From positions 322,345 through 386,344 of the forward strand of contig CAXNJO010000004.1 of NCBI GenBank assembly GCA_964202905.1: 64,000 nt of DNA, read 5' to 3'. Below, one piece after another: positions 1 to 64,000 of the stretch (positions are counted from its first letter, which is position 1; every line of letters starts with the position of its first letter). Origin of the DNA: Polyangiales bacterium. GTDB lineage: Bacteria > Myxococcota_A > Polyangia > Polyangiales > JADJQN01. The position numbers and the translations under genes are program-made. The notes beneath the pieces are model-generated. The model had not been told where the DNA came from and ran no database searches. It was given only the letters and a program-made list of their open reading frames with translations.

Positions 1-297
1 TCGCATCGTGGTTCCGCTGTTGCCGCAGTCGAGGTGGCCGCGCGGGATGCGCAGGCCGCGCAACCCGACGCCTTCGACGCGCGCGACGTCACCATCGCGT
101 GTGATGGTGACGCCCATCTCGGCGAGGGCGGCGCTGGTGGCGCGGTTGTCGAGGCCGTCGGAGAGACCGCGCACGGTGCACGGCCCCTCCGCGAGCGCGG
201 CGAAGATCAGCGCGCGATGCCCGATGGACTTGTCCCCGGGCACGCGCAGCTCCCCGCGCAGCGGCCGTGTCGCGGTGCGTACGCGCCAGCGCTTCAC
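1..297 (-). CDS. aroA: 3-phosphoshikimate 1-carboxyvinyltransferase (EPSP synthase), N-terminal part; the gene runs off the window start
   Basis: Minus-strand translation from GTG at 297 reads VKRWRVRTATRPLRGELRVPGDKSIGHRALIFAALAEG...LDCGNSGTTMR. GDKSIxHRAL and LDCGNSGTTMR are hallmark AroA motifs. The GTG start overlaps the stop of the upstream gene (GTGA). It is absent from the ORF track because there is no stop inside the window. Confidence 0.8.
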   Translation of the reverse strand, partial: MKRWRVRTATRPLRGELRVPGDKSIGHRALIFAALAEGPCTVRGLSDGLDNRATSAALAEMGVTITRDGDVARVEGVGLRGLRIPRGHLDCGNSGTTMR

Positions 298-1370
298 GGC
301 GCCACCGCGACGTGCACGAGGGCACCGTGGCCGGTGGCCGGATCGCGCGCGACGAGCGCGGCGCCGACGAGCGGTCCGAAGCGCTCGAGGATCATGCGGG
401 TCTCGTCGTCGGTCAGCGACGCCCGCGCCTCGACGCGCGTGGACGCCACGCGGACCTCGACGCGGCCCAAAATCTCGGCGAAGCCCATCATCGCGACCAT
501 CGGGTTGCTCGCGTAGCCGCTCACCACGCCGCTCAGCGTGTCGCTCGCGCGGGCCGCGACGTCCGGGTCCGCGAACTCGGCGCTGACATCCACGACGATG
601 CCGCGCGACGGATCGACACGCAGGCTCATCCGCTCCGCGTCGAAGAGGGCCGAGAGCCCCGCCCTCCCCGCGCCCACTGAGCGGCGAAGACCCGGCGACA
701 CGCGCGCCACCACCGCGATGGGCGCGGCGGCCCAGCCGATGCGTGCTGCGAGCGCGTCGAGCCCGGCCCCCGCGAGGGGACCGGCGGACTCGGTGGCGCG
801 GGCCCGCGCGAGGATGTCCTCGACCTCTCCGCCGAGCGCAGCGGCCCAGGTGTTCGCGTCGAAGCGCAGCGCGCGCAGCGTGTCGGGGCCGGACGTTGCC
901 TCCCACGTGGTCACGCCATCACGCTCGATGGCGGGAGCCTGCCCGAGCCAGGCCGCGATGGATGCGCGCGCCGCGGACTCGAGATTCGCGCCGCGCGCCA
1001 CGAACACGATCTGCTCAGCACGCGACCCGCGCTCCGGCTCGCGCAGCGCGATCCAGCCCTCGTCGAGCGCCGACGCGATCGCCACGAGACGCGCGCCGTC
1101 CGTGGGCGACACCTCGCGCGCGATCTGCACGACCGGCTCGAACCATGGCGACGCGCGCAGCTGCGCTCCGTCGACGTGCACGAGCACGATGGCGTCCTGC
1201 GGGAGGAGCGTCACGGGCGAGCGCTCCCACACCGGTCGGGCGGCCTCGGTTGCCACCGGCTCCGGCGTGGTGTGCGCCACGGCCGCGCCACCGCAGCCCG
1301 CTGCCAACGCGAGGAGGCCTGCCCCGACCAGCGCGCCGCGCGTCGGGATGCGCGAAGAGACTCGCTGCAT
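294..1370 (-). CDS. hypothetical lipoprotein (signal peptide with lipobox LALAAGC). It sits where tyrA would be expected in a pheA-hisC-x-aroA cluster, but is not a dehydrogenase.
   Basis: 358-aa ORF with an N-terminal MQRVSSRIPTRGALVGAGLLALAAGCGG signal and non-repetitive composition. Its start sits 10 nt downstream of the hisC stop. Confidence 0.5.
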   Translation of the reverse strand: MQRVSSRIPTRGALVGAGLLALAAGCGGAAVAHTTPEPVATEAARPVWERSPVTLLPQDAIVLVHVDGAQLRASPWFEPVVQIAREVSPTDGARLVAIASALDEGWIALREPERGSRAEQIVFVARGANLESAARASIAAWLGQAPAIERDGVTTWEATSGPDTLRALRFDANTWAAALGGEVEDILARARATESAGPLAGAGLDALAARIGWAAAPIAVVARVSPGLRRSVGAGRAGLSALFDAERMSLRVDPSRGIVVDVSAEFADPDVAARASDTLSGVVSGYASNPMVAMMGFAEILGRVEVRVASTRVEARASLTDDETRMILERFGPLVGAALVARDPATGHGALVHVAVAP

Positions 1371-1379
1371 GGCGCGCCC

Positions 1380-2465
1380 CTAGCGAAGCTCGCCGACCGC
1401 GGCGAGAAGCCGATCGTTCTCGGCGGGGAGCCCGATCGTGATGCGGAGCCAGCTCGTGAGCGGCGCAGGCATCGGCCGCACGATCACCCCCTTGCGGAGG
1501 AGTTTCTCGTAGACCTCGCGCCCCGGCGCGCCGAAGTCGACGAGGAGGAAGTTCGCCTGGCTCGGCGCGACGTGCAGCCCAAGGGCCCCGAGCGCGTCCG
1601 CGACGCGCGCGCGCTCTGTGCGGTTGAGCGACACGTAACGCGCGACGTGGTCCGGGTCGGAGAGCGCGGCGCGGGCCGCGACCTGCCCGAGCGAGTTCGT
1701 GTTGAACGGCGCGCGCACGCGGTTGAGGAAGTCGATGAGCGCGGGCGTGCCGACGCCGTAGCCCACGCGCAGCGCCGCGAGCCCGTACGCCTTCGAGAAG
1801 GTCCGCAGCACCAGCAGCCGCTCGTGGAGTTCGCGCATCGTCAGCGCGCTCGCGAAGTCCGGCGCATCGGCGAACTCGACGTAGGCCTCGTCGAGGATCG
1901 CGACGACGCGCTCCGGCAACCCGCGGAGCAGCCGCGCGAGATCGGTCGCGGAGACGTGCGCTCCGGTGGGGTTGTTGGGGTTCGCCAGGAAGAGCAGGCG
2001 CGTCGCGGGCGTCACCGCCGCGAGCATGGCGTCGACGTCCCACGCGACGTGGCCGACGAGGGGCACCTCGGTGAAGTCGACGTTGGCGGCGAGCAGCCCG
2101 AGCCGATAGCAGACAAACGACGGATTCCCGATGACCGCGTGATCGCCGGGCGCCGCGAAGGTCCGGCACGCGAGGTCGATGAGCTCGTTCGAGCCGTTGC
2201 CGACGACGATCTCGTCCATCGACACGCCGTGGTGCGCGGCGAGCGCTTCGCGCAGCGAGTGCGTGGCGGCGTCCGGGTAGCGACCGAACGCCGCGGCCGC
2301 TCCCACGAGCGCCTCGGCGACCCGCGGCGAGGCGCCGAGCGGGTTCTCGTTGGAGGCGAGCTTCACCGCGTTCTGGATGCCGAGCTCGCGCTCGAGCTCT
2401 TCGACGGGCTTCCCGGGGACGTAGGGGACGAGGCGTTCGATGTAGGCAGGGACGAGGCGATCCAT
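1380..2465 (-). CDS. hisC: histidinol-phosphate / aromatic aminotransferase (HisC family, PLP-dependent)
   Basis: Start taken at the internal M (MDRLVPAYIERLVPYVPGKP); ATG complement at 2463-2465. Motifs NENPLG, NPNNPTG and TFSKAYGLAALRVGY (the PLP lysine region). Confidence 0.85.
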   Translation of the reverse strand: MDRLVPAYIERLVPYVPGKPVEELERELGIQNAVKLASNENPLGASPRVAEALVGAAAAFGRYPDAATHSLREALAAHHGVSMDEIVVGNGSNELIDLACRTFAAPGDHAVIGNPSFVCYRLGLLAANVDFTEVPLVGHVAWDVDAMLAAVTPATRLLFLANPNNPTGAHVSATDLARLLRGLPERVVAILDEAYVEFADAPDFASALTMRELHERLLVLRTFSKAYGLAALRVGYGVGTPALIDFLNRVRAPFNTNSLGQVAARAALSDPDHVARYVSLNRTERARVADALGALGLHVAPSQANFLLVDFGAPGREVYEKLLRKGVIVRPMPAPLTSWLRITIGLPAENDRLLAAVGELR

Positions 2466-2479
2466 GGTTCTCCGGGGGC

Positions 2480-3553
2480 TCACGCGGGGCGCGGGAAGCT
2501 TCCGAGCATCTTCAGCCAGCGGCTCGCGCCGCGCAGTTCCTCGGTCGCCGAGAGGACGGACCGATCGGACGCGTGTCCGTCGAGTTCGATGAAGAACACG
2601 TAGCGCCACGGCTCACCGAGCGCGGGGCGCGTATCGAGGCGCGTGAGGTTGACGCCGCGCTCGGCGTACGGCTTGAGCGCCTGGTAGAGCGCGCCGGGCG
2701 AGTCGTGCAACGCCACGGCCAGCAAGGTGCGGTCCGCACCGGTGCGCGCGGGCGGCTCGCCGCCGACGATCGCGAAGCGCACCTCGACGCCTCGCGTGTC
2801 CTCGATGTGCTCGCGGACGAACTGCAGCCCGCACGCCTCCGCGAGCATCGGGGTGGTGATGGCCGCGGCGCCGTGATCCTCCGAGGCGAACTGCGCCGCG
2901 ACGAGCAGCGACGGCACGTCGATGATCGCCACGAGCGGGAAGCTCGCGTGCAGCCAGCGCTCGCACTGCCGATGCGCGATCGCCGTGCCGTAGATCTTGT
3001 CGAAATCCGCGGCGTTCCCCGTGCGCGACGCGAGGTGGAAGCTCACTGGCACCACGAGTTCGGCGGTCACGGACACGTCGGCGGCCGCGAGCGCGTCGAG
3101 CGTCGCGGACACGGCGCCATCGACGGACGTCTCGAGGGGCACGACGCCGAAGCGCGCCTCGCCGCGCGCGACGCGATCCACCGTCGCGGCCACGTCCTCG
3201 ACCGCGACGAGCTCCGCCGCCGCGCCGAAATGGCGCCGCGCGGCCTCGTGCGCGAGCCCGCCCTCCGCGCCCGCGTAGCCGACGCGCAGGGGCCGCACGA
3301 GCGCGTCGCACGCGGAGAGCACCTCGCGCAGCACCGGCTCGACCGACGCGCTCGGAAACTCCCGCACGCGCTCACGCACGCGCCCGAAGACGTCCGGACC
3401 ACGCGCGAGCGCATAGAAGCCCCCCGGGTCGCGCTCGCGGAGTTCGACGAACGACCGCACCGCCCGCGCACGCGCATCGAGCGCTGCGGCGAGGGCGTCG
3501 TCGGCGTGCTCGACCGCTGCGCGGATGCGCGCGAGCTCGTCGTGGTCGCTCAT
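2480..3553 (-). CDS. pheA: bifunctional chorismate mutase / prephenate dehydratase (P-protein)
   Basis: MSDHDELARIRAAVEHADDALAAALDAR is chorismate-mutase-like. A PDT domain (LRVGYAGAEGGLAHEAARRHFG) and a C-terminal ACT domain follow. Start at the internal M, with a cat at 3551-3553. Confidence 0.85.
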   Translation of the reverse strand: MSDHDELARIRAAVEHADDALAAALDARARAVRSFVELRERDPGGFYALARGPDVFGRVRERVREFPSASVEPVLREVLSACDALVRPLRVGYAGAEGGLAHEAARRHFGAAAELVAVEDVAATVDRVARGEARFGVVPLETSVDGAVSATLDALAAADVSVTAELVVPVSFHLASRTGNAADFDKIYGTAIAHRQCERWLHASFPLVAIIDVPSLLVAAQFASEDHGAAAITTPMLAEACGLQFVREHIEDTRGVEVRFAIVGGEPPARTGADRTLLAVALHDSPGALYQALKPYAERGVNLTRLDTRPALGEPWRYVFFIELDGHASDRSVLSATEELRGASRWLKMLGSFPRPA

Positions 3554-3620
3554 CGTGCGCGCGACTCTAACAGCTACGCCCGACGTGGGCACCCGTGATT
3601 CCGGGCGCCCGCGCCGCCTC

Positions 3621-6302
<2,682 letters not shown>

Positions 6303-6305
6303 GGG

Positions 6306-8693
6306 CTACTGGAAGAGGCGCTCGGTGACGACGTTCTCGACGGCGATCCGCGTCAATGCCGCGCGGCCGGCATCGACCGCGTAGAGCTTGTTCTCGAAGG
6401 GCGAGAAGAAGACGTCGACGGGGATGCTGCCGGAGGTCGCACCGGGCGTCAGATCGATGCCGAGCTTCTGCGGGACACCGACGATGCCGAAGCTGAGCGA
6501 GAGCGCCGGCGAAGCGGGGACGGCGGGATCTTCGGCGATCCGGAACGCGACGGTCCGCCCGACGAACGGCACGTCCGACCAGGCCCGGAATCCCAGCCCG
6601 GCGTTCTCCGGCGTCGATGCAGGCACGCGGCAGCGCCCCGCGTCCGTCGCCGTCGCGCGGACGAGGCCCGAGAGCGCCCCGCGCACGACCCAGCTCGCGC
6701 GCGTCCGGACCTCGAACGTGACCAACTCCGGGAAGCACGCGGCGACGCGCTCGAGCGGGACCTCCGAGCCGAGCGTGCGGGGCCCAATCGTCAGGGCCCC
6801 CATGTCGTCCGCGTCGACGATCTCGAACGCGAGGACCGCGCGCGCGCCAGTCCCCGGATCCGTGGCGACGAGGGCCTGGCAGTCCGGAACGCCTTGCGCC
6901 CCAGGCGGGAGCTCGCCCGTGATGACGAGCTGGTCTCCGACGGCCCCCGAGACTGGCAGCGCCGGCGCGCCCGCGGTGCCGAGGACGCCCGCGCGGCAGA
7001 AGTCCGTCTCGCCTGCGCGGAACGCGTCACCGTCGAAGCGCCCCGCGACGCCGCTCAACACCGCGCCCTCGTACGTCGCAGCCCAGACCTCTCGGACGCC
7101 CGCCCATGGGTCTCCGAGCGCGCAGACGAGCGGGCCGCCCGCGTCCACCGCAGGGAAGGCCTGCGCGAACGACGGGGAGGCGCAATCGACGGGGGCGAGC
7201 CCCGGAACGGCGCTCGACGCTGCGCGCCCCGTTTCGTCGACCGGAAACGACACGCCGCGGAGGTTGAAGGTCGGCGCTTGCAGCACGGCAATCTCGCTGG
7301 CGACGAGGCTCCCGATGCGCGGACGGTGACGGCGCACGTACACGATCGCGTCACTCGCCGTGGAGGTCGCCGTGCCCGCGCACGAACCCGCGCTGCCGCG
7401 GCACATCGCGTCGCGGTCGTAGAGATCGACGAAGCGCACGCTGCCGTCCGTGAGCGTGACGGCGAGGAACACGCCGTGGAGCCGCGCCGGGCCCGTCGCC
7501 CCGGGCGCCGTCCCGCCCTCGACGCAGAACGGCGCGGGCGCCGCCGCGTCGTAGTCGCGCGTCGCGACGACCGTGAGCGCGGTCGCGGGGGAGTCGAAGG
7601 AGATGCGGTCCTGCGCGCGGGTCGCCGCGATCTCGACGGCGATGGGTTGCCCGTACGTCGCGCCGGACGGGTCGCTCAGGTCGAGGACGGCGACAGAGCC
7701 CGTGTCGTCGAGCGCGTAGAGGTAGCGGCGGTCACCCGGCGTCGTCTGCGTCGGCTCGGCCGGCACGAAGGGGGAGAGCGCGAGTTCGCGCACCGGCGTC
7801 CCCGTCGCGAAGGGCGCGAGCTCCGCGTCAAGCCCCGCCGTCGCGTCCAGCGAGAGGCGATGCACCACCGGGAGCGCGGCGTCGGCGACGAGCAGCTCTC
7901 CGGTCTCCTCGTCGAGGAGGAGCGCGACGGGGTACGGCTCGACCCCCGCGCTACGCGGCGCTCGAACGGGCGCGACGGACGGCGTGACGAGCGCGACGTC
8001 CGTGCACTCACGACGATAGAGGGGCAGCTCCGGGGCCGCTGCAGAGGGCTCGGGAGCCTCTGCCGCAAGCGCGAGCTCCCGGGCACCGGACGCGTCGAGC
8101 AGACCATCTCCGAGGATGGGGTATTGGCGCACACGACCGAGAGACGGGAGCGCGACGACGAGGAAGCGCTCATCGGGCGTGAGCAGGACGGACGCGGGGG
8201 CTGCGCCGAGCGGGACGCGCTGCGTATCGACCGAGGCGGTCGTCGCAGGCGCGCGGAAGCCGCTCGACGGGTACACCCAGAGGTCTTCGCTGCCGGCGTT
8301 CGCGACGTAGGTGGTGATCGGCCGATCCGCGACGACGCCCCGCGTCGAGACGACGTCCACGGGCAGCGCGCCCGCCTCGATGAACGTGTACCCGGGGATG
8401 GTCGCGTTGGTGTCGAGGATCGCGTTGGTGCGCAGATCGACGACGGCGAGCTCTCCCCGGCGCGATTGCAACACGATCGCGTGCAGGTCGTGGCCGGAAG
8501 GGAGGGTCCCGGTGGACGGGTCCATGGGCGCGCAGCGCGCGAGCGGCACGGCCGTCGGAGGCGTGGTGCGGACGTCGAAGCACACCAGCGAGGCGCGTCC
8601 CGGGCGATCGAAGCTGCGCGGCGTCGTGAGGATCGGGGTCTGGCTGCACGCGCCGAGCAGCGCGACGCACGAGAGGGCGAACCCGGCACGCAT
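6306..8693 (-). CDS. large hypothetical lipoprotein (lipobox LLGAC) with repeated YVANAGS / LYALDDTGSVAVLDL type segments that suggest a beta-propeller
   Basis: 795-aa ORF, non-repetitive, with a signal peptide MRAGFALSCVALLGACSQ. It is 4 nt from the mutS start and shares a coordinate with the next lipoprotein's stop. Confidence 0.6.
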   Translation of the reverse strand: MRAGFALSCVALLGACSQTPILTTPRSFDRPGRASLVCFDVRTTPPTAVPLARCAPMDPSTGTLPSGHDLHAIVLQSRRGELAVVDLRTNAILDTNATIPGYTFIEAGALPVDVVSTRGVVADRPITTYVANAGSEDLWVYPSSGFRAPATTASVDTQRVPLGAAPASVLLTPDERFLVVALPSLGRVRQYPILGDGLLDASGARELALAAEAPEPSAAAPELPLYRRECTDVALVTPSVAPVRAPRSAGVEPYPVALLLDEETGELLVADAALPVVHRLSLDATAGLDAELAPFATGTPVRELALSPFVPAEPTQTTPGDRRYLYALDDTGSVAVLDLSDPSGATYGQPIAVEIAATRAQDRISFDSPATALTVVATRDYDAAAPAPFCVEGGTAPGATGPARLHGVFLAVTLTDGSVRFVDLYDRDAMCRGSAGSCAGTATSTASDAIVYVRRHRPRIGSLVASEIAVLQAPTFNLRGVSFPVDETGRAASSAVPGLAPVDCASPSFAQAFPAVDAGGPLVCALGDPWAGVREVWAATYEGAVLSGVAGRFDGDAFRAGETDFCRAGVLGTAGAPALPVSGAVGDQLVITGELPPGAQGVPDCQALVATDPGTGARAVLAFEIVDADDMGALTIGPRTLGSEVPLERVAACFPELVTFEVRTRASWVVRGALSGLVRATATDAGRCRVPASTPENAGLGFRAWSDVPFVGRTVAFRIAEDPAVPASPALSLSFGIVGVPQKLGIDLTPGATSGSIPVDVFFSPFENKLYAVDAGRAALTRIAVENVVTERLFQ

Positions 8694-10041
8694 CAGTTGA
8701 GCTCCGAGGGCGCGCGGGGCACGCCGAGGGTGGCGACGATCCGCAGCGGCTCGTTCGTCCGCGCGGCGAGGGGCGCGAGGTCAACGATGCGCACCACGGA
8801 GCTGCGAAAGTCGGTGACGAACGCGCGCTCGCGGACCTCGTCGACGGCAATCTCGAAAGGACCGGAGAAGCCGCGCACGACGTCCTCGACGGCGCCCGTC
8901 TCCGCGTCGATCGCGAAGAGCGTGCGACCGTCGTAGCAGGTCACGAGCAGGTAACGCCGCCCGCCGAGTGTCGTCACCACGAGGCGGGACGCGCCGAAGT
9001 CCACGCCCACGACGCGCTCGATGGGCAGCTCGACCGAGGACTCCGCCGCGCGCGCGAGGTCGATGATCACGACGGCCTGCGGGCGCCGCGAGAGGACGTA
9101 CAGCTTGTCGCCGTCGAAGACGAGGTCGCGCACGTCGAGGCCGTCGTCGAGGCCCGAAAGCCGCACGTCTCCGGCGCGGAACAGATACGACCGCTCGGCC
9201 GAGGCGCGCGCATCGATCGCGACGCCGAGCTTCGCGAGGCGTGCCGTCGGGCTCGTGTTCGCCGAGGACACCCACGCCGTGCCGGTGCCCTCGTCGTACG
9301 TGAGGCCCACGGCGCTCGCCGGGAGTCCGTCGACCACGTCGACGAGTTTCGGCGCCTCGTTCGCGCCGGCCCCGGCGCGGTCGAAGAAGAGGCTCGCCTG
9401 CCCGCTTCGGTCGAGCACGACGAGCAGGTCCCCCTCGTCCGGATTCGGCAGGGGACGCAACAACAGGCGTGAGGGGTCGCCCGGCATCGACTCGCCACGC
9501 TGGCTCGCGATGGACTCGTCGCCGCGGCGATGGAAGTCGTCGCAACGCCCGCCCGTGGCGCCCCCCGCACGGCAGGAGAGCGCCCCCGCGTCCGGGTCGA
9601 TGTCGATGAAGGTCAACGACCCGTCGCTGCGGAACGGCGCGTACAACCTCGTCCCATCCGTCGAGAGCGCGGCCCCGCCCGGGAACGAACCGGTGACGAC
9701 CTCGCCTCCCGGGGGAACGAACGCGCCCAGATCGTCGAGCACGCATGGCCCGCCTGCGCAGGCGTCGATCGCGGCCTCGACGCGCGCGAGGTCGAGGGCG
9801 AGCACCGTGCCTCCATTGTATCGAAGGTCGAAGTTCGAATTGAGCACGTAGACGAACGCCGGCGCTTCCCCCGTCGCGCGCGGCGGCGCCATCACGATCG
9901 AAGTCGGGAAGTTCAGACCGCCGGCCACGGGATCGACCCCGGCCGTATCGAGAAAGCAACCCGAGAGCGCCACCGCGAGGACACAGGAGGCCGTCGACGC
10001 GAGCGCGGGGGAGTGCGCGGGGTTGCGCCGGGCCTTCGTCA
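8693..10041 (-). CDS. hypothetical lipoprotein, YVTN/YncE-like beta-propeller; paralog-like to the preceding gene
   Basis: Start taken at the internal M (MTKARRNPAHSPALASTASCVLAVALSGCF), cat at 10039-10041. Segments such as YVLNSNFD, LYVLSRRPQAVVIIDL and RYLLVTCYDGRTLFAIDAETG. Confidence 0.6.
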
Positions 10042-10118
10042 TGGCGGCCGGACCGTAGTCGGGATGCCCGCCAGGGGCAACCGGCGTCGACGGTTTGGAG
10101 ATTGCCGCAGAGGCGGCG

Positions 10119-11738
10119 TCAATCCCAGGGGTTGAGCACCTCGGAGCCGCCGCCGGCCGGACGCGTCGGCGTTGAGGCCGGGGTCGCTGCGGACTCTCCG
10201 CCCCCGCCCGGCGGGCGACGCGAACCACTGCTCGAACGCCGCGCACGCTCGAGCGGGATGCGCACGCTCGACTGGGTGAGCGCCGAGAGAGTCACCGACT
10301 GGTCGAGGTGCTCCGGGAGTCGGAGGGTCAACGAGATGGTCGCGTCGCCGATCGGGCGGTCCACCTCGAACGGCGTGTTGCCGAGGAGCGCGTCGTCCCG
10401 GTACACGGCGGCGCCCTCGGGCGTGCTCGCGATCGTGACGCGGACAGCAGCGGGCGCCGTCGGCGCGGTGCCGCCCGCGGCCGCTGGATTCTGGGGGGAA
10501 TCGGGCGGAGCGGCGGCGGGGACCGTCGTCGGGACGGGCACGACCGCCGGCGGCGCGACGGGTGTCGGAACCGTCGGTCGGATGTCCCCCGTCGGAGCCT
10601 CGGCCCCCCCGCGGAACACCATCGCTGCGACACCACCGCCCGCGAGCACGAGCACGAGCGCGAGACCGAGCAGGAGCGGCACGGTCTTCGAGCGCTTCGG
10701 CGCCTCCTCCTCCTCCGTCCCGACGCCCATCCCCGTCGGGCCTGCGGTCCGCTGCGCGTAGGAGAACGCGTCCGTGCTCCTTGCGCCCGCGGCGGCGCGC
10801 GCGCCTGCGTCGGTCACGGCGGTCGGCGTGAGGCCCTGCTCGATGCGCTCGAGGTCCTCGCGCATCTCCTGCATCGACTGGTAGCGCTGCTCCCGATTCT
10901 TCTCGAGCGCCTTCATGATCACCGACTCGAGCGCCGGCGAGATGTCCGACGCCGGAAGCACGTCCCTCGGGGGAAGCGGCTTCTCGTAGAGGTGCTTCGT
11001 CAGGATCCCCATGAGGTTGTCCGCGTCGAACGGCACACGGCCCGAGGCCATCTCGTAGAGGATGATGCCGAGGGCGTAGATGTCCGTGCGCTGGTCGACT
11101 TCGGTTCCCGCGCATTGCTCGGGCGACATGTAGTGAGGCGTCCCGAACACCGCGCCGGCCCGCGTCAGTTTGCTCGTCGCGCCGCCCACCTTCGCGATGC
11201 CGAAGTCGAGCACCTTCACGAAGTCGTTGTCGCTGCTGCGCTTGACCAGGTAGATGTTGTCCGGCTTCAGGTCGCGGTGGACGATGCCATTCGCGTGCGC
11301 AGCGCCGAGCGCCGTGCAGATCTGCTTGGCGATCCGCACCGTCCGCGCGGCCGCGATCGGTCGCTCGAGTTCGAGCGCCTTCGTGATGGCGATCCCGTCG
11401 AGGAACTCCATGACGAAATACGTCGATCCGTCCGGCAAAGCGCCGAAATCGGAGATGTCGATGATGTGCTCGTTGCCGATCCCGCTCGCGCTCTGGGCTT
11501 CCTGGCGGAAGCGCGCCACGATCTCCTGGTCTTTGGAGACCTCCGCGCGCAGCACCTTGACCGCGAGCGGCTTCCCGAGCGCGGTGTGCTTGGCGCGGTA
11601 CACGACGCCCATGCCGCCCTCGCCCAGCATCTTCTCGATGAGGTAGCGGCCATCGAGCGTGCGACCGATGAGGGGGTCGGGAGGCGGCGCCTCCGGGGCG
11701 AGGGGCTCGTCGACGAGGCGAAGGTTCGGAGTGTTCAT
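10119..11738 (-). CDS. Ser/Thr protein kinase with a transmembrane helix and a C-terminal PEGA domain
   Basis: Start at the M of MNTPNLRLVDEP (cat at 11736-11738). Kinase motifs GEGGMGVVYRAKH, HRDLKPDNIYL, DFGIAK, GTPHYMSPE. TM segment VPLLLGLALVLVLAGGGVAAMVF. C-terminal VTIASTPEGAAVYRDDALLGNTPF. Confidence 0.85.
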   Translation of the reverse strand: MNTPNLRLVDEPLAPEAPPPDPLIGRTLDGRYLIEKMLGEGGMGVVYRAKHTALGKPLAVKVLRAEVSKDQEIVARFRQEAQSASGIGNEHIIDISDFGALPDGSTYFVMEFLDGIAITKALELERPIAAARTVRIAKQICTALGAAHANGIVHRDLKPDNIYLVKRSSDNDFVKVLDFGIAKVGGATSKLTRAGAVFGTPHYMSPEQCAGTEVDQRTDIYALGIILYEMASGRVPFDADNLMGILTKHLYEKPLPPRDVLPASDISPALESVIMKALEKNREQRYQSMQEMREDLERIEQGLTPTAVTDAGARAAAGARSTDAFSYAQRTAGPTGMGVGTEEEEAPKRSKTVPLLLGLALVLVLAGGGVAAMVFRGGAEAPTGDIRPTVPTPVAPPAVVPVPTTVPAAAPPDSPQNPAAAGGTAPTAPAAVRVTIASTPEGAAVYRDDALLGNTPFEVDRPIGDATISLTLRLPEHLDQSVTLSALTQSSVRIPLERARRSSSGSRRPPGGGGESAATPASTPTRPAGGGSEVLNPWD

Positions 11739-12009
11739 CGGCGTCCTGGGGGCGGAGCGGTGTGTCCGGGTCGAGGGGGAGCCGTCGCGGGGGCGTCGGA
11801 CACGGACACGCGCGAACGGCCCTTGCGTGAACGACGGCGTGCCCCCGGAGACGTTCAGACTTCCGCGTACGGTACGCCCGCCTCGACCCGCGCGCACCGC
11901 TCCACCTTGGGAAACCGCGGTGGGCCGGATGTTCATCCATGCTCCGCTGCGCGTCAACCTCGGGGCATGCGACGTGAATCCAGCCCCGCGATGGGGCTCT
12001 TCAGCGCGC

Positions 12010-14085
12010 TCAGCCGGGCGTGACGAGCAGGTGGAAGTGCGCGACGCGGTTCACGGTGCGCGCGATGCCGCCGAGCAGCCGGAGGCGGTTCTGCTTGAGT
12101 TCTTCGCGCTCGACCATCACGAAGACCGTCTCGAAGAAGCTGTCGATCGGGCCGCGCAGCTCGCTGGCGACGAGCCCGAGGGCCTGCGCGTAGTGACCGG
12201 CTTCGATGGCGGCGTCGAGCGTGGGGCGCAGCCCAGCGAAGCGCTCCGCGAGTGCCCGCTCCGCCGGCTCTTCGAGGAGCGCGGCATCGACCGGCGCGTC
12301 GACCACGTCCTTCGCGATGTTCCAGGCGCGCTTGAACGCGACGGAGAGCGCGCCGAACTGCGGGAGGAGCCGCACCTCGGCGACCGCCCGCATGCGCGCG
12401 TCGAGGTCGCGCACAGAGCCCCCGTCCCACGCGGCGAGGACGGCGGCGACGAGGTCCGGCGCGTGGCGCTCTCCGTAGAAAGCCTCGAGGCGGGCGCGGA
12501 AGAAGGCGTCGAGCTTCGCGAGCGTCTCCGCAGCGGGCGCGAGGCGCTTCTCCTGCCGCGCGTACCCCGCGGCGGCGTGCGCGAGGGCCGCGCGGAGATC
12601 GACGTCCATCGGCCCCTCGAGCGCGATGCGGACCACGCCGAGCGCGGCACGGCGAAGCGCGAAGGGATCGGCGCTGCCGCTCGGAACGAGCCCGATGCCG
12701 AAACACCCCACGAGCGTGTCGAGCCGATCCGCGACCGCGACGAGCGCCGCGACGTGCTCACCGGGCACCTCGTCCCCCGCGCCCTTCGGCAGATAATGGT
12801 CGCGGATCGCGTCCGCCACGACGGGGTCCACGCCCTCGGCCAGCGCGTAGTAGCGCCCCATCAACCCCTGCAATTCAGGGAATTCCCCGACGATCAACGA
12901 GACGAGGTCGGACTTCGCGAGCTGGGCGGCCAGCGCGACCGATGCGCGCGGGACGGACGCGGGCGCGAGGGATTCGGCGAGCGCGCCGACGCGCTGGACC
13001 TTCTCCGCGACGGTGCCGAGCTTGTTCTGGAAGACGACGCCGGCGAGCCGCAGCGCCCGCTCGGAGAGGGCCGTCTTGCGGTCGTCGTCGACGAAAAAGC
13101 GCGCATCGGCGAGCCGGGCGCGGAGCACGCGGTCGTTGCCGCGCGCGATGCGGACGGGATCGTTCGCCGTGTTCGCGACCGTGAGGTAGCGGGGCAGGAG
13201 CGCCTTGGTTTGCGCGTCGCGCACGGCGAAGTAGCGCTGGTGACCGCGCATCACCGCGACGATGACCTCTTCGGGCAGCGTGAGGTACGCCTCCTCGAAG
13301 CGGCCCGCGACGACGTGCGGCTCCTCGACGAGCGAGAGGCATTCATCGAGCAGGAAGGTGTCCTCGATGAGCTCGCCGCCGGTCGCGCGGGCGCGCTCGA
13401 GCAGCGCCTCGTGCATGCGCGCGCGACGCTCGTCCGGGTCAGCGAGGACGTGCGCTGCACGCAGCACGTCGAGCCACGCGTCGGCCGACTCCACACGGAG
13501 GGGCGCGGGCGCGAGGAAGCGGTGTCCGAGCGTCTCCCGGCCCGAGGCGACGCCTGCGAACTCGAGCGGGATGAGCGTCTCCCCGTGCAACGCGACGATC
13601 CACTGCACCGGACGCCCGAAGGCGACCTCCCCCGCGCCCCAGCGCATGCTCTTCTGAAACGGCACCTGCGCGCAGAGCCGCGCGAGGACGTCGGGCAACA
13701 CCTCGGCGGACGGGCGCCCCTTCTCGTCGCGGCGGACGGCGACGTACGGGCCCTTGGGCGGTCGACGATCTCGACGTCGCTCAGGCGCCTTGCCGAGCTT
13801 CTTCGCGAAGGCCTCACCCGCCTTCGTCAGGGCGCCCGCGGCGTCGAAGGCGACGCTCTTCGGCGGGCCCATGACGAGCTCGTCGACGTCGGCCTGCGCG
13901 TCGGCCACGTCCGCGACGTGAAGCGCGAGGCGCCGCGGCGTCCCGAGCGCCCGCATCGGCCCGTGCGCGATGCGCGCGCCGGCGAGCCCCTTCGCGCAGA
14001 GTTCGGGCATCGCCTCGAGGGCGCGGGCGACGAAGGATGCCGGGAGTTCTTCGGTGCCGATCTCGAGGAGGAGGGTTCTTCCCAT
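12010..14085 (-). CDS. glyS: glycine--tRNA ligase beta subunit
   Basis: Start at the M of MGRTLLLEIGTEELPASFV (cat at 14083-14085). GlyS-family similarity along the whole length (FQNKLGT, GEFPELQGLMGRYYA). Confidence 0.9.
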   Translation of the reverse strand: MGRTLLLEIGTEELPASFVARALEAMPELCAKGLAGARIAHGPMRALGTPRRLALHVADVADAQADVDELVMGPPKSVAFDAAGALTKAGEAFAKKLGKAPERRRDRRPPKGPYVAVRRDEKGRPSAEVLPDVLARLCAQVPFQKSMRWGAGEVAFGRPVQWIVALHGETLIPLEFAGVASGRETLGHRFLAPAPLRVESADAWLDVLRAAHVLADPDERRARMHEALLERARATGGELIEDTFLLDECLSLVEEPHVVAGRFEEAYLTLPEEVIVAVMRGHQRYFAVRDAQTKALLPRYLTVANTANDPVRIARGNDRVLRARLADARFFVDDDRKTALSERALRLAGVVFQNKLGTVAEKVQRVGALAESLAPASVPRASVALAAQLAKSDLVSLIVGEFPELQGLMGRYYALAEGVDPVVADAIRDHYLPKGAGDEVPGEHVAALVAVADRLDTLVGCFGIGLVPSGSADPFALRRAALGVVRIALEGPMDVDLRAALAHAAAGYARQEKRLAPAAETLAKLDAFFRARLEAFYGERHAPDLVAAVLAAWDGGSVRDLDARMRAVAEVRLLPQFGALSVAFKRAWNIAKDVVDAPVDAALLEEPAERALAERFAGLRPTLDAAIEAGHYAQALGLVASELRGPIDSFFETVFVMVEREELKQNRLRLLGGIARTVNRVAHFHLLVTPG

Positions 14086-14163
14086 GGGGGCGCGGACTCT
14101 ATCGACGCGCGTCCCCGCGCGCAACGAATGCGGCGTCGTCGACGTCCAGCGCCCCCGTCGTCG

Positions 14164-15123
14164 TCACTCCGCGGCCGCGGCCGGGCGCGCGAGCAGCGGG
14201 AAGCCGAGCGCCTCACGCTGCGCGAGGTACGACTCCGCACAGGCACGCGCGATGTGGCGCACGCGCCCGATGAAACGCTGGCGCTCGGTCACGCTGATCG
14301 CGCCGCGCGCGTCGAGCACGTTGAACGCGTGGCTGCTCTTGACGACGCAGTCGTAGGCCGGGAGCACGAGCCGCGCGAGCGGGTCCGCCTTCTCGAAGAC
14401 GAGCGCCGTGCCGCCGCCCTTCCCCGCCGGCGCCTTCTCGTCGCTCAGACCGAGCAACGCCTTGCACTGCGACTCCATCGCGTCGAACTGGTGGAAGTGC
14501 AGCGCGACGTCCGCGCGCTCGAAGTTGTAGGTGCTCCACTCGCGCTCGGCGCGCTGGAAGACGTCCCCGTACCGCACGCCCGCGCCGTACTCGACGTCGT
14601 AGACGGAGTCGACGTCCTGCAGGTAGGAGGCGATGCGCTCGAGGCCGTATGTCAGCTCGCCGCTGATGGGCTTGCAATCGACGCCACCGCACTGCTGGAA
14701 GTACGTGAACTGCGAGATCTCGAGGCCATCCAGCCAGACCTGCCAGCCGAGCCCCCAGGCGCCGAGCGTCGGGGATTCCCAGTCGTCCTCGATGAAGCGC
14801 AGGTCGTGCTGGCTCGGGTCGGTGCCGAGGGCGCGGAGGGAGTCGAGATACAACTCCTGGATGTCGCGCGGGGACGGCTTGAGGATGACTTGAAACTGAT
14901 GGAACTGCTGGAGACGATTCGGATTTTCGCCGTAGCGCCCATCCGTCGGGCGACGCGAGGGCTCGACGTACGCGACGTTCCAGGGCTCCGGGCCGAGCGC
15001 GCGGAGGAACGAGTGCGGGTTGAAGGTCCCGGCGCCGACCTCGGAGTTGTAGGGCTGCACGATCAGGCACCCACGGTCGGCCCAGAACTTCTGAAGCGTG
15101 AGGATGATCTCCTGGAACGTCAT
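14164..15123 (-). CDS. glyQ: glycine--tRNA ligase alpha subunit
   Basis: [36 protein letters not shown] is a canonical GlyQ N-terminus. Start cat at 15121-15123. Confidence 0.9.
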
Positions 15124-15161
15124 GGCGGAGCGCCTTACCGCGGACGACGGGGCCCGGTCAA

Positions 15162-16538
15162 TCAAGCGTCGTCGTCGTCCTCATCCTCCTCGTCGTCCTC
15201 ATCCTCATCCTCATCCTCATCGTCGTCGTCCTCATCGTCGTCGTCGCCTTCGTCGTCGTCCTCATCCTCGTCGTCGGTGGCGGCGTCGGGCGCGGCGTCG
15301 GGCTCCTCGCCGCCTTCATGCCCGGCGTCGCGGGGCGTGATGTCACCGTCTGCGGCCGCTTCGTCGCCGCCTTCCGCGCCGCCCACGTCGGGCGGGGCGT
15401 CGCCGCGCGCCGCGTCCACGTCGGTGGGCACGTCGTCCGCCTCGCCCTCACCGACGACCTCGCCGTGCGGGTCGCGGTCGACCTCCGCGACGGCGTCCGA
15501 GGCCTCGCGATCCGCCGCCTCGCGGACGCCATGCGTCTCGCCGGCGATCTCCTCGCGCGACACGCCGATGTCGCCGAGCGGCTCGCCGCTGCGCCGCTCG
15601 AAGAGCGCCCTGCTCTCGTCGCTGAGCTCGCTGAACTCGCGCAGCGTCGGCAAGTCCCGCAGCGACGCGAGGCTGAAGAACTCGAGGAACTGCGCGGTCG
15701 TGCCGTAGATGAGCGGGCGGCCCGCCTCTTCCTTCTTGCCGAGGATCTTGAGCAGGCCGCGGTCGAGCAGCACCTTCAGCGCCGAGCCCGAGTCCACGCC
15801 GCGGATGTCGTCGATCTCGGGGCGCGTCACGGGTTGCCGGTACGCGACGATGGAGAGCGTCTCGACCTGTGCGCGGGAGAGGCGCACCGGCTTCGCGGCG
15901 ACGTAATCGCGGACGAAGGGCGCCGCGACCGCGCTCGTGCGGAACTGGAAGCCGCCCGACACCTCGACGAGCTCGACGCCGCGGCCGCGGTACTCCTCGA
16001 CCAGGTCGGAGATCAGCGGCTTCAACTCGGGGGCGCGGGCGTTTGCGGCACGGGCGAGCTCGCCGACCGTCACGGGCTTGTCGGACGCGAAGATGAGCGC
16101 CTCGACGACGGACTTCAGGTGCGAGGCACCGACGACGACGGGCGGCGCCTTCTCGAGGCCGGGGCCGAGGTCGTCGTCGTCGAGAGGGAGGCGTTCGCCG
16201 GCGGCTTCGCCGCTCGAGAGGATGTCCTCGGGCAGCACGACCGGGAGCGGAGGATCCGACGCGTCTTCCGTCACCGGCGCCTGAAGCTCGACGGCGGTGT
16301 GCCAGGGCGCATCGTCCTGCGGCGACGGCACGCCCTCCGCGCGCGCCACGTCGTCCGCCGCACTCGGCGAGTCACCGTCCGTCCCGGCCGAATGCGCGAC
16401 CTCGTCGCCCGCGGATGGGGCGACCGGGTCGGGCGCGTCCGCGTCGCCGCGCGGTGGCTCGACCGACGCCGCCCCAGCGCCGTCGCCCGGTACGGCGGGA
16501 TCGGCCGATGTCTTCGGCGGCTGGCGCTTGCGGGTCAT
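15162..16538 (-). CDS. scpB: segregation and condensation protein B with a ~140-aa Pro/Asp/Ala-rich N-terminal extension and a 36-residue poly-acidic C-terminal tail
   Basis: Core [24 protein letters not shown]...[29 protein letters not shown] matches ScpB. The ATG at 16538 overlaps the scpA stop (ATGA), which supports the long form. Confidence 0.75.
15165..15272 (-). repeat. GAY/GAR codon low-complexity tract encoding [37 protein letters not shown] at the scpB C-terminus
   Basis: On the + strand it appears as tcgtcgtcgtcctcatcctcctcgtcgtcctcatcctcatc... Confidence 0.7.
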
Positions 16539-17584
16539 GGCGTCTCGTCGTCCGTCGCGGGCGTCGAGGGATGCCCGCTCGCGTCGCCGAGATCAAGAAT
16601 CTGGGGATCCACGGCTTCCTCGCGCTCCCCTTCGACACCGACGACGGGCGACGCCGGCGGTTCGGCTTCGGGCTCGAACACCGAGTCCGCCTCGAGCGAG
16701 CCCGGTGGTTCGGCTTCAGGCTCGAAGATCGGCTCCGACTCGAACGCAAGGCCCGGTTCGGGCTCCGGGCTGCGGTAGGCGAACGAGTCCTCGCCGTCGC
16801 TGCGCACTGCCCTCGCCTCGTCGTGCTCGCCGAGGATGGCGCTCTCGAGGTAGAGCGGCGAGTACGCGTCGGCTTGGTAGACGCGGACGAGGCGCATCTT
16901 CGCCATCTCGAGCAGCGCGAGGAACGTCACCACGAGCTCGTACGAGCTCCGGAAGGCGTCGAAGAGCTCGTCGAAGGACGCGCGCTCCACCCGCGAGAGC
17001 CGCTCGGTGATCTCGGCCATGCGCGCTTGAATCGTGATCTGCTCGGCGTCGATCTCGCGCGAGAGTTCGACCTTCGAGCGCTTCACGACGCGTTGGAAGG
17101 CATCGAGCAGTTTGTAGAGACCGACCTCGGCGAGCGGCGCGGGCCCCTGCGCCTCGACGGCCGGCGTGCCGCGGAGGAAGACGTCGCGCCCCGCGATCCC
17201 GCGGGCGCTGAGCGCCTCGGCCGCGGCTTTGTACTTCTGGTACTCGAGGAGCCGAAGGATCAGCTCCGCCCGCGGGTCGGCGACCTCCTCGTCGCTGTCG
17301 GGCTCGTCGGCCTGCGCGTCGGGGTCGGGCGGAAGCAGCATCTTCGACTTGATGAACGCGAGCGTCGCCGCCATCAGCAGGTACTCGGCGGCGATGTCGA
17401 GGTTCAGGTGCTCCAGCAGGCCGAGGTACGCGAGGTACTTGTCGGTCACGAACGCGATCGGCAGGTCGAGGATCGGGAGTTCGTGCTGCTGGATGAGGTG
17501 CAGCAACAGGTCGAGCGGCCCCTGGAACGAGGGCAACTCGATGACGAAGTCCGGGTCGAGGGGGCGCTTGAGCCCGTCGCTCAC
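16535..17584 (-). CDS. scpA: segregation and condensation protein A (kleisin) with a C-terminal acidic FEPEAEPP-repeat extension
   Basis: VSDGLKRPLDPDFVIELPSFQGPLDLLLHLIQQHELPILDLPIAFVTDKYLAYL is ScpA-like. The GTG start at 17582-17584 overlaps the M50 protease stop (GTGA). The long ORF upstream of it in the track is an artefactual overlap. Confidence 0.75.
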   Translation of the reverse strand: MSDGLKRPLDPDFVIELPSFQGPLDLLLHLIQQHELPILDLPIAFVTDKYLAYLGLLEHLNLDIAAEYLLMAATLAFIKSKMLLPPDPDAQADEPDSDEEVADPRAELILRLLEYQKYKAAAEALSARGIAGRDVFLRGTPAVEAQGPAPLAEVGLYKLLDAFQRVVKRSKVELSREIDAEQITIQARMAEITERLSRVERASFDELFDAFRSSYELVVTFLALLEMAKMRLVRVYQADAYSPLYLESAILGEHDEARAVRSDGEDSFAYRSPEPEPGLAFESEPIFEPEAEPPGSLEADSVFEPEAEPPASPVVGVEGEREEAVDPQILDLGDASGHPSTPATDDETP

Positions 17585-18258
17585 GCCACGCCCCCGAGCG
17601 CCATGAGCCAGCGCGTCGTGCCGTCGATGAGCGGTCCGATCACGAGCCAGCCGAGCGGCCGCGCCATCCCGGGGAGCCGCACGAAGAACACCGCGATGAA
17701 CAGGAAGAACGCGTAGCGCTGGACGAATTCCTTCACGTCGGACCACGCGCGCGGCCAGAGGTGCGAGCCGTCGAGCGGCGGCACGGGCACGAGGTTGAAG
17801 AACGCGAGCATCACGTTCAGCGAGATCATCAGCTCGATCGCGTCCCAGAGCAGCGAACGGCCGGCGAGCAGATGCGGCGCGAAGAGCACGGCGAGGCGCA
17901 GCGCGAGCGCGCTCAGCAAGGCGAGCAGGAGGTTGGAGCCGGGTCCGGCGAGCGCGCACAGCGCCGTGCCCTGCCAGAGGCTCACGCGTCGCGTGAAGTT
18001 CGCTGGGACGAACTCGACAGGCTTCGCCCAGCCGAAGAACGGCGCGGGGACCCCGAGCGCGTTCAGCACGAGCGCGATGCCCGGGAACACGACCGACCCG
18101 AAGGGGTCCAGGTGCGCGAGCGGCGAGAGCGTGAGCCGCCCCTGACGCCGCGGCGTCGCGTCGCCGAGGCGCGTCGCGACCCACGCGTGCGCGAGCTCGT
18201 GGAAGGAGAGCGAGAAGAGCAGCGCCGGAACGGCGAGGACGATCAGCTTCAGATCCAA
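17581..18258 (-). CDS. site-2 protease family (M50) zinc metallopeptidase, membrane protein
   Basis: HELAHAWVATRLGD is an HExxH-type motif. NLVPVPPLDGSH is the LDG motif. Multiple TM segments. It lies in a different frame from the scpA-extension ORF. Confidence 0.75.
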   Translation of the reverse strand: MDLKLIVLAVPALLFSLSFHELAHAWVATRLGDATPRRQGRLTLSPLAHLDPFGSVVFPGIALVLNALGVPAPFFGWAKPVEFVPANFTRRVSLWQGTALCALAGPGSNLLLALLSALALRLAVLFAPHLLAGRSLLWDAIELMISLNVMLAFFNLVPVPPLDGSHLWPRAWSDVKEFVQRYAFFLFIAVFFVRLPGMARPLGWLVIGPLIDGTTRWLMALGGVA

Positions 18259-18303
18259 GGTCGCGCGCCTCCAGCCGGGCGGACGGGCTACACTCCCGCG
18301 GCC

Positions 18304-18876
18304 GTGCTGTCAACGCAGTGGCCCGACGCGTCCCCAGCCCGCAGACGCCCTCTGCGCCCCCGATCGGGCCCGGGCCGCGCGGCCCTGCGCGGTCTGGCGT
18401 GCGCGCTCGCGCTCGCCACGACGTCCTGCGCGCGGACCGCGCCCGTCCGCGATGCCGAGGCGGAGCGCGACGTCACGTGCGGCTCGGGCGGCGTGGAGGC
18501 GGGCGGGAGCGCTGGGCGTTTTCTTCCGCTGCCGCGGAGCGGGGGCGAGCTGCCCATCGTGCGCGGCGCGCAAGGCGGCATCCACGTCCTCGTCGGGTTC
18601 CGCGTCCTCGCGGTGCCGCTCACGCTCACCGCGACATACCGGCTGCGCGACCCGGGCACGGGCGAGACGGTCGGCGCGCCGACCGTGCGTGCGCTCGGGC
18701 CAGGCCTCTATCGCGTCGACAGGGTGGGGACCGCGCGCGTCGACGACCTGCTCGTGCTCGATCCGGACACGCCGCGCGTCGAGGACTTCGCCGGCCGCGT
18801 GGTCGCGCTCGAGCTCGAGGTCGTGACCGCCGCGGGGGCGTGCGCGCGGGACACGCGGACCGTCACCCTGCAGTGA
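18304..18876 (+). CDS. hypothetical secreted protein or lipoprotein
   Basis: An in-frame GTG at 18304 precedes RRRPLRPRSGPGRAALRGLACALALATTSCA (signal-like). The remainder is non-repetitive. It is divergent from the M50 gene. The start is uncertain. Confidence 0.4.
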   Translation: MLSTQWPDASPARRRPLRPRSGPGRAALRGLACALALATTSCARTAPVRDAEAERDVTCGSGGVEAGGSAGRFLPLPRSGGELPIVRGAQGGIHVLVGFRVLAVPLTLTATYRLRDPGTGETVGAPTVRALGPGLYRVDRVGTARVDDLLVLDPDTPRVEDFAGRVVALELEVVTAAGACARDTRTVTLQ

Positions 18877-19059
18877 CGCCGTGTCCCGACGCGCGCGGAC
18901 ACCATGGAAACGCGGGCAAGATCAACGAAGCTTGCTATCGTCGCGCCGATGTCATCTGAGTATCCGAGGGGGGGAGGACGGGGAACCTCTGCCCCGCCGA
19001 GCGCCGCGCCGCGGCTCGACCGGTCGCGTCTGCGGTTTCTCGACCCCGGAGAGGCCGAC

Positions 19060-19584
19060 ATGTCCATCGCGTTCGAGACCTCGCTCCTGGGGTTCGCCGA
19101 CACCAGCACGTCCATCGACCTCGACGAAGAGGCCGGCGCGTACCGGGCGCGCGGGCGCGTCGCGGAGATCACGCCGGGGCGGCTCGTGCTCGCGAACAAC
19201 TACGGAGACCTGCTCCAGATCCGCGTCCGATTGCCGGCCGCACTCGACCTGTCGCCGCTGCTCGGCAGCACGGTCGGCGTCCAGCTCTCGCACAAGCCCG
19301 GACCGGACCGCACCACCATCGACGCGGTGATCCGTGACGCGCGCGGCGCGCTGATCCTGTGGGCCCGCGACGGTGCCTTCCCCGGCGGTCGCGGCGCGAT
19401 GGGCGTCCACGTCCGGCTCGGGCGCGATGGCGGTCTCGCAGCGCTGCAGGTCGTTGGCAGCGGCGGCTCGCTGCTCCTGCGGCCGGGCCTCACCGGCGAG
19501 ACCACCGTCGGCCGAGTGCCCCTCACGTTCGCGGCGCTCCGGGTCGGCGACGCGGACGGCTCGTTCTTCGCCGTCCGGCTCTGA
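19060..19584 (+). CDS. hypothetical protein (174 aa)
   Basis: ATG at 19060 is preceded by GGAGAGG at -8. Balanced composition (MSIAFETSLLGFADTSTSIDLDEEAGAYRARGRVAEITPGRLV...). Confidence 0.45.
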   Translation: MSIAFETSLLGFADTSTSIDLDEEAGAYRARGRVAEITPGRLVLANNYGDLLQIRVRLPAALDLSPLLGSTVGVQLSHKPGPDRTTIDAVIRDARGALILWARDGAFPGGRGAMGVHVRLGRDGGLAALQVVGSGGSLLLRPGLTGETTVGRVPLTFAALRVGDADGSFFAVRL

Positions 19585-19694
19585 GCGCGTCGGGCTTCCG
19601 CGCGGCGTCGCCCGCGCCGGTCACCGCGCTGCCTCCAGACGTCGCGCCCCCACACTACCGCGGGGCGCGCCTCGCACGGCGCACTCCGCGCCGC

Positions 19695-20723
19695 TCAGAT
19701 CGCGGGCGTCATCGACGCATCGAGCTCCGCCGCGTCGGGCACGTCGGCATCGCCGACCGGCGCGCCGCCGTCGACATCCATCACGCCGGCGTCCACGGCG
19801 GGCGTGCCACCATCCACGCGGGGCGAGCACATGCCGACGGTGCCGGGGAAGGCCTCCGGCCCGCAGCACACGCCGCCCCCGAAAAAGCTCGGCCCGCAGA
19901 TGTCCTCGCCGGAACAGGTCACGCCGCACCCGCCGCAGTTGCTCGCGTCGGCCGCGACGCAGGCGTCCGCGCAGCAGAGTTGCCCCGCGGCGCAGACCGC
20001 GCCGCCGCACGTCGCGACGCACATGCCGCCCGCGCAGGCGGTGTCGGCCGCGCAGGTGTTGCCGCAACGCCCGCAGTTGAAGGCGTCGAGGTCGGTGTTG
20101 ATGCACATCGCCGCGTCGTCCGCGCCGCAGCACGTCGCGCCCGCGGGGCACGGCCCGCCGAGGAGGCCGCAGTTCGCCTGACACGTGAAGCCGCTGCCCG
20201 TGTTCCGGCAGATCTGCCCCGCGGCGCAGGCGCGGCCGAGCGTGCCGCACGTGCACGCCGTGCCCGAGCACGCGCTGGCGGTCATCGGGTCACACGCGTT
20301 CCCGCACGACCCGCAGTTCATGAAGCTCCGGTCGGAGCGCCCGTCCGTGCCCGAGGCGACGCTGCGGTTCACGCACGACGTCCCGCAACAGCGTTGCGTC
20401 GAGGGGCACGAGGGCGAACACGCGCCAGGCGGGCCGAGGTCGACGCCCGGCACGGAGCCGTCATTCATCGGCATGCCGCTCACGCACGTCCCGACCCGGC
20501 AGAGCTGCCCTGCGGCGCAACGCACGCCGCAGCCGCCGCAGTTGTTCGCGTCCGTCGTGACGGGCACGCACACGCCGTCGCACGAGCGCTCGAACGACGA
20601 CGCGCACGGAGGCGTCACCATCCGGTCATCGGTGCACCCCGCGAGGCCGAGCGCGGCGGACGCGAACACGAGGACGAAGGCGAGGAAGGACGCGGGGAGG
20701 CGGACGCTGGCGGGGCTGGTCAT
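19695..20723 (-). CDS. Cys-rich secreted lipoprotein with tandem NCGxCGxxC repeats (Myxococcus cysteine-rich repeat type)
   Basis: Signal plus lipobox ASAALGLAGC. Repeated CxxxNNCGGCGVxC...GxC motifs occur about eight times. The Cys content is very high. Confidence 0.7.
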   Translation of the reverse strand: MTSPASVRLPASFLAFVLVFASAALGLAGCTDDRMVTPPCASSFERSCDGVCVPVTTDANNCGGCGVRCAAGQLCRVGTCVSGMPMNDGSVPGVDLGPPGACSPSCPSTQRCCGTSCVNRSVASGTDGRSDRSFMNCGSCGNACDPMTASACSGTACTCGTLGRACAAGQICRNTGSGFTCQANCGLLGGPCPAGATCCGADDAAMCINTDLDAFNCGRCGNTCAADTACAGGMCVATCGGAVCAAGQLCCADACVAADASNCGGCGVTCSGEDICGPSFFGGGVCCGPEAFPGTVGMCSPRVDGGTPAVDAGVMDVDGGAPVGDADVPDAAELDASMTPAI

Positions 20724-20829
20724 CGGGCGCGTGTCTCCGGAGCGCGCCGAGGGGGCGCGACAGGCAAGCGACGGAAACGCTACAGGTCGGGCGCGCGCGG
20801 TGTCAATCGCGCCCGCCCCTCCGCGCCGC

Positions 20830-21288
20830 TCAGGCGCCGAGGTCGGCGAGGACCTGCGCGGCGTGGCCGTCGGCCTTCACCTTCGGGTAGTGCTTGCGCA
20901 CCTTGCCGTCCGGCCCGACCACGACGGTGCTCCGGAGGATGCCCATCGACTTCTTGCCGTAGAGCACCTTCTCGCCCCACGCGCCGTAGGCCTCGATCAT
21001 CGCGCCCTCCGGATCGCTGAGCAGCGCGAATCCGAGCGCGTGCTTGTCGCGGAACTTGCAGTGCGAGGCGACCGAGTCCTTCGACACGCCGAGCACGAGG
21101 GCGCCGCGCTTCTCGAACTCGCCGCGCAGGTCGCGGAACTGCTGGGCCTCGAGCGTGCAGCCGGGGGTCGCGTCCTTCGGGTAGAAGTAGAGGACGACGG
21201 TGTGACCTTCGAGGCTTGCGAGCGAAATCTGCCCGCCTTCGGACGACTCGAGAGAGAACGCGGGAGCCTTCTTGCCGACGGTGATCAT
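20830..21288 (-). CDS. bcp: thiol peroxidase / peroxiredoxin Bcp
   Basis: FYPKDATPGCT active-site motif; 152 aa. Full-length similarity to Bcp/PrxQ. Confidence 0.85.
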   Translation of the reverse strand: MITVGKKAPAFSLESSEGGQISLASLEGHTVVLYFYPKDATPGCTLEAQQFRDLRGEFEKRGALVLGVSKDSVASHCKFRDKHALGFALLSDPEGAMIEAYGAWGEKVLYGKKSMGILRSTVVVGPDGKVRKHYPKVKADGHAAQVLADLGA

Positions 21289-21322
21289 GGGCGCGGAGCC
21301 TACGCCCCGCGCGCGGACGGGA

Positions 21323-22378
21323 TCAACGCCCGTCGTCGATCACGAAGAGCGCGTCGCCGTCGTGTTCGAGCGGCACCGCGTCGAGGGATGCGCCCTTGCA
21401 CGGGCCGTGGACGCAGAGGCCGTCCTCGCGGCGGAACCGCGCCCCGTGCGTGGCGCAGAGCAGCTCCGCGCCGTCCGGCGTGAGGTAGCGACGGCTCCCG
21501 GCGTCGAGGAGGATCGGCAGGTGCTTGCACACGTTGCGAAACGCGCGCGGCGTGCCCGCGGCGTCGCGCAGCACGAGCGCCTCGCGCCGCATCCCGCCCG
21601 CGCTCGGCGCAAAGCGGACCGCGCGCACCTCGCCGGGCGACGAGGGTGGCCAGCGAGCCCGCGGGGATGTCGGACGGGGGGCCCGCGCGCTCACGCGCCC
21701 TCGGCGCGGCGCGATCTCGGTGTAGACGCGGCGCGCGCGCACGGAAACGAGCTTCCGCTCGGGCAGGATGGCGGCCGTCAGCTCGCGCCCGTAGACGCAG
21801 CCCGTGTCGAGGCCGAGCGCGAAGTCCGTGCGCTGCAGCCCGCGCACCGCGTCGTGGCCGAAGAGCACGAAGGGCGGCCCCTTCCACCGGCGCGCCCAGG
21901 GCACACCCTCGCCCGCGCGCGTCGAGAGCTTGCCGCCGGGCAGCACGCTGCGGAGGTTGAGCATCACGTCGGGATCCTGCTTGTCGAGCTTCACGCCGGG
22001 CGCGAGCCCCCCGTGCACGACGAGGGTGTCGGCTTCGAGCGCGAGCGTGTACGGCAGCGTCGCGAGCCACGCGAGGTGCGCGTCCGTCGAGCTGCGAGAG
22101 CGCCTGCTGCGCGCTGCGACCGAGGCGCGGCGGCTCCTTCTTGCGATCGACCGCCTGCTTCCAGCGGATGAGCGCCTCGTCGTGGTTGCCGCGCACCGCG
22201 AGCATGCCCGGCGTCGCGCGCGTACTCCACCACGAGGCGGCTCTCGGGCCCCTTGCGCGACGAGGTCGCCGACGAGCACGACGCGGTCGTCCTCGCCGGG
22301 CTTGCAAGCGCGCACGAGCGCCTCGAGCTCGGCGATGCAGCCGTGGACGTCGCCGATCACGATGGTGCGCGGACCCAC
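21323..22378 (-). CDS. ApaH-like metallophosphoesterase (bis(5'-nucleosyl)-tetraphosphatase family) fused to a C-terminal Rieske [2Fe-2S] domain. The central ~55 codons are out of frame (three apparent +1 shifts).
   Basis: N-terminus MGPRTIVIGDVHGCIAELEAL...VVLVGDLV. Frames B and C carry RLVVEYARDAG and MLAVRGNHDEALIRWKQ. Back in frame: TDAHLAWLATLPYTLALEADTLVVHGG...LFGHD. C-terminus CKH-x21-CATH...CVHGPCKG is a CxH...CxxH Rieske signature. Confidence 0.6.
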   Translation of the reverse strand: MGPRTIVIGDVHGCIAELEALVRACKPGEDDRVVLVGDLVAQGAREPPRGGVRARRRACSRCAATTTRRSSAGSRRSIARRSRRASVAARSRRSRSSTDAHLAWLATLPYTLALEADTLVVHGGLAPGVKLDKQDPDVMLNLRSVLPGGKLSTRAGEGVPWARRWKGPPFVLFGHDAVRGLQRTDFALGLDTGCVYGRELTAAILPERKLVSVRARRVYTEIAPRRGRVSARAPRPTSPRARWPPSSPGEVRAVRFAPSAGGMRREALVLRDAAGTPRAFRNVCKHLPILLDAGSRRYLTPDGAELLCATHGARFRREDGLCVHGPCKGASLDAVPLEHDGDALFVIDDGR

Positions 22379-22518
22379 GCGCGCAGTCGTGAAAGCAACG
22401 GGCGCCTCGCGTCAAGCCGCGTAGGCGCCCGTCACCGAGATTCCTTCGAGATTCACGCCCGCGTCGCGCGAGCGATGCGCGCTCGGGGCCGCCGGGCGCG
22501 ATCTGCGCGGACGCGAAC

Positions 22519-23099
22519 TCAGAAACAGGAGGTGTAGTCGTTCGAGCAGGTCGCCGTCGGGAGCACGCGATTCGCGCAGTCGCCGAAGGCCGTGCGCTGC
22601 GTCGAACAGAAGCTCGTTCCGCAGTTCATGTCCATGCTGGTGGCGCAGTTGGCCTGGAAGCAGCAGTCGAACGCGTTCCACTGCGCGAGGCAGCCGTTCG
22701 TCGTTGGCGCAGGCGATGACGTTGATGTTCGCGCAAGCCGAACAATCACCGCTCGGGTCGGCGTCGAGGCAGTCGCCGACGCACGTGCCCGTCGTGCAAC
22801 CGTCGATGCACGACTGGGTCGCCGCGCCGCAGTAGGGCCCCGCCACGTAGTCGATCGGCTCGTTCACGCAGGCGCTGCCCATGTCGCGCCCACCGAGATC
22901 GACCATCGGCCCCGTGCCCATGTCGCGCACGCCGAGGTCGGTGCCGCCCCCTCCGCCGAGGTCGGTCGCCTCCTCCTCCGTCGACCATCACGACCGGGCC
23001 GCTGCCCCCGCGTCGTCGCCCGCCGTCGGAGCACGCGCTGGCCGCGACGAGAAGGGCGCCCATTCCACACATGAATACGAAGGTCTGTCGGTTCATCAC
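22519..23099 (-). pseudogene. Cys-rich secreted lipoprotein gene interrupted by two apparent frameshifts (signal peptide, Gly/Asp-rich DLGG repeats and the Cys-rich domain lie in three different frames)
   Basis: Frame 1: MMNRQTFVFMCGMGALLVAASACSDGG. Frame 2: TDLGGGGGTDLGVRDMGTGPMVDLGGRDMGSACVNEPIDYVAGPYCGAATQSCIDGCTTGTCVGDCLDADPSGDCSACANINVIACANDE. Frame 3: NGCLAQWNAFDCCFQANCATSMDMNCGTSFCSTQRTAFGDCANRVLPTATCSNDYTSCF then stop. Shift sites are near 22960-22975 and 22695-22710. Confidence 0.55.
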
Positions 23100-23211
23100 G
23101 GTACGCTCCTGTGTCCGCGCCGATCCCGCGCGGCGAGGCGCCGACTCTGAAACAGGACCTCCGGCGCGGCAAGCGACGGCCGGCGTCGCGGCTGCGTCAA
23201 GGCGCGGCTCG

Positions 23212-24075
23212 TCAGGTCGCGGCGGGCTCGGCGCGGCGCGCGGCGTGGGCGGCCGCCGTCGTGAGCGGGCCGATCGCGGACCAGGGCTTGTCCTCGCTGT
23301 GGCGCAGCACCCCGCGCCGCGAGGTCAGCACCTCGCAGCCGGTGCGCGTGACGAGCAGCGTGTGCTCGAACTGCGCGCTGAGGGAGCGGTCCTTGGTGAC
23401 GACCGTCCACCCGTCCGCGAGCTCCTCGGTGTGCCAGTCGCCGAGGTTGATCATCGGCTCGATCGTGAAGACCCACCCGGCCTTCATCCGCTTGTTCTGC
23501 CGCGGATCGAAGAAGTGCGGGACCTGCGGCGCGGTGTGGAACTCGCGGCCGATGCCGTGACCGACGTAGTCGCGGACGACGGAACAGCCCTGTTTCTCGG
23601 CGAATTCCTGGATCGCGGCGCCGACGTCGCCGATGCGCGCGCCGTCCTTCACGACCGAGACGCCGAGCTCGAGCGCGTGGCGGGCGACCTCGGTGACCTT
23701 CTTCGCCGCCCCGCTCGGCTCACCGATGTAGAAGGTCGCGCTCGTGTCGCCGTGCCAGCCGTGCTTCGCAGGGAGGTACGAGGTGACGTCCACGTTGACG
23801 ATGTCGCCATCCGCGAGGACCCGCTTGCTCGGGATGCCGTGGCAGACGACCTCGTTGGGGCTCGTGCACACGCTCTTCGGGAAGCCCTTGTAGTTGAGCG
23901 GCGAGGGATACGCGCCGTGCGCGAGCGTGTAGTCGTGGACGAGGACGTCGATGTCGTTCGTCGTCATGCCGGCGCGCAGATTCTCTCCCACCATCAGGAG
24001 CGTGTCCGCCGCGAGCTGGCAGGCGGCCCGCATCTTGTCGATCATCGCGGGCGTGAGGATCTCGGGGTTCGACAT
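23212..24075 (-). CDS. map: type I methionine aminopeptidase
   Basis: Metal-ligand context VCHGIP, DIVNVDV, HGWHGD, GHGIGREFHT, FTIEPM. 287 aa. Confidence 0.9.
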   Translation of the reverse strand: MSNPEILTPAMIDKMRAACQLAADTLLMVGENLRAGMTTNDIDVLVHDYTLAHGAYPSPLNYKGFPKSVCTSPNEVVCHGIPSKRVLADGDIVNVDVTSYLPAKHGWHGDTSATFYIGEPSGAAKKVTEVARHALELGVSVVKDGARIGDVGAAIQEFAEKQGCSVVRDYVGHGIGREFHTAPQVPHFFDPRQNKRMKAGWVFTIEPMINLGDWHTEELADGWTVVTKDRSLSAQFEHTLLVTRTGCEVLTSRRGVLRHSEDKPWSAIGPLTTAAAHAARRAEPAAT

Positions 24076-24108
24076 CGGCGGGCGCGCTCCTCCAGGATGG
24101 CCCGGCGT

Positions 24109-25680
24109 TCATGGGACGGGGCGGTCGCTCGCGCAAGATGCTGCGTCCCCCGCGGACGGCGAGGCGGAGGCCGCGGGCGCCTCCCCGAGGAAGCGTCCGC
24201 GCAGGTAATACGCGGCATACGCGAGCGCCGAGACGACGTTGCCGAGGGCGATCGCGTTCCACAGCCACGGTCGCGCGAGGCCGAGAGGGCCCGTCACGAG
24301 CCACGCGAGCGGGATCGTCAGACCAAGCAACACGACGACGTCGAGCAGGAGGCTCGGCAGCGTCGCGCCCGCGCCCGACATCGCCTGCGAGAGCACGACC
24401 CCGACGCCGAGCACCGCGTACGTCACGCCGACGCGCCACAGGTACTCTTCGCCGGCGACGAGCACGGCCGGCGACGCATCGAAGAACGCCATGATCGGCC
24501 CGGAAAATGCGAGGTAGAGCGCGCTCAGCGCGACCATCGAAGGACGCGTTGAACAACGCCGCCCAGAGCCCGGCGCGCCGCGCGCGTTCGCGCAGAGCCC
24601 GCGCCGAGGTTGACGCCGACGTAGGTGGAGGCCGCCGCGCCCCAGCCCATGCCGACGAAGAGCGCCATCGTCTCGAGGCGCAGGCAGATGCTGTAGGCCG
24701 TGAGCGCCGAGGCATCCTCGCGCGCTCGTGTGGTGCGCGGTGAGCAGCGCGATGAACACGAGGATCGACGAGACGCGGAGCACGAACTGCGCGCTCGAGG
24801 GCCAGCCGATGCGCACGAGCCGGCGCAGCTCGGCGCGATCGGGCACCAGCCGCGCGAGCCGGAACGGCGGCGCATCGCGATCCACGAGCAGCATCGCGGC
24901 CCCGACGAGCACCGGCGCCGTGCGCCCGGCCAGCGTCGCCCACGCCGCACCGAGCACGCCGAGCCGCGGCGCCCCGATCGCCTCCGCGAGCGGCGCACAG
25001 AACGCGAGCGCGGCGGGGTACTCGCCGGAGCCGTAGATGAGGAAGGGGTTGAGCGCGACGTTGAGCACATTGCCCGCGACGAGGAGCGCCGCGGCCGCGG
25101 TGCCACGGCCGCGCGCCCGCAGAATCGCGGTGATTTGCAGGAGAAAGAAGATCGAGAAGCAGCCGCCGAGCAACACCTGCAGATACGACGAGGCGAGGTC
25201 CGCGACCTCGCCCTGCGCGCGCATGACGCCGCGCACGACGACATCGTGCCCGACGAGCCCGAGCACGCCGAACGCGAGCGAGAGCGCGCCGACGAGCAGC
25301 AGCGACTGCCAGGTCGCGCGCGCGACGCCCGCTGTGTCGCCCGCCCCGAGGCGCCGCGCGATGAGCGCGACGGTGGCCGTCGAGACGCCGTTGGAGAGGA
25401 TGGTCGCGACCGCCGCGATCATGTCGCAGATGCCGAGCGCCGCGAGCCCGGCGCCGCCGTTCGGCAGCTGCCCGATCATGAACATGTCGACGAGGTTGAA
25501 CGTGGTGTGCAGCGCCATCCCGACGACGAGCGGGAACCCGAAGCGCGCGACCCCCGCCGCCAGCGGACCGTTCACGATGCGCGCGAGCGCCGCGTCGCCG
25601 GCCGTGCAAGCGGGCGCGTCGTCGACGTCGTGGGACGCGGTTTGCGGTGCATTCACGGCACTGTGATCACAACGCAGCAC
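24109..25680 (-). CDS. MATE family efflux transporter (NorM-like). A ~55-codon internal segment is in another frame (two apparent frameshifts near 24725 and 24570).
   Basis: Twelve-TM-like hydrophobic profile. N-terminus FGFPLVVGMALHTTFNLVDMFMIGQL. The conserved ALTAYSICLRLETMALFVGMGWGAAASTYVGVNLGAG segment is found only in the frame of ORF 24525..25244. The C-terminus is back in the original frame. Confidence 0.7.
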   Translation of the reverse strand: MLRCDHSAVNAPQTASHDVDDAPACTAGDAALARIVNGPLAAGVARFGFPLVVGMALHTTFNLVDMFMIGQLPNGGAGLAALGICDMIAAVATILSNGVSTATVALIARRLGAGDTAGVARATWQSLLLVGALSLAFGVLGLVGHDVVVRGVMRAQGEVADLASSYLQVLLGGCFSIFFLLQITAILRARGRGTAAAALLVAGNVLNVALNPFLIYGSGEYPAALAFCAPLAEAIGAPRLGVLGAAWATLAGRTAPVLVGAAMLLVDRDAPPFRLARLVPDRAELRRLVRIGWPSSAQFVLRVSSILVFIALLTAHHTSARGCLGAHGLQHLPAPRDDGALRRHGLGRGGLHLRRRQPRRGLCANARGAPGSGRRCSTRPSMVALSALYLAFSGPIMAFFDASPAVLVAGEEYLWRVGVTYAVLGVGVVLSQAMSGAGATLPSLLLDVVVLLGLTIPLAWLVTGPLGLARPWLWNAIALGNVVSALAYAAYYLRGRFLGEAPAASASPSAGDAASCASDRPVP

Positions 25681-26050
25681 GCGGGGCTGCGCAAGGAATG
25701 CGCGGAGAGGGTCACGCCAAGCCGACCCGCCGAGCCGGACGAGACCATCGTGGAGCGCCTGGACGCTCGGACCACCTCCGTGTTACCCAGACCATCTTGC
25801 AAGATCGTTTTACATCCTGGACCCACCATGACGTCGCCTCCGGCGCACTGAGCGGGACGCCGCGGCCCGCGCGGAGCGATGCGCCGCCCCGACGCATCAG
25901 CTCCTCGCCGCCCGGAGGGTGCCTCGCAGAAGCGGTCGCCGACGAAGTCACCGCGCGCCATTCCGCACCCGCATCTCGGGTGCATCCGGAAGCAGGCCGA
26001 ACGACCATCGCTCTCCACTCGCCGTCTCTGCATCAGGGGAATCCACGCGC

Positions 26051-28192
26051 ATGAGCAACTCGAATCAGTGGGCCGAACAGATGGCCGCCATGTTCGCGGC
26101 TGCCAACGTCGAGGCGGCCAAGAACGCGCTCCAGGCGCGGGCGACGACGACCGAACTCGAAGAGGCGCGCGAAGAGCTCCGCGCCGCCGAGGCGAAACAC
26201 GCAGCGAATCTCGAAGAGTACAAAGAGGTCATCGAACGTTTCGATACCCTGGCCGCGGCGGGATGGCCCGGGAGCGTCAAAGGGTGTTTCGGGGGCGCTG
26301 GGATTCTGGCTTTCGGCTTTTTCATTTCTCTCTGCGCAGGCGGCCATCCAGTCCTGACGGTGTTGCTATTGTTGATCGGAGGCCTTCTTGGCCTCTTCGG
26401 ATTTAGCGACCTCGAGAACTGGAAACGCCTCGCCGGCGCCCTTGCTCGCGAGCGTGATGAAGTTCGCGCGCGCGTGAAACACAGCGCAGAAACGGGCATA
26501 GCGATCACGACTCGCGGTCAGCAAATCGCAACCACGCTCGCCAACCTGGACTTAAAATCTCGGGTCATGACCTTGGGGCAAGTCTGGTTACCACTTCGAG
26601 TCGTCCAGGTTGGCGGCTATTCCGCGCTCGTCGACGAGTCTGGATGCGTCCCGGCGACCACGATCGCGCTTCCCGAGTTGCAGGCGAGCGACGATGTCCT
26701 CGGAAACGTCGAACGAGCGGTGAAGGCTGCCGAGCGTCGTCCGGTGTTGCTATCGGCCTCGGTCGACAACGGTCGCCCAACAACCCCCGGAATCCTTCAC
26801 GGCGAGGAGCTCCAACTCGCCGATGCGATGCGCGAGTTCAGCCGGATGGTCGACGGCGCACAGGTGCACCAATCGGAGGTTCGTCTCGTGGCGCGCGAGG
26901 ATGCGGTCGCCACGATGGCGCGTAAGGTCGGCGCGACTGAGAACCGTAAGGGCCCGATCCTCCGCGCCGGCGGTGACGCGAAATCCGCGGCCGCCAACAT
27001 CTCGGCCGTCCTCGGTCGGTCTCGCGCAGCCGGCACCAACACCCGCGATCGGCTCGCGCGCGCGGCATCCGACCTTCAGCGCGCGACCAACTCGCTGGGT
27101 GCGCTCCGCACACGGGCGGTGCAATCCGTACACGCCGCGGTCGCGGCCGTCGTCGAGCGCTCTCACTACGTCCACACTGTCGTCTACTGTCCCAAATGCA
27201 ATCAGGTTCCGGCCTACCTCTTCCACCGTGTCGGGCTCGAAGAATCCACCGTGCATGAGCTCTCGCCCGTCGAGATTCTCGACCGCATCGACCGCGACCC
27301 CGAATCGAGCGCACGCGTCGAGCGCGAGCCGGAGCTCCTCGACGAACTCGCGCAGGTCATCCTCAAGCTTCAGGAATTGCGGGCCATCGCGACGTCGACC
27401 GAGAGAATCTTCGAGGAGAAGCGGCAATCAGGGACCGTCGTGATCACGGAACTGCGCGCCCTCGAGGCCACCCTCCGCGCGCAGCGTTCGGAATGCGACA
27501 AACACGCACTTCAACTTCGTGGTTGCGTTCGTCGGATCGTCACCGGATCGATTCGGCCGCTGACCGAACTCTCCCGGCAGGCGTCGCTCATGCTGAACCC
27601 CGACACCCATCACTGGTCATGCGCCTCGTGCGCAACGACCTTCGAAGACCCGGCCATCGTACGGATGGGAGAGGTGCTTCGCATCCGCGACGAACTCATG
27701 AGTCCAATGTGGAACCATCTCTGGACGGAAAAGGCGGATTTCTGTCGCAGCGAGCTCTTCCGCTCGAATGAGCAAGTCGCGAACCTGATCGAGCGCGAGA
27801 CGGGCGCGATGCGCGACGTCGCGGAGCAGTACCGCGCCGACATGCGCCCCGTCCGCGAAAACCTGATTCTCTCGGTGACGAATGCCCTCGCTGGTCGGGA
27901 GCGACTGCATGCCACGCAGCAGAGCCTCGTCGCGCTGGGCGTCAGCAGCCGTGAAGCCGTCGAGAAGAACATGGAGGCCGTCGACGAGATGTTCGGCGGC
28001 GACCTCAACGCCATGCGCGCCCGCGTGGAGGCCAAGGAGACCATCCTCGTCCAGCTTCCGGCGACGCTCATCGGAACACGCCCCACGCTGCGTGACCCGA
28101 TCGAGCAGCACAAGGACGCTACGGAGATCTTCCATCGGCGGTTGACGGTCGAGACGCCGCGGCTCGCGAGCGACACGGCGGGAGAAGGCTGA
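26051..28192 (+). CDS. Island gene A: 713-aa uncharacterized membrane-anchored coiled-coil protein. It has an N-terminal helical region, a 2-TM hairpin, a large cytoplasmic domain and two Cys pairs (CPKC...CASC).
   Basis: ATG at 26051 (MSNSNQWAEQMAAMF) with AGGGGAA upstream. TM segment GILAFGFFISLCAGGHPVLTVLLLLIGGLLGLFGF. I recognise no catalytic motif. The stop overlaps the next start (TGATG). Confidence 0.6.
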   Translation: MSNSNQWAEQMAAMFAAANVEAAKNALQARATTTELEEAREELRAAEAKHAANLEEYKEVIERFDTLAAAGWPGSVKGCFGGAGILAFGFFISLCAGGHPVLTVLLLLIGGLLGLFGFSDLENWKRLAGALARERDEVRARVKHSAETGIAITTRGQQIATTLANLDLKSRVMTLGQVWLPLRVVQVGGYSALVDESGCVPATTIALPELQASDDVLGNVERAVKAAERRPVLLSASVDNGRPTTPGILHGEELQLADAMREFSRMVDGAQVHQSEVRLVAREDAVATMARKVGATENRKGPILRAGGDAKSAAANISAVLGRSRAAGTNTRDRLARAASDLQRATNSLGALRTRAVQSVHAAVAAVVERSHYVHTVVYCPKCNQVPAYLFHRVGLEESTVHELSPVEILDRIDRDPESSARVEREPELLDELAQVILKLQELRAIATSTERIFEEKRQSGTVVITELRALEATLRAQRSECDKHALQLRGCVRRIVTGSIRPLTELSRQASLMLNPDTHHWSCASCATTFEDPAIVRMGEVLRIRDELMSPMWNHLWTEKADFCRSELFRSNEQVANLIERETGAMRDVAEQYRADMRPVRENLILSVTNALAGRERLHATQQSLVALGVSSREAVEKNMEAVDEMFGGDLNAMRARVEAKETILVQLPATLIGTRPTLRDPIEQHKDATEIFHRRLTVETPRLASDTAGEG

Positions 28193-29334
28193 TGGCCGAG
28201 GGCGGAATCAGCGCGGGACAAGCGGAGAGCATCGCCCGCAGCGTCGCGCATCAGGTGGTTGCGCCGGTCCAGCGGGAAGTCAATGAACTGCAATCACGCA
28301 TTCGCGAATTGGAGGCGGAGATGGCTCGTGTCGAGGGCGCGATCAGGGACATGCATTCGAGCCTGAGGGATGGGTTGAGTGCTCTGAGGGAGACGAATTC
28401 CGACATCCTCAAAGCGCAGATCGCCACGACGGCCGCGACGACGGTTGGCCTCACGGCCGTGCAGCAGACGAACAGCAGTGGATTCTCCAAGGTCTCCACC
28501 GATCTGAATGTCGTCGATAGCAGCTTGAAGCAGATGAGTCAGGCGCTCGTGCAGATGGAGGTCATCCGCCAGATGCATGAAGTGAAGACGCCCGCGGAGC
28601 AGGTGGAGCGCTTCCAAGAAGAGATTGAGCAGCGATTTTCGAAGGCCGTGGAAAACGTCAACGAGGTGCGACGACAGTACGACGCGATGCAACTCCGCGT
28701 CGCCGACGATCTCGACAAGAAACTGCGTCATATCGGCTCTCACATATACCGCGTATTCGAGGAAGATTTCGAGGAGTTTGCGGAAGGCCCGCTCTCCGCG
28801 CCGTTCGACGCGACTATCGCGCTCGCACTCGAAGTGGACCTCGACGCCATCGAGCGCCGCGCCGAGGCCCTCGAGTCGACCCTCGCAAGTTTCGACGAAG
28901 GCCGTTTGCAGCCCCTGCTCTCCGCGCAATCCGAGCTCGAACACCTGTTCGCGTCGAAATACACCGTCGAAGGCATCACGGAAGAGACCTGCTACGTTCC
29001 CGTTTCGATATGTGAGCTTCAAGAGGGCGACCGCCCCTTAGTCCGCGTCTTGATAGACGAAACGCCGGTAGCGACCTCTGGCGAAGTTCTGACCATGTCT
29101 CTCAAGATGTCAGCCACCGGCCGCGCAATCGCCCAGCGGGTCGACCCGCTCGTCCGCGACCGCTTCAATCGGTTTCCCAAACGCCCGATTCGCCCCGATG
29201 AGCGAAGCAGGCTGAGCGCAGCACTATGGCGACTGGCCGAAGCAGGTCAGATTCCTGCGGAGTTGCTCGACGGCTACATTCTCGTGCTGGAGCAGGCCGA
29301 GCTACAACTCCTCGACGACGGAGAGGTGAAGTGA
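28192..29334 (+). CDS. Island gene B: 380-aa all-helical, coiled-coil-like uncharacterized protein
   Basis: Heptad-like QREVNELQSRIRELEAEMARVEGAIRDM... The start overlaps the gene A stop. The stop lies 1 nt before the gene C ATG. Confidence 0.6.
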   Translation: MAEGGISAGQAESIARSVAHQVVAPVQREVNELQSRIRELEAEMARVEGAIRDMHSSLRDGLSALRETNSDILKAQIATTAATTVGLTAVQQTNSSGFSKVSTDLNVVDSSLKQMSQALVQMEVIRQMHEVKTPAEQVERFQEEIEQRFSKAVENVNEVRRQYDAMQLRVADDLDKKLRHIGSHIYRVFEEDFEEFAEGPLSAPFDATIALALEVDLDAIERRAEALESTLASFDEGRLQPLLSAQSELEHLFASKYTVEGITEETCYVPVSICELQEGDRPLVRVLIDETPVATSGEVLTMSLKMSATGRAIAQRVDPLVRDRFNRFPKRPIRPDERSRLSAALWRLAEAGQIPAELLDGYILVLEQAELQLLDDGEVK

Positions 29335-29335
29335 G

Positions 29336-31285
29336 ATGCCCGAGCGAATCGATGCGGACCGCGTCATCGTCACCGGTCGCAGCGCGGGCAATCAGTTCCC
29401 GCGAACGCAGGCGACCATCCAGTATCGCTTCGAGGCCGACGGAACCGGACCGGACGGCCCGTTCGACATCGATGGATCGGTCTACGGGCGCGACATCCGC
29501 TTTCGCGGGCCAGGGACCGTGGGAGGTCCGGTGCTCGGCCGTGGCGACATCACGCTGAGCAACGAAGAAACGAGTCCGCAACGGTTCTTCGGCGGGCTGC
29601 ACGCGAATGGCAACCTCGGGTGCGACGGACCGCGACGCCCGCCGATAAATTCACCCATCGATGACGTGCGCAAATCCCTCTACGTGGTTCGCGGGGACGT
29701 CGTGGCCCGCAACGTGGTTCTGCGGAATGCCGTCGTCTTCGGAAGCATCCGCGCGACGAACATCACCCTCGAGCACTGCATCGTATTCGGCCAGCTCGTC
29801 GCCAAGGAGCGCTGCACGGTCGCTTGTTCAACCATCATGGCTTATCAGGCACCGAAGGTGGAGTTGCGTGGTCCATGCGCCTTCTTCTTCGCATCGGGGG
29901 AGAGCCACTCTGCACCGGAATGGCTGGACTACACGGACAGCGTCGGCCGCAAATGGCCATGGAGCGCAAAATTCTATCCACTCACGCGCCGTTCAGCGGA
30001 CTTCCCGATCGGCAATCGTCCCTGGCGTGACGGGGACGCTTCGCCCGACACGCTCCTCGTCCACGCGGACTGGGTCCGTACCGAGGTGGTCGAGGTTCAT
30101 CAAAAGGCAGGCTCTGCGGAGGCACTGGAGACCCACAAGGAGCGCTACGTCCTCTCGATCGGCCCGCGCGCGCTGGACTTCGCGTCCATCGAAGCCTCCG
30201 TGCTGACCACGGCCTGGCTCTTCGGCTCTGCGCTCGAATGGGGCCACTATGCCGAGCCCACGCGGGAAGAGGTGCGACGCCGAGTCACCGCGCGGTGCTC
30301 GCCCCAGGAAGCGCACGCCTTCGACATCGCGACCGTTCGCGAGCCCCTCCACGTAGAACGAATCCCCACGGACGGCACGCCGTCCACTCAATCCGTGCCA
30401 GGCGTGACAGCGGCTTCAATGCGCGCTCCTACAGGGGCTGGGATATCGAGTCCGGTAGTCGGAGTGTCGAAACCCGTCGTTGTCGGGAGGCCCGCAGCGC
30501 CGACCTCCTGGAATTCTGGGTTGCCGACCCAATCTGCGGATCAGCCAGCCTCACCGCCACTGGCAGCGAAAGCCGATATCTCTCAGGCCGGGCCGGCGGC
30601 TGATCCCATGGTGTCGCCCACAGAAACACCCGCGACCGGCGGAGCGTACACAAACGCGCCGTCGTCCCCGTCCAGAGTGCCGGTCAAGCCGCCATCAACG
30701 GGTTCGCAAGTCATCAAGTCCGCGGAGGATGACCCAACCCAGAAGTCAGCGCATCGGCCGACCGAGGCGCCCGCGCCCCTCCCAGCACCAGCGGTGTCCC
30801 ACATGGAAGATACGGCGGTACGCGTCCCTTCTACGCGCGCCTCCATGCCAACGCTGATGCACTTCTCGCGTCCGCCAGCGACTTCGACGGAAGCGACCTC
30901 GACGAACAGTCCGGCGCCTCCGATTCCGCGGCGCGTCTCAACGCCGACGCTCCTGCAAATCGCACCTCCATCGATCCCACCGACGGAAGATTCCCGCCCC
31001 TCAGCGGGGCCCGATTTGCCCGAGCCTCCCGCCGGAACGCAGGCCGCACCGACCCAGTCCATCAACGAACCGAGTTCCGAGGACATTCTCGCGCTCTTCG
31101 GAGCATTCAAGTCGACGATGCAATCCATCGGACTAGACGGCAACAACCTGAAGTTCCTCGAATTCTCGGAAAACGCTCGCCGAGCGTGGGCACGCGCCGC
31201 GGAGCAGCTACCCGGACGGTCGATTCGCCTGGTGCCATTTCCCAAGGACGGTCGAGTGAGTCTACGGGTCGAAGTCGTACATTGA
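29336..31285 (+). CDS. Island gene C: 649-aa protein. It has an N-terminal beta-helix-like (bactofilin-like, tentative) domain, a ~250-aa Pro/Ser/Thr-rich disordered linker and a small C-terminal domain.
   Basis: Repetitive hydrophobic-x pattern VVRGDVVARNVVLRNAVVFGSIRATNITLEHCIVFGQLVAKERCTVACSTI. The linker runs SVPGVTAAS...PSSPSRVPVKPPSTGS...PAPLPAPAV. C-terminal NLKFLEFSENARRAWARAAEQLPGRSIRLVPFPKDGRVSLRVEVVH. Confidence 0.55.
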   Translation: MPERIDADRVIVTGRSAGNQFPRTQATIQYRFEADGTGPDGPFDIDGSVYGRDIRFRGPGTVGGPVLGRGDITLSNEETSPQRFFGGLHANGNLGCDGPRRPPINSPIDDVRKSLYVVRGDVVARNVVLRNAVVFGSIRATNITLEHCIVFGQLVAKERCTVACSTIMAYQAPKVELRGPCAFFFASGESHSAPEWLDYTDSVGRKWPWSAKFYPLTRRSADFPIGNRPWRDGDASPDTLLVHADWVRTEVVEVHQKAGSAEALETHKERYVLSIGPRALDFASIEASVLTTAWLFGSALEWGHYAEPTREEVRRRVTARCSPQEAHAFDIATVREPLHVERIPTDGTPSTQSVPGVTAASMRAPTGAGISSPVVGVSKPVVVGRPAAPTSWNSGLPTQSADQPASPPLAAKADISQAGPAADPMVSPTETPATGGAYTNAPSSPSRVPVKPPSTGSQVIKSAEDDPTQKSAHRPTEAPAPLPAPAVSHMEDTAVRVPSTRASMPTLMHFSRPPATSTEATSTNSPAPPIPRRVSTPTLLQIAPPSIPPTEDSRPSAGPDLPEPPAGTQAAPTQSINEPSSEDILALFGAFKSTMQSIGLDGNNLKFLEFSENARRAWARAAEQLPGRSIRLVPFPKDGRVSLRVEVVH

Positions 31286-31319
31286 CCGAACATCAAGTTT
31301 GAACGAGCAGGAAACCATC

Positions 31320-32681
31320 ATGGGCATCCTCGATTTCCTCACGAAACCGGTTCGCGATCAGTTCATCGCGCGGCACCCGTCGGCGATGGATGCGTTGGTG
31401 TTCCGGCATCCGGACCAGAGCCTTCCGTGGGGCGCGAAGGTGACGGTGCGCGCGGACGAACAGGCACTCTTCTTCCGTGAGGGGCGACTGTTCAGCGCAC
31501 TCGGGCCGGGGACGCACACCCTCGAGACACGGCACCTGCCGTTTCTCGGCGATCTCCTGGTCAGCCCGCTGACGGGTGATCAGCACTTCATCACCGAGCT
31601 GTTCTTCGTCCGCACGAGCGAGCAGGCCCTCGCGCTCGGGCCGATGTCGGTGGGCATGCACCGGGATCTCGGCTCGGGGCATCTCGTATCGATTCTCGCG
31701 AGAGCGCGCGTGAACGTGCGCGTGGCCGACGCCGCGCGGCTCATCGTGGGGCTCGGGGGCCTTCGCGAGGATTCCGGGGCTCGTGTCGAGGAGGCCATTC
31801 GAGATCGGATGTCGTCCCTGCTCTCCGCGTGCGTGGGTGAGCTGGCGAGTTCGGCGTCGGTGGTCGAACTCGTCTCCAACCGCTTCTCGGAAGAGATGGG
31901 ACAGCGCGCGATGCAATTGGCCGAGGAGAGCCTCCTCGACACGGGCGTACGGCTCGTCCGGATGATGGCGTTGCAGCTCTCGCTCGACGCCGAGTCCGAA
32001 CGGACGCTGCGCGACTTCGGCGCAGCGCAGGCGCGCCTGAACATCGAGCGTCAGGGCGCGGACGTGGCGACGACGCCGGGATTCGCGGCCTACCACGCGG
32101 CCCACGGGCAGCGCGCGCTCCTCGAGGGGATGGGCACAGGCGCGGCGAAACACGGCGCGCCGGCGATGCTGATGCCGCTCGCGATGGGCGGCGTGCCGGG
32201 CACGTCGGTGCCCTCCTTCGGGACTTCGGCGATTCCCGCTTCGCCCTGGGGCGGCATCACGACGCGACTTTCGCGGCCCCCGGAAGAAGCCCGCTACGAG
32301 CTGCGCACTTCGCGCGGCATCGACGGCCCGTTCGTCGAGCGGCAGGTCGCGTTGCGGCTGCGCGTGGCCGGCTTCGATGCCGCCCAGACCTACATCCGTC
32401 GCGTCGGCGAGACAGGCTGGACACCCCTCGAGGAACATCCCGTCGCGCGTACTCTGATCCAGCAGTCGAAGGCGCTCCCGCTCCGCGCTGGCGTCGGCCC
32501 GAACAAGACGGAGCGCTTCGACCAGGCGCTCGAGCTGGCGGCGGCCGACGGTGTCCTCGCCGCGGCCGAGTTGACGCTCCTCGCCCGGATTGCGCACGAA
32601 TCTGGCCTCGCCGCAGACCTCGACGCCGCGCGCGACTACGTGCTCGTGCGCGCCCGAGCGCTCGGTCTCACCCTGCCCTGA
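31320..32681 (+). CDS. Island gene D: SPFH / Band-7 family protein of the Band_7_1 (YdjI-like) type with a C-terminal TerB-like helical domain
   Basis: MGILDFLTKPVRDQFIARHP...FFREGRLFSALGPGTHTLETRHLPFLGDLL matches the characteristic Band_7_1 N-terminus. C-terminal ERFDQALELAAADGVLAAAELTLLARIAHESGLAADLDAARDYVL is TerB-like. Start chosen at the ATG with AGGAAA at -8; the track ORF starts 7 codons earlier. Confidence 0.7.
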   Translation: MGILDFLTKPVRDQFIARHPSAMDALVFRHPDQSLPWGAKVTVRADEQALFFREGRLFSALGPGTHTLETRHLPFLGDLLVSPLTGDQHFITELFFVRTSEQALALGPMSVGMHRDLGSGHLVSILARARVNVRVADAARLIVGLGGLREDSGARVEEAIRDRMSSLLSACVGELASSASVVELVSNRFSEEMGQRAMQLAEESLLDTGVRLVRMMALQLSLDAESERTLRDFGAAQARLNIERQGADVATTPGFAAYHAAHGQRALLEGMGTGAAKHGAPAMLMPLAMGGVPGTSVPSFGTSAIPASPWGGITTRLSRPPEEARYELRTSRGIDGPFVERQVALRLRVAGFDAAQTYIRRVGETGWTPLEEHPVARTLIQQSKALPLRAGVGPNKTERFDQALELAAADGVLAAAELTLLARIAHESGLAADLDAARDYVLVRARALGLTLP

Positions 32682-34645
32682 CGGCCCTCCGCCGCGCGGG
32701 CGCGAAGCACCTCGAGGCGGCGCTCGACGAAGCCCGCCGCGCGCAGCGACATGGCCATGATGGTGAGTTGCGGGTTGACGCCGAGCGCGCCCGGGAGGGC
32801 CGACCCGTCGCAGACGAAGAGGTTGTGCACGTCGTGCGCCTCGTGCGTCGCGTCGACGACCGAGCGCCAGGGATCGCGCCCCATACGGCACGTGCCGAGC
32901 GGGTGGTACGCGGAGATGTCCATGTGCCGCGCGGCGAGGTCGGCGCGCTCGAGCGCCTCGACGTCCGCGAGGCTCGCGAGGCGTTCGTGCCCGGCGATGG
33001 GCGGGTGCACGGTCTGCGCGCCCGCCGCGAAGAAGACCCGCGCGAGGATCGCGTAGCCGCGCTGCATGCGCGCGCGGTCGTGGCGGCCGAGCCAGTAGGC
33101 GAGCCGCGGCGCGCCGTCGTCGCCGAGCGTCACGCGCCCGCGCGATCGGTCCTTGATCAGGAAGCCGAAGCCCACCGAGCGGCGGTACTGCTCCATCAGC
33201 GCGGTAAACGGCGGGCCGTACGTCGTGAGCGTCGCGGCCGTCACGTCGAGCGGCGCGTGCGCCCCCTCGAAGAGCAGGCCCTCGTCGCGGAACTCGTCGA
33301 TCGCATAGCCCTGCGGGACGCTGCGCCAGCCCTCGAGATCCTCGCCGAACACGCCGATCGCCGACGACGCGGGGTGGATCGAGAGGTTGCGCCCGACCTC
33401 GCCGGACGCGTTGGCAGCGCCTCCGCGCAAGAGCAGCGCGGGCGTGTGGAGCGCCCCACACGCGAGCACCACGACGCGCGCACGCACGCTCACGCGCACG
33501 GTGCCCGTCGGTCCGCGCGCCGTGCCCGTGACGCCGACGGCCGTCTCGCCCTCGTCCTCGGTGAGCACGCGATCGACCGCGAATCCCGTGAGCATTTGCG
33601 CGCCCGCGGCGAGCGCAGCGGGCACCCAGGAGACGTTCGCCGAGCGCTTGGCGTCCGTCGGGCAGCCGAAACAGCAAAGGCCTTGACCATCACAGCCGGG
33701 GGCATTGCGTGGGAGCGCGTGGTGCGCGTAGCCGAGCGCGTCGCAGCCCCGGGCGATCACGTCGGCGGGCTTGCCGAGCGCCGACGCGGACGAGGGCGCG
33801 ACGCCGAGGAAGGACTCGACCGCCTCGTAGTGCGGCGCGAGATCGGCGGGACCGAGGCCCGTGATCCCCTGCGAATCGCGCCATTCCGCGAGGGTTTGCG
33901 CGGGCGCGCGCAGGCAGGTGCCGGAGTTGATGAGCGTCGAGCCACCGACGGCCATCCCGACGGGGATGGGGATCGCCGTGTTCCCGAGCGCGACGGTGAA
34001 CCCGCCCGCGCGATAGGCCTTCTTCATCATCGAGAGCGGGCGCCCGTCGAAGTCGAGCCGCGTCAGGTGCGGGCCCTCCTCGACCATGAGCACCGCGTGG
34101 CCGCGCTCGGCGAGGGCCTTCGCGAGGGGCGCCCCGCCCGCGCCCGTCCCGACCACGACCACGTCGCACTCGAGCGTCTCCCCGTCCGCGAGCGCGCCTG
34201 CGTCCGTGATCTGCCGGCGCCAGCGCGCGGGCTCGAGCGCGGCGGGCCGCTCGACGCCGTAGCGGCAGCCGATCGCCGCATAGACCTGCGGGTCGTCGAA
34301 GTGCGCGAGCTTGATCGGCGCGAGCAGCCCGCGGAGCGGCACGCGCAGCAGCTCCGAGCGGCTCCACGCGTCGAGGGCCGCGAGGCGCCCCGCGCCCGAC
34401 TGCGCCGAGAAGCGCGTGCCCGTCCGCGCGAGCGTCTGCATCTCCAGCGACCAGAGCAGCGCGCGGTAGCCCCGCGCCACGGACGGCGCAGCGCCCGCGA
34501 AGAAGCGCTCCACGCGCCGGTACGTCCCCTCGCCGGGCGCGGCGAGCAGCGCCCCCGCAGGCAGCGCGACCTCGCCGAGCGCACGCAGAATGGCCCGCTC
34601 GCGCGCGTCGAACACGTCCGTCGCGCCCCCGCGCGTCGCGGCCAT
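32636..34645 (-). CDS. GMC-family FAD-dependent oxidoreductase
   Basis: Dinucleotide-binding motif ECDVVVVGTGAGGAPLAKALAERG. C-terminal GMC region HPLGTCRMG. The start, at the M of MAATRGG (cat 34643-34645), lies 1 nt after the upstream stop. Confidence 0.8.
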   Translation of the reverse strand: MAATRGGATDVFDARERAILRALGEVALPAGALLAAPGEGTYRRVERFFAGAAPSVARGYRALLWSLEMQTLARTGTRFSAQSGAGRLAALDAWSRSELLRVPLRGLLAPIKLAHFDDPQVYAAIGCRYGVERPAALEPARWRRQITDAGALADGETLECDVVVVGTGAGGAPLAKALAERGHAVLMVEEGPHLTRLDFDGRPLSMMKKAYRAGGFTVALGNTAIPIPVGMAVGGSTLINSGTCLRAPAQTLAEWRDSQGITGLGPADLAPHYEAVESFLGVAPSSASALGKPADVIARGCDALGYAHHALPRNAPGCDGQGLCCFGCPTDAKRSANVSWVPAALAAGAQMLTGFAVDRVLTEDEGETAVGVTGTARGPTGTVRVSVRARVVVLACGALHTPALLLRGGAANASGEVGRNLSIHPASSAIGVFGEDLEGWRSVPQGYAIDEFRDEGLLFEGAHAPLDVTAATLTTYGPPFTALMEQYRRSVGFGFLIKDRSRGRVTLGDDGAPRLAYWLGRHDRARMQRGYAILARVFFAAGAQTVHPPIAGHERLASLADVEALERADLAARHMDISAYHPLGTCRMGRDPWRSVVDATHEAHDVHNLFVCDGSALPGALGVNPQLTIMAMSLRAAGFVERRLEVLRARAAEGRQGRVRPSARARTST

Positions 34646-34646
34646 C

Positions 34647-35123
34647 TCAGCCGCCCCGCAGCGCTTCGCGCGCGACCGCACGACGCCGCACGTCGAGCAC
34701 GCGCTGCTGCACCCGCGCGACGGGCAGCCACGACGCGAGAAAGCGCGGCAGCGTGCGCAGCGCGAAGCCGAGCTCGCCCTCCGCGCGCACCACGCCCTCC
34801 GCGTCGCGCAGCGTCACGGGCATGCGCGTCATCGATCGCAGCGGCGCGCGCAGCGAGACACGCTTCTGCGCGTCGAGCGTGAGCGCGTCCCCGCCGGGCA
34901 GCGCGAGCCGCAGCGCGTAGGTGATCGTGCGGGCGCGCGCGTCGATCGCGAGCGTGCCGTGTGCGGGCACCTCGGCCCCCCACGGCAGCGCCCACGCGAG
35001 CCCGCGCAGCGCGAAACGCCCGCCCGCGCCGCCGTGCGCGCTCACCTCGAAGCGCAGCGGCGTCCGGACGCCCGCGCGGTCCCGGACCGTGCCCTCCATC
35101 GTCTCGACGAACGAAAGCTGCAT
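34647..35123 (-). CDS. hypothetical protein (158 aa), co-transcribed with the GMC oxidoreductase
   Basis: Non-repetitive ORF. Tight coupling to the downstream gene. Confidence 0.45.
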   Translation of the reverse strand: MQLSFVETMEGTVRDRAGVRTPLRFEVSAHGGAGGRFALRGLAWALPWGAEVPAHGTLAIDARARTITYALRLALPGGDALTLDAQKRVSLRAPLRSMTRMPVTLRDAEGVVRAEGELGFALRTLPRFLASWLPVARVQQRVLDVRRRAVAREALRGG

Positions 35124-35152
35124 CGCCCCCTCCCCTCCCCCGCGCGCCCCGC

Positions 35153-36199
35153 TCAGACCACGGGTACGCCCGGCTCGGCCTCGCGCCGCAGCAGCTCGAG
35201 CGCGCCGCCGTGCGCCGACCGGCGACTGAATGGCGGTTCACCCTTTGGGCGAACCTCGAGCAGCACCTCGGCGAGCTTGCTGTTGAAGCAGTACGCCATC
35301 GCGTGATCCGGGCTCTCGTAGCCGAGGCACGCGAACGGCTGCGACGTCGCGTCCATGCGCAGGCGCAGCTCGCCCGCGGGCCCCGCGAGCCGCAGCGTCC
35401 AGCGCGTCGTCGAGAGCTGCGCCTCCTGCCGCCAGACGTCGAAGACGCGGTCGAAGCGGTACTCGCGCGCGCCGCGCCGCACGACCGCCGCCGAGAGCCG
35501 CGGCGAGGTGTGGCCGCCCACGCGCACGCGCCCCGAGAAGCCCTCGACCATCGCCTCCGGCTCGCCCGCCTCGGCCGGGAAGAGGCACTGCCCCCACGCG
35601 TACTCGAAGGCGTGCTCGCGCCCCCAGTTGTGCCCGCCCATGCCCGTCCAGCCGTCGAGCGAGACCGACTCCGAGGTCCCCGGCGCGCCCCCGAGCGCAG
35701 GCACCGTGGCGTGCCCGGCGAGCACGATCGACGGGCTCGGCGTGAGCAGTTTCGACCGCGGGAACGGCCCCTCGCGCAGGAATCGCCACGGGTAGATCGA
35801 GAGCGGCTCGGCCACGGGCGACGGCGCCGCCGACCAGCGCAGCGCGAACGAGGCGTGCGCGTCGCCGCGCTGCACGCGCCCCTCGGCCGCGCCCGCCGAC
35901 GCGACGCGCAGCGACCAATCGCCGATCGCGACGGCGGCGCCCTCGGGCGTCGCGCGGAACATCCCCGGCGCGAGCGGATGCGTGTGCTTGCCCGCGAAGG
36001 TGCGGCCCGCCTCGCCGTCGAACCAGATCAGCCAGGTCTCGGCGACCGCGGGCGCATCGAGCGGCGCGAGGATCGTCGCCTTGATCCAGAGCGCGCGGGG
36101 GCGGTGCGGATCGTTCGCGCGGAGGAAGTAGCTCTCGACGTGGCCGGGCGTGCCGGCGTAGCGCGGCGCGTTCGGCGGGAGCTCGGCGCTGTGCCTCAT
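35153..36199 (-). CDS. hypothetical protein (348 aa)
   Basis: Balanced composition (…WIKATILAPLDAPAVAETWLIWFDGEAGRTFAGKHTHPLAPGMF…). The start overlaps the GntR stop by 4 nt. Confidence 0.5.
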   Translation of the reverse strand: MRHSAELPPNAPRYAGTPGHVESYFLRANDPHRPRALWIKATILAPLDAPAVAETWLIWFDGEAGRTFAGKHTHPLAPGMFRATPEGAAVAIGDWSLRVASAGAAEGRVQRGDAHASFALRWSAAPSPVAEPLSIYPWRFLREGPFPRSKLLTPSPSIVLAGHATVPALGGAPGTSESVSLDGWTGMGGHNWGREHAFEYAWGQCLFPAEAGEPEAMVEGFSGRVRVGGHTSPRLSAAVVRRGAREYRFDRVFDVWRQEAQLSTTRWTLRLAGPAGELRLRMDATSQPFACLGYESPDHAMAYCFNSKLAEVLLEVRPKGEPPFSRRSAHGGALELLRREAEPGVPVV

Positions 36200-36984
36200 C
36201 GGCGGCTCCGCGTGCGCTTGCGGGGCTCGGGCCCGGCCGCGGTCGTCGGCGGGACGGCGCGCAGGGCCGTCTCGGCGTGGGCGCGCATCGCGGCCCCCGC
36301 GGCGGTGACGTCGCGGCGGCGCATCGCCTCGACCGCGCGCCGGTGGTGCGAGGCGTCGAAGACCTCGTCGCCGTAGAGGTGCGCGAAGCGCTCGCGGCCC
36401 GTGTCGTAGAGGCGCCGCACGAAGCCCGCGAAGAGCTGCAGGAGGCGGTTGCCGCCGATCGCGACGAGCGCCTCGAAGAAGTCGTAGTCGAGGTCCTGCC
36501 GCGCGGCCGCGGCGCGCGTCTGTTCGAGGCGCCGCGCGAGCGCGTCGAGGCGCGCGAGCGAGGCGGGATCGGCCTGCAGCGTGGCGCGCTCGGCGGCCCA
36601 GCCGAGCAGCATCGCGCGCAGCTCGTGGAGGTCACGGAGGATGCCGGGATCGACCTCGGCCCCCTCCTCGAAGAAGTGCGGTACGAGCTCGAGACCGGCG
36701 GAGAGGAAGATGTCCGCGACGCGCGTCGCGCTGCCCTGCCGCACGTGCACGAGCCCCCACGACTCGAGGCGGCGCACGGCCTCGCGGATCGACGCGCGGT
36801 TCACGTCCCACGTGTCGGCGAGCGTGCGCTCCGAGGGCAGCGCGTCCCCCGGACGCAGCTCGCCGGCGACGATGGCGCGGCGCAGCGCACCGGCGATGCG
36901 GTCGGCGACTTTGGCGGGCGAGGCAGGCGTGTCCACTGGTCGGACCAGTATCACGCGACACGAGCCACATACAACTGATTTCAC
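36196..36984 (-). CDS. GntR family (FadR-like C-terminal domain) transcriptional regulator
   Basis: wHTH TLADTWDVNRASIREAVRRLESWGLVHVRQGSATRV followed by an all-helical FCD-like domain. The exact start is uncertain. Confidence 0.75.
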   Translation of the reverse strand: MKSVVCGSCRVILVRPVDTPASPAKVADRIAGALRRAIVAGELRPGDALPSERTLADTWDVNRASIREAVRRLESWGLVHVRQGSATRVADIFLSAGLELVPHFFEEGAEVDPGILRDLHELRAMLLGWAAERATLQADPASLARLDALARRLEQTRAAAARQDLDYDFFEALVAIGGNRLLQLFAGFVRRLYDTGRERFAHLYGDEVFDASHHRRAVEAMRRRDVTAAGAAMRAHAETALRAVPPTTAAGPEPRKRTRSRR

Positions 36985-37011
36985 ATATTTCGTTCTATTT
37001 TATCGCGACAA

Positions 37012-37023
37012 CTGGTCAACCAG
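37012..37023. promoter_or_regulatory. Candidate GntR/FadR-type operator CTGGTCAACCAG (5-bp inverted arms, 2-nt spacer) in an AT-rich divergent promoter region
   Basis: The palindrome lies in the only AT-rich stretch (tttcacatatttcgttctattttatcgcgacaa) between the GntR gene and the hydroxylase gene. It fits the t.GT..AC.a family consensus. Confidence 0.35.
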
Positions 37024-37080
37024 CGCCACGGACTCACCCGACGAGACACGCCGCGCCGCCTCTCGTAGACTCGGCGCCGC

Positions 37081-37788
37081 GTGTCGCTCCTCGACGTCGA
37101 TCCCGCGTGCCTCGCGGCTGCCGAGCACCCCGCGGGGAGCGTGCCCGCGCAGGCCGGCGCGCCGCGTCGCGTGCCGCTCTTCCGGCACCCGGCCGTCGAT
37201 CGACTGCTCACGCGGACCCCGCCGTGGCTGCCCTTCGTCGTCTACGCGCCGGCCGTCGCGGGGCTGCTGGCGTCGCACCGGGAAGCGGGCGCCGCGCGGC
37301 TCGCGGGGGCGTCGCTCGCGGGCGTGCTGCTCTGGACGCTGATCGAGTACCTGCTGCACCGCTTCGGCCTGCACCTGCCGCAGCGCACGCGCGCGTGGCG
37401 CGTCGCCTACTTCGTGGTGCACGGGCACCACCACGCGGCCCCGCGCGACGCGGAGCGCCTGGTCGCCACGATCCCGCAGAGCGCGCTGCTGCTCGCGCTC
37501 GTGCACGGGGTCGCGACGCTCGTCCTCGGCGCGTCGGAGGCCACGCACGGCCCGGCGCTCGCCGCGGGGATCCTCGCGGGCACCACCCTCGGCTACCTGC
37601 TCTACGAGGCCGCGCACTGGGGCATCCACCACGCGCGCCGCCCCGGCCCGTGGTTGCGCGCCCTCGCGCGGCACCACCTCGCGCACCACGGCGAACCGAC
37701 GAGCCGCTATGGGATCAGCAGCCCGCTCTGGGATCACGTGCTGCGCACGCTGCCGACGCCGCGCGCCCGTGCACGATCCGGCGGCTGA
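37081..37788 (+). CDS. fatty acid hydroxylase / sterol desaturase family membrane protein
   Basis: Histidine boxes HRFGLH, HGHHH and HHLAHH. GTG start. Confidence 0.7.
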   Translation: MSLLDVDPACLAAAEHPAGSVPAQAGAPRRVPLFRHPAVDRLLTRTPPWLPFVVYAPAVAGLLASHREAGAARLAGASLAGVLLWTLIEYLLHRFGLHLPQRTRAWRVAYFVVHGHHHAAPRDAERLVATIPQSALLLALVHGVATLVLGASEATHGPALAAGILAGTTLGYLLYEAAHWGIHHARRPGPWLRALARHHLAHHGEPTSRYGISSPLWDHVLRTLPTPRARARSGG

Positions 37789-37800
37789 GGGCGTGCGCGG

Positions 37801-40434
37801 TCAGCCGCGGCGCGACCGCCAGAAGGCCGCGAGCCGCGTCCGCGCCGCCAGCATCGTGGGCAGCACGACGACGGCCGCGAGCGTGCACGACACCTCGCCG
37901 GACATCGCGATGCGCCCGAAGGAGCGCAGCGCGAGGTTGTCCGCGAAGAGCAGCGACGCATAGCCGAGGATCGTCGTGAGCGAGCACAGCGCGACGACGC
38001 CCCCGACCGAGCGAACACCCTCCGCGACGTCCTCCGCCGCGAGCTCGGGGCCGTCGGGCACGCGCGCGCGCCGATCGTGCGCCGCGTGCTGGATGCGCTC
38101 GTAGACGTTGATCGAGTACTCGACGCCGAGCCCGAAGGTGAGCGGCAGCGCGACGAAGTTGAGGAAGTTGAGCCGCACGTCGAGCCACGCGGCGCCGCCG
38201 ATCATGAGGGTCACGCCGCTGCAGAGCGCGACGAGGATCGACGCGACCGTCGTCAGCCGCCGCGCGACGACGAACGTGACCGCGATGACGACGAGGAAGG
38301 CGAGGAGCGTCACGCGCGGGCTGTCGCGCTCCATCGAGCGCACCATCTCCGCGAAGATCGTCGCGCGGCTCGCGTTGGGCGCGGGCTGTCCGTCCGCGCC
38401 GCGCACGCCCTCGAGGATGTCGCTGATGCGGAGCAGGTTCTGGCCGCGGCTCTGCGAGATGCGCCGATCGAGCGTGACGAACACCGCCGTCCCGTCGCGG
38501 CCGTCGCGCTCGCGGAAGCGGGTGCGCACGAGGGCGGGGAGGTCCTCGGGCGCGAGCCGACGCAGGTACTCGGGCGGCCGCCACCGCTGCGCGGCCTCGC
38601 GCTCGGCGCCCTCGAGCCGCGGCAGCACACGGTCGAGGTGCGCGCGGATCTCGGCGAGCAGGCGCAGCTTCTCGTCGACCTGCGCGGGCGTGCCGCCGAG
38701 CACGTCGAAGATGGTCTCGACGCGCTCGACGAAGGTGCCGCGCGTCACGCGCCGGTCGCTCGCGACCACCGCGCGCGCGAGGCCCTCGACCTCGGACATG
38801 TCGCTCGCGAGCAGGAGCTGCGGCGAGCCGCGCACCCCGAGCACCGCGTTCGCGCGGAGGCTGAAGCGCCCCGCACCGCGCCGCGTGCTCGACTCCGAGC
38901 GGAGCTTCGCGAAGTCGTACTCCCACGGGTCGCGCAGGTAGCGCGCGAGGGGCCACGCCGCGGCGCCGACGAGGAGCACGACGGCGAGCGCGACCTTGCC
39001 GGTGTGCTGCGTCGCGAGGCGACCGACGAGCGCGGCGACGGGCGCGCGCACGGGCGCGGCGGTCTGCGCTCGACCGCCGCGGCCACGGGCGAAGCGGGCG
39101 GTGAGCCGCTCGACAGCCGTGATCGACGCGGGCATCACGGCGAAGCTCGCGACCCACGACGCGAGCATCCCGACGCCCCCGATGAGGCCGAACTCGCTGA
39201 ACCCGCGGAACGACGTCGCGAGCAGCGCGGCGTACGCGCCGCTCGCCGCGAGCGAGGCGAGCCACGTGCCGGAGCGCGAGGTCTCCGCGGCCTCGAGCAG
39301 CGCCGCCTCGAGGTCGTCCCCGGCCGCGCGCCGCTCGCGGTAGCGCGCGAGGTAGACCATGCCGTAGTTGATGCCGTTGCCCGCGATCAGCGAGCCGAGG
39401 AAGCTCGTCGCCGCGTTGAGGTGCCCGTACGCGCCCATCGCGACGGCGAAGGCCACGCCGCTGCCGATCGTCGCGACCGCGCCGAGGTGCGCGAGCACGA
39501 AGGGCGAGCGGAAGAAGGTGACGAGCACGAGCACGATGAGCGCGAAGGCCGCGATCGACACGACCACGATGTCCGCGACGAGCCCGGCGCGCTCGGCGAT
39601 GGCGTTGGGGATGTCGCCCGCGTACCCGAGCTCGACGCCCGGAAAACGGGCCAGTTCTTCTGCGCCGATGCGCGTGACGGCCGCGTGCAGCCGATCGCCG
39701 CGCGCGTCGCCGAAGCCGCCGCTCGGCGACCGCACGACGAGCACGAACGTGCGCCCGTCCTCCGACTGGAAGTAGCCCGTCGGGAATCGATCGAGCCGCG
39801 CGAGCTCCGCCCGGGCGCGCCGATCGAAGGTCACGATCGCCGACTCGCCGGGGAGCGCTGCGGGCGGGGCGGGCGCGACGTCGGCGCCCGGCACGGCACG
39901 CGCGACGGCCGCCGCGCGCTCGCGGTCCCGCGCTTCACGCGCGTCGCGCAGATCCGCGCACGGATCGTCGAGCTCGAAGTAGCCCGGCATCGCGCGCGCC
40001 CGCGCCCGCTCGAGCTCGCACGAGACGAGCTCGAGATCGACCGGGTCCGCGAAGAGCCAGCGCCAGCGCTCGTAGAAACGCCGCGTCTCGGTGGGCCCAT
40101 GCTCGACGAGGGACACGAGCTCGGTGGGGAGCCGCTTCACGCGGGCCTCGACCGCGTCGATCAACGCCTTGTTTTTCCTCGCGTCGGGCGACTCGACCAC
40201 GACGATGAGCGTCGAGGACGCGCCGCCCCGCCGATCGACGGTGCTGCGGAAACGCCGCGCCGCGGGGCTCTCCGTCGGCAGCAACTCGATGAAGTCGCCG
40301 CGGATCGCGAGCCCGCTCGCGTACGTCCAGCACGAGGCCGCGAACGCGAGCGCGAGGCCGAGCACCCACGCGGGGCGCGCGACCGCGAAGCGCGTGACGG
40401 CGGCGACGACCTGCGCGAATCGCCCAGTATTCAT
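37801..40434 (-). CDS. MMPL / RND-superfamily exporter (two 6-TM bundles with large periplasmic loops)
   Basis: Start at the M of MNTGRFAQVVAAVTRFAVARPAWVLG (cat 40432-40434), overlapping the upstream stop (ATGA). The track ORF carries a 297-aa artefactual N-terminal extension. Hydrophobic clusters lie near both ends. Confidence 0.75.
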   Translation of the reverse strand: MNTGRFAQVVAAVTRFAVARPAWVLGLALAFAASCWTYASGLAIRGDFIELLPTESPAARRFRSTVDRRGGASSTLIVVVESPDARKNKALIDAVEARVKRLPTELVSLVEHGPTETRRFYERWRWLFADPVDLELVSCELERARARAMPGYFELDDPCADLRDAREARDRERAAAVARAVPGADVAPAPPAALPGESAIVTFDRRARAELARLDRFPTGYFQSEDGRTFVLVVRSPSGGFGDARGDRLHAAVTRIGAEELARFPGVELGYAGDIPNAIAERAGLVADIVVVSIAAFALIVLVLVTFFRSPFVLAHLGAVATIGSGVAFAVAMGAYGHLNAATSFLGSLIAGNGINYGMVYLARYRERRAAGDDLEAALLEAAETSRSGTWLASLAASGAYAALLATSFRGFSEFGLIGGVGMLASWVASFAVMPASITAVERLTARFARGRGGRAQTAAPVRAPVAALVGRLATQHTGKVALAVVLLVGAAAWPLARYLRDPWEYDFAKLRSESSTRRGAGRFSLRANAVLGVRGSPQLLLASDMSEVEGLARAVVASDRRVTRGTFVERVETIFDVLGGTPAQVDEKLRLLAEIRAHLDRVLPRLEGAEREAAQRWRPPEYLRRLAPEDLPALVRTRFRERDGRDGTAVFVTLDRRISQSRGQNLLRISDILEGVRGADGQPAPNASRATIFAEMVRSMERDSPRVTLLAFLVVIAVTFVVARRLTTVASILVALCSGVTLMIGGAAWLDVRLNFLNFVALPLTFGLGVEYSINVYERIQHAAHDRRARVPDGPELAAEDVAEGVRSVGGVVALCSLTTILGYASLLFADNLALRSFGRIAMSGEVSCTLAAVVVLPTMLAARTRLAAFWRSRRG

Positions 40435-41585
40435 GGGCGGAGCGCGTCCTCGAGGTCCGCGACGAGCTCGCCCGCGTCCTCCGTGCCGACCGAGAGCCGC
40501 AGCATGTCCGCGGGCACGGGGGACTCCGGCCCCTCGACCGACGCGCGGTGCTCGACGAGACTCTCGGTGCCGCCGAGGCTCGTCGCGCGCTTCCAGAGCC
40601 GCAGGCGACCGAGCGCCGCGAGCGCCGCCTCCGCGCCTCCGGCGACGCGCAGCGAGAGCATGCTGCCGAAACCGCCCCGCATCTGTCGCGACGCGACCTC
40701 GTGCCCCGGGAAGCCGGGCAGGCCCGGGTAGAGCACCTCGACGACCCGCGCATGCCCGCAGAAATGCTCGGCGATCCGCTGCGCGGAGGCGCTCGCGACG
40801 CGCGCGCGGAGCGGCAGCGTGCGCATCCCGCGCAAGAGCAGCCAGGCCTCGAACGGCCCGATCACGGCGCCCTCGAGGGCGCGCACCTCGAGCACCCGCG
40901 CGAAGAGCGCGTCGTCCTCGCGCGCCGCGGTGACGCTGCCCGCGAGCACGTCGCTGTGCCCGTTGAGCGCCTTGGTCGCCGCGTGCACGACGAGGTCCGC
41001 GCCGAGCGCGAGAGGCTGCGTGAAGATCGGCGTCGCGACCGTCGAGTCGACGACGAGCCGCGCGCCCGCCTCGTGCGCGAGCGCGGCGGAGCGCGCGATG
41101 TCGGTGACCGTCCAGACCGGGTTCGCGGGCGTCTCGATCCACACGAGCCGCGTCTGCCCGGGCCGGAGCGCTGCCGCGAGCGCGGCCGGGTCGTGCGCGT
41201 CGGCGAGCGTCACGTCGAGCCCCCAGCGCGCGCCGGGCCCCGTGAGCCAGCGCCGCAGCGCCCAATACATCAGCCGCGGCGCGACGACGTGATCGCCCGG
41301 TGAGAGCGCGCGGAACACCGCCGTGCACGCGGCCATCCCCGAGGCGAAGAGCGCCGTGCGCGCCCCCCCCTCGAGCGCGGTGATGAGCCGCTCCGCGGGC
41401 TCGAACGCGGGGCTCTGATCGCGCGCATACACGCGCCCCGGCGCGACGAGCGCGTTCGCTTCGTCCCGCGCGAACGTGGTCGAGGGGTGGATCGCGGGGA
41501 CGAGCGCCCCCGTCTGCGGATCGATGTCTCCGAGGGCCTGCGCGCAGAGCGTGTCGACGGAGCGGAGCGGGCGGTCGGGCGGCAT
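40431..41585 (-). CDS. Cys/Met-metabolism PLP-dependent enzyme (cystathionine gamma-synthase/lyase family)
   Basis: HAATKALNGHSDVLAG PLP-lysine motif. Start at the M of MPPDRPLRSVD (cat 41583-41585). Confidence 0.8.
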   Translation of the reverse strand: MPPDRPLRSVDTLCAQALGDIDPQTGALVPAIHPSTTFARDEANALVAPGRVYARDQSPAFEPAERLITALEGGARTALFASGMAACTAVFRALSPGDHVVAPRLMYWALRRWLTGPGARWGLDVTLADAHDPAALAAALRPGQTRLVWIETPANPVWTVTDIARSAALAHEAGARLVVDSTVATPIFTQPLALGADLVVHAATKALNGHSDVLAGSVTAAREDDALFARVLEVRALEGAVIGPFEAWLLLRGMRTLPLRARVASASAQRIAEHFCGHARVVEVLYPGLPGFPGHEVASRQMRGGFGSMLSLRVAGGAEAALAALGRLRLWKRATSLGGTESLVEHRASVEGPESPVPADMLRLSVGTEDAGELVADLEDALRP

Positions 41586-41648
41586 GCGCGGCGACGCTAG
41601 CGCGAACCCCCGCGGGACGCGACGGCCACGGGCCACGCCGCGCGCACC

Positions 41649-43226
41649 TCAGCGCGGACGCGCGGCGAGCGTCGCGGGCACGCGCGGCAGGCCGAGTTTC
41701 TTCATGCGGCTCTGCAGGGTCGAGGGCGGCAGCCCGAGCACCTCGGCCGCGCCGCCCGGCCCGTAGATGCGGCCCTCCGTCGCAGCGAGCACGCGGCGGA
41801 TGTGCGCGCGCTGCGCATCGTCGAGCGAGCCGAGCGCCACGGACGCGCCCGGCGTCGCGGTGGGCCCTTCGATCGGCGCGTCGCGCGCGGGGAGGTCGAT
41901 CGTCGCGGCCCCGAGCTCGCGCTCGCGCGTGAGGATCGTCGCGCGCTCGAGCACGTTCGCGAGCTCACGCAGGTTGCCCGGCCAGTCGTGTCCCGCGAGC
42001 TTCTCGAGCGCGTCCTCGCCCACGCGCGTCGGCGCCCTCCCCGTGCGCTTGCCGATCTGCAGGAGCAACGACGCGCAGAGCTCCGGCAGATCCTCGAGCC
42101 GCTCGCGCAGCGGCGGCAGCGCGAGAGGGAACACGTGGAGCCGGTAGTACAGGTCCTCGCGGAAGCGGCCCGCGCCGATGGCGCGGCGCAGATCCACGTG
42201 CGTCGCCGCGAGGATGCGCACGTCGACCTTCACCGTTCGGTCCGCGCCCACGGGCTCGAACGAGCCCTCCTGCAAGACGCGCAGCAGCTTCGCCTGCAGC
42301 TCGAACGGGAGCTCGCCGATCTCGTCGAGCAGCAGCGTGCCGCCGTTCGCCATCGCGAAGCGGCCCGCGCGATCGCGCGTCGCGCCGGTGAACGAGCCCT
42401 TCGTGTGGCCGAAGAGCTCGCTCTCGAGCAGCCCGGGCGGGATGGCCGCGCAGTTGATCGTGACGAAGGGCTGCTCGGCGCGCGGGCTCCACGTGTGCAG
42501 CGCGCGCGCGAGCCGCTCCTTGCCCGTGCCCGTCTCGCCGAGGATGAGCACCGGCGTGCTGGTGGCCGCGACCTGCCGCGCGCGCCGCGCGATCTCGCGG
42601 ACCGCCGCGCTGCGGCTCGTCTCGAGGACGCCCTCGTCGTCGCCGCTCAGCGCCGCCTCGAGCAGTTGCGCGCGCTCGTGGTCGCGCCGGTGCAGCCGCG
42701 CGAGCAGGGCACGCTGCTCGGCGTTGGCGATCGCGAGCGCGAGGATCTGCGCATAGACCTCGGCGAGGTCGACGACGCCCTGCGGGTACGACTCGCAGCG
42801 CGTGCGATCGAGCGCGAGCACCCCGAACGCGCGCTCCCCCGCGACGAGGGGCACGACCATGCACGAGTGCCCGGGCGGCAGATCGAGCACCCCGTCGAAC
42901 GGGTCACCGTCCCCGTGCGCGTGGTCCTGCTCGGTGAACGCGCGCGCGCGCCGCGTCTCGAGCGCCTCGCGGATCGTCGGAAACCGGTCGAGCGCGAGCG
43001 TGTGCCCGCGCAGACGCGGCCCGGCGAGAGAGCCGCGCGCCATCCGCACGACGAGCGTGTCGCCCTCGAGCGCGAAGATCGTCGCGAGATCGTAGGGCGC
43101 GAGGCGCCCGAGCCAGTCGAGCCCGCGCCGCAGCAGATCGTCGAGCCCGTCGTCGACCCCGGCGATGCGCGCGAGGTCTCGCAGGTCGCGGGTCAGGTCC
43201 ATCGGAGCGCGCAACGCGTTCGGCAT
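41649..43226 (-). CDS. sigma-54-dependent transcriptional activator with an N-terminal GAF domain (bacterial enhancer-binding protein)
   Basis: AAA+ core ILGETGTGKERLARALH, GAFTGA-type motif GHTKGSFTGA, ESELFGH, and a C-terminal HTH. The start may be 43226 or 43202. Confidence 0.85.
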   Translation of the reverse strand: MPNALRAPMDLTRDLRDLARIAGVDDGLDDLLRRGLDWLGRLAPYDLATIFALEGDTLVVRMARGSLAGPRLRGHTLALDRFPTIREALETRRARAFTEQDHAHGDGDPFDGVLDLPPGHSCMVVPLVAGERAFGVLALDRTRCESYPQGVVDLAEVYAQILALAIANAEQRALLARLHRRDHERAQLLEAALSGDDEGVLETSRSAAVREIARRARQVAATSTPVLILGETGTGKERLARALHTWSPRAEQPFVTINCAAIPPGLLESELFGHTKGSFTGATRDRAGRFAMANGGTLLLDEIGELPFELQAKLLRVLQEGSFEPVGADRTVKVDVRILAATHVDLRRAIGAGRFREDLYYRLHVFPLALPPLRERLEDLPELCASLLLQIGKRTGRAPTRVGEDALEKLAGHDWPGNLRELANVLERATILTRERELGAATIDLPARDAPIEGPTATPGASVALGSLDDAQRAHIRRVLAATEGRIYGPGGAAEVLGLPPSTLQSRMKKLGLPRVPATLAARPR

Positions 43227-43241
43227 CCGCGGGTTCTAGGG

Positions 43242-43297
43242 CACCGACATCTCACTGCCAAGACACCGGCATGTCGGTGACCACCGGAATATCGGTG
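43242..43297. promoter_or_regulatory. Candidate upstream activator sequences: inverted repeats CACCGACAT-N20-ATGTCGGTG and CACCG-gaatat-CGGTG
   Basis: Perfect reverse-complement arms, located 55-110 bp upstream of the -24/-12 element. Confidence 0.35.
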
Positions 43298-43352
43298 AGG
43301 CTGGGGGCAGAGGATCGCAGAAAATCCGCGTCAACCACGACGGGCCGTTGCC

Positions 43353-43368
43353 TGGCACGCCATCTGCT
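43353..43368 (+). promoter_or_regulatory. sigma-54 (-24/-12) promoter TGGCACGCCATCTGCT upstream of ahpC
   Basis: GG and GC are separated by 10 nt. It fits TGGCACG-N4-TTGCW with one mismatch. It lies ~58 nt upstream of the ahpC ATG and next to a divergent enhancer-binding protein gene. Confidence 0.55.
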
Positions 43369-43425
43369 CTTACACAGCGCGGCGCCGCGACCCGCACAGC
43401 GGCCACCCCCCAGAGGAGAACACCC

Positions 43426-43959
43426 ATGCTCACCGTCGGCTACAAGCTCCCCGCCTTCACCGTCACGGCCACCGTCAGCACCGAGAAGGGCAAGGAGTTC
43501 AAGGACATCTCGAACACCGACTACGCGGGGAAGTGGCTCATCCTCTACTTCTATCCGAAGGACTTCACCTTCATCTGCCCGACCGAGATCGTCGATTTCG
43601 ACAAGGCGCAGAAGGACTTCGCCGAGCGCGACGCGGTCGTCGTCGGCGGCAGCACGGACAACCCCTTCTCGCACCTCGCCTGGCGCAACAGCCACGCGGA
43701 TCTGAAGAACATCACGCACCCGCTCATCCACCTCACGCCGAAGCTCGGCGCCGAGCTCGGCGTCATCCACCCGGACGAGGGCGTCGCGCTCCGCACGACG
43801 TTCATCATCGACCCGAACGGCGTGATCCGCTCGGCCGTCGCGTACGATCTGAACGTCGGCCGCAGCGTCAAGGAGACCCTGCGCACGCTCGACGCGCTGC
43901 AGACGGACGAGCTCTGCCCCTGCAACTGGCAGAAGGGCGAGAATACGCTCGGCAAGTGA
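43426..43959 (+). CDS. ahpC: peroxiredoxin AhpC (alkyl hydroperoxide reductase C, 2-Cys)
   Basis: MLTVGYKLPAFTVTA...WLILYFYPKDFTFICPTEI; the resolving Cys is in TDELCPCNW. RBS AGAGGAGAA. Confidence 0.9.
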   Translation: MLTVGYKLPAFTVTATVSTEKGKEFKDISNTDYAGKWLILYFYPKDFTFICPTEIVDFDKAQKDFAERDAVVVGGSTDNPFSHLAWRNSHADLKNITHPLIHLTPKLGAELGVIHPDEGVALRTTFIIDPNGVIRSAVAYDLNVGRSVKETLRTLDALQTDELCPCNWQKGENTLGK

Positions 43960-44057
43960 TCGCACGGCGCGCCCCTCCCACGGGGAGGGGCCGCGCACGC
44001 TTCGGCTTCGTCTCCCTTCACGCCCCCCGCTCACGCCCCGCCACGAGAGGAGTCCCC

Positions 44058-44585
44058 ATGACCCAGGCCATCGACGCGCTCCGCGACGCCCTGCCCGACG
44101 CTGCCCGCGACCTGAAGATCAACCTCGGGACCATGCTCGCCCTCGAGTCGCTGACGCCCGCGCAGCGCTGGGGTTCGGCCCTCGCCTGCGCGATCACCGC
44201 GGGGCACGCGGGGCTCCGCGACGCCCTCGCCGCCGACGCGCGCGCCGCGGGCGTGTCCGAGGAGGTGCTCGACGACGCCCGCGCAGCGGCCGCGATCATG
44301 GCGATGAACAACGTCGTCTACCGCGCGCGCCACATGCTCGGCGGCGCGTACGAGGCGCGCCCGATCCGGCTCCGCATGCAGCGCATCGGCGCCGTGAAGA
44401 CGAACAAACTCGACTTCGAGTTGATGTGCCTCGCCGCGAGCGCCATCGGCGGCTGCGAGGTCTGCCTCCAGGCCCACGAGAAGGTCGTGCGCGAGGGCGG
44501 ACTCTCCGAAGACGTCGTGTTCGACGCCGTGCGCATCGCGGCCGTCGTGAAGGGCGTCGCCGTCGGGCTTGCGCTCGGCGCTTGA
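44058..44585 (+). CDS. ahpD: alkylhydroperoxidase AhpD family (carboxymuconolactone decarboxylase fold)
   Basis: Internal start MTQAIDALRD with a GAGAGGAG RBS. ELMCLAASAIGGCEVCLQAHE catalytic CxxC-type motif. Confidence 0.8.
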   Translation: MTQAIDALRDALPDAARDLKINLGTMLALESLTPAQRWGSALACAITAGHAGLRDALAADARAAGVSEEVLDDARAAAAIMAMNNVVYRARHMLGGAYEARPIRLRMQRIGAVKTNKLDFELMCLAASAIGGCEVCLQAHEKVVREGGLSEDVVFDAVRIAAVVKGVAVGLALGA

Positions 44586-44635
44586 CGCGCGCGCGCCCGC
44601 ATGGGACCAACGCCCGCACGAGCGAGGAGCCTGCC

Positions 44636-44818
44636 GTGAGCGAGACCTACGTCAACGTCGAGATCGATGCCGAAGGCGAGAAGCGCATCCAGGCCGAGGA
44701 GCAGACCTGGACGGGCGGGAAGCTGATCCTGCTCGGGGTCATCACGCTGCCCATCTGCCTCGCGATCCTCTTCGCCCTCGCGAACGCCACGACCTGGATG
44801 GGCACGCACCAGCCCTGA
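44636..44818 (+). CDS. small hypothetical membrane protein (60 aa, one TM)
   Basis: GTG at 44636 with GAGGAG at -8. VSETYVNVEIDAEGEKRIQAEEQTWTGGKLILLGVITLPICLAILFALANATTWMGTHQP. Confidence 0.4.
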   Translation: MSETYVNVEIDAEGEKRIQAEEQTWTGGKLILLGVITLPICLAILFALANATTWMGTHQP

Positions 44819-44870
44819 TCGCCCCGCGCGGCCGCCCCCAGCCGGGAGGCCGCGCGCGATCGGCACTCCC

Positions 44871-44950
44871 CGCAGCGCGCCTGCCTCGCAGCACGCCTGC
44901 CTCGCAGCACGCTTGCCTCCGCAGTGCGCCTGCCCCGCAGAACGCCTGCC
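44871..44950. repeat. five tandem copies of a 16-bp unit CGCAGCRCGCCTGCCT
   Basis: cgcagcgcgcctgcct / cgcagcacgcctgcct / cgcagcacgcttgcct / ccgcagtgcgcctgcc / ccgcagaacgcctgcc. It lies in the convergent intergenic region before oleD, followed by hairpins CCGCTC-N9-GAGCGG and GACCG-tt-CGGTC. Confidence 0.65.
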
Positions 44951-45080
44951 CCGGAGCGGCGGGCGATCCACCTTGGGGGAGGCGTTCGTTCCGCTCGGGT
45001 GAACGGAGCGGCGCCGACCGTTCGGTCTTTGTGAACGAGCCGCGTGCCTCCGCGACGTGGAGGCCGAGGGCCCGCCGCGT

Positions 45081-46106
45081 TCAGGCCTTCGGCGCGTCGC
45101 GCAGCCAGGCCGCGAGGTGCTTCATGCCCTCGTCGATCGAGACGCGCGGCGTCCAGCCGAAATCCCGCGCGCAAGGCGTGATGTCGAACCAGTGCGCGGT
45201 CGCGAGCTGCTCGGCGACGAAGCGGGTCATGAGCGGCTCCCCCTCGCGGCGCAGCACGCGGTACACGAACTCGCTCACGGCGCCGGCCGCATACGCGACG
45301 CGGAACGGGACGTGGCGCGTGACCGGCGGGAGCCCCGCGGCCGCGACGATGCGGTTGATCAGCGCGCCGATGGGCAGCGGCTCGCCGTTCGAGACGAAGT
45401 AGGCATTGCCGCCGAGCGGCCCTTGCACGGTGAGCGCCCCGGCCGCGGCGAGGTGCGCGTCGACCACGTTGTCGATGTACGTGCTGTCGACGAGGGCGCG
45501 GCCATCGCCGACGATGCGGAGCCGTCCGGTCTGCGCGCGCGCCACGATGCGCGGCACGAGGTGGTTGTCCCCGGGGCCCCACACGAGGTGCGGGCGCAGA
45601 GACACCGTCGCGAGCCGCCCCCCCGCCCGCGCGAGCGCACGGCCGTTCGCGGTGCGGACGCGCTTCTCCGCGATCGCTTTGGTGCGTGGGTACTCGGCGG
45701 CGTACGCGGCCTCGGGCGGGTACGGGTGGGACGCGTCCACGCCCTCGAGATCCCCGCCCGCGTGCGCGACGGAGGGCGAGCTCGTGAACACGAGCTTCGG
45801 CACGTTCGCCGCGACGCAGGCCGTGATGACGTGCTCGGTTCCCTGCACGTTCGTGCGCTCGAACTCCTCGCGGCGCCCCCACACGCCCGCCTTCGCCGCG
45901 ACGTGGAAGACGACGTCGCAGCCCTCGGCCGCGCGCAGCACGGCGCCCGCGTCCGCGAGATCGCCGCGCAACACCGTGCACCCGAGCGTCGCGAGCGCCG
46001 GATACGCGCCGCGCGCGAGCGTGCGCACCTCGTCACCGCGCGCGCGGAGCGCCGCGACGATCGCCTGGCCGATGAAGCCGCCGCCCCCCGTGACGAGCGC
46101 CCTCAC
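45081..46106 (-). CDS. oleD: NAD(P)-dependent 3-beta-HSD/epimerase family reductase, OleD
   Basis: MRALVTGGGGFIGQAIV Rossmann motif. Synteny with oleABC. ATGA overlap with the oleC stop. Confidence 0.75.
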   Translation of the reverse strand: MRALVTGGGGFIGQAIVAALRARGDEVRTLARGAYPALATLGCTVLRGDLADAGAVLRAAEGCDVVFHVAAKAGVWGRREEFERTNVQGTEHVITACVAANVPKLVFTSSPSVAHAGGDLEGVDASHPYPPEAAYAAEYPRTKAIAEKRVRTANGRALARAGGRLATVSLRPHLVWGPGDNHLVPRIVARAQTGRLRIVGDGRALVDSTYIDNVVDAHLAAAGALTVQGPLGGNAYFVSNGEPLPIGALINRIVAAAGLPPVTRHVPFRVAYAAGAVSEFVYRVLRREGEPLMTRFVAEQLATAHWFDITPCARDFGWTPRVSIDEGMKHLAAWLRDAPKA

Positions 46107-47824
46107 CGCCCGCTCCCCTGCGCCGCCGACATGCGCTGCGAGCGGGCCCAGACCGCGAGTTTCTCACGGAAAATCTTGGAGTTGTGCCGGATGTCCACGG
46201 GAAACGAGGGGTGCACGAGGAAGGTCCCGATCGCGCGGGTGTGCGCGTGCGCCTGCGCGATCGCCGCGAGCTCGCGCCGCAGCGAGCCGAGATCGCGCCG
46301 CTTCGCGCGCGGTTCGAGCTCGACGCAGAGCACGGGCACCGTCTCGTCGCCGCGCGGGACGCCGACGAGCGCCGCGCGGCGCACGTCGGGGTGCTCGTTG
46401 AAGGGCGCCTCGCACGGGTCCGTGAAGAGCGTGCCCGCCCGGGTCACGACGCGGTGGCTCTTTCTCCCGCAGAACCAGAGCCGCCCCTCCGCGTCGCGCC
46501 ACGCGAGGTCCCCCATGCGGTGCAGCGTCTCGCCGTCCGCGCCGCGGATCTTGGCGAGGCGCGTCGCCTCGGGGCGGCCGTAGTACGACTCCGTCACCTG
46601 CGGGCCGCCCACGACCAGCTCGCCGATCGCCTCCCCCTCGACGCGAAGCGCGTCGCTCCACGTCGCGATCGGCGCGTCGCGGATGGCGATGATCTCCACG
46701 CGCACCCCCGCGACGGGGCGCCCGACGCAGACGCCAGCACCCGCGGCCGTGCGCGCCGCCGTCTCCCGCAGGATCTCGTCGTGCGCGATGACCGCGACGG
46801 GCAGCGACTCGGTCGCCCCGTAGGGCGTCACGATGCGCGCCTCGGGCACGAGGAGCGAGGCGAAGCGCTCGATCACGGACGTCGGCACCGGCGCGCCCGC
46901 GGACATCACGCGCCGCAGCGAAGGCAGCCGCTCGCCGCGCGGGGCGGCGTAGCGCCCGACGCGATCGAGGAGCGCGGGCGACCCGAACATCGTGCGCACG
47001 CCGAAGAGGCGGATGGGCTCGAGGATCTCGCGCGGGTCGACCTGCGCGGGCCGCGTGAAGTCCATCGCGGGCAGCACGGTCGTCATGCCGAGCGCCGGAT
47101 CGAAGAGCGCAAACAGCGGAAAAGTGGGCAGATCGAGCTCTCCCGGCTCGATCTGCAGCGCCTCGCGGATCATGCGCACCTGCGCCGCGAAGTTGCCGTG
47201 CGTGTACGCCACGCCCTTCGGGATCCCCGTGCTGCCGCTCGTGAACACGATCGCCGCGAGGTCCTCCGGCGCGACCGACGGCGCGCGCCAGTCGCGGGCT
47301 GCGTCGCCCGCACGCCGCACGGCCTCGAGCGTGTGCCCGCCCCACCCGAGGCGCGGGCCAACGGTCACCGTCGTCGCGATCGTGCCCCGCCCCCAGCCGA
47401 GCACGAGCCGCGCGGCGTGCGCCGCCGGAATGCCGATGAACGCCTCGGGCCGCGCCTCCGCGAGGCACGCGCCGAGACTGCGCGCGCCGATGCCTGGGTC
47501 GACGATGATCGGCACGACGCCCGCGTGGAACAAGCCGAACGCGAGCGCGAAGAAATCCGGGCTCGGCTTCACCATCAGGGCGCAGCGCGTGCCACGTCCG
47601 ATCCCGATCGACGCGAGCCCCGCCGCGATCCGCCGCGCGTCCGCCGCGAGCCCGCGGTAGGTGAGCACGTCGTAGCGCGCGCGCCCGGCCGAGCGCGGCC
47701 CGCGCGGGTAGTGGATGGCCGTCGCGTCGGGCCGCTGCGCCGCCATGCGGAAGAGCGCGCCGGCGATGTTCGGGTCCTCGACCGCGCCCTCCCCCGCCTC
47801 GCCCGGCCGGACCGGCGTGCTCAC
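46103..47824 (-). CDS. oleC: AMP-dependent synthetase/ligase family, OleC (beta-lactone synthetase)
   Basis: FTSGSTGIPKGV AMP-binding motif, YGATE, and the RLWFCGRKSHRV C-terminus. The GTG start at 47824 overlaps the oleB stop (GTGA). The track ORF has an artefactual upstream extension. Confidence 0.75.
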   Translation of the reverse strand: MSTPVRPGEAGEGAVEDPNIAGALFRMAAQRPDATAIHYPRGPRSAGRARYDVLTYRGLAADARRIAAGLASIGIGRGTRCALMVKPSPDFFALAFGLFHAGVVPIIVDPGIGARSLGACLAEARPEAFIGIPAAHAARLVLGWGRGTIATTVTVGPRLGWGGHTLEAVRRAGDAARDWRAPSVAPEDLAAIVFTSGSTGIPKGVAYTHGNFAAQVRMIREALQIEPGELDLPTFPLFALFDPALGMTTVLPAMDFTRPAQVDPREILEPIRLFGVRTMFGSPALLDRVGRYAAPRGERLPSLRRVMSAGAPVPTSVIERFASLLVPEARIVTPYGATESLPVAVIAHDEILRETAARTAAGAGVCVGRPVAGVRVEIIAIRDAPIATWSDALRVEGEAIGELVVGGPQVTESYYGRPEATRLAKIRGADGETLHRMGDLAWRDAEGRLWFCGRKSHRVVTRAGTLFTDPCEAPFNEHPDVRRAALVGVPRGDETVPVLCVELEPRAKRRDLGSLRRELAAIAQAHAHTRAIGTFLVHPSFPVDIRHNSKIFREKLAVWARSQRMSAAQGSGR

Positions 47825-48759
47825 GGGTTCGCCGCGAGGAAACGCTGCACGCGCGGCACGATGCGGTCCGCCGCGTCCTCGAGCACGTAGTGCCCGGCGT
47901 CCCTGTAGTACTCGACCTCGGCGCGCGGGTAGATCCGCCGCCACTCCGTGAGGAAATGGTCGTCGAAGACGAAGTCCTGCGCGCCCCAGCAGACGAGGAT
48001 GGGCTTCTCTGCGAGCGTCCCGAGTTTCGCGGCCGTCTCGCTCACCGTCGCGTGGGCGCGGTCGGCAGGCACGAGCGGGATGTCCTGCACGAAGCGCAGC
48101 GTCGCGATGCGGTTGGCGGGGGTGTCGTACGGCGCGGTGAGCGCGCGGGCGACCTCGGGCGCGAGCGGACGCGCGACGCCGAAATACGCGGCCCCGCGGC
48201 TGAAGGCGTTGAAGCGCTCGACGAGCAGGGACCCGAGCGACGTGTCGCGCGCCAGGCGCAGACGACCGGGCAGCGCCTTGCTCTTCGGCAGGTGGAAGGC
48301 GGCGGTGTTGAGCAGGACGATCCGCGCGATGCGCTCCGGGCGGCGCACCGCGGCCCCGAGGCCGATCATCCCGCCCCAGTCGTGCACGACGAGCGTGACG
48401 CCCTGCGTCGCGCCGACCGCGTCGAGCCAGCCCTCGAGGTCGTCGATCCGCGTACGCAGCGTGTACGCGTAGCGGTCGTCGCCCGGCTTGTCGGAGAAAC
48501 CGCACCCGATGTGGTCGGGCACGAGCACGCGGTTCGTCTCGCGCAGCGCACGCGCGAGCGCCCGGTAGTAGAATGACCAGCTCGGGTTTCCGTGCACCAT
48601 CACGACGGGTGGCGCGTCGCGCGGCCCCTCGTCGAGGTAGTGCATCGCGATTCCGTCGCCGCGGTCGTGCCAATGCGACGCGAACGGATAGAGCGACGCC
48701 GGGACGTTCGCGGCGCTGGCGGGACGAGAGCGCTCGCTCGGGCGCGCGGCGGTCACCAC
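47821..48759 (-). CDS. oleB: alpha/beta hydrolase, OleB (beta-lactone decarboxylase)
   Basis: LYPFASHWHDRGDGIAMHYLDEGP, HGNPSWSFYYR, HDWGG nucleophile elbow. The GTG start overlaps the oleA end. Confidence 0.75.
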   Translation of the reverse strand: MVTAARPSERSRPASAANVPASLYPFASHWHDRGDGIAMHYLDEGPRDAPPVVMVHGNPSWSFYYRALARALRETNRVLVPDHIGCGFSDKPGDDRYAYTLRTRIDDLEGWLDAVGATQGVTLVVHDWGGMIGLGAAVRRPERIARIVLLNTAAFHLPKSKALPGRLRLARDTSLGSLLVERFNAFSRGAAYFGVARPLAPEVARALTAPYDTPANRIATLRFVQDIPLVPADRAHATVSETAAKLGTLAEKPILVCWGAQDFVFDDHFLTEWRRIYPRAEVEYYRDAGHYVLEDAADRIVPRVQRFLAANP

Positions 48760-49772
48760 ACCACCTCCATCATCGCGCAGTTGAGCCCGCTCCCGATGCC
48801 CATGAGCGCGACGCGCTGCCCCGCGTGCAGCCGCCCCGCGTCGGCGCTCTTCTTCAGGACCGTGGGCACGCCTGCGGGCCCGATGTTCCCGTAGGTCGGG
48901 TAAATCTTGTAGAAACGCTCGAGATCCGCGCCGAACGACTCCGCGAGTTGCGCCGTGTGCACCGCGCTCACCTGGTGCACGACGTACTCGCCGATCGTCG
49001 CATTCGACCAGCCGAGATGCGCCTGCGCGCGCTGCCACGTCGACCACGCGAGCTCGAGGCCGGCCATCAGCAGCGTGCTGCCGTCGGTGCGCATCTCCTC
49101 GTTGCTGCCGATGCAGAGTTGGTTGTGCTCGGAGGCCGCGAGCGAGACCCCGCCGACGACGCGGTGCGACTGGGTACGCGCTTTGCGCGTGTGGCCGAGC
49201 ACCATCGCGACGCCGCCCGAGCCGAGGGTGAGCGTCGCGTATTGCTCGCGGTAGCGGTCCTTCGTGATCGAGGGGTGCTTGAGGCGCTCGAGCGTCGCCT
49301 CGATCGGCGTGCGGCTCTGCTCGCCATCCACGATCAACGCGTAATCGACCTGCCCAAGCTCGATCATGTTGCCGGCGACCTGCATCGCGTTGACGAAGCC
49401 GAGACACGCATTGCGCAGGTCGAAGCTCAGGCAGGTCGAGGGCAGCCGCAGGTTCCCGTGCACGATCGCGGCCGTCGACGGCTCGAGGAAGTCCATGCAG
49501 ACGGACGTGTTGATGAGCACGCCGACGCTGCCGCGGTCGATGCCGGCGTCGGCGAGCGCGAGCTCGGCCGCCATCGTCGCGGCCGTCGACGGCGCGGTGC
49601 CGCGGGGCCAGAAGCGACGCTCGAGGATCCCGGTGAGCAGGGAGAGCATCTTCGGGTTGATGGCGAGGCGCTCAGCGACGGGTCGGAGTTCGTCCTCGAT
49701 GGACGCGGAGGTGACGACGTCGGGCGCATCGACCACGCCGAGCCCCTGGATGCTCACGTTCTCGAACTTCAT
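48753..49772 (-). CDS. oleA: FabH-like thiolase, OleA
   Basis: Start at MKFENVSIQGLGVV (cat 49770-49772). Thiolase fold with INTSVCMDF. It is co-located with oleBCD. Confidence 0.7.
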   Translation of the reverse strand: MKFENVSIQGLGVVDAPDVVTSASIEDELRPVAERLAINPKMLSLLTGILERRFWPRGTAPSTAATMAAELALADAGIDRGSVGVLINTSVCMDFLEPSTAAIVHGNLRLPSTCLSFDLRNACLGFVNAMQVAGNMIELGQVDYALIVDGEQSRTPIEATLERLKHPSITKDRYREQYATLTLGSGGVAMVLGHTRKARTQSHRVVGGVSLAASEHNQLCIGSNEEMRTDGSTLLMAGLELAWSTWQRAQAHLGWSNATIGEYVVHQVSAVHTAQLAESFGADLERFYKIYPTYGNIGPAGVPTVLKKSADAGRLHAGQRVALMGIGSGLNCAMMEVVW

Positions 49773-50036
49773 GGCCGCGCGACCATGGCGGCAAAGCCCC
49801 CCCCACGCAAAGCCCCGCCCCGGCGTGCCGACGGAAAGAAGCGAGCCCGACGGGAGGGCGATCCCGTCGGGCTCCGTGCCTGGGCGGTCGTGCCAGGCGC
49901 ACGCCCCACGCGCCGCCGGGCGAGGCGGTCTGCGGGGAGCACGCCGGCCCCGGGGAGGAGCGTGGCAGGCGTGCAAAGTGGGAGGCGCGCGTCCGGGGGC
50001 GGCCGGGCGGCCGCATCGCGCGCGGACGCGGCGGGC

Positions 50037-50207
50037 TCAGCCGAAGTCGAGCTCTTCGGGCTCCTTGTCGAACGTGTAGTCGTGCTCGGCCTCGAACTTC
50101 GCCTCTTGCATGAGGTCGTCGAGGGACCAGCCGAGCTTCTCGCCGGGGCGGATCTCTTCGCGCTGGAACTCTTCGAGGGAACCGTAGTGCTTCGGGCCAT
50201 TGCGCAT
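50037..50207 (-). CDS. small hypothetical protein (56 aa), below the ORF-track size cutoff
   Basis: MRNGPKHYGSLEEFQREEIRPGEKLGWSLDDLMQEAKFEAEHDYTFDKEPEELDFG. AAGGAG lies 8 nt upstream of the ATG. Codon usage differs from the surroundings (AAG, TTC, GAA rich). Confidence 0.4.
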   Translation of the reverse strand: MRNGPKHYGSLEEFQREEIRPGEKLGWSLDDLMQEAKFEAEHDYTFDKEPEELDFG

Positions 50208-50392
50208 CGAGGAGACTCCTTCAGTCCGTGTCGTGTCGCTGCTTACTAGCGACTACGTTGTCCTACATCTGGAGACACCATACGACCTAGACTCACTTCC
50301 TCCAAAAATGCGGCGACGATTTCACGCGCGCCCGCCGCGCACGCGCGCCGCGGTCCCGCGCGGCCGCGCGGCCGTGCTAAGAACGGCGCGCC

Positions 50393-51157
<765 letters not shown>

Positions 51158-51170
51158 AGACGGTGAACCC

Positions 51171-52031
51171 TTGACCCAGCCTCCGAAGAAGCCGCGCCTC
51201 GGGGGCGGCCTCGACGCCCTCATCCCTGCGAAGCCCCGCGCGACGACGTCGTCGATGGGCTTCAACGCGCCCATCGAGGAAGTTCACGCGAACCGCGGGC
51301 AGCCGCGCACCCGCTTCGACGAGGCCGCGCTCGACGAGCTCGCGCAAAGCATCCGCGAGTTCGGCGTCCTCGAGCCCATCCTCGTCCGCAAACGCGCCGC
51401 GGGCGGCTACGAGATCATCGCGGGCGAGCGCCGCTGGCGCGCCGCGCAGCGCGCGGGTTTGCGCGAGGTGCCCGTCTTCCTCCGCGAGCTCGGCAACGCG
51501 GAGGCCTTCGAGGCCGCGCTCGTCGAGAACCTCCAGCGCGAGGACCTCAACCCGCTCGAGACGGCGCGCGCCTTCCAGCGGCTCATCGACGAGCACGGCC
51601 ACACCCAGGAGACCGTCGCCAAGCGCGTCGGCAAGGACCGCAGCAGCGTCGCGAACGTGCTGCGCCTCCTGAAGCTCCCCGAGAGCGTCCTCGACCGCAT
51701 CGGGGCCGGCCTCCTCAGCGAGGGTCATGGTCGCGCGCTGCTCGTCGCGGGCCATGCCAAGGCGATTGAGAAGCTCGCCGAGGCCGCGGTCGCGCGGCAG
51801 TGGAGCGTCCGCGAGACCGAGCGCCGCGCCCGCGAGGCCGCGGACGCCAAGCCGCAGGGCCCCGCCGCCCCGAAGAAGAGCGCGAACCTCCGTGACCTCG
51901 AGGAGCGCCTCTCTCGCGCGCTCGGGACGCGCACCCGCGTCGACGACGACGGCAACGGCCGGGGCTCGATCACGGTGCCCTACTCCTCGCTCGACGAACT
52001 CGATCGCCTCATCGAGCGCTTCCTCGGCTGA
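51171..52031 (+). CDS. parB: chromosome partitioning protein ParB/Spo0J
   Basis: GERRWRAAQRAGL ParB box. HTH QETVAKRVGKDRSSVANVLRLL. Apparent TTG start. Confidence 0.85.
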   Translation: MTQPPKKPRLGGGLDALIPAKPRATTSSMGFNAPIEEVHANRGQPRTRFDEAALDELAQSIREFGVLEPILVRKRAAGGYEIIAGERRWRAAQRAGLREVPVFLRELGNAEAFEAALVENLQREDLNPLETARAFQRLIDEHGHTQETVAKRVGKDRSSVANVLRLLKLPESVLDRIGAGLLSEGHGRALLVAGHAKAIEKLAEAAVARQWSVRETERRAREAADAKPQGPAAPKKSANLRDLEERLSRALGTRTRVDDDGNGRGSITVPYSSLDELDRLIERFLG

Positions 52032-52129
52032 GCGGCCCGCACCGCACCTCCCGCCCGTCCCGCCCGCACCACGCGCCGGCCGCGACTGAATCGCGATTCA
52101 GCGCGTTGCGCGCCCGAGCAGGCTGCGAC

Positions 52130-52987
52130 TCAGCGGGCCGCGCGCGAGAAGGCCGCGTCGACGGTGTTGCGCAGGAGCATCGCGATGGTCATCGCGCCGA
52201 CGCCGCCCGGCACGGGCGTGAGCCAGCCGGCCTTCTCGCGCACGGCGTCGAAGTCGACGTCGCCGCAGAGCTTGCCGTCCGCGCCGCGGTTGATGCCGAC
52301 GTCGATGACGACGGCCCCCTCCTTCACCCAGTCGGCCCGGACGAGGCGCGGCTGCCCAACTGCCGCGATGAGCACGTCCGCGCGCGCGCACTCCGCCGCG
52401 AGATCCACGGTGCGCGAGTGCGCGACCGTGACGGTCGCGTGCGCCTCGAGGAGCATGAGCGCGACGGGCTTGCCGACGAGGTTCGACCGGCCGAGCACCA
52501 GCGCGCGCTTGCCGCGCAGATCGACGCCCGCCTCCTGCAGCATCCGCATGCAGCCGCTCGGCGTGCAGGGACGGAGGCCGCGCCCGCCCGTCGCGAGGAG
52601 CCCCGCGTTCACGGGGTGCAGGCCATCGACGTCCTTGCTCGGGTCGATCGCGTCGACCACCGCGGCAGCATCGAGCCCGGCAGGCAGCGGGAGCTGCACG
52701 AGGATCCCGTCGACGTCCGCGTCCGCGGAGAGGCCGCGCACGCAGTCGAGCAGCGCCGCTTGGGTCGTGTCCGCGGGGAGGCGGAGCACGCTGCCGCGCA
52801 GGCCGGCCTCGTGCGCCGCCTTTTCTTTGTTGCGGACGTAGACCTGGCTGGCCGGGTCCTCGCCGACGAGCACGACCTCGAGGCGCGGCGTGCGCCCGTG
52901 CACAACGGCGAAGGCCTCGGCGTCGCGCTTCACCTCTGCGCGGACGTGCGCGGCGATCTCCTTACCGTCGAGGATGCGGGCGGTCAT
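52130..52987 (-). CDS. folD: bifunctional methylenetetrahydrofolate dehydrogenase / methenyl-THF cyclohydrolase
   Basis: YVRNKEKAAHEAG, DGILVQLPLP, GRSNLVGKPVA. Confidence 0.9.
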   Translation of the reverse strand: MTARILDGKEIAAHVRAEVKRDAEAFAVVHGRTPRLEVVLVGEDPASQVYVRNKEKAAHEAGLRGSVLRLPADTTQAALLDCVRGLSADADVDGILVQLPLPAGLDAAAVVDAIDPSKDVDGLHPVNAGLLATGGRGLRPCTPSGCMRMLQEAGVDLRGKRALVLGRSNLVGKPVALMLLEAHATVTVAHSRTVDLAAECARADVLIAAVGQPRLVRADWVKEGAVVIDVGINRGADGKLCGDVDFDAVREKAGWLTPVPGGVGAMTIAMLLRNTVDAAFSRAAR

Positions 52988-53041
52988 CGTCGCGTTCTCC
53001 GTGGGTGCGGGGTGCGTGTCTCAGGGTCGAACAAGAGCGGC

Positions 53042-54001
53042 TCAGGCGGACGCAGCGGGCGGCGCCGCGAGGCGATCACGCGCGTGGCGCGCGAGACGCA
53101 CGTAGAGCACGCCGGTCCCGAGGACGACGGCCGCGCTGATGAGCTGCGAGGTCGAGAGGCCGAGCCACGCGCCGCGGTCGTCGGCGCGGAGGTACTCGAG
53201 CGAGAAGCGCAGCAGCGAGTAACCCGCGAGGAACGCACAGAACACCTGCCCGTCGAAGCGCTTGCGCGGGTGAAGGACGAGCATGAGCGTCGCGGCGAGC
53301 GCGAGGCAGCCGAGCGCCTCGTAGAGCTGCGTGGGGTGCACGGGGAGCGAAGGCAGGCCGGCGCTCGCGAGCTGGTGGAGCCGGAACTGCGCGTCGCTCG
53401 CAGGCGACCACGCGGGGAACGAGAGGCCGAGCGGCCCGTCCGTCGGCAGGCCGAAGCAACAGCCCCCGAGGAAGCACCCCATGCGCCCGAAGAAGAGCCC
53501 GAGCGCGATCCCCATCGCCGCGCCGTCCGTGCCCTTCAGCACCGGGAACCCCTCGCGCCGGAGGAAATGCACGCCGTACGCCGCCGCCGCGATGAGCCCG
53601 CCGTAGTAGGTGAGGCCGCCGCGCCAGAACGCCGCCCAGGCGAGGCAGCCGTCGAGGGTGAAGGCGCCGTGCGCCGGGCGGCACACCCCGGCGGCAGCGT
53701 CCCAGACGCCCTCGATGGCGCGGCACTCCGCGGTGTCCACGCGCCACGCGACGAGGCGCGGGTCGGTGCAGAGGTGCACGTAGTCGAGGAGGTAGCCGTC
53801 CGCGAGCACGTGCAGCACACGCGCGCCCGCGACACCCGCGATGAGCGAGAACAGCCCGAGGTCGAGCATGACCTCGTGATCCTGACGGCCCCGCTTCGCC
53901 CAGCGCACCGCGAGCCACGTCGCGAGGCCGAAGCCCGTGATCAACATCGCAAAGTACGACGGGACGGGCTGGCCGAAGACGCTGAACAGCGGCGTGTGCA
54001 C
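53042..54001 (-). CDS. lgt: prolipoprotein diacylglyceryl transferase
   Basis: GLFFGRMGCFLGGCCFG Lgt signature. HPTQLYEALG. Confidence 0.85.
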   Translation of the reverse strand: MHTPLFSVFGQPVPSYFAMLITGFGLATWLAVRWAKRGRQDHEVMLDLGLFSLIAGVAGARVLHVLADGYLLDYVHLCTDPRLVAWRVDTAECRAIEGVWDAAAGVCRPAHGAFTLDGCLAWAAFWRGGLTYYGGLIAAAAYGVHFLRREGFPVLKGTDGAAMGIALGLFFGRMGCFLGGCCFGLPTDGPLGLSFPAWSPASDAQFRLHQLASAGLPSLPVHPTQLYEALGCLALAATLMLVLHPRKRFDGQVFCAFLAGYSLLRFSLEYLRADDRGAWLGLSTSQLISAAVVLGTGVLYVRLARHARDRLAAPPAASA

Positions 54002-54007
54002 GGCGCC

Positions 54008-54703
54008 CTACGCGTCGCCCGACGCGTCGCCCGACACAGACGACGCGCGCCCGTCAGCGGGCGCCGACGCCGGCTCGACGGCCTTCGCGGAGGCATCCGC
54101 AGACGCGCCGGGAGCCTGCGGCTCGGCGAGGCCGTGCGGCTTCTTGTCAGTGGGCGTGAACATCCCCTCGATGAGCAGGAGCGCCACGCCCACGCTGATG
54201 GCGGCGTCGGCCACGTTGAAGGTCGGATATTCCCAGGTGCCGTGGAAGGCGCGGATGAAGTCCACGACGTAGCCGTGCCGGATTCGGTCGTGGATGTTGC
54301 CGACGGCGCCCGAGACGACGAGCGGCACGCACCACGCGAAGAGCGCCCCGCCGCGCCCTTGCAGGAACATCCGCCCGAGCACGACGATCGCGACGAGCGC
54401 CGCGCCGAAGAAGATCGCGAAGCGGGTCTTGTGCCCGAGCGTGTTGCCGAGCCCGAAGGCGGCGCCGCAGTTCTCGGCGTAGCGGAGCTCGAGCCACTCG
54501 GGGACGATCACGACGACGTCCTTGCGGAGCCGCTGGTCCTGCTTGTAGCCGTGTTCGTCGAACACGCAGAGCGGAGCGGGCGTCTGCCGCGCCATGGAGA
54601 GGTGATCGAGCGCCCACTCCTTCGACGCGAGGTCCGCGGCGAGCGAGAGCGCGAACACGAAGAGCGCGACGCCGATGGCGCCGCCGTGGCGGCCGGTCTT
54701 CAC
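54008..54703 (-). CDS. lspA: lipoprotein signal peptidase II with a C-terminal Ala/Ser-rich tail
   Basis: FNVADAAISVGVALLL catalytic Asp region. 4 TM. The start overlaps the ileS stop (ATGA). ileS-lspA synteny. Confidence 0.85.
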   Translation of the reverse strand: MKTGRHGGAIGVALFVFALSLAADLASKEWALDHLSMARQTPAPLCVFDEHGYKQDQRLRKDVVVIVPEWLELRYAENCGAAFGLGNTLGHKTRFAIFFGAALVAIVVLGRMFLQGRGGALFAWCVPLVVSGAVGNIHDRIRHGYVVDFIRAFHGTWEYPTFNVADAAISVGVALLLIEGMFTPTDKKPHGLAEPQAPGASADASAKAVEPASAPADGRASSVSGDASGDA

Positions 54704-57660
54704 GCGCCACCCCCGCCGGCCACGCGCGCCCCGACGACGTCCGCACAGCGTGCGCAGAGCGCCGGATGCGCGGCCCGCGCCCCGAGGTCACGGCGGTGGC
54801 GCCAGCAACGCGGGCACGCCGGCGCGTCGGTCTTCGCGACCGACGCCGCGAGGGCCTCGCCGGCGACGACCTCCACCTCGGACACCGTGAGCAACTCGGC
54901 GAGCTCGGCCGCGAACGGGCCGAGCGCCTCCCGCAGCGCGGGCGGGACCGTCAGCGTCGCGCGCACCTCGCGGCGATGGCCGAGCACCTTGCCCTTGACC
55001 TGCGGTTCGAGCGCCGCGTTGAGCGCCACGCGCACCGTCGCGAGCGCGTCGGCCGCCGCGAGCAGCGGCGCATCACCGGGCTCAGCCGTCGCGCCCTCGA
55101 TGCGCGCGCCGAGAAAGACGCTCCGACCGGCCTCGCCGGGCAGGTAGCGCCACGCTTCATCCGCCGTGAAGCAGAGCACCGGCGCGAGCGCGGCGATGGT
55201 CGCGCGCGCGATGCGGTCGATGGTGGCCTGCGCGCTGCGGCGACGCGGCGAGTCGTCGGCGTCGCAGTAGAGGCGGTCCTTCAGGACGTCGAGGTAGAAG
55301 GTCGACCACTCGCCCGTGCAGAGCTCGACGGTTCGGTGGTAGACGGTGCGGAAGTCGAAGGCCTCGTACGCCGCGTGCACGTCGGCGACGTATTTCCGGA
55401 GCCGCGCCCGCGCCCAAGCGTCGAGCACGTCGAGCGAGCCGGGCTCAGGCAGCGATGGGTCCCAGCCGTCGAGATTGCCGAGCAGAAAGCGCAATGTATT
55501 CCGCACCTTGCGGTACGCGTCGCTCACCTGCGCCAGGTGCGCCTTCGAGTAGCGGACATCCGATCGGTAGTCCTCGTAGGCGGCCCAGAGCCGCAGGATC
55601 TCGGCGCCCTCGGCGCGGATGATCTGCTGCGGGTCGAGGTACTCGACCTTCTCTCCCGCCTCCTGGCGGCGGCGGATGTCGCTCTTCGAGTACGGGCGCC
55701 CTTGCTCGTCGCAGACGAAGCCGTGCGTGAGGACGCGCTTGTACGGCGCGCGGCCGAGCACCGCGCAGCCGATGAGGAGCGAGCTGTGGAACCAGCCGCG
55801 ATGCTGGTCGGAGCCCTCGAGGTAGAGGTCCACGGGCAGCTGCGTCGTGTTCGCGTAGGCGCCCGGGCGCATCACGCTCCAGAACGACGCCCCCGACTCG
55901 AACCAGACGTCGAGGATGTTCGGGTCCTTGTCGTGGTCGCGGCCGCCGCACTTCGCACAGGCGTACTCGGGGGGGACCAGCTCCGCGGCCTCGCGCGTGT
56001 ACCAGACGTCCGCGCCCTCGCGGCCGAACACGCCCGCGACGTGGGCGAGCGTGGGCTCGCTGAGGTCGACGTGACCGCAGGATTTGCAGTGGAACGCGGG
56101 GATCGGCACGCCCCACGCGCGCTGACGCGAGATGCACCAGTCGGGCCGGTCCTTGATCATCCCGTGGATGCGGTCACGGCCCCACGCGGGGATCCAGCCG
56201 CTCTCGCCGGGGCCCACGTCGCGACCCGCAGCCATCGCGTCGATCTCCTCGAGCGCGACGGCGCGCAGCGACTTCGCGTCGGCGCGCGCGGTCATCGGCG
56301 CGTCGAGCGAGATGAACCACTGCGTCGTGGCCCGGAAGATCACCGGCTTCTTGCAGCGCCAGCAGTGCGGGTAGCTGTGCGCGAGCGTCTCGCCCTCGCG
56401 GTTCGCGAGGCGGCCCGTCTCGGCGAGCAGGCGCACGATGATCGGGTTCACCTCGTAGACGTGCTTGCCCTGCCACTCGGCGCGCACCTCGCCCGTGAAG
56501 CGCGCGGCGTCGTCGAGCGGCGCAAACGTCTCGAGGCCGTGGCGCATGCCGAGGACGTAGTCGTCCGCGCCATGACCGGGCGCGGTGTGCACGAGCCCGG
56601 TGCCGGCCTCGAGCGTGACGTGATCGCCAGTGAAAATGGGCGATCCGCGGTCTTCGAACGGGTGACGCGCGGCGACGCCGGCCTGCTCGATCGCCTCGCC
56701 GTCGAAGGCTGCGCCGACCACCGCGCCCTCGCGCCGCGTCGCGGCGAGCACGCGCTCGACCATGTCCCGCGCGAGGAGCCAGCGCTCCGTCGCGCCGTCG
56801 ACCTGCACCTCGACCAGCGTGTACGCGTGCTTCGGGTTCACGGCGATCGCGAGGTTCGCGGGGAGCGTCCAGGGCGTGGTCGTCCAGATGACGGCGAAGG
56901 TCGGCGTCGCCGCTGCCTCCACGCCTGCGAGCGCGTGCACGCGCTCCGCGTCGGCGCCCACGAGCGGAAACTTCACGTAGATGCTCGGGCTCGTGTGCGG
57001 CGCGTACTCGACCTCGGCCTCCGCGAGCGCCGTGCGGTCGTTCCCGCACCAGTAGACGGGCTTCTTGCCGCGGTAGACGAGGCCGTTCTTCACGAAGGCC
57101 GCGAGCGCCTCGACGATGCCCTGCTCGTAGACGGGCTGCATCGTGAGGTACGGCTCGCTCCACGTGCCGAAGACGCCGAGGCGCTGGAACTCGGCGCGCT
57201 GCGCGTCGATCCACGTCTCGGCCTCGACGCGGCAGGCCGCCCGGAGCGCGGGGCGCGTGCTGCCGCGGTGCGCCTTCTCGACGTTCAACTCGATCGGGAG
57301 GCCGTGGCAGTCCCAACCCGGCACGAAGCGCGCCGCGCGGCCGGCGAGCAACTGGTACTTCGTGACGATGTCCTTGAGGACCTTGTTGAGGATGTGCCCG
57401 TAGTGGATGTGCCCGTTCGCGTAGGGCGGGCCGTCGTGGAAAACGAACGCGGGCGCCGCGGCGCGGGCCTCGAGGGCGCGCTCGTACAGATGCTCCTCGG
57501 CCCAGCGGGCGAGGGTCTCCGGCTCCCGCTGGGCCAGGTTGGCCTTCATCGGGAAGTCGGTCTTCGGGAGGCGGATCGTGGCTTTGTAGTCGGGCGTCTC
57601 GGGGGTCGAATCGGTCACGGCGGCCTCGGTGTCCGGCTGAGCCTCACGGCTTCCGGGCAA
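54700..57660 (-). CDS. ileS: isoleucine--tRNA ligase
   Basis: PYANGHIHYGH HIGH motif, KMSKS-type region, zinc-binding C-terminus CPRCWRH...CARC. The start may be slightly internal. Confidence 0.9.
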   Translation of the reverse strand: MPGSREAQPDTEAAVTDSTPETPDYKATIRLPKTDFPMKANLAQREPETLARWAEEHLYERALEARAAAPAFVFHDGPPYANGHIHYGHILNKVLKDIVTKYQLLAGRAARFVPGWDCHGLPIELNVEKAHRGSTRPALRAACRVEAETWIDAQRAEFQRLGVFGTWSEPYLTMQPVYEQGIVEALAAFVKNGLVYRGKKPVYWCGNDRTALAEAEVEYAPHTSPSIYVKFPLVGADAERVHALAGVEAAATPTFAVIWTTTPWTLPANLAIAVNPKHAYTLVEVQVDGATERWLLARDMVERVLAATRREGAVVGAAFDGEAIEQAGVAARHPFEDRGSPIFTGDHVTLEAGTGLVHTAPGHGADDYVLGMRHGLETFAPLDDAARFTGEVRAEWQGKHVYEVNPIIVRLLAETGRLANREGETLAHSYPHCWRCKKPVIFRATTQWFISLDAPMTARADAKSLRAVALEEIDAMAAGRDVGPGESGWIPAWGRDRIHGMIKDRPDWCISRQRAWGVPIPAFHCKSCGHVDLSEPTLAHVAGVFGREGADVWYTREAAELVPPEYACAKCGGRDHDKDPNILDVWFESGASFWSVMRPGAYANTTQLPVDLYLEGSDQHRGWFHSSLLIGCAVLGRAPYKRVLTHGFVCDEQGRPYSKSDIRRRQEAGEKVEYLDPQQIIRAEGAEILRLWAAYEDYRSDVRYSKAHLAQVSDAYRKVRNTLRFLLGNLDGWDPSLPEPGSLDVLDAWARARLRKYVADVHAAYEAFDFRTVYHRTVELCTGEWSTFYLDVLKDRLYCDADDSPRRRSAQATIDRIARATIAALAPVLCFTADEAWRYLPGEAGRSVFLGARIEGATAEPGDAPLLAAADALATVRVALNAALEPQVKGKVLGHRREVRATLTVPPALREALGPFAAELAELLTVSEVEVVAGEALAASVAKTDAPACPRCWRHRRDLGARAAHPALCARCADVVGARVAGGGGA

Positions 57661-57748
57661 GCATCACGGTGACCGGGCGAGCATCACGCGCCGCGCGGTC
57701 AGGGCGGTGGGTCAGGGGGCGGCGACGCCGCGGCGTGCGGCGATGCGC

Positions 57749-58330
<582 letters not shown>

Positions 58331-58442
58331 AGGCGGCGCGATGCTAGCAGCGCCGCGTGGCCGCGTCGACCGCCCGCCCACGCCGACCGGGCCGGCGTCA
58401 CGGGGCCGCCCGACGGCGGCGCGTGACACGCGCGACGACGGA

Positions 58443-58519
58443 CCGTGACACACAAAATGTCGCCGGAAGCTTGACGTGAGTCACGCCGTGATACACAAAT
58501 CGACCCGTGACACACGACG
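58443..58519. promoter_or_regulatory. Three direct repeats CCGTGAYACAC(AA) plus the palindrome CGTGAGTCACG in the FKBP / RHH-gene divergent intergenic region
   Basis: ccgtgacacacaaaa (58443), ccgtgatacacaaat (58486), ccgtgacacacgacg (58505). cgtgagtcacg lies at 58476-58486. Confidence 0.3.
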
Positions 58520-59196
58520 ACACCCTGCACGCCACCACCCCGGACAGCACGGCGGCGCCCGCCTCTTCCGCCCCCCCTTCGCCGTCCCAGCCATCCGCGG
58601 GCGAGCCCGCCGGGAGCCCTCTCGAAGGCCATCGTGCTCCCGACGCTGCCCACGCCGCCGACGCGCCCGACGCGGGCGACGAAGGCCGCGGGCGCAAGGA
58701 GCGTGTGCTCCACACGCGCGTTCCGGGCGTGCTCGAGGACGAGTTGAAGCGCCTCGCGACGTCGCTCCGCGTGCCGGTCTCCAACGTCGTGCGCGCGATC
58801 CTCGAGGACGCGGTCGAGGCGGCCGATCGCGTCTCGCGCCGCACCGAGGGCGGGCTGCGCGGCTGGACGGATCGGCTCGCGGAGGAGCGCGTGCGGCTCC
58901 GCGAGCGCGTGGTGCCGCCCCGCCCCCGCGAGACCGCACCCGCTACGCCGGACGGCAGCCCGGCCCCACTCGCGCCCGCCCCGGGCACGTCCGGAGCCCG
59001 CACGCCGGACGCGCCGGCCCCGCTCGCGGGCGTGCTCGGCTTCCAGGCCCTGCTCCTCGCGACGGTCGCACACTGCACCCTATGCGGCCGCGAGCTGGGC
59101 GCGGGCGAGGAGGCCTTCCTCGGCATCCGCGAGGCCACGGGACCGCGCGTGCTCCTCGGTCGCGAGTGCCTGCCCGGCCGCATGTCGGCGGGCTGA
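58507..59196 (+). CDS. hypothetical protein with a low-complexity N-terminus and a ribbon-helix-helix-like segment (VLHTRVPGVLEDELKRLATSLRVPVSNVVRAILEDAV) plus C-terminal CxxC
   Basis: ORF with a GTG start inside the third direct repeat. The start is uncertain. Confidence 0.35.
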   Translation: MTHDDTLHATTPDSTAAPASSAPPSPSQPSAGEPAGSPLEGHRAPDAAHAADAPDAGDEGRGRKERVLHTRVPGVLEDELKRLATSLRVPVSNVVRAILEDAVEAADRVSRRTEGGLRGWTDRLAEERVRLRERVVPPRPRETAPATPDGSPAPLAPAPGTSGARTPDAPAPLAGVLGFQALLLATVAHCTLCGRELGAGEEAFLGIREATGPRVLLGRECLPGRMSAG

Positions 59197-59212
59197 TCCC
59201 CCATTCATCCAA

Positions 59213-59233
59213 AACGTGAACGCCGTTCACGTT
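59213..59233 (+). terminator. Hairpin AACGTGAAC-gcc-GTTCACGTT (9-bp stem) followed by tcttcccc; a candidate terminator or operator
   Basis: Perfect inverted repeat 17 nt after the stop of the 58507..59196 gene. Confidence 0.35.
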
Positions 59234-59282
59234 TCTTCCCCACGTCCCCCTCGCACAACCACGCACGCACCACGGAGAAGCC

Positions 59283-59552
59283 ATGCACACCACCGATACG
59301 ACCCCCGAGACGACCGCGCACGCAGACCGCCACACCGCCGGCGTGCAGCCCGAGACCGACTACGTCCTCACCGATGCGCTCGGCGCGCTCGCGCGGGTCG
59401 GTCTGCTCTGGGCCCGCCACGGCGTCGGCATGGGGCGCTCTGCCCTCGACGCGAGCGCGGCGACGCTCCGCGCGACGTCGGACGTCCTGCGTGCCGTCGG
59501 CGAGCGGCTCGAGGTCGATGCGCCGACCGAGACGCCGCGCCCCCCGCGCTGA
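59283..59552 (+). CDS. small hypothetical protein (89 aa)
   Basis: GGAGAAG RBS 5 nt before the ATG. Non-repetitive sequence. Confidence 0.4.
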   Translation: MHTTDTTPETTAHADRHTAGVQPETDYVLTDALGALARVGLLWARHGVGMGRSALDASAATLRATSDVLRAVGERLEVDAPTETPRPPR

Positions 59553-59555
59553 CGC

Positions 59556-63209
<3,654 letters not shown>

Positions 63210-63216
63210 GGCGCGC

Positions 63217-63891
63217 TCAGAAGGTGAGCAGCGGCTCTCCGCGGACCTTGCGCAGCACGTTCGTGAACTGGTCGGCGTTCCAGGCGGCGACGTTGGTGGA
63301 GTCGACGCGCACGCCGTCGAGCCGCTGCACCCAGCCGATGCGCGTGACGCCCGGCGCGACCTCGAGCAACTCGATGGTGCCCGCCATCCGCCGCACGAGG
63401 CTCGATCCCCACGTCTTCTGGTAGGCGGCGATCACACGCCGCGGGGCCGCGAGCGTCCCCTCGACGACGCTCTGCCGCCACGTGAGTTCGAAGCTCACCG
63501 TGATCAAATCTTCGATGAAATAGCGGGTGGCGAAGCTGACGTCGTACTCGGGCTCGACGTCCCAGCGCGCTTCGTAATAGGTGATGGCCCTGCGATCCGC
63601 GACGACTTCCGTGTCCTGAAACGCGTCCCACACCTGCGCGACGGGCGCCTTCACGTACGCGTAGCCGTGCAGCCAGCCCCCGCCGTCGTCGTCACCCGTG
63701 ACGAACGAACGCACCTCGGGGAAGGCGTCCGTCGGCGTCGCGGCGGGCGGCGTCGCGGTGTTCTCCTCGATGGGGATCAGGCCTTCCGGGAACTGCGTGA
63801 CCACGTCCTCCTGACAGCCGCACACCCAGGCGGCCACGAGGAGCGCGGACACGGGGAGGACGAACACGCTTCGCAGGCAGGGTCGGCGCAT
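63217..63891 (-). CDS. hypothetical lipoprotein (lipobox VAAWVCGC)
   Basis: Signal peptide [26 protein letters not shown]. 224 aa. Confidence 0.55.
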
Positions 63892-64000
63892 CGGTCAGCA
63901 ACATACAACGAGCCCGCGCATCCTGGCGAGGACGCGACGTGCGGGCGCGCGTGACGCGACGCGTCTTCAGCGAGTCCGTGCACGACCCGTGCGGCGCGCC

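What the first reader, a model, noticed from the sequence alone, without database searches (positions are those of the whole stretch)
21323..22378. ApaH-like metallophosphatase fused in one ORF to a Rieske [2Fe-2S] domain, directly upstream of bcp
The N-terminal ~250 aa form a calcineurin-like phosphoesterase with the ApaH motif pattern (GDVHGC, GDLV.RG, GNHD, GHD). After an Arg-rich linker, the same frame continues into a ~100-aa segment with CKH-x21-CATH. That is the CxH...CxxH Rieske cluster-binding signature. No stop or independent start separates the two. A phosphatase-Rieske fusion next to a peroxiredoxin suggests a redox-regulated nucleotide-signalling (Ap4A) enzyme.
Basis: partly seen in the sequence, partly recalled or inferred. 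Interest (0 to 1): 0.55.

Follow-up and report, generated by a model that had tools for sequence, protein, structure and literature searches.

The report
Frameshift artefact merging two coupled genes
The apparent phosphatase–Rieske fusion protein is not real here: seven stray extra bases in this very GC-rich sequence scramble the reading frame and skip the stop codon between two separate overlapping genes, although those two genes are true partners that are fused in a few other bacteria.

Summary
The 351-codon ORF at 21323-22378 (minus strand) exists and is open, but it is a composite reading, not a gene. Compared with every relative examined (75-97% identical), the window carries seven extra single bases: three inside the phosphatase core, one five codons before its stop, and three in the Rieske N-terminus. 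Deleting the seven bases restores a 227-aa ApaH-like (ALPH-type) metallophosphatase ending ...RRAEGA*, plus a 122-aa Rieske protein starting at a GTGA stop/start overlap. Both lengths match the relatives exactly. A ~97%-identical natural contig has the stop and a separate Rieske gene. Neighbouring genes (MatE, a small Cys-rich gene) carry the same kind of defect, single-base insertions outnumber deletions 18:0 against a relative, and the scrambled segment shows no relaxed selection. Sequence or consensus error is therefore the most likely cause. The real biology is a translationally coupled ALPH + Rieske pair that co-occurs with the peroxiredoxin Bcp. In-frame fusions of the pair occur in other Myxococcota lineages but are rare. 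Nothing has been published on the pair in the library searched, and its function is only inferred.

The parts
21323..22378 (-).
   Evidence: the exact 351-aa product is on record in no public assembly searched
21691..22378 (-). Native ApaH-like (ALPH-type) metallophosphatase gene: 227 codons plus TGA, carrying 4 extra bases in the window
   Evidence: Removing the extra bases gives a 227-aa protein ending YTEIRRAEGA*, 95% identical to P0001 and the same length as P0001-P0006. Pfam PF00149 57.7 bits. Best solved relative 2QJC, E 1.4e-37
21323..21694 (-). Native Rieske [2Fe-2S] protein gene: GTG start at 21694-21692, 122 codons plus TGA, carrying 3 extra bases in its first ~18 codons
   Evidence: The corrected product is 122 aa, 98% identical to the stand-alone P0121 and the same length as the L001/L006 genes. 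PF00355 36.6 bits. Ligands C55/H57/C79/H82 are invariant in 30 family members
21691..21694 (-). GTGA stop/start overlap (phosphatase TGA, Rieske GTG), the site of translational coupling
   Evidence: the same NTGA overlap occurs in 17 of 23 unfused genome loci
22087..22255 (-). Frame-scrambled segment of the phosphatase, bounded by extra bases at ~22255, ~22211 and ~22087. It contains the motif II lysine codon and the catalytic GNHD (22190-22179), which is out of the ORF frame
   Evidence: Synonymous:nonsynonymous codon differences in the native frame are 9:4 and 9:5 here, against 34:19 and 23:11 in the rest of the gene
21641..21712 (-). Junction cluster of four extra bases (~21712, ~21686, ~21667, ~21641). 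The first shifts the phosphatase frame past its stop into the Rieske frame. The other three scramble the Rieske N-terminal strand
   Evidence: All four are absent from L001, L003 and L006 and from the ~97%-identical natural contig L090
20830..21288 (-). bcp (Bcp/PrxQ-type peroxiredoxin), intact, 34 nt downstream of the Rieske stop
   Evidence: PF00578 137 bits. The identical protein occurs in metagenome contigs L088/L089. bcp is near 16/25 Rieske-linked versus 1/49 Rieske-less ALPH loci. No terminator-like site on the minus strand between the genes

Best explanation
The locus holds two separate, translationally coupled genes followed by bcp. The first is a 227-aa ApaH-like (ALPH-type, GDLVAKG) dimetal phosphatase. 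The second is a 122-aa Rieske-type [2Fe-2S] protein whose GTG start overlaps the phosphatase stop (GTGA). In the window sequence seven extra single bases shift the frame. Three (+1,+1,+1) scramble phosphatase residues ~43-97, including GNHD, and then restore the frame. One lies five codons before the stop and moves the reading into the Rieske frame, so the TGA is bypassed. Three more scramble the first ~16 Rieske residues and restore that frame. Because the DNA is 72% GC, no stop arises in the wrong frames, and one 351-codon ORF results. The extra bases are most likely consensus or assembly errors in the source sequence. Whatever their origin, no functional fusion protein is encoded here.

Shown: the indels, the native gene structure, the synteny, and the existence of natural fusions elsewhere. 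Inferred: that the cause is error rather than mutation. Also inferred is the biology of the real module: the Rieske protein binds the phosphatase and makes its activity depend on redox state (as sensor of, or electron donor to, the metal site), in a peroxide-stress context shared with Bcp.
For: Frame hopping is visible directly in the three-frame translation. Pfam Metallophos rises from 30.4 bits (aa 4-44) to 57.7 bits (aa 4-178) after three bases are removed.

Nucleotide alignments place single extra bases in the window at 22255, 22211, 22087, 21712, 21686, 21667 and 21641, relative to three relatives. For the last four, the same holds against the ~97%-identical natural contig L090, which has an in-frame TGA and a separately called Rieske gene. 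Deleting the seven bases yields exactly 227 aa + 122 aa with a GTGA overlap, the lengths seen in relatives.

All nine closest homologs (75-95% identity) are stand-alone proteins of 227-239 aa (seven of them exactly 227 aa), with a 120-122-aa Rieske gene 4 nt-overlapping downstream, then bcp.

Evidence for error rather than biology: against L001 the window has 18 single-base insertions and 0 single-base deletions over 8.5 kb. Eleven of these fall in conserved coding sequence of four adjacent genes (MatE 3, small Cys-rich gene 1, phosphatase 4, Rieske 3). The small Cys-rich gene is split without compensation. An extra base also sits in an intergenic spacer relative to ~99%-identical contigs. The synonymous:nonsynonymous ratio in the scrambled segment equals that of the rest of the gene. 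The GC3 phase still follows the native frames. The literal 351-aa product is found in no public assembly.

Evidence for the real module: NTGA overlap in 17/23 unfused loci. Natural in-frame fusions of 332-359 aa in many independent assemblies, including a complete chromosome. A confident model of one fusion (pLDDT 93.8, pTM 0.77). Rieske ligands invariant. bcp association p = 4e-9.
Against: The source reads are not available, so error and very recent real mutation cannot be separated directly. The extra bases occur in clusters whose sums are multiples of three (MatE 3, phosphatase core 3, Rieske 3), which is not what fully random independent errors would most simply give. They are not homopolymer-type errors (for example an A at 22087 and a T at 21667). 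map, bcp, the Stig1-like gene and the M50 peptidase gene in the same block are clean. No same-species contig covering the three phosphatase-core sites was found. The redox-partner mechanism for the real module rests only on gene fusion, coupling and neighbourhood, and on analogy.
Confidence: 0.85

Rival explanations
1. The seven extra bases are real, very recent mutations. The phosphatase and Rieske genes (and MatE and the small Cys-rich gene nearby) are fresh pseudogenes in this strain, and the long ORF is a by-product of the lack of stops in GC-rich off-frames.
For: The indels are window-specific and clustered in some genes while others nearby are intact. They are not homopolymer-type. The literal product lacks GNHD in frame and the first Rieske strand, so it would be non-functional, as expected for a pseudogene.
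Against: 18:0 insertions over deletions; from my own knowledge bacterial mutation tends to be deletion-biased. There is no excess of nonsynonymous change and no stop in the native frame. Extra bases also occur in intergenic spacers relative to ~99%-identical contigs. Four adjacent conserved genes would have to have been hit almost simultaneously.
Confidence: 0.11
2. One reading: a genuine single polypeptide with an active ApaH-like phosphatase domain fused to a Rieske domain, a lineage-specific gene fusion acting as a redox-regulated Ap4A enzyme.
For: The ORF is open. One +1 indel before an NTGA overlap is exactly how such a fusion could arise. Natural fusions exist at 39-50% identity.
Against: In the ORF frame the product lacks GNHD and the motif II lysine, and residues 43-97 are nonsense. 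The Rieske N-terminal strand, retained in natural fusions, is also scrambled. The nearest relatives, up to ~97% DNA identity, are unfused. Natural fusions form a separate, distant clade rather than being the nearest relatives.
Confidence: 0.03
3. Programmed recoding: ribosomes shift frame at the extra bases and make the native proteins from the sequence as written.
For: None beyond the fact that the native frames remain intact between the extra bases.
Against: It would need at least seven separate shifts in 620 nt, at unrelated non-slippery contexts. The same defects occur in unrelated neighbouring genes and in spacers. No relative shares any of them.
Confidence: 0.01

Closest known systems
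ApaH-like phosphatases (ALPH) of the PPP family, e.g. Trypanosoma brucei 2QJC 'putative diadenosine tetraphosphatase' and TbALPH1 (mRNA decapping enzyme; PMC5491325, PMC535813)
   Same: The frame-corrected 227-aa protein has GDVHG, GDLVAKG (second Asp neutral, Arg->Lys: the ALPH signature given in PMC535813), GNHD, HGG, GHD and LDTG. It aligns full-length to 2QJC (E 1.4e-37). The model of the fused homolog superposes on 2QJC at TM 0.88, rmsd 2.0 A.
   Different: It is bacterial (Sandaracinaceae-like) and paired with a Rieske protein and Bcp. No substrate has been tested. In the window as written the gene is frame-disrupted.
Canonical symmetrical Ap4A hydrolase ApaH (E. coli, Shigella; 2DFJ, 9OJD; NF001204, TIGR00668)
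   Same: Same fold and N-terminal motifs. ApaH is known to be inactivated by disulfide stress in E. coli (PMC8833179), a precedent for redox control in this enzyme class.
   Different: Only residues 5-130 align. NCBIfam scores are 90 and 54 bits against cut-offs of 176 and 223. The protein is ~50 aa shorter, and motif II has Lys rather than Arg.
Natural Metallophos-Rieske fusion proteins of Myxococcota MAGs (P0010, P0013, P0014, P0016-P0026, P0028-P0030, P0034; L040 on chromosome OZ245758.1; L069)
   Same: Same two domains in the same order. Orthologous to the window's two genes (39-50% identity over 95-99% of the corrected sequence). Rieske ligands and the extra C-x4-C are conserved.
   Different: They are true uninterrupted ORFs with all motifs in one frame and a structured linker. 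The window's ORF needs seven extra bases and loses GNHD. They are rare: six clusters at 50% identity among 1.84 billion representatives. Databases name them only 'metallophosphoesterase' or 'ferredoxin subunit', and none is characterised.
Small soluble Rieske-type ferredoxins / Rieske domains of ring-hydroxylating oxygenases (PF00355; e.g. 3GKQ, 8JNG, 7QWT)
   Same: CxH...CxxH ligand pattern, Pfam score above threshold, and fold match of the C-terminal half of the fusion model.
   Different: Very weak sequence similarity to any solved Rieske protein (E 0.02). There are 21 residues between the two ligand boxes, where ~15-17 is usual (my recollection). It carries an additional invariant C-x4-C. 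Its genomic partner is a phosphatase, not an oxygenase or reductase.

Membership tests
Calcineurin-like/PPP metallophosphoesterase (PF00149) | Motif I GDxHG in the reading frame | tested here: met
   GDVHGC at 22354-22337, in the ORF frame
Calcineurin-like/PPP metallophosphoesterase (PF00149) | Motif III GNH(D/E) in the same reading frame as motifs I and II | tested here: not met
   In the literal ORF, GNHD (22190-22179) is offset by 2. It is met only after the extra bases at ~22255 and ~22211 are removed
Calcineurin-like/PPP metallophosphoesterase (PF00149) | Pfam score above gathering threshold over most of the domain | tested here: inconclusive
   Literal ORF: 30.4 bits (>21.5) but only aa 4-44 of a 191-position profile. 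Corrected: 57.7 bits, aa 4-178
ApaH-like phosphatases (ALPH; PMC535813) | In GDxxDRG, the second Asp replaced by a neutral residue and Arg replaced by Lys | tested here: met
   The native (corrected) sequence and all close homologs have GDLVAKG. The literal ORF reads GDLVAQG because an extra base falls in that codon
ApaH-like phosphatases (ALPH; PMC535813) | [quoted passage not shown] | tested here: met
   2QJC E 1.4e-37 over aa 4-212, against lambda phosphatase E 1e-5. Fold match TM 0.88
Canonical ApaH, symmetrical Ap4A hydrolase (NF001204, TIGR00668) | NCBIfam equivalog score above the curated cut-off | tested here: not met
   90.2 bits against 176, and 54 against 222.85. Only residues 5-132 align
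Canonical ApaH, symmetrical Ap4A hydrolase (NF001204, TIGR00668) | Hydrolysis of Ap4A to 2 ADP | not testable with these tools
   Needs an enzyme assay
Rieske [2Fe-2S] domain (PF00355) | CxH ... CxxH ligand boxes | tested here: met
   CKH (21529-21521) and CATH (21457-21446) are in frame. C55, H57, C79 and H82 are invariant in 30 stand-alone and fused homologs. The spacing of 21 residues is longer than I recall as typical
Rieske [2Fe-2S] domain (PF00355) | Pfam score above gathering threshold | tested here: met
   33.2-36.6 bits against 20.3
Rieske [2Fe-2S] domain (PF00355) | Actual binding of a [2Fe-2S] cluster with His/Cys ligation | not testable with these tools
   Needs EPR/UV-vis on purified protein
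Natural Metallophos-Rieske fusion proteins | Both domains encoded in one uninterrupted native reading frame, with no stop between them in the lineage | tested here: not met
   The native TGA (21693-21691) and GTG (21694-21692) are present. The relatives at 75-97% identity are unfused. The single ORF depends on window-specific extra bases
Bcp/PrxQ peroxiredoxin (PF00578), the neighbour | AhpC/TSA domain above threshold, intact ORF | tested here: met
   137 bits against 26, 152 aa, the same length as in relatives

The most novel reading that the evidence does not exclude
Setting aside the artefactual ORF, the underlying ALPH-Rieske-Bcp module would be an undescribed redox-gated phosphatase system. 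A dedicated Rieske [2Fe-2S] protein carries an extra invariant C-x4-C, is translationally coupled to an ApaH-like phosphatase, and is covalently fused to it in some lineages. It would sense peroxide or disulfide stress, or poise the enzyme's dimetal centre, and so switch hydrolysis of Np4N alarmones, Np4 RNA caps or phosphoproteins. This would parallel, by a different mechanism, the disulfide-stress inactivation of E. coli ApaH.
Probability: 0.25. Interest if true: 0.55.

Novelty: not a real feature. Interest (0 to 1): 0.22.

Why it matters
It matters mainly as a caution. In >70% GC DNA, stray indels do not produce stop codons, so they can silently create long plausible 'fusion' ORFs. Motif spotting across frames then reinforces the illusion. 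This window carries such defects in several genes, so other findings from it should be frame-checked against homologs.

The secondary value is biological. The analysis shows that an ApaH-like phosphatase and a small, atypical Rieske protein form a conserved, translationally coupled pair. The evidence is real Rosetta-stone fusions in other lineages and a strong association with the peroxiredoxin Bcp in Sandaracinaceae/Polyangiales-type Myxococcota. I found nothing published on this pairing. It offers a testable lead on how ApaH-type enzymes might be coupled to redox stress.

Tried and rejected
(1) My first guess was that the shifts were G-homopolymer errors. Alignment to relatives showed the extra bases are not homopolymer-type (for example A at 22087 and T at 21667).

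(2) A reference-free GC3-phase Viterbi scan of the whole window recovered the MatE and phosphatase shifts. It also gave false positives: 5557-5735 in a MutS-like ORF and 8008-8142 read sensibly in one frame. It also flags ordinary gene starts. It is not reliable as a frameshift counter on its own.

(3) The genome-contig scan did not return the source genome.

(4) Exact look-up of the 351-aa ORF found nothing. The exact bcp product occurs only on two short metagenome contigs that stop short of the junction.

(5) DNA for the 95%-identical genome GCA_041443025.1 could not be fetched because the file was too large.

(6) A metagenome pattern scan across the first insertion site found 20 contigs, but only two were true homologs, both without the extra base. 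Matches carrying the extra base were unrelated genes.

The repeat used the full fusion profile rather than a Rieske-only profile, so it does not count stand-alone Rieske partners.

(8) Model coordinates are not exposed, so the distance between the Rieske cluster site and the phosphatase metal site could not be measured.

(9) Literature searches for ApaH-like + Rieske and for metallophosphoesterase + Rieske + fusion found nothing relevant.

(10) I considered and rejected programmed frameshifting: there are too many sites, no shared context, and spacers and neighbouring genes are also affected.

Full report
**1. What is in the sequence**

An ORF runs on the minus strand from a GTG at 22378 to a TGA ending at 21323 (351 aa). 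It is the only frame of the three without an internal stop. However, the same kilobase also carries overlapping ORFs of 371, 299 and 206 aa in other frames. This is normal for DNA of 72% GC, so an open ORF means little here.

A three-frame translation shows that the protein-like signal does not stay in one frame:
- It starts in the ORF frame (MGPRTIVIGDVHGCIAELEALVRACKPGEDDRVVLVGDLVA...).
- It moves to a second frame (GPESRLVVEYARDAG).
- It moves to a third frame (MLAVRGNHDEALIRWKQAVDRKKEPPRLGRSAQQALSQL).
- It returns to the ORF frame (DAHLAWLATLPYTLALEADTLVVHGG...).

The literal ORF instead reads GAREPPRGGVRARRRACSRCAATTTRRSSAGSRRSIARRSRRASVAARSRRSRSS across this stretch. Pfam sees the Metallophos domain only at residues 4-44 of the literal ORF (30.4 bits). 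After three bases are removed the match becomes residues 4-178 at 57.7 bits. The Rieske match (PF00355, 33 bits, residues 264-329) and the CKH-x21-CATH pattern are in frame.

**2. What the relatives show**

A search with the frame-corrected protein gave two classes of hit.

*Close relatives.* The nine closest (75-95% identity) are stand-alone phosphatases of 227-239 aa, seven of them exactly 227 aa, ending ...YTEIRRAEGA, and they cover only 63% of the query. In every case where the context could be read, a separate Rieske gene of 120-122 aa follows with a 4-nt overlap. These cases are a 31-kb NCBI contig and loci L001 and L003-L007. In the five contexts long enough to show it (the NCBI contig, L001, L004, L006, L007) the upstream order MatE, map, a small Cys-rich gene and/or the downstream bcp and Stig1-like Cys-rich gene match the window; in L003 and L004 the gene after the Rieske gene lies on the opposite strand, and L005 ends there.

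*Extra bases in the window.* Nucleotide alignments show that the window has single extra bases relative to all of these at about 22255, 22211, 22087, 21712, 21686, 21667 and 21641. The fourth lies five codons before the native stop.

*The closest natural contig.* L090 is a 647-nt metagenome contig ~97% identical to the window. It encodes a 119-aa stand-alone Rieske protein that is 98% identical to my reconstruction. It lacks all four junction insertions and has the in-frame TGA.

*Reconstruction.* Deleting the seven bases from the window yields exactly a 227-aa phosphatase ending RRAEGA*. It also yields a 122-aa Rieske protein (VSAGPPVRHPAGSLATLSPGEVRAVRF...) that starts at the GTG of a GTGA overlap at 21694-21691. 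Both lengths match L001 and L006.

**3. Artefact or mutation?**

Several observations point to errors in the source sequence rather than to biology:
- Over the 8.5-kb syntenic block, the window shows 18 single-base insertions and no single-base deletions relative to L001. Eleven lie in conserved coding sequence of four adjacent genes: MatE 3, small Cys-rich gene 1, phosphatase 4, Rieske 3.
- The small Cys-rich gene is split into three ORFs without compensation.
- Relative to ~99%-identical contigs, the window has one more extra base in the bcp-Stig1 spacer.
- A probable 29-nt frame excursion lies in glyS (13757-13785), though that one is only suggestive.
- In the native frame, the scrambled phosphatase segment has the same ratio of synonymous to nonsynonymous codon differences as the rest of the gene: 9:4 and 9:5, against 34:19 and 23:11. 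The GC3 phase still tracks the native frames. Any real mutation would therefore have to be extremely recent.
- The literal 351-aa product is on record nowhere.

Points against simple random error:
- The extra bases are clustered.
- They are not homopolymer-type.
- Three clusters each sum to +3.
- Neighbouring map, bcp, Stig1-like and M50 genes are clean.

I cannot see the reads. I put about 0.75 on sequence error and about 0.1-0.15 on very recent real mutation. In both cases the ORF does not encode a functional fusion. In its frame it lacks GNHD and the motif II lysine, and it has lost the first Rieske beta-strand. That strand is retained in natural fusions.

**4. What the real genes are**

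*The phosphatase.* It is an ApaH-like phosphatase in the sense of PMC535813. Motif II is GDLVAKG, with a neutral residue in place of the second Asp and Lys in place of Arg, the change unique to ALPHs. Its best solved relative is T. brucei 2QJC (E 1.4e-37, full length). The fusion model superposes on 2QJC at TM 0.88. It is not a canonical ApaH: NCBIfam scores fall well below the cut-offs, and only the N-terminal half aligns. Its substrate is unknown. ALPHs and ApaH act on Np4N and on RNA caps (PMC5491325, PMC8833179).

*The Rieske protein.* It passes the Pfam threshold but is remote from every solved Rieske protein (E 0.02). Its four ligands are invariant in 30 homologs, as is an additional C-x4-C pair.

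**5. The association is real**

Among 80 species-representative genomes with a homologous phosphatase:

| Arrangement | Loci |
|---|---|
| Separate Rieske gene immediately downstream | 23 |
| In-frame fusion (L040 on a complete 9-Mb chromosome; L069) | 2 |
| No Rieske gene | 49 |
| Contig end | 6 |

In 17 of the 23 unfused loci the stop and start overlap as NTGA. This implies translational coupling. It also explains why a single +1 indel is enough to merge the ORFs, both in evolution and, spuriously, here.

Fusions of 332-359 aa recur in independent NCBI, JGI, ENA and Logan assemblies. They are rare, however: six clusters at 50% identity among 1.84 billion representatives. A natural fusion models confidently (pLDDT 93.8, pTM 0.77), and no solved structure has both domains.

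bcp lies within 1.5 kb of 16/25 Rieske-linked loci, against 1/49 Rieske-less loci (Fisher p = 4e-9, not corrected for phylogeny). It occurs in two arrangements: downstream on the same strand as here, or divergent upstream. No terminator-like site separates the three genes in the window.

**6. Mechanism (inferred)**

The coupling, the fusions and the Bcp association suggest that the Rieske protein is a dedicated partner of the phosphatase and ties its activity to redox or peroxide status. E. coli ApaH is inactivated by disulfide stress (PMC8833179), which is a precedent for redox control of this enzyme class. Whether the cluster senses oxidants, reduces the dimetal site, or does something else is not shown. 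Neither is the substrate. I found no paper on the pairing.

**7. Verdict**

The finding as stated, one ORF encoding a phosphatase-Rieske fusion, is not a real feature of this genome. It is produced by frame-shifting extra bases in a GC-rich sequence. The domain calls and the redox-partner idea are reasonable for the underlying two-gene module, which is uncharacterised but ordinary in kind. Interest is low for the finding and modest for the module.

Noticed in passing
window 24109-25680 (-), extra bases at ~24725, ~24597, ~24545: The MatE efflux gene carries three single-base insertions relative to L001. They scramble about 60 residues in the middle and then restore the frame, the same +1,+1,+1 pattern as in the phosphatase. 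Pfam's best MatE stretch in this ORF covers only residues 50-212.
   Followed up: partly
window 22519-23099 (-), shifts at ~22699 and ~22960: A small secreted Cys-rich protein gene (191-201 aa in relatives) is split into three overlapping ORFs (117, 172 and 76 aa) by uncompensated frame shifts. The 172-aa ORF runs on in the wrong frame to 22412, ending just upstream of the phosphatase GTG start (22378).
   Followed up: partly
window 13757-13785, inside glyS (12010-14124, -): A probable 29-nt frame excursion in the glycyl-tRNA synthetase beta subunit. The literal frame reads KAPERRRDRRPPKG, whereas the neighbouring frame reads LSDVEIVD, which fits the homologs' pattern better. The loop is weakly conserved, so this is only suggestive.
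   Followed up: partly
window ~20760, ~20807, ~23114, ~24076, ~24085, ~19585 (intergenic spacers): Single extra bases relative to relatives also occur in non-coding spacers. The one at ~20760 is confirmed against two ~99%-identical natural contigs (L088, L089). Overall there are 18 single-base insertions and 0 single-base deletions against L001. Other findings from this window should be frame-checked.
   Followed up: partly
window 21415-21398 (Rieske residues C93 and C98); alignment A4: Besides the four cluster ligands, two further cysteines in a C-x4-C arrangement (DGxCxxGPCxG) are invariant in all 30 stand-alone and fused Rieske partners. This may be a thiol/disulfide switch or a structural disulfide.
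   Followed up: no
one search hit list (P0168-P0233 and others): Many proteins of 500-1250 aa carry an ALPH-type domain at their extreme C-terminus, at high scores to the profile (~280 bits). Their N-terminal regions and taxonomy were not examined.
   Followed up: no
window 19695-20723 (-) and 22519-23099 (-): The phosphatase-Rieske-bcp trio is flanked on both sides by Cys-rich secreted proteins (a Stig1-like protein of 342 aa, and the small Cys-rich gene). This arrangement is conserved in L001 and L006/L007, and on the downstream side in the GCA_041443025.1 contig. The Stig1-like signal peptide has a 12-nt in-frame insertion relative to L088/L089.
   Followed up: no
L014, L017, L022, L043, L046, L048, L059, L060, L066, L069 and others: In most Rieske-linked loci outside the window's own clade, bcp is not downstream. 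Instead it is divergently transcribed about 0.55 kb upstream of the phosphatase start. The trio is thus kept together in two different gene orders.
   Followed up: partly

Follow-up and report, generated by a model that had tools for sequence, protein, structure and literature searches.

Organization and base composition of the locus

The window (the whole stretch of 64,000 nucleotides that was analysed) carries on its + strand four tightly coupled genes, as the first-pass annotation had described: gene A (26051-28192, 713 aa), gene B (28192-29334, 380 aa), gene C (29336-31285, 649 aa) and gene D (31320-32681, 453 aa). The same four lengths are found in a public protein collection. The junctions overlap or nearly overlap: TGATG at 28190-28194 joins A and B, the last base of the A stop codon being the first base of the B start codon, and TGAGATG at 29332-29338 joins B and C, both verified as previously read. 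The AGGAAA motif reported before gene D is present at 31309-31314, but lies 5 nt and not 8 nt from the ATG, and at its 3' end D shares 46 nt with a convergent GMC oxidoreductase ORF.

Gene A and the divergent MatE gene are separated by a leader (25681-26050, + strand), the presumed promoter region. This 370-bp segment had been called AT-rich, but its GC content is 69.5%, low values being confined to 50 nt at 25781-25830 (48%). A scan of the leader for a sigma-70-like site found none, and it has no conserved motif in common with the sequences upstream of the two loci most closely related to the cassette, L001 and L002. A search around the cassette for an integrase, a tRNA or flanking repeats gave none of these, which confirms the earlier statement that an integrase is absent.

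The claimed compositional deviation proved to be real when windowed GC and GC3 were computed, although its onset is at about 26.0 kb, the start of gene A, and not at 25.7 kb. The GC content of 500-nt windows is 0.59-0.68 in 26000-31999 and 0.71-0.77 in the flanks, that of the region 25701-32690 is 65.2% vs. 73.2% for the remaining window, and the lowest six 1-kb bins of the window are those spanning 26-32 kb. GC3 is 0.77, 0.745, 0.73 and 0.85 for A, B, C and D, respectively, and 0.87-0.95 for flanking genes; since the composition of D is close to that of the host, the deviation is carried mainly by A-C. Two AT-containing strings quoted as examples exist (26319 and 26362), and both are inside the hairpin-coding part of gene A.

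The four protein families

D is the sole cassette protein with an assigned family, and its identification as a Band_7_1 SPFH protein was confirmed (PF13421, 61.1 bits vs. a cut-off of 24, E = 1.5e-16). Its domains are, in order, an MGILDFL N-terminal segment, Band_7_1 (residues 32-233), a helical region, a Gly-rich linker, a GYF_2-like domain (about 325-375) and a TerB-like helical tail (about 395-453). Band_7_1 was found in all 20 D family members and GYF_2 in 10 of them (best E = 4.3e-10), the D protein of the window alone giving GYF_2 only at E = 0.19; the TerB-like tail proposed earlier is weakly supported, by two of the 20 members at E = 0.0027. A Kyte-Doolittle scan detected no transmembrane segment in D, which is thus soluble, as is YdjI, and no relative with a solved structure was found by sequence for the D family.

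For A, B and C, no match was found in Pfam, NCBIfam, PADLOC or PHROGs, and their description as unrecognised was borne out also against PDB sequences and PDB folds, where no confident match to characterised families was obtained. A and B consist mostly of helices 50-100 residues long. In A, an N-terminal helix and a hydrophobic hairpin of about 45 residues (76-122) are followed by a cytoplasmic coiled-coil body of about 590 residues, composed of long antiparallel helices and a small alpha/beta domain (about 180-300); the predicted structure is confident (pLDDT 84), and a search among PDB folds gave no structural relative of the model. The A family is rare, with 95 clusters among 1.84 billion representatives. 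The Kyte-Doolittle scan located the N-terminal hydrophobic hairpin in 48 of 48 family members and in none of B, C and D, in agreement with the membrane hairpin claimed for A. The two Cys pairs reported in A exist as a split four-Cys site (C380, C383, C524 and C527), but their spacing is 141 residues and not about 100. Of the 48 members, 22 have the complete set of four Cys and the rest have lost three of them together; judged from these sequences, the site is optional within the family.

The N-terminus of A weakly matches profiles of ClyA-family toxins (MakA, Hbl L1 and Nhe; E = 0.005-0.015), with which it shares the layout of a long helix, a hydrophobic hairpin of about 45 residues and a long helix. 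Unlike these toxins, A has no signal peptide, is read as a resident cytoplasmic-membrane protein and carries a further 550-residue body absent from the toxins. Assignment to the ClyA family of alpha-pore-forming toxins was rejected; the matches are compositional and no fold match was found.

Protein B, which had been called all helical, has two helices of about 90-100 residues and a small C-terminal alpha/beta domain, the last 110 residues or so being predicted as alpha/beta in a model of low confidence (pLDDT 65.8). A search by sequence and fold for likeness of B to PspA/ESCRT-III found none.

Protein C is divided into an N-terminal domain of 345 residues, for which 31 homologues were found, a Pro/Ser/Thr/Ala-rich linker (346-575, 20% Pro) and a small C-terminal domain (576-649); the tail is variable, and full-length family members have 321-649 aa. 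The C protein of the window itself has no Pfam match, but it is not wholly unrecognisable. Among 30 family members, sub-threshold Pfam matches were to LbH_EIF2B in 11 and to Bactofilin in three (E = 0.004-0.008), and every bacterial member tested scores under the Pfam cut-off for Bactofilin. A C-like protein of a haloarchaeon exceeds this cut-off (PF04519, 29.0 vs. 27.9 bits) and aligns with residues 45-172 of C of the window at E = 3e-11, and one C homologue carries the JGI name CcmA/bactofilin. From this transitive and sub-threshold evidence, C appears to be a divergent bactofilin-like beta-helix protein, the helix occupying about residues 45-172 of the N-terminal domain. A proline-rich variable tail comes after the helix, as in bactofilins (PF04519; BacA/B, BacM and CcmA). 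C differs from them in an extra family-specific domain of about 170 residues after the helix and in having no evident N-terminal membrane-targeting sequence.

Distribution and inheritance of the cassette

The cassette recurs in a few dozen bacteria of several phyla and is present in 22 of 185,579 species representatives. About 20 independent bacterial loci (Myxococcota, Holophagales, Sphingomonadales and many Betaproteobacteria) are long enough to show the gene order, and all of them have A-B-C-D; in all loci the genes at the A-B and B-C junctions overlap or are separated by at most 22 nt. The distance matrices of the four proteins are highly correlated (r = 0.945-0.962, Mantel p <= 5e-4), and within the myxobacterial-type clade alone r is 0.88-0.94; A-C are thus co-conserved with the Band_7_1 gene, as the first reading required. 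A haloarchaeon carries A-B-C-like genes without an SPFH gene.

Genes flanking the cassette are unrelated between loci, and no cassette-specific flanking gene family was found; only a kinase/FGE-sulfatase group, common in Myxococcota, recurs at several loci. We surveyed 103 flanking proteins from 19 loci. Among the top 25 families listed, PADLOC matches were five generic Ser/Thr kinases only, the Pfam matches listed were mostly of housekeeping families, and restriction-modification, CBASS, integrase or transposase genes were not found. Relatives of the cassette were found neither in viral contigs nor in PHROGs or plasmids.

The four genes form a single conserved cassette that is inherited as a unit and moves horizontally. 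The first-pass annotation had suggested a horizontally acquired stress, remodelling or defence module: horizontal acquisition is supported by GC and GC3, and defence is unsupported by gene context. Because the GC content of the cassette (65.0%) equals that of L001 and L002 (65.4% and 63.9%) while the flanks have 73.9%, and because GC3 is depressed in A-C, the cassette would be a recent arrival in this genome, from a lineage with a GC content near 65%.

Putative role and comparison with known systems

SPFH proteins are universal, but what is understood of their function comes only from the proteins with which they work, namely FtsH (HflK/C), NfeD (flotillin-like proteins) and PspA with YdjG/H (YdjI). 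No cassette protein has a recognisable enzymatic domain (no enzymatic family was found for A-D in Pfam, NCBIfam, PADLOC or PHROGs) or matches described SPFH partners, and the PspA/IM30, NfeD and flotillin partners noted as missing in the first reading were not detected in the cassette. The closest comparison is pspA-ydjGHI (samGHI) of Bacillus subtilis, in which soluble YdjI (SamI) reaches the membrane only with the help of the operon-encoded membrane proteins YdjG/H and scaffolds PspA there (PMC8581546; bioRxiv 10.64898/2026.02.06.704340), YdjG combining two zinc ribbons with an NTF2-like domain and a TM segment, and YdjH having a TPM domain (PMC11237479). In both operons, which are tight, the last gene encodes a Band_7_1 SPFH protein without a transmembrane segment, the genes upstream encode a membrane anchor as well as a long helical protein that forms oligomers, and a partner protein has a zinc-ribbon-type Cys site. 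In contrast to that operon, the cassette has no PspA/IM30, B has no ESCRT-III similarity, A is unrelated to YdjG and YdjH, and a bactofilin-like protein is added. Pfam searches for TF_Zn_Ribbon, TPM and NTF2-like domains in A-C found none, and D has GYF_2-like and TerB-like tails instead of the C-terminal zinc ribbon of YdjI, which is kept in one of 20 D family members. The cassette is therefore not a member of the PspA-YdjGHI system. As in the flotillin/NfeD and HflK/HflC-FtsH systems, oligomerisation of the SPFH protein at the cytoplasmic membrane together with an operon partner is presumed; unlike the SPFH proteins there, D lacks its own membrane anchor, and no NfeD, flotillin-domain (Flot) or protease partner was found in the cassette by Pfam.

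By analogy, we infer with a probability of about 0.5 that the cassette encodes a sub-membrane scaffold that resembles PspA-YdjGHI in its working but draws on unrelated partners. As it matches no described system, it is probably a membrane-attached scaffold of a new kind. A-D would assemble in fixed stoichiometry on the cytoplasmic face of the membrane, with A as integral-membrane anchor and receptor. Since D has no transmembrane segment, it would be recruited to A and oligomerise there, as cytosolic YdjI/SamI does on YdjG/YdjH, and B (coiled coil) and C (beta-helix polymer) would be the filament- or lattice-forming parts. Such an assembly may stabilise or patch part of the cytoplasmic membrane or fence it off, most plausibly under envelope stress. 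Several points count against the scaffold: B has no PspA/ESCRT-III likeness, a stress-type promoter or conserved upstream motif was not found, and the bactofilin link is transitive, with no Pfam match for C of the window. Furthermore, SPFH may be an accessory rather than the organising component, because the haloarchaeal A-B-C core occurs without it.

This core leads to a broader and tentative proposal, in which A-B-C, with SPFH as a bacterial add-on, would be an unrecognised membrane-remodelling or membrane-attacking machine of bacteria and haloarchaea, the bactofilin-like polymer and an SPFH cage controlling a membrane-inserted coiled-coil protein of new fold. If true, this would be a new class of enzyme-free abortive-infection effectors, or a membrane-repair system independent of ESCRT-III.

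We consider it rather unlikely that the cassette is an anti-phage or conflict system, in which an SPFH/bactofilin-like assembly keeps A inactive until infection, when the hairpin and long helices of A permeabilise the membrane in abortive infection. The patchy, transfer-driven distribution of this rare family across phyla would also fit such a system, as would its self-contained nature without fixed neighbours, and the weak ClyA-family matches of A point the same way. Against this, A-D have no significant match in PADLOC-DB 2.0 (the best is HEC-07 at 14.5 bits for A, and B gives coiled-coil noise only), the surveyed flanks are not defence islands, and viral contigs, PHROGs and plasmids are without relatives.

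Of similarly low probability is a cytoskeletal or positioning module, in which C would form bactofilin-like polymers on the membrane and act with the coiled-coil proteins A and B and with SPFH to localise some cellular process, such as cell-wall synthesis, polarity or a membrane compartment, in place of a stress response. The bactofilin-like C with its above-cut-off archaeal member and JGI-named homologue favours this, as do the proline-rich variable tail, which is typical of bactofilins, and the persistence of haloarchaeal A-B-C without SPFH. However, vertical inheritance and a place beside client genes are the usual pattern for core morphogenetic modules, whereas the cassette is rare and mobile with no recurrent client gene alongside, and the bacterial C members tested are all under the Bactofilin cut-off. 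Although spurious long ORFs are plentiful in high-GC DNA, the idea that the four genes are mere neighbours without shared function, or partly mis-called ORFs, is hardly credible and is refuted by the conserved order, junctions and correlated distance matrices, homologues at 20-70% identity keeping order and coupling in about 20 differently flanked loci.

The cassette provides a new, sharply defined partner set for an SPFH protein, comprising three co-evolving families without annotation, one of which has a confident predicted architecture unmatched among solved structures. It joins an SPFH protein to a bactofilin-like protein, and no paper mentioning both was found in the literature library that was searched. 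The question is directly testable, because the cultured strain Limnohabitans parvus II-B4 carries the cassette and Halonotius aquaticus F13-13 a variant. Since the cassette has no enzyme, its action must come from assembly at the membrane, and it is a clean model for scaffold-only membrane biology.

Conservation of the four-gene cassette

The strongest result of this analysis is that four plus-strand genes in the window, A (26051-28192), B (28192-29334), C (29336-31285) and D (31320-32681), are conserved as one system. Their protein lengths match entries in the public protein collection. The same gene order was found on the two metagenome contigs bearing the closest relatives of A (52% and 49% identity), and three more distant C homologues were accompanied by the same four genes amid unrelated neighbours. 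Scanning 185,579 species-representative genomes gave 22 cassette loci, including those in MAGs from Myxococcota and Polyangiaceae, in one MAG each from Holophagales and Sphingomonadales, and in many Betaproteobacteria, with Limnohabitans parvus II-B4 (NZ_NESN01000004.1, about 192.99-198.81 kb) as a cultured carrier among the last. When the window proteins were used as phmmer queries, the order A, B, C, D was recovered in every bacterial locus of sufficient length, and the pairing of A-C with a Band_7_1 gene proposed in the first-pass annotation is thus conserved in other genomes. The A-B and B-C junctions overlap or are separated by at most 22 nt at all loci. Pairwise distance matrices of A-D are correlated with r = 0.945-0.962 (Mantel p <= 5e-4), and with r = 0.88-0.94 within the myxobacterial-type clade taken separately.

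Only one group of flanking families, Ser/Thr kinase/FGE-sulfatase, which is common in Myxococcota, recurs across distant loci. Genes for Ser/Thr protein kinases and FGE-sulfatase-domain proteins occur a few kb or less from the cassette at the Myxococcota-type loci L003, L004, L006, L010, L015 and L016, and at L006 a kinase/FGE-sulfatase-domain gene is immediately upstream of A. This association is probably background, given the great abundance of these genes in the genomes concerned.

Two subtypes of the cassette have been distinguished. The window type has four genes and an A protein with four Cys residues, and the alpha/beta-proteobacterial subtype has an A protein without the Cys site and an extra fifth gene between C and D (L021 12881-13372, L017 12932-13363, L018 4637-5071, L019 12657-13082, L022 9390-9842, L027 11471-11923 and L028 12659-13111). 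The fifth gene encodes a conserved multi-pass membrane protein of 141-163 aa, with motifs D.FTYG and PLPxKSxRRxYExP and no Pfam family. In the haloarchaeon Halonotius aquaticus F13-13 (L029 8056-12682, NZ_QKNY01000005.1), genes resembling A, B and C follow one another in cassette order and encode proteins of 547, 306 and 261 aa, respectively, which retain the family motifs CPDC...CDAC, WDQLWTEKDD and GSHIFEI. In place of the SPFH gene, the next gene there encodes a multi-pass membrane protein of 419 aa that contains HEAT repeats, and the GC content of this cassette is 10 points under that of its flanks.

Composition, edges and origin of the island

Sliding-window GC is 0.59-0.68 across 26.0-32.0 kb, compared with 0.71-0.77 on either side, and the interval 25700-32690 has 65.2% GC against 73.2% in the remainder of the window. 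This is the lowest-GC stretch within the 64 kb, and nothing else is equally low. Third-position GC is 0.77, 0.745 and 0.73 in A, B and C, respectively, against 0.87-0.95 in neighbouring genes, while that of D (0.85) is near the host value. The ORFs and GC profile bear out the first-pass description of four plus-strand genes in a compositionally deviant block, and the junction strings quoted for these genes are exact. The GC shift is real, with its onset at the start codon of A and not at 25.7 kb as had been stated. Likewise, the two AT-containing strings quoted as signs of the shift are present, but they lie inside codons for the hydrophobic hairpin of A.

The 370-bp leader, which had been called AT-rich, has in fact 69.5% GC. 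Within the divergent MatE/gene A intergenic region of about 70% GC there is a lone 50-nt patch of 48% GC at 25781-25830 (ccatcttgcaagatcgttttacatcctggaccc...), which may be a promoter or operator; a search of the patch for a sigma-70-like match gave none, and no promoter or terminator was detected for the cassette, nor a conserved motif in its upstream region. At the right edge, the 3' end of D shares 46 nt (32636-32681) with that of a convergent GMC oxidoreductase ORF (32636-34681, minus strand), leaving neither an intergenic spacer nor a terminator-like site. The flanking genes are ordinary (MatE transporter, M24 peptidase, GMC oxidoreductase, GntR regulator), and a 465-aa ORF without a Pfam match lies downstream of the island (35238-36635, minus strand).

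The window cassette lies 9 GC points beneath its flanks and equals in GC content its closest relatives, found on metagenome contigs, and many other cassette loci show only a small deviation. These three observations fit a recent transfer into the Polyangiales genome from a lineage whose GC content is about 65%. A mobile-element vehicle is unsupported, since no tRNA, Rfam match, flanking direct repeat or integrase/recombinase was found, in agreement with the first-pass statement that an integrase is absent. Searches for viral or plasmid relatives of the cassette gave none.

Architecture of the four proteins

Searches of the family libraries Pfam, NCBIfam, PADLOC and PHROGs returned zero matches for A and nothing beyond coiled-coil noise for B and C, and PDB sequence-profile searches found no specific relative of the A, B, C or D families. 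A-C thus have no characterised relative in these resources, as had been supposed from the sequence.

HMMER, run exhaustively against 1.84 billion representatives, found only 95 clusters of the A family (59 of them with E below 1e-30), nearly all of 690-770 aa. A hydrophobic stretch of 40-50 residues at about residues 75-135 is found in all 48 aligned members; its length would accommodate a two-helix hairpin, in which case both protein termini would be cytoplasmic. In the AlphaFold2 model made with the family alignment (pLDDT 84.2), a 60-residue N-terminal helix leads into the hairpin, the second helix of which extends as far as residue 164. Residues of about 180-300 form a small alpha/beta domain, which is followed by helices of up to 85 residues. 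The two Cys pairs (CPxC ... CxxC) are 141 residues apart, not about 100 as first estimated. All four Cys are present in 22 of the 48 members, and in the other 26 the last three are replaced together. This joint loss marks the site as a putative optional, structural and non-catalytic metal site, and Zn-dependent catalysis by the Cys pairs was rejected on this ground. Conservation is highest in a Trp-rich helix, PMWxHLWTEKADF...FR[ST]NE...RADMRxVRENL, which we infer is likely to be an interaction surface. Weak profile matches (E = 0.005-0.015) between the N-terminal region and toxins of the ClyA type (MakA, Hbl and Nhe) were rejected as compositional; a designed helical repeat protein outscores them.

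The B family, with 26 clusters in a word-indexed search, has the conserved core KLRxIGxHIF. Its low-confidence model (pLDDT 65.8) has two helices of about 90-100 residues, with a small alpha/beta domain at the C terminus, so that the earlier description as all helical does not hold. A fold search with this model gave generic matches only, and no likeness to PspA/ESCRT-III was detected by sequence or by fold.

For C, composition and homologues confirmed the three-part layout described previously: a conserved N-terminal domain of 345 residues (31 homologues), a 230-residue linker of 58% Pro/Ser/Thr/Ala and a 74-residue C-terminal domain. The tail is variable, and full-length members span 321 to 649 aa. 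Residues of about 112-170 in many members give sub-threshold matches to the Pfam left-handed beta-helix and Bactofilin models, and the haloarchaeal C-like protein, which aligns to residues 45-172 of the window C (pairwise BLASTP, E = 3e-11), exceeds the Bactofilin cut-off (29.0 vs 27.9 bits). Because of these matches, C is best described as a putative divergent bactofilin-like beta-helix protein.

The first-pass assignment of D to Band_7_1 stands (61 bits vs the Pfam cut-off of 24), and its proposed TerB-like tail is weakly supported, with matches in two of the 20 members (E = 0.0027). D has no transmembrane segment, and its layout is constant across 20 aligned cassette proteins. A short hydrophobic/basic N-terminal segment (MGILDFL or MFGFLKK) precedes the SPFH domain; a helical region and a Gly-rich linker connect this to a domain recognised by GYF_2, and the tails that come after it are optional. 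GYF_2 (Pfam) is matched in 10 of the 20 members (best E = 4.3e-10), and by the window D itself at E = 0.19 only. A second C-terminal GYF_2 copy occurs in several D homologues (L004 9427-11055, L009, L010, L011, L012, L015 and L016). Some C proteins end in a GYF_2 domain (P0027), and others have long proline-rich tails. Judging from these domains, contact between C and D through a GYF/proline-rich tail is conceivable.

Proposed function and its alternatives

The nearest worked example for the cassette is B. subtilis pspA-ydjGHI, where the soluble Band_7_1 protein YdjI requires YdjG/H, membrane proteins encoded in the operon, for arrival at the membrane and scaffolds PspA foci (PMC8581546), and where membrane-stress signalling becomes deregulated when YdjI is lost (bioRxiv 10.64898/2026.02.06.704340). 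By this analogy, A would serve as the membrane anchor for D, B and C, which may form on it a sub-membrane lattice stabilising or fencing a membrane patch. The likeness would be in working mode and not in family membership: the defining PspA, YdjG and YdjH components (architectures from PMC11237479) were sought in the cassette and are absent, and family, profile and fold searches agree with the earlier statement that there is no PspA partner. A-D all look structural from their sequences, with no enzyme signature in the four family libraries. A cytoskeletal or positioning role is a possible alternative in view of the bactofilin-like C, although the rarity and mobility of the cassette fit it poorly. 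A role in anti-phage defence is weakened, since A-D have no PADLOC matches, those listed among 103 flanking proteins (19 loci) are five generic Ser/Thr kinases only, the other flanking genes listed are mostly housekeeping with no defence-island context, and the cassette has no phage relatives.

The literature searched on Band_7_1/SPFH partners and bactofilins includes the pspA-ydjGHI papers and a PSP survey, and no description of the A-B-C-D gene set was found in it. We rate the cassette as an SPFH-partner membrane module, which contains one architecture without a match among solved structures and brings together four families, three of them previously unannotated.

Follow-up and report, generated by a model that had tools for sequence, protein, structure and literature searches.

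The locus raises the question of what kind of protein is encoded by gene D, and whether its C-terminal end ties an SPFH scaffold to tellurite resistance. The window (the whole 64,000-nucleotide stretch of DNA analyzed here) had previously been read from sequence only, and that sequence-only reading described gene D as a Band_7_1 domain fused to a TerB-like domain. The open reading frame translates to 453 amino acids and a stop, contains both peptides quoted in that reading, is coding-like in composition (GC3 = 0.85), and exists as an identical protein record at NCBI (P0001). Its ATG start is preceded by AGGA; an in-frame TTG lies upstream, at 31299, and is unused by homologues, which begin MGI(F/L)DFL. 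The protein is arranged as an SPFH core with two long helices, a disordered linker, a GYF_2-like domain, a short linker, and one TerB-type three-helix repeat. Its features are:

31320 to 32681, plus strand: gene D, a 453-aa soluble SPFH-GYF-TerB-type protein.
31413 to 32018, plus strand: SPFH/Band_7_1 domain, residues 32-233 (Pfam PF13421; AF2 pLDDT mostly >90; Foldseek).
31989 to 32150, plus strand: two long helices past the SPFH core, residues 224-277 (AF2 helices at 224-251 and 255-277).
32151 to 32282, plus strand: disordered Gly/Pro/Ala/Ser/Thr-rich linker, residues 278-321 (pLDDT <50 at residues 283-319).
32283 to 32474, plus strand: GYF_2-like adaptor domain, residues 322-385, with an invariant G336-P337 (GP[FY] motif).
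32505 to 32678, plus strand: putative TerB-type single repeat, a three-helix module, residues 396-453 (motif AADGvLxxxELxxLxxIAxxxGL).

The product of gene D is a soluble SPFH protein of the Band_7_1 type that has no membrane anchor. The assignment of its N-terminus to Band_7_1 was borne out: PF13421 matched residues 32-233 with E = 1.5e-16 (61.1 bits; cut-off 24), PF01145 matched with E = 1.2e-6, and the AF2 model of the protein (pLDDT 86) showed an SPFH α/β fold followed by long helices, for which Foldseek recovered stomatin, HflK/C, erlin, prohibitin, QmcA, and flotillin at E-values down to 3.3e-10. These alignments spanned 240-260 columns of the full stomatin and HflK/C chains and, as modeled, the two helices at residues 224-277 are the counterpart of the coiled-coil region from which SPFH rings are built. 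No transmembrane segment was found in the protein, the maximum 19-residue Kyte-Doolittle hydropathy being 1.54, with nothing at or above 1.6. Ring- and cage-forming SPFH proteins (stomatin, HflK/C, prohibitin, erlin, flotillin, and QmcA-YbbJ) share the SPFH1/2 and coiled-coil helix fold with gene D (Foldseek E = 3e-10 to 1e-6 over ~250 columns); however, they are anchored by a TM helix or hairpin of their own, and those of bacteria frequently have NfeD or FtsH as a partner, neither of which is a neighbor of gene D.

Another counterpart is YdjI/SamI of B. subtilis, encoded in the pspA-ydjGHI (samGHI) operon, which likewise carries PF13421 and no membrane anchor and is likewise encoded last in an operon supplying membrane proteins (PMC8581546). 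The assignment of gene D to the Band_7_1 SPFH proteins of YdjI type was supported. [quoted passage not shown] Compared with YdjI/SamI, the tail of gene D has an additional GYF-like domain and TerB-type repeat, and its operon is without PspA/ESCRT-III and YdjG/H, with partners A, B, and C instead.

The tail consists of two separate domains after the disordered linker, which is ~45 residues long (P 0.16, G 0.18) and varies in length across the family. The first of these, a conserved GYF_2-like domain between the SPFH part and the TerB-type end, was absent from the sequence-only reading; it shows the GYF (RAGNYA-type) β-β-α-β fold with the GP[FY] motif. The gene D copy scored 12-13.6 bits with GYF_2 (PF14237; E = 0.058-0.19), below the 25.8-bit gathering threshold, and the same profile matched 14 of 44 orthologous modules, with a best E of 1.8e-5. 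A homologue search with gene D, in which 8,000 word-sharing candidates were scored, gave 114 proteins at E ≤ 1e-10, and SPFH plus GYF was found in 110 of 110 full-length relatives. The description of gene D as a two-domain fusion of SPFH to TerB failed, since linkers and the GYF_2-like domain intervene and only one TerB-type repeat follows. SPFH/Band 7 joined to bacterial GYF is itself already known, having been catalogued in 2007 as a prominent GYF architecture (Balaji and Aravind, RAGNYA fold, PMC2034487); what is new relative to that listing, which has neither, is the TerB-type repeat after SPFH plus GYF and the A-B-C-D operon. Public records label the relatives merely "SPFH domain-containing protein," leaving both modules unannotated. 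A bacterial GYF domain is known to bind proline-rich sequence, and a zinc ribbon lies next to GYF in ~44% of the bacterial proteins with this domain (PMC11135422). The GYF-like domain of gene D is C-terminal to an SPFH scaffold, whereas that of M. xanthus GltJ is N-terminal to a membrane receptor, and its partner module is a TerB-type repeat, unlike the ZnR-GYF switch modules (PMC11135422).

The claim of a TerB-like C-terminus could be sustained in part. The motif D410-G411-x5-E417-x3-L421...G429-L430 is present in the tail and conserved across the family, for which the module consensus is AFxxAxxAAxxDGxLTxxExxMLxxLAxxxGL. However, Pfam TerB (PF05099) did not match significantly: there was no match at E ≤ 0.1 on the whole protein, the isolated tail gave E = 0.027 and 15.2 bits, under the 24.4-bit cut-off, and every scanned family member was also under cut-off (best E = 0.0044-0.0063). 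The match of the isolated tail covered 29 residues, corresponding to TerB profile positions 80-108 of 118, and in place of the two-repeat domain of ~118 positions, gene D has a single repeat of ~57 aa with three helices. Fold searches recovered no solved TerB structure, and the top PDB sequence match was the TerB-family entry 2OU3, with E = 0.12.

Given that all Pfam TerB scores were sub-threshold, DG-x-L-[ST]-x-x-E-L might be a convergent helix-cap or N-cap motif, or a SHOCT/DUF1707-like oligomerization unit, and not a sign of TerB homology, in which case the tail would be a small three-helix interaction or oligomerization domain. DUF1707 (SHOCT-like) matches were occasional (2/15, 1/44, and 3/130), and one orthologue (L003) appears to terminate in a SHOCT-like segment, both of which are consistent with convergence. 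We nevertheless consider it unlikely in view of what the module itself retrieves. A profile built from the ~57-aa modules of the family, run against 1.84 billion sequences, found 207 proteins at E ≤ 1e-3, and among the best 150 of these, 130 non-SPFH proteins were checked: curated Pfam TerB was significant in 79 (61%; retrievals at E ≤ 2.3e-4) and DUF533 in 32. There were 2-8 profile matches per protein, located on the helix-DG-helix unit, and one retrieved protein of 132 aa (P0156) is composed of two tandem modules, i.e., the normal TerB layout. Furthermore, hhalign placed the module exactly on the second DG repeat of the E. coli DjlA TerB domain (P = 1.6e-4). Because genuine TerB proteins are recovered with the module profile, which also aligns to this DjlA repeat, sequence comparison indicates that the terminal module of gene D is one TerB-type repeat, about half of a TerB domain. 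It has in common with TerB (PF05099; TerB, the DjlA N-terminal domain, DUF533/YebE, DinB, BnzA, and SngA) the helix-(A)DG-x5-E-x3-L-helix repeat. TerB domains have been proposed as amphitropic membrane-surveillance modules (bioRxiv 10.1101/2025.09.30.679545).

The TerB-type piece is an exchangeable appendage: of the 110 full-length relatives, 69 end in it, a zinc ribbon takes its place in 20, and 21 lack both. That 41 of 110 family members are without the module also weighs against the proposal that a two-domain SPFH-TerB fusion connects the scaffold with modules for tellurite resistance or Ter-type stress. The DG...E...L motif, the weak TerB matches, and the recovery of TerB proteins by the module profile all favor that proposal, but TerB is below the Pfam threshold and represented by one of its two repeats, and a GYF-like domain stands between SPFH and tail. 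In addition, no ter genes (terZABCDEF, TerC, or TerD), no ter operon, and no TerB-N/TerB-C systems were found in the flanks of the cassette, Ter families were absent from partners A, B, and C, and gene D belongs instead to a group, A-B-C-D, of unannotated proteins. We thus regard the fusion proposal as highly improbable and the link of gene D to a ter module as largely refuted; the cassette is most likely not a tellurite-resistance determinant.

Gene D stands at the end of an operon of four genes and is translationally coupled; the three genes that always precede it are unannotated and encode a membrane-hairpin protein (A), a coiled-coil protein (B), and a β-helix-like protein (C). The partners in the window are:

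25919 to 28192, plus strand: gene A, 757 aa from the GTG at 25919 (the NCBI model, P0262, has 713 aa and a start at ~26051).
28192 to 29334, plus strand: gene B, 380 aa, a coiled coil and a C-terminal globular part.
29336 to 31285, plus strand: gene C, 649 aa, a conserved ~330-aa β-helix-like core, a ~240-aa linker, and a ~65-aa C-terminal domain.

Junctions within A-B-C-D are tight, the start of gene B overlapping the stop of gene A (TGATG). When A-D were compared with Pfam, NCBIfam, PADLOC, and PHROGs, the sole significant matches were Band_7_1/Band_7 of gene D, and profile-versus-PDB sequence searches with A, B, and C gave nothing significant. Gene A combines an N-terminal coiled coil with a hydrophobic hairpin (residues 120-166; KD19 maximum 2.41) and a large conserved region of ~500 aa, predicted to be cytoplasmic, that fits no known family. 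Gene B gave generic coiled-coil matches only (Pfam, NCBIfam, PADLOC, and profile versus PDB). It was considered as a PspA/ESCRT-III protein and rejected, PspA_IM30 being found in none of genes A, B, and C. The linker of gene C is rich in Pro, Ser, Thr, and Ala (P 0.19) and kept only in some Myxococcota versions, and its C-terminal domain is common only to loci L001 and L007. In proteobacterial cassettes, a fifth small gene with four TM segments, X, is inserted just before D. The conserved motif in the X tail (PLPxKxxRRxYExP) was tried as the GYF ligand and rejected, as neither X nor this motif occurs in the window or in any Myxococcota cassette; no Pro-rich motif common to all cassettes was found.

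Weak matches to LbH_EIF2B (8/16) and Bactofilin (4/16) recurred in gene C, and repeat patterning is visible in its alignment. Together with the long coiled coil of gene B and the action of GYF domains in the myxobacterial gliding-motility scaffold GltJ-AglZ (PMC11135422), these matches would suit a cytoskeletal or morphogenetic scaffold with no role in stress or defense, in which a bactofilin-like polymer of C and the coiled coil of B are anchored by A and organized by an SPFH ring of D. However, the Bactofilin matches fall well short of the threshold (best E = 0.023), and a mobile-island context with patchy distribution would be unusual for core morphogenetic machinery, which makes such a scaffold improbable. 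In the literature, we found no paper joining SPFH with bactofilin operons or describing an SPFH defense system.

A-B-C-D is a conserved, horizontally mobile cassette. Its synteny was found in L001, in an ENA contig, and in at least 14 genome loci, distributed over Myxococcota, Alpha- and Betaproteobacteria, and Holophagales (Acidobacteriota). The operon is compositionally foreign in the window, with a GC3 of 0.73-0.85 against 0.88-0.96 in the flanks, and integrases or IS elements adjoin the cassette in L024, L026, and L027. Flanking genes in the window encode MatE and an M24 peptidase upstream and a GMC oxidoreductase, GntR, a FA hydroxylase, and MMPL downstream. At the island boundaries, neither a tRNA nor credible att repeats were found; no relatives were found in IMG/VR, and plasmids contained only distant SPFH proteins.

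Such a patchy, cross-phylum distribution with conserved synteny and foreign GC3 could also be that of a novel anti-phage or abortive-infection system, with D surveying the membrane and gating a membrane-damaging effector (the hairpin of A, or X). This possibility is compatible with the domain description of D and specifies its physiological role. It is further favored by the adjacent integrases, IS elements, or TA genes in L024, L026, L027, and L029, by a DpnII-MboI nuclease gene close to D in L002 (where the contig begins just upstream of D), and by the occurrence of TerB domains in the Dionysus, Bunzi, and Shango defense systems (bioRxiv 10.1101/2025.09.30.679545). The N-terminus of gene A is also weakly like ClyA-type pore-forming toxins (NheL1, E = 0.005; MakE, E = 0.008; single HBL and HlyE matches), but this similarity is marginal and limited to the coiled-coil/hydrophobic region. 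Moreover, PADLOC gave no match at E < 0.001 for A, C, and D, only coiled-coil noise for B (LmuB, ZorA tail, and JetC), and none to the components of Bunzi or Shango; the cassette had no PHROG matches; and housekeeping genes surround it in the window and in Limnohabitans (24 contigs). An anti-phage system is therefore somewhat unlikely. With similar reserve, A-B-C-(X)-D might be an undescribed, horizontally mobile membrane machine (e.g., for anti-phage defense or membrane surveillance), in which a soluble SPFH ring would sense perturbation through its GYF-like and TerB-type adaptors and control the ClyA-like coiled-coil/hairpin of A or the 4-TM X. If that were true, three of the four cassette proteins would found new families.

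Taken as a whole, our analysis favors, with a probability of roughly 0.55, gene D as a peripheral membrane scaffold that resembles YdjI/SamI and recruits partners with its tail, in a cassette that most likely acts as a module for membrane surveillance or membrane stress. On this model, D would oligomerize on the cytoplasmic side of the membrane by way of its SPFH and coiled-coil part, like B. subtilis YdjI/SamI, recruited by the membrane protein(s) of the cassette (A here; A and X in Proteobacteria). The flexibly tethered tail could then serve as an adaptor: its GYF-like domain may recognize a linear stretch of a partner, proline-rich or otherwise, the candidates being the Pro-rich linker of gene C and the linker of D itself, while the terminal module, TerB-type and interchangeable with a zinc ribbon, may be a second unit for interaction, dimerization, or membrane-proximal sensing, as in ZnR-GYF switch modules. 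The analogy to YdjI does not reach the client protein, since gene B is not detectably PspA/ESCRT-III.

Soluble SPFH scaffolds of the YdjI/SamI class are only now beginning to be understood. The gene D family places an SPFH chassis with a swappable tail (GYF on its own, or followed by a TerB-type repeat or a zinc ribbon) in a different, conserved and mobile operon whose A, B, and C belong to no known family. It offers a tractable case in which to study the recruitment of SPFH proteins that lack an anchor, and the binding partners of half-TerB and bacterial GYF modules. The A-B-C-D cassette, uncharacterized so far, is also drawn to attention as a potential new system for membrane stress or defense.

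Gene D, which closes a tightly coupled operon with genes A, B and C, had been proposed from its sequence as an SPFH (Band_7_1) protein fused to a TerB-like domain. Since the ORF is intact, its product is identical to NCBI protein record P0001, its start is common to homologues (MGI(F/L)DFL), an AGGA lies 8-9 nt 5' of the ATG, GC3 is 0.85, and Pfam places Band_7_1 (PF13421) on residues 32-233 at E=1.5e-16 (61 bits; cut-off 24) with Band_7 also significant (E=1.2e-6), both the ORF and its assignment to SPFH are confirmed far beyond chance; both peptides quoted by the sequence-only reading were found in the translation. The 3' end of the gene is overlapped by ~46 nt (window 32636-32681) by a convergent, minus-strand GMC oxidoreductase gene (ORF 32636-34681). 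A full-length AF2 model of D (pLDDT 86), together with alignment, gave the following features:

31320-32681, + strand: gene D, intact 453-codon ORF
Residues ~25-222: SPFH core (AF2 model)
Residues 224-277: two long helices (AF2 model)
Residues 283-319: disordered linker (AF2 model)
Residues 322-385: GYF-like module, after the SPFH part and before the tail; conserved, G336-P337 invariant

In the model, the disordered linker is followed by the GYF-like domain, a short linker and a TerB-type repeat. A fold search with the model showed that the SPFH part resembles the ring-forming stomatin, HflK/C, erlin, prohibitin, QmcA and flotillin (best E=3.3e-10), and a hydropathy scan of the whole protein found no TM-grade hydrophobic segment. 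The GYF-like module, which the earlier reading overlooked, has a predicted β-β-α-β fold; Pfam GYF_2 was matched in 14 of 44 orthologous modules (best E=1.8e-5) and reached only E=0.058-0.19 in D's own copy. The SPFH/Band 7+GYF architecture was catalogued already in 2007 (PMC2034487).

For the tail, Pfam did not match TerB on whole D at E<=0.1. The last 67 residues alone gave E=0.027, over just 29 residues (positions 80-108 of the 118 in the TerB profile), and similarly weak matches recurred in 5/15 and 9/44 orthologues (best E=0.0044-0.0063), among which DUF533 was also matched (best E=1.2e-4). The top PDB sequence match of the module profile was a TerB-family structure, 2OU3, yet at E=0.12. 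When a profile of the terminal ~57-aa module (44 sequences, 58 positions) was searched against 1.84 billion representative proteins, 207 matched at E<=1e-3, many of them non-SPFH proteins matched 2-8 times each on a helix-DG-helix unit. Pfam analysis of the 130 non-SPFH proteins among the best 150 of these 207 identified a significant TerB domain in 79 (best 2e-24), DUF533 in 32 and Tic110 in 39. One match, P0156 (132 aa), consists of two module copies in tandem, i.e., the normal two-repeat TerB layout, and, independently, hhalign against E. coli DjlA aligned the module with residues 134-166, which form the second DG repeat in the TerB domain of DjlA (P=1.6e-4, probability 51%). Since Pfam scores are sub-threshold, the module profile retrieves TerB proteins and hhalign lands on a DjlA repeat, these comparisons indicate that the tail of D is a single TerB-type repeat, roughly half a domain, related to TerB at the profile level; by Pfam's criterion it is no TerB domain (15.2 bits; cut-off 24.4). 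The proposed TerB-like C-terminus therefore survives as a single sub-threshold repeat and not as a full domain. As a by-product, the module-profile search also recovered multi-TerB-repeat proteins whose C-terminal domain is an HNH endonuclease (P0115, matched 8 times by the module, and 11 others).

A profile search at E<=1e-10, among 8,000 word-sharing candidates scored, found 114 relatives of D, all annotated simply as SPFH or 'membrane protease subunit' and none with a precomputed TerB match. The SPFH part and GYF-like module were present in 110/110 full-length members, and many Myxococcota members added a second GYF_2 domain. The tail was a TerB-type repeat in 69 of the 110; a CxxC...CxxC zinc ribbon replaced it in 20, and 21 had neither. 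These sequences therefore mark the terminal module as an exchangeable add-on. D is a Band_7_1 SPFH scaffold of known SPFH+GYF architecture, and its novelty lies in the tail variant.

The operon is joined by a TGATG overlap (A/B) and gaps of 1 nt (B/C) and 34 nt (C/D). Two metagenome contigs show the same order, as does virtually every genome locus whose flanks extend far enough (Myxococcota, Novosphingobium/Sphingomonadales, several Betaproteobacteria and Holophagales). The N-terminus of A (window 25919-26600, residues ~37-190) comprises a coiled coil, a hydrophobic hairpin (residues 120-166) and a second coiled coil, followed by a large conserved region that family and profile searches matched to no family. 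For the A family, the profile shows weak similarity to components of ClyA-type α-pore-forming toxins (NheL1, E=0.005; MakE, E=0.008), and single orthologues match Bacillus_HBL and HlyE (E~0.004-0.005); this marginal resemblance could be compositional. Since the NCBI protein (P0262, 713 aa, start ~26051) lacks the first 44 codons of the ORF that opens at GTG 25919 and orthologue alignments are conserved only past residue ~45-60, the true start of A is uncertain. Gene B encodes a coiled-coil protein in which PspA was not detectable by Pfam or by its profile against PDB. Gene C has a ~330-aa core of β-helix-like repeats with weak, recurrent LbH and Bactofilin matches; in the window it adds a low-complexity linker of ~240 aa rich in Pro/Ser/Thr/Ala (P 19%; within 30370-31282, residues ~345-649) and a ~65-aa C-terminal domain (ILALFGAFKSTMQSIGLDG...RVSLRVEVVH) that, among the orthologues, only L001 and L007 share. 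The rest stop after the core, and that of locus L004 instead has a GYF_2 domain there. Proteobacterial cassettes carry a fifth gene, X (~140-165 aa, 4-TM), between C and D (L020:9507-9998 and equivalent positions in L010-L019 and L026-L029), whose product has a cytoplasmic tail with the conserved motif [SP]LPxKxxRRx[YF]ExP; X is absent from the window and all Myxococcota-type cassettes examined.

Window 25900-32700 is a compositional island (A-D: GC 0.61-0.70, GC3 0.73-0.85; flanking genes: GC ~0.73, GC3 0.88-0.96), with no integrase, tRNA or att repeats at its borders. Elsewhere, the cassette often adjoins integrases, IS elements or TA genes. In L026, a 1.85-Mb metagenome contig, the five-gene cassette (L026:3809-5056 and flanks) lies directly downstream of a tyrosine integrase and is bracketed by two IS21 (IstA/IstB) copies of identical architecture, with a Prim-Pol gene nearby, an arrangement that suggests a composite mobile element carrying it. 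In Limnohabitans and in the window the cassette is flanked by housekeeping genes; in the window, MatE and an M24 peptidase lie on one side and GMC oxidoreductase, GntR and MMPL on the other. No ter genes occur in the window flanks; the proposed link to tellurite-resistance modules is not supported, and the earlier interpretation is supported in part. Viral contigs yielded no relatives and plasmids no copy of the cassette, and the cassette proteins had no informative match in PADLOC or PHROGs.

The best analogue of D is B. subtilis YdjI/SamI, which scaffolds a client and is brought to the membrane by YdjG/H, proteins encoded in its operon (PMC8581546; bioRxiv 10.64898/2026.02.06.704340). By analogy, the SPFH and coiled-coil part of D would let it oligomerise on the inner side of the membrane, where A (plus X where present) would recruit it, and the GYF-like domain and terminal module, on their flexible tether, may serve as adaptors. 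In bacteria, GYF domains bind proline-rich sequences and often form a switch module together with a zinc ribbon (PMC11135422), paralleling the zinc-ribbon and TerB-type alternatives that accompany GYF in the D family. TerB domains, found in the defence systems Dionysus, Bunzi and Shango, have been proposed as amphitropic membrane-surveillance modules (bioRxiv 10.1101/2025.09.30.679545); hypothetically, single repeats of neighbouring D subunits might pair and rebuild a TerB-like bundle. Membrane-stress repair, phage defence and morphogenesis are all candidate roles for the cassette. The uncharacterised, mobile A-B-C-(X)-D cassette is a more interesting lead than D itself.

Follow-up and report, generated by a model that had tools for sequence, protein, structure and literature searches.

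A PexR-type peroxide switch predicted to act through sigma-54 on ahpC-ahpD in an uncultured Polyangiales lineage

OxyR and PerR are the usual bacterial peroxide regulators of ahpC. The former is a LysR-type protein with a cysteine redox switch and the latter a Fur-type repressor; both work at sigma-70 promoters and involve no ATPase. Which kind of regulator, then, faces ahpC in the 64-kb stretch of Polyangiales DNA analysed here (the window, 64,000 nucleotides), where the divergent gene codes for a GAF-AAA+-HTH enhancer-binding protein (EBP)? A preliminary description had proposed that this protein acts from CACCG palindromes on a sigma-54 promoter of ahpC-ahpD. We think, with a probability of about 90%, that the locus is a PexR-type peroxide switch that would control ahpC-ahpD via sigma-54. 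The mechanism itself is already known, as PexR was published on 31 December 2025 (Bastida-Martinez et al., NAR, PMC12754779), and in Myxococcus xanthus (MXAN_1565) it is backed by 5'-RACE, mutations of the -24/-12 elements, ChIP-qPCR, EMSA, ICP-MS and ligand mutants. Since the window locus is best read as a myxobacterial copy of the PexR system, the proposal was essentially right, agreeing both with those experiments and with the sequence tests made here, and the mechanism is therefore not new: the "distinct regulatory logic" that had been claimed is real, but its novelty has gone with the PexR paper. All the elements that had been named were found in place when the sequence was checked (Table 1).

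Table 1. Features of the pexR-ahpC locus, in positions of the window.
Feature	Position	Strand	Description
Cys/Met PLP enzyme gene	40431-41636	-	12 bp after the pexR stop
pexR	41649-43226	-	GAF / sigma-54 AAA+ (GSFTGA loop) / HTH_8 enhancer-binding protein, 525 aa
Candidate sigma-A-type pexR promoter	43233-43261	-	TTGGCA (43261-43256) - N17 - TAGAAC (43238-43233)
PexR repeat R1	43242-43257		pseudopalindrome CACCGACATCTCACTG; 5' half perfect, 3' half CACTG (2 mismatches)
PexR repeat R2	43264-43279		perfect CACCGGCATGTCGGTG, exact match
PexR repeat R3	43282-43297		perfect CACCGGAATATCGGTG, exact match, 18 bp after R2
Putative sigma-54 promoter	43353-43368	+	TGGCACGCCATCTGCT; TGGCACG-CCAT-CTGCT; GG 43354-55, GC 43366-67
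Predicted transcription start	near 43379	+	5' UTR of about 47 nt
ahpC ribosome-binding site	43413-43418	+	GAGGAG, 7 nt before the ATG
ahpC	43426-43959	+	2-Cys peroxiredoxin, 177 aa; Pfam AhpC-TSA 4e-30
GC-rich 13-bp hairpin	43967-43996	+	just 3' of the ahpC stop, without a clean U-tract
ahpD	44058-44585	+	alkylhydroperoxidase, CMD family, 175 aa, CEVC redox motif; Pfam CMD 1e-12
orf60	44636-44818	+	60-aa predicted membrane protein, 50 nt after ahpD, own GAGGAG site

The regulator is present in the NCBI call as an identical protein (P0001) of 517 aa, which starts at M9 (position 43202). Its Pfam domain order is GAF_3 (residues 28-168), Sigma54_activat (205-368, 1e-69), AAA_lid_14 (374-444) and HTH_8 (468-511), the GAF region being matched by GAF_2 as well as by GAF_3. 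A homology search gave over 100 orthologs, 65-86% identical, nearly all of them from Myxococcota where named. The identity is 75% to a Sandaracinaceae protein (P0004) and, with 98% of the query covered, 66% to a Myxococcus protein (P0094, WP_141258554), and the latter value falls inside the range of 47-98% published for PexR orthologs at a coverage of at least 90% (PMC12754779). The gene of P0094 lies opposite ahpC-ahpD-dps (ferritin), just as has been described for MXAN_1565, to which P0094 probably corresponds. In M. xanthus, the GAF domain of PexR binds Zn/Fe, senses H2O2 and keeps the ATPase autoinhibited (PMC12754779). Its four metal ligands have identical residue numbers in the window protein, namely H102, H120, C122 and D140, which occupy the same positions in an alignment with seven orthologs; these metal/H2O2-sensing residues are kept in 84/84 family loci. 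The earlier idea of a GAF domain that senses an organic or other small ligand has been corrected, following the PexR work, to peroxide sensing at a Zn/Fe centre (PMC12754779).

The same domain could also be read as a NorR-type NO sensor, in which a non-haem iron would bind NO and ahpCD would serve in peroxynitrite or nitrosative defence. E. coli NorR, with its norVW operon, is indeed alike in being a group III EBP with a metal-binding autoinhibitory GAF domain, a divergent target operon and, upstream, three tandem sites that lie about as far from the sigma-54 promoter. NorR is the best NCBIfam model and is matched end to end, but its 367.8 bits are under the curated cut-off of 476 (NF003451); the identity to the E. 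coli protein is 36-40%. The non-haem iron ligands of NorR, as Tucker et al. reportedly assigned them in 2008, are R75, D96, D99, C113 and D131. Residues D96, D99, H111, C113 and D131 of NorR align with D108, D111, H120, C122 and D140, so that the other listed ligands have counterparts, but the residue opposite R75 in the window protein is Thr84, and R75 is not conserved here. Moreover, H102 lies inside a PexR-specific insertion (DHAHGDG) that is not in E. coli NorR according to the alignment. NorR also differs in its signal (NO, not H2O2), its DNA site and its NO reductase targets, whereas the repeats found here are of the PexR type and the divergent targets are ahpC and ahpD, not norVW, hmp or norB. 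Bryk, Griffin and Nathan are said to have found peroxynitrite reductase activity in AhpC in 2000, which counts for NO sensing. The PexR authors consider NO sensing also possible, but their M. xanthus ligand mutants speak against a NorR-type centre, as H102A and H120A were constitutive whereas D108A and D111A had a negligible effect (PMC12754779). On the sub-cut-off score, the lack of R75 and the H102 insertion, this reading was dropped, and we regard it as very unlikely.

The PexR reading is also favoured by the DNA between the two genes. The divergent pexR and ahpC are separated by 199 bp, which fits the intergenic region of less than 300 bp that is typical of most myxobacteria (PMC12754779). 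Three tandem 16-bp CACCG-N6-CGGTG units are found there, with starts 22 and 18 bp apart; the Myxococcus region also has three, spaced 24 and 18 bp. The preliminary description had seen one long and one short palindrome, and its building blocks CACCGACAT (43242-50), ATGTCGGTG (43271-79) and CACCGGAATATCGGTG are all present, but the layout was wrong: the long inverted repeat arises simply when the 5' half of R1 is paired with the 3' half of R2, and the perfect unit that forms R2 was overlooked. Across 10 aligned orthologous intergenic regions, the 5' ACCG of R1, the CACCG of R2 and the CACC of R3 are invariant, and a CAGTG/CACTG 3' half like that of R1 recurs in many family loci. The window holds two exact matches to CACCG-N6-CGGTG, the adjacent R2 and R3, against 0.27 expected (a count of 2 is reached by 4 of 100 shuffles), and no further one elsewhere in its 64 kb. 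In having two perfect palindromes, the locus differs from M. xanthus ahpC, whose repeats are 3'-degenerate, and is closest to the M. xanthus katB site with its three perfect palindromes.

As had been described, the GG and GC of TGGCACGCCATCTGCT are 10 nt apart and its last base lies 58 nt from the ahpC ATG. It scores 11/12 as a canonical -24/-12 promoter. The motif TGGCAC-N5-TTGCW, with at most one mismatch, matches only here in the window against 0.67 expected, which is not significant alone; we think that position and conservation in the orthologous loci, not rarity of the motif, are the decisive support for a predicted sigma-54 promoter. TGGCACG and TGC are invariant over the 10 aligned regions, including Myxococcus (TGGCACG-N4-nTGCT), and, position by position, repeats and promoter align with those of the Myxococcus ahpC region, in which the experimentally validated sigma-54 promoter TGGCACGGTGACTGCT is the counterpart of TGGCACGCCATCTGCT (PMC12754779). 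Counted from R1, the promoter starts after 111 nt in the window and after 110 nt in Myxococcus, which has the same TGGCACG-N4-CTGCT promoter; of the 24 loci that combine a scored repeat with a strong promoter, 11 show a distance of 109-112 nt. Two details are variant, the -12 element being CTGC, not TTGC, and the loop GSFTGA, not GAFTGA as in M. xanthus; both recur in relatives with strong promoters, and GSFTGA is common to 14 homologs; one of them is P0004, with a strong -24/-12 promoter at its locus. The gene for sigma-54, rpoN, is absent from the 64-kb window.

The family-wide comparison goes in the same direction. A scan of genome contigs with the single protein found L001 as the sole ortholog, next to 27 unrelated activators, which were retained as negative controls, and metagenomic orthologs were recovered with a GAF-only alignment. 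In 59 of the 70 unique PexR-family loci, ahpC lies divergent to the regulator gene. At least two repeats within 250 bp are present in 40 of the 70, compared with 1/23 loci of unrelated EBPs and 0/60 coding controls. Among loci with an intact GxFTGA loop, 31/36 have a -24/-12 promoter; where the loop is degenerate, the promoter is absent in 12/15, and the other three have weak matches only. Raw sequence and metagenomic loci confirm independently that repeats, promoter and metal ligands travel together, and the window locus behaved as a family member in every sequence-level test with a clear outcome.

A side observation of this comparison is a sub-lineage of PexR homologs (GAFAGA) without the Thr of GAFTGA and without a -24/-12 promoter, where the residue that contacts sigma-54 and the promoter for it have apparently both been lost. 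One such homolog is encoded at 3474-5018 of locus L074, and a GATTTGnTTGC block is conserved in the ahpC region of this sub-lineage. In our opinion, this by-product outweighs the window locus itself in importance.

In M. xanthus, PexR also represses the housekeeping sigma-A promoter of ahpC (PMC12754779), a second function that the preliminary description did not foresee. Might the regulator then control ahpC here by some means other than sigma-54 activation? That repression, the GAFAGA homologs, whose mode such a reading may describe, and the 0.67 matches per window expected for the motif alone would all be in its favour, as would a TTGCCT-N17-TACACA match (7/12) that overlaps the sigma-54 site in the relaxed scan, with an 8/12 version likewise placed in another family locus (L032). 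The window protein, however, keeps the Thr of the loop, Walker A (GETGTGKE) and Walker B (LLLDE), and the promoter is canonical, conserved in its distance from R1 and aligned with the validated Myxococcus one. The strict sigma-70/sigma-A scan gave no promoter, and the relaxed scan gave no sigma-A match of at least 8/12 over the repeats, in a search that also missed the validated Myxococcus promoter. We consider control without sigma-54 very unlikely at this locus. On the other strand, the best relaxed -35/-10 match of the intergenic region (9/12, absent from the strict scan output) is the candidate promoter of pexR; its -10 element ends 6 nt before the pexR ATG, and we infer that the pexR mRNA would therefore be leaderless, as has been proposed for pexR transcripts in myxobacteria (PMC12754779).

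Domain searches confirmed that the regulator is divergent from genes for an AhpC/TSA peroxiredoxin and an AhpD/CMD protein. The ahpC product is of the mycobacterial, AhpD-partnered type, with C51 in FTFICPTE and C164 and C166 in CPCNW as read from the sequence, and has 63% identity to Myxococcus AhpC. AhpD has 53% identity to its Myxococcus counterpart and scores 167 bits with TIGR00777 (ahpD), under the cut-off of 192. The hairpin between the two genes may serve as a stabiliser or attenuator between the cistrons; the stem is seen in the fold, though shuffled sequences fold just as well as the spacer as a whole (z = -0.17). No RNA family of Rfam was found in the window. The GC content is 72%, and the DNA seems to come from a Sandaracinaceae-like myxobacterium, Sandaracinaceae and Myxococcota MAGs being the nearest relatives that bear a name. 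M. xanthus has dps after ahpD, whereas the place is taken here by orf60, with which the ahpC operon probably ends. This small gene has no match in Pfam/NCBIfam profile searches; a 60-aa gene is called at its place in an 86%-identical relative, and it was not found in the other PexR loci examined. The PexR system of M. xanthus comprises katB-ankB as well as ahpC-ahpD-dps; of other regulon members, the window contains no katB, ccp or dps.

A further difference from M. xanthus is the Cys/Met PLP gene that follows pexR. It could be asked whether this gene, or a distant one, is the true target, the adjacency of ahpCD being incidental; its closeness to pexR on the same strand, repeated in the 86%-identical relative, would be in favour. 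Against this, the PLP gene is not next to pexR in other family loci, divergent ahpC is the family rule, repeats and promoter are oriented toward ahpC, and R2 and R3 are the only exact repeats in the window. We give this explanation next to no probability. An extension of the PexR reading holds that ahpC-ahpD-orf60 is driven solely by PexR and sigma-54, that pexR is co-transcribed with the PLP gene (cystathionine-gamma-lyase-like) and that orf60 is a new AhpCD accessory. Full dependence of ahpC-ahpD-orf60 on PexR and sigma-54 may follow from two of the three palindromes being perfect together with no recognisable sigma-A promoter; taken as a whole, we find the extension unlikely. If it were true, PexR would have nothing to repress at ahpC, there being no housekeeping promoter, and the co-transcription would couple cysteine or H2S metabolism with the sensing of peroxide.

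Transferred to this organism, the PexR scheme would run as follows. In the resting state, PexR dimers would sit on the three repeats of the region shared with ahpC (43242-43297), with Zn2+ or Fe2+ held in the N-terminal GAF domain by the four ligands and the AAA+ ATPase autoinhibited. The metal would be lost on exposure to H2O2, and probably also to organic hydroperoxide; the ATPase would then assemble and remodel the sigma-54 RNA polymerase sitting at its promoter, and the transcript would run through ahpC, ahpD and probably orf60. What this DNA provides for the scheme is gene content, domains, ligand residues, repeats and promoter, together with their conservation. DNA binding, sigma-54 dependence, metal release by H2O2 and the repressor role come from the M. 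xanthus experiments; all functional steps in this organism are inferred from these.

When compared with OxyR and PerR, the locus is alike in having a peroxide-induced ahpC as its expected output and a regulator divergent from it, as is often the case for those two, and PerR shares the sensing by a metal centre; the difference is that the window regulator would be an AAA+ activator needing sigma-54. PexR joins these two as a third kind of peroxide regulator in bacteria, and the locus is one further case of the published PexR paradigm, from an uncultured lineage. For annotation, we think that the minus-strand gene is best named pexR, not norR, fhlA or a generic "sigma-54 interacting regulator", and that the ahpC operon should be flagged as peroxide-inducible.

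The regulator encoded opposite ahpC and ahpD matches PexR, a peroxide-sensing GAF/sigma-54 AAA+/HTH_8 activator whose family, mechanism and phylum-wide conservation are already in print (PMC12754779). In Myxococcus xanthus, ChIP-qPCR and EMSA demonstrated that PexR (MXAN_1565) binds upstream of katB and ahpC, at tandem CACCG-n6-CGGTG repeats, and the sigma-54 promoters were validated via 5'-RACE and -24/-12 mutations. The protein is autoinhibited by its GAF domain, in which H102, H120, C122 and D140 form a Zn2+/Fe2+ site that releases the metal upon H2O2 exposure. It also represses a sigma-A-type ahpC promoter overlapping the repeats. In most Myxococcota, pexR and ahpC are divergent, and the region between them, typically <300 bp, holds three such sites and both promoters; pexR transcripts are possibly leaderless (PMC12754779).

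The window (72% G+C) presents the PexR architecture, divergent ahpC-ahpD across a 199-bp gap, three repeats and a -24/-12 promoter. All four metal ligands are present with the numbering of M. xanthus PexR, H102 being inside a DHAHGDG insertion that is missing from E. coli NorR. The sigma-54 contact loop is GSFTGA, a Thr-retaining variant common to 14 homologs, some of them with strong promoters, and it belongs to the intact, canonical class. NorR is the top NCBIfam model, but membership was rejected because the score of 368 bits is below the cut-off of 476, the NorR ligand R75 aligns to Thr84, and there is no NO reductase among the targets.

Features of the pexR-ahpC locus, with positions counted along the window
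Feature	Position	Strand	Description
PLP enzyme gene	40431-41636	-	cystathionine gamma-synthase/lyase-like (Cys_Met_Meta_PP, 1e-96); starts 12 bp after pexR stop
pexR	41649-43226	-	525 aa; GAF residues 28-168, Sigma54_activat 205-368 (E = 1e-69), AAA_lid_14, HTH_8 (domain search)
R1	starts 43242		CACCGACATCTCACTG, 16-bp unit
R2	starts 43264		CACCGGCATGTCGGTG, 16-bp unit, perfect palindrome
R3	starts 43282		CACCGGAATATCGGTG, 16-bp unit, perfect palindrome
Sigma-54 -24/-12 motif	43353-43368	+	TGGCACGCCATCTGCT; GG and GC 10 nt apart; last base 58 nt from ahpC ATG
ahpC	43426-43959	+	AhpC/TSA peroxiredoxin, 177 aa (ORF and domain search)
ahpD	44058-44585	+	AhpD/CMD protein, 175 aa (ORF and domain search)
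orf60	44636-44818	+	60 aa (VSETYVNVEIDAEGEKRIQAEEQTWTGGKLILLGVITLPICLAILFALANATTWMGTHQP), one hydrophobic segment, own GAGGAG site; 50 nt downstream of ahpD (ORF)

The preliminary description had proposed sigma-54/activator control of ahpC-ahpD, an interpretation that is supported with corrections. A sequence check confirmed its -24/-12 motif, including spacing and distance to ahpC. The upstream palindromes are also there, but laid out as three tandem units (R1-R3); the supposed single inverted repeat CACCGACAT...ATGTCGGTG is really the left half of R1 plus the right half of R2. A scan of the 64 kb did match the motif once with at most one mismatch, but 0.67 matches are expected by chance, so that this match taken alone is not above chance. 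Exact CACCG-N6-CGGTG occurs twice in the window versus 0.27 expected, both times in the pexR-ahpC gap and 18 bp apart, and the repeat scan found no second PexR target in the 64 kb.

The main weight for repeats and promoter comes from comparison with other loci. The comparison covered 70 unique family loci that have 250 bp or more of upstream sequence; in 59 of them a divergent ahpC lies within 700 bp. At least one repeat (at most one mismatch) lies within 250 bp in 62 of the 70, compared with 1/23 unrelated activator loci and 16/60 coding controls; for at least two repeats, the figures are 40/70, 1/23 and 0/60. Ten aligned intergenic regions, including that of Myxococcus, have as invariant columns ACCG of R1, CACCG of R2, CACC of R3, and TGGCACG and TGC of the promoter. 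Between R1 start and promoter, the window has 111 nt and Myxococcus 110 nt; of the 24 loci where a repeat was scored and the promoter is strong, 11 have 109-112 nt.

Other promoters were also sought. A relaxed -35/-10 scan gave a candidate pexR promoter, TTGGCA-N17-TAGAAC, which overlaps R1 and ends 6 nt before the pexR ATG, a position consistent with a leaderless transcript. The scan for a sigma-A ahpC promoter returned none; the same scan also misses the Myxococcus one. A weak sigma-70-like pair, TTGCCT-N17-TACACA (7/12; 43348-43376, +), overlaps the sigma-54 promoter, and TTGCCT-N17-TATGAG (8/12) occupies the same place in the Sandaracinaceae MAG locus L032. The pair could reflect a chance likeness of TGGCA to TTGACA, or it could mark a housekeeping promoter that overlaps the sigma-54 one.

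Sequence and conservation establish the parts and geometry of the putative peroxide switch, and its operation can be proposed by analogy with M. xanthus. PexR dimers would sit on R1-R3, their ATPase held in check by the GAF domain with its bound metal; on exposure to H2O2 (and tBuOOH) the metal would be released, and the ATPase would then open the sigma-54 closed complex at 43353-68. Transcription would start near 43379 and cover ahpC, ahpD and probably orf60. A response to peroxide, autoregulation and a repressor role, if there is one, are what we infer for this organism. A 13-bp GC-rich hairpin without U-tract, GCGCGCCCCUCCC-ACG-GGGAGGGGCCGCGC (43967-43996, +), directly follows the ahpC stop codon; the whole 98-nt ahpC-ahpD spacer folds no better than shuffled sequence.

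Compared with M. xanthus, R2 and R3 are perfect palindromes resembling its katB site, and the membrane ORF orf60, for which domain and family searches gave no match, replaces dps after ahpD. The same-strand PLP enzyme gene so close to the pexR stop, which may therefore be co-transcribed with pexR, recurs only in the closest relative (86% identical) and is absent from other PexR loci. That relative keeps the entire neighbourhood: AMP-binding enzyme, epimerase, a 60-aa gene called at the place of orf60, ahpD and ahpC, all facing the regulator and Cys/Met PLP enzyme. The window protein has >100 cluster representatives at 65-86% identity, the named ones almost all Myxococcota (Myxococcus, Corallococcus, Cystobacter, Archangium, Hyalangium, Pyxidicoccus, Sandaracinaceae); a metagenome scan gave 80 further loci with a GAF-only alignment. 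Operon order is variable: ahpC-ahpD-orf60 in the window, ahpC-ahpD-ferritin/dps in Myxococcus L029 (element 2745-3221, -), dps-ahpC in Myxococcota MAG L001 (71%; element 3220-3697, -), and ahpC alone in L032 (75%). In about ten family loci whose upstream sequence is long enough, pexR has no ahpC beside it (e.g., L046, L050, L052, L090, L108, L111).

The contact loop can be compared with the promoter upstream of ahpC, scored as strong (>=10) or weak (8-9) in a scan anchored on GG/GC. With an intact GxFTGA loop (36 loci), the -24/-12 element is strong in 21, weak in 10 and missing in 5; with a degenerate or deleted loop (15 loci), the counts are 0, 3 and 12, the three weak matches being at inconsistent positions. 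Loop state thus co-varies with promoter presence, a link between activator and promoter that does not depend on the experiments. Some intact-loop loci (L033, L099, L051, L038, L043) have -24/-12-like elements at the expected position with GA instead of GC at -12 (TGGCCCGAATCTCGAT, TGGCCCAGCTCTTGAT, TGGCACGCCGCCTGAA), which the anchored scan misses.

PexR homologs without the loop Thr occur at L056, L060, L064-L067, L071, L073, L074 (3474-5018 plus its upstream region, as an example), L076 and L084, and also at L081, L091, L092 and L105-L107. Their identity to the window protein is 58-61%, and those with a name appear at NCBI as 'Myxococcaceae bacterium' MAGs. Their loops read GAFAGA, GAFADA or GALPGV, or are deleted; the proteins retain all four metal ligands, and ahpC-ahpD remains divergent. 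The GG-N10-GC promoter is absent from their ahpC upstream regions, where two repeats instead lie 44 bp from each other and a GATTTGnTTGCnnTTTGG...GCATCAA block is conserved. In this sub-lineage, of which PMC12754779 makes no mention, PexR may work independently of sigma-54. We think that this apparently sigma-54-independent sub-lineage, found in related loci outside the window, is the most useful new item of the analysis.
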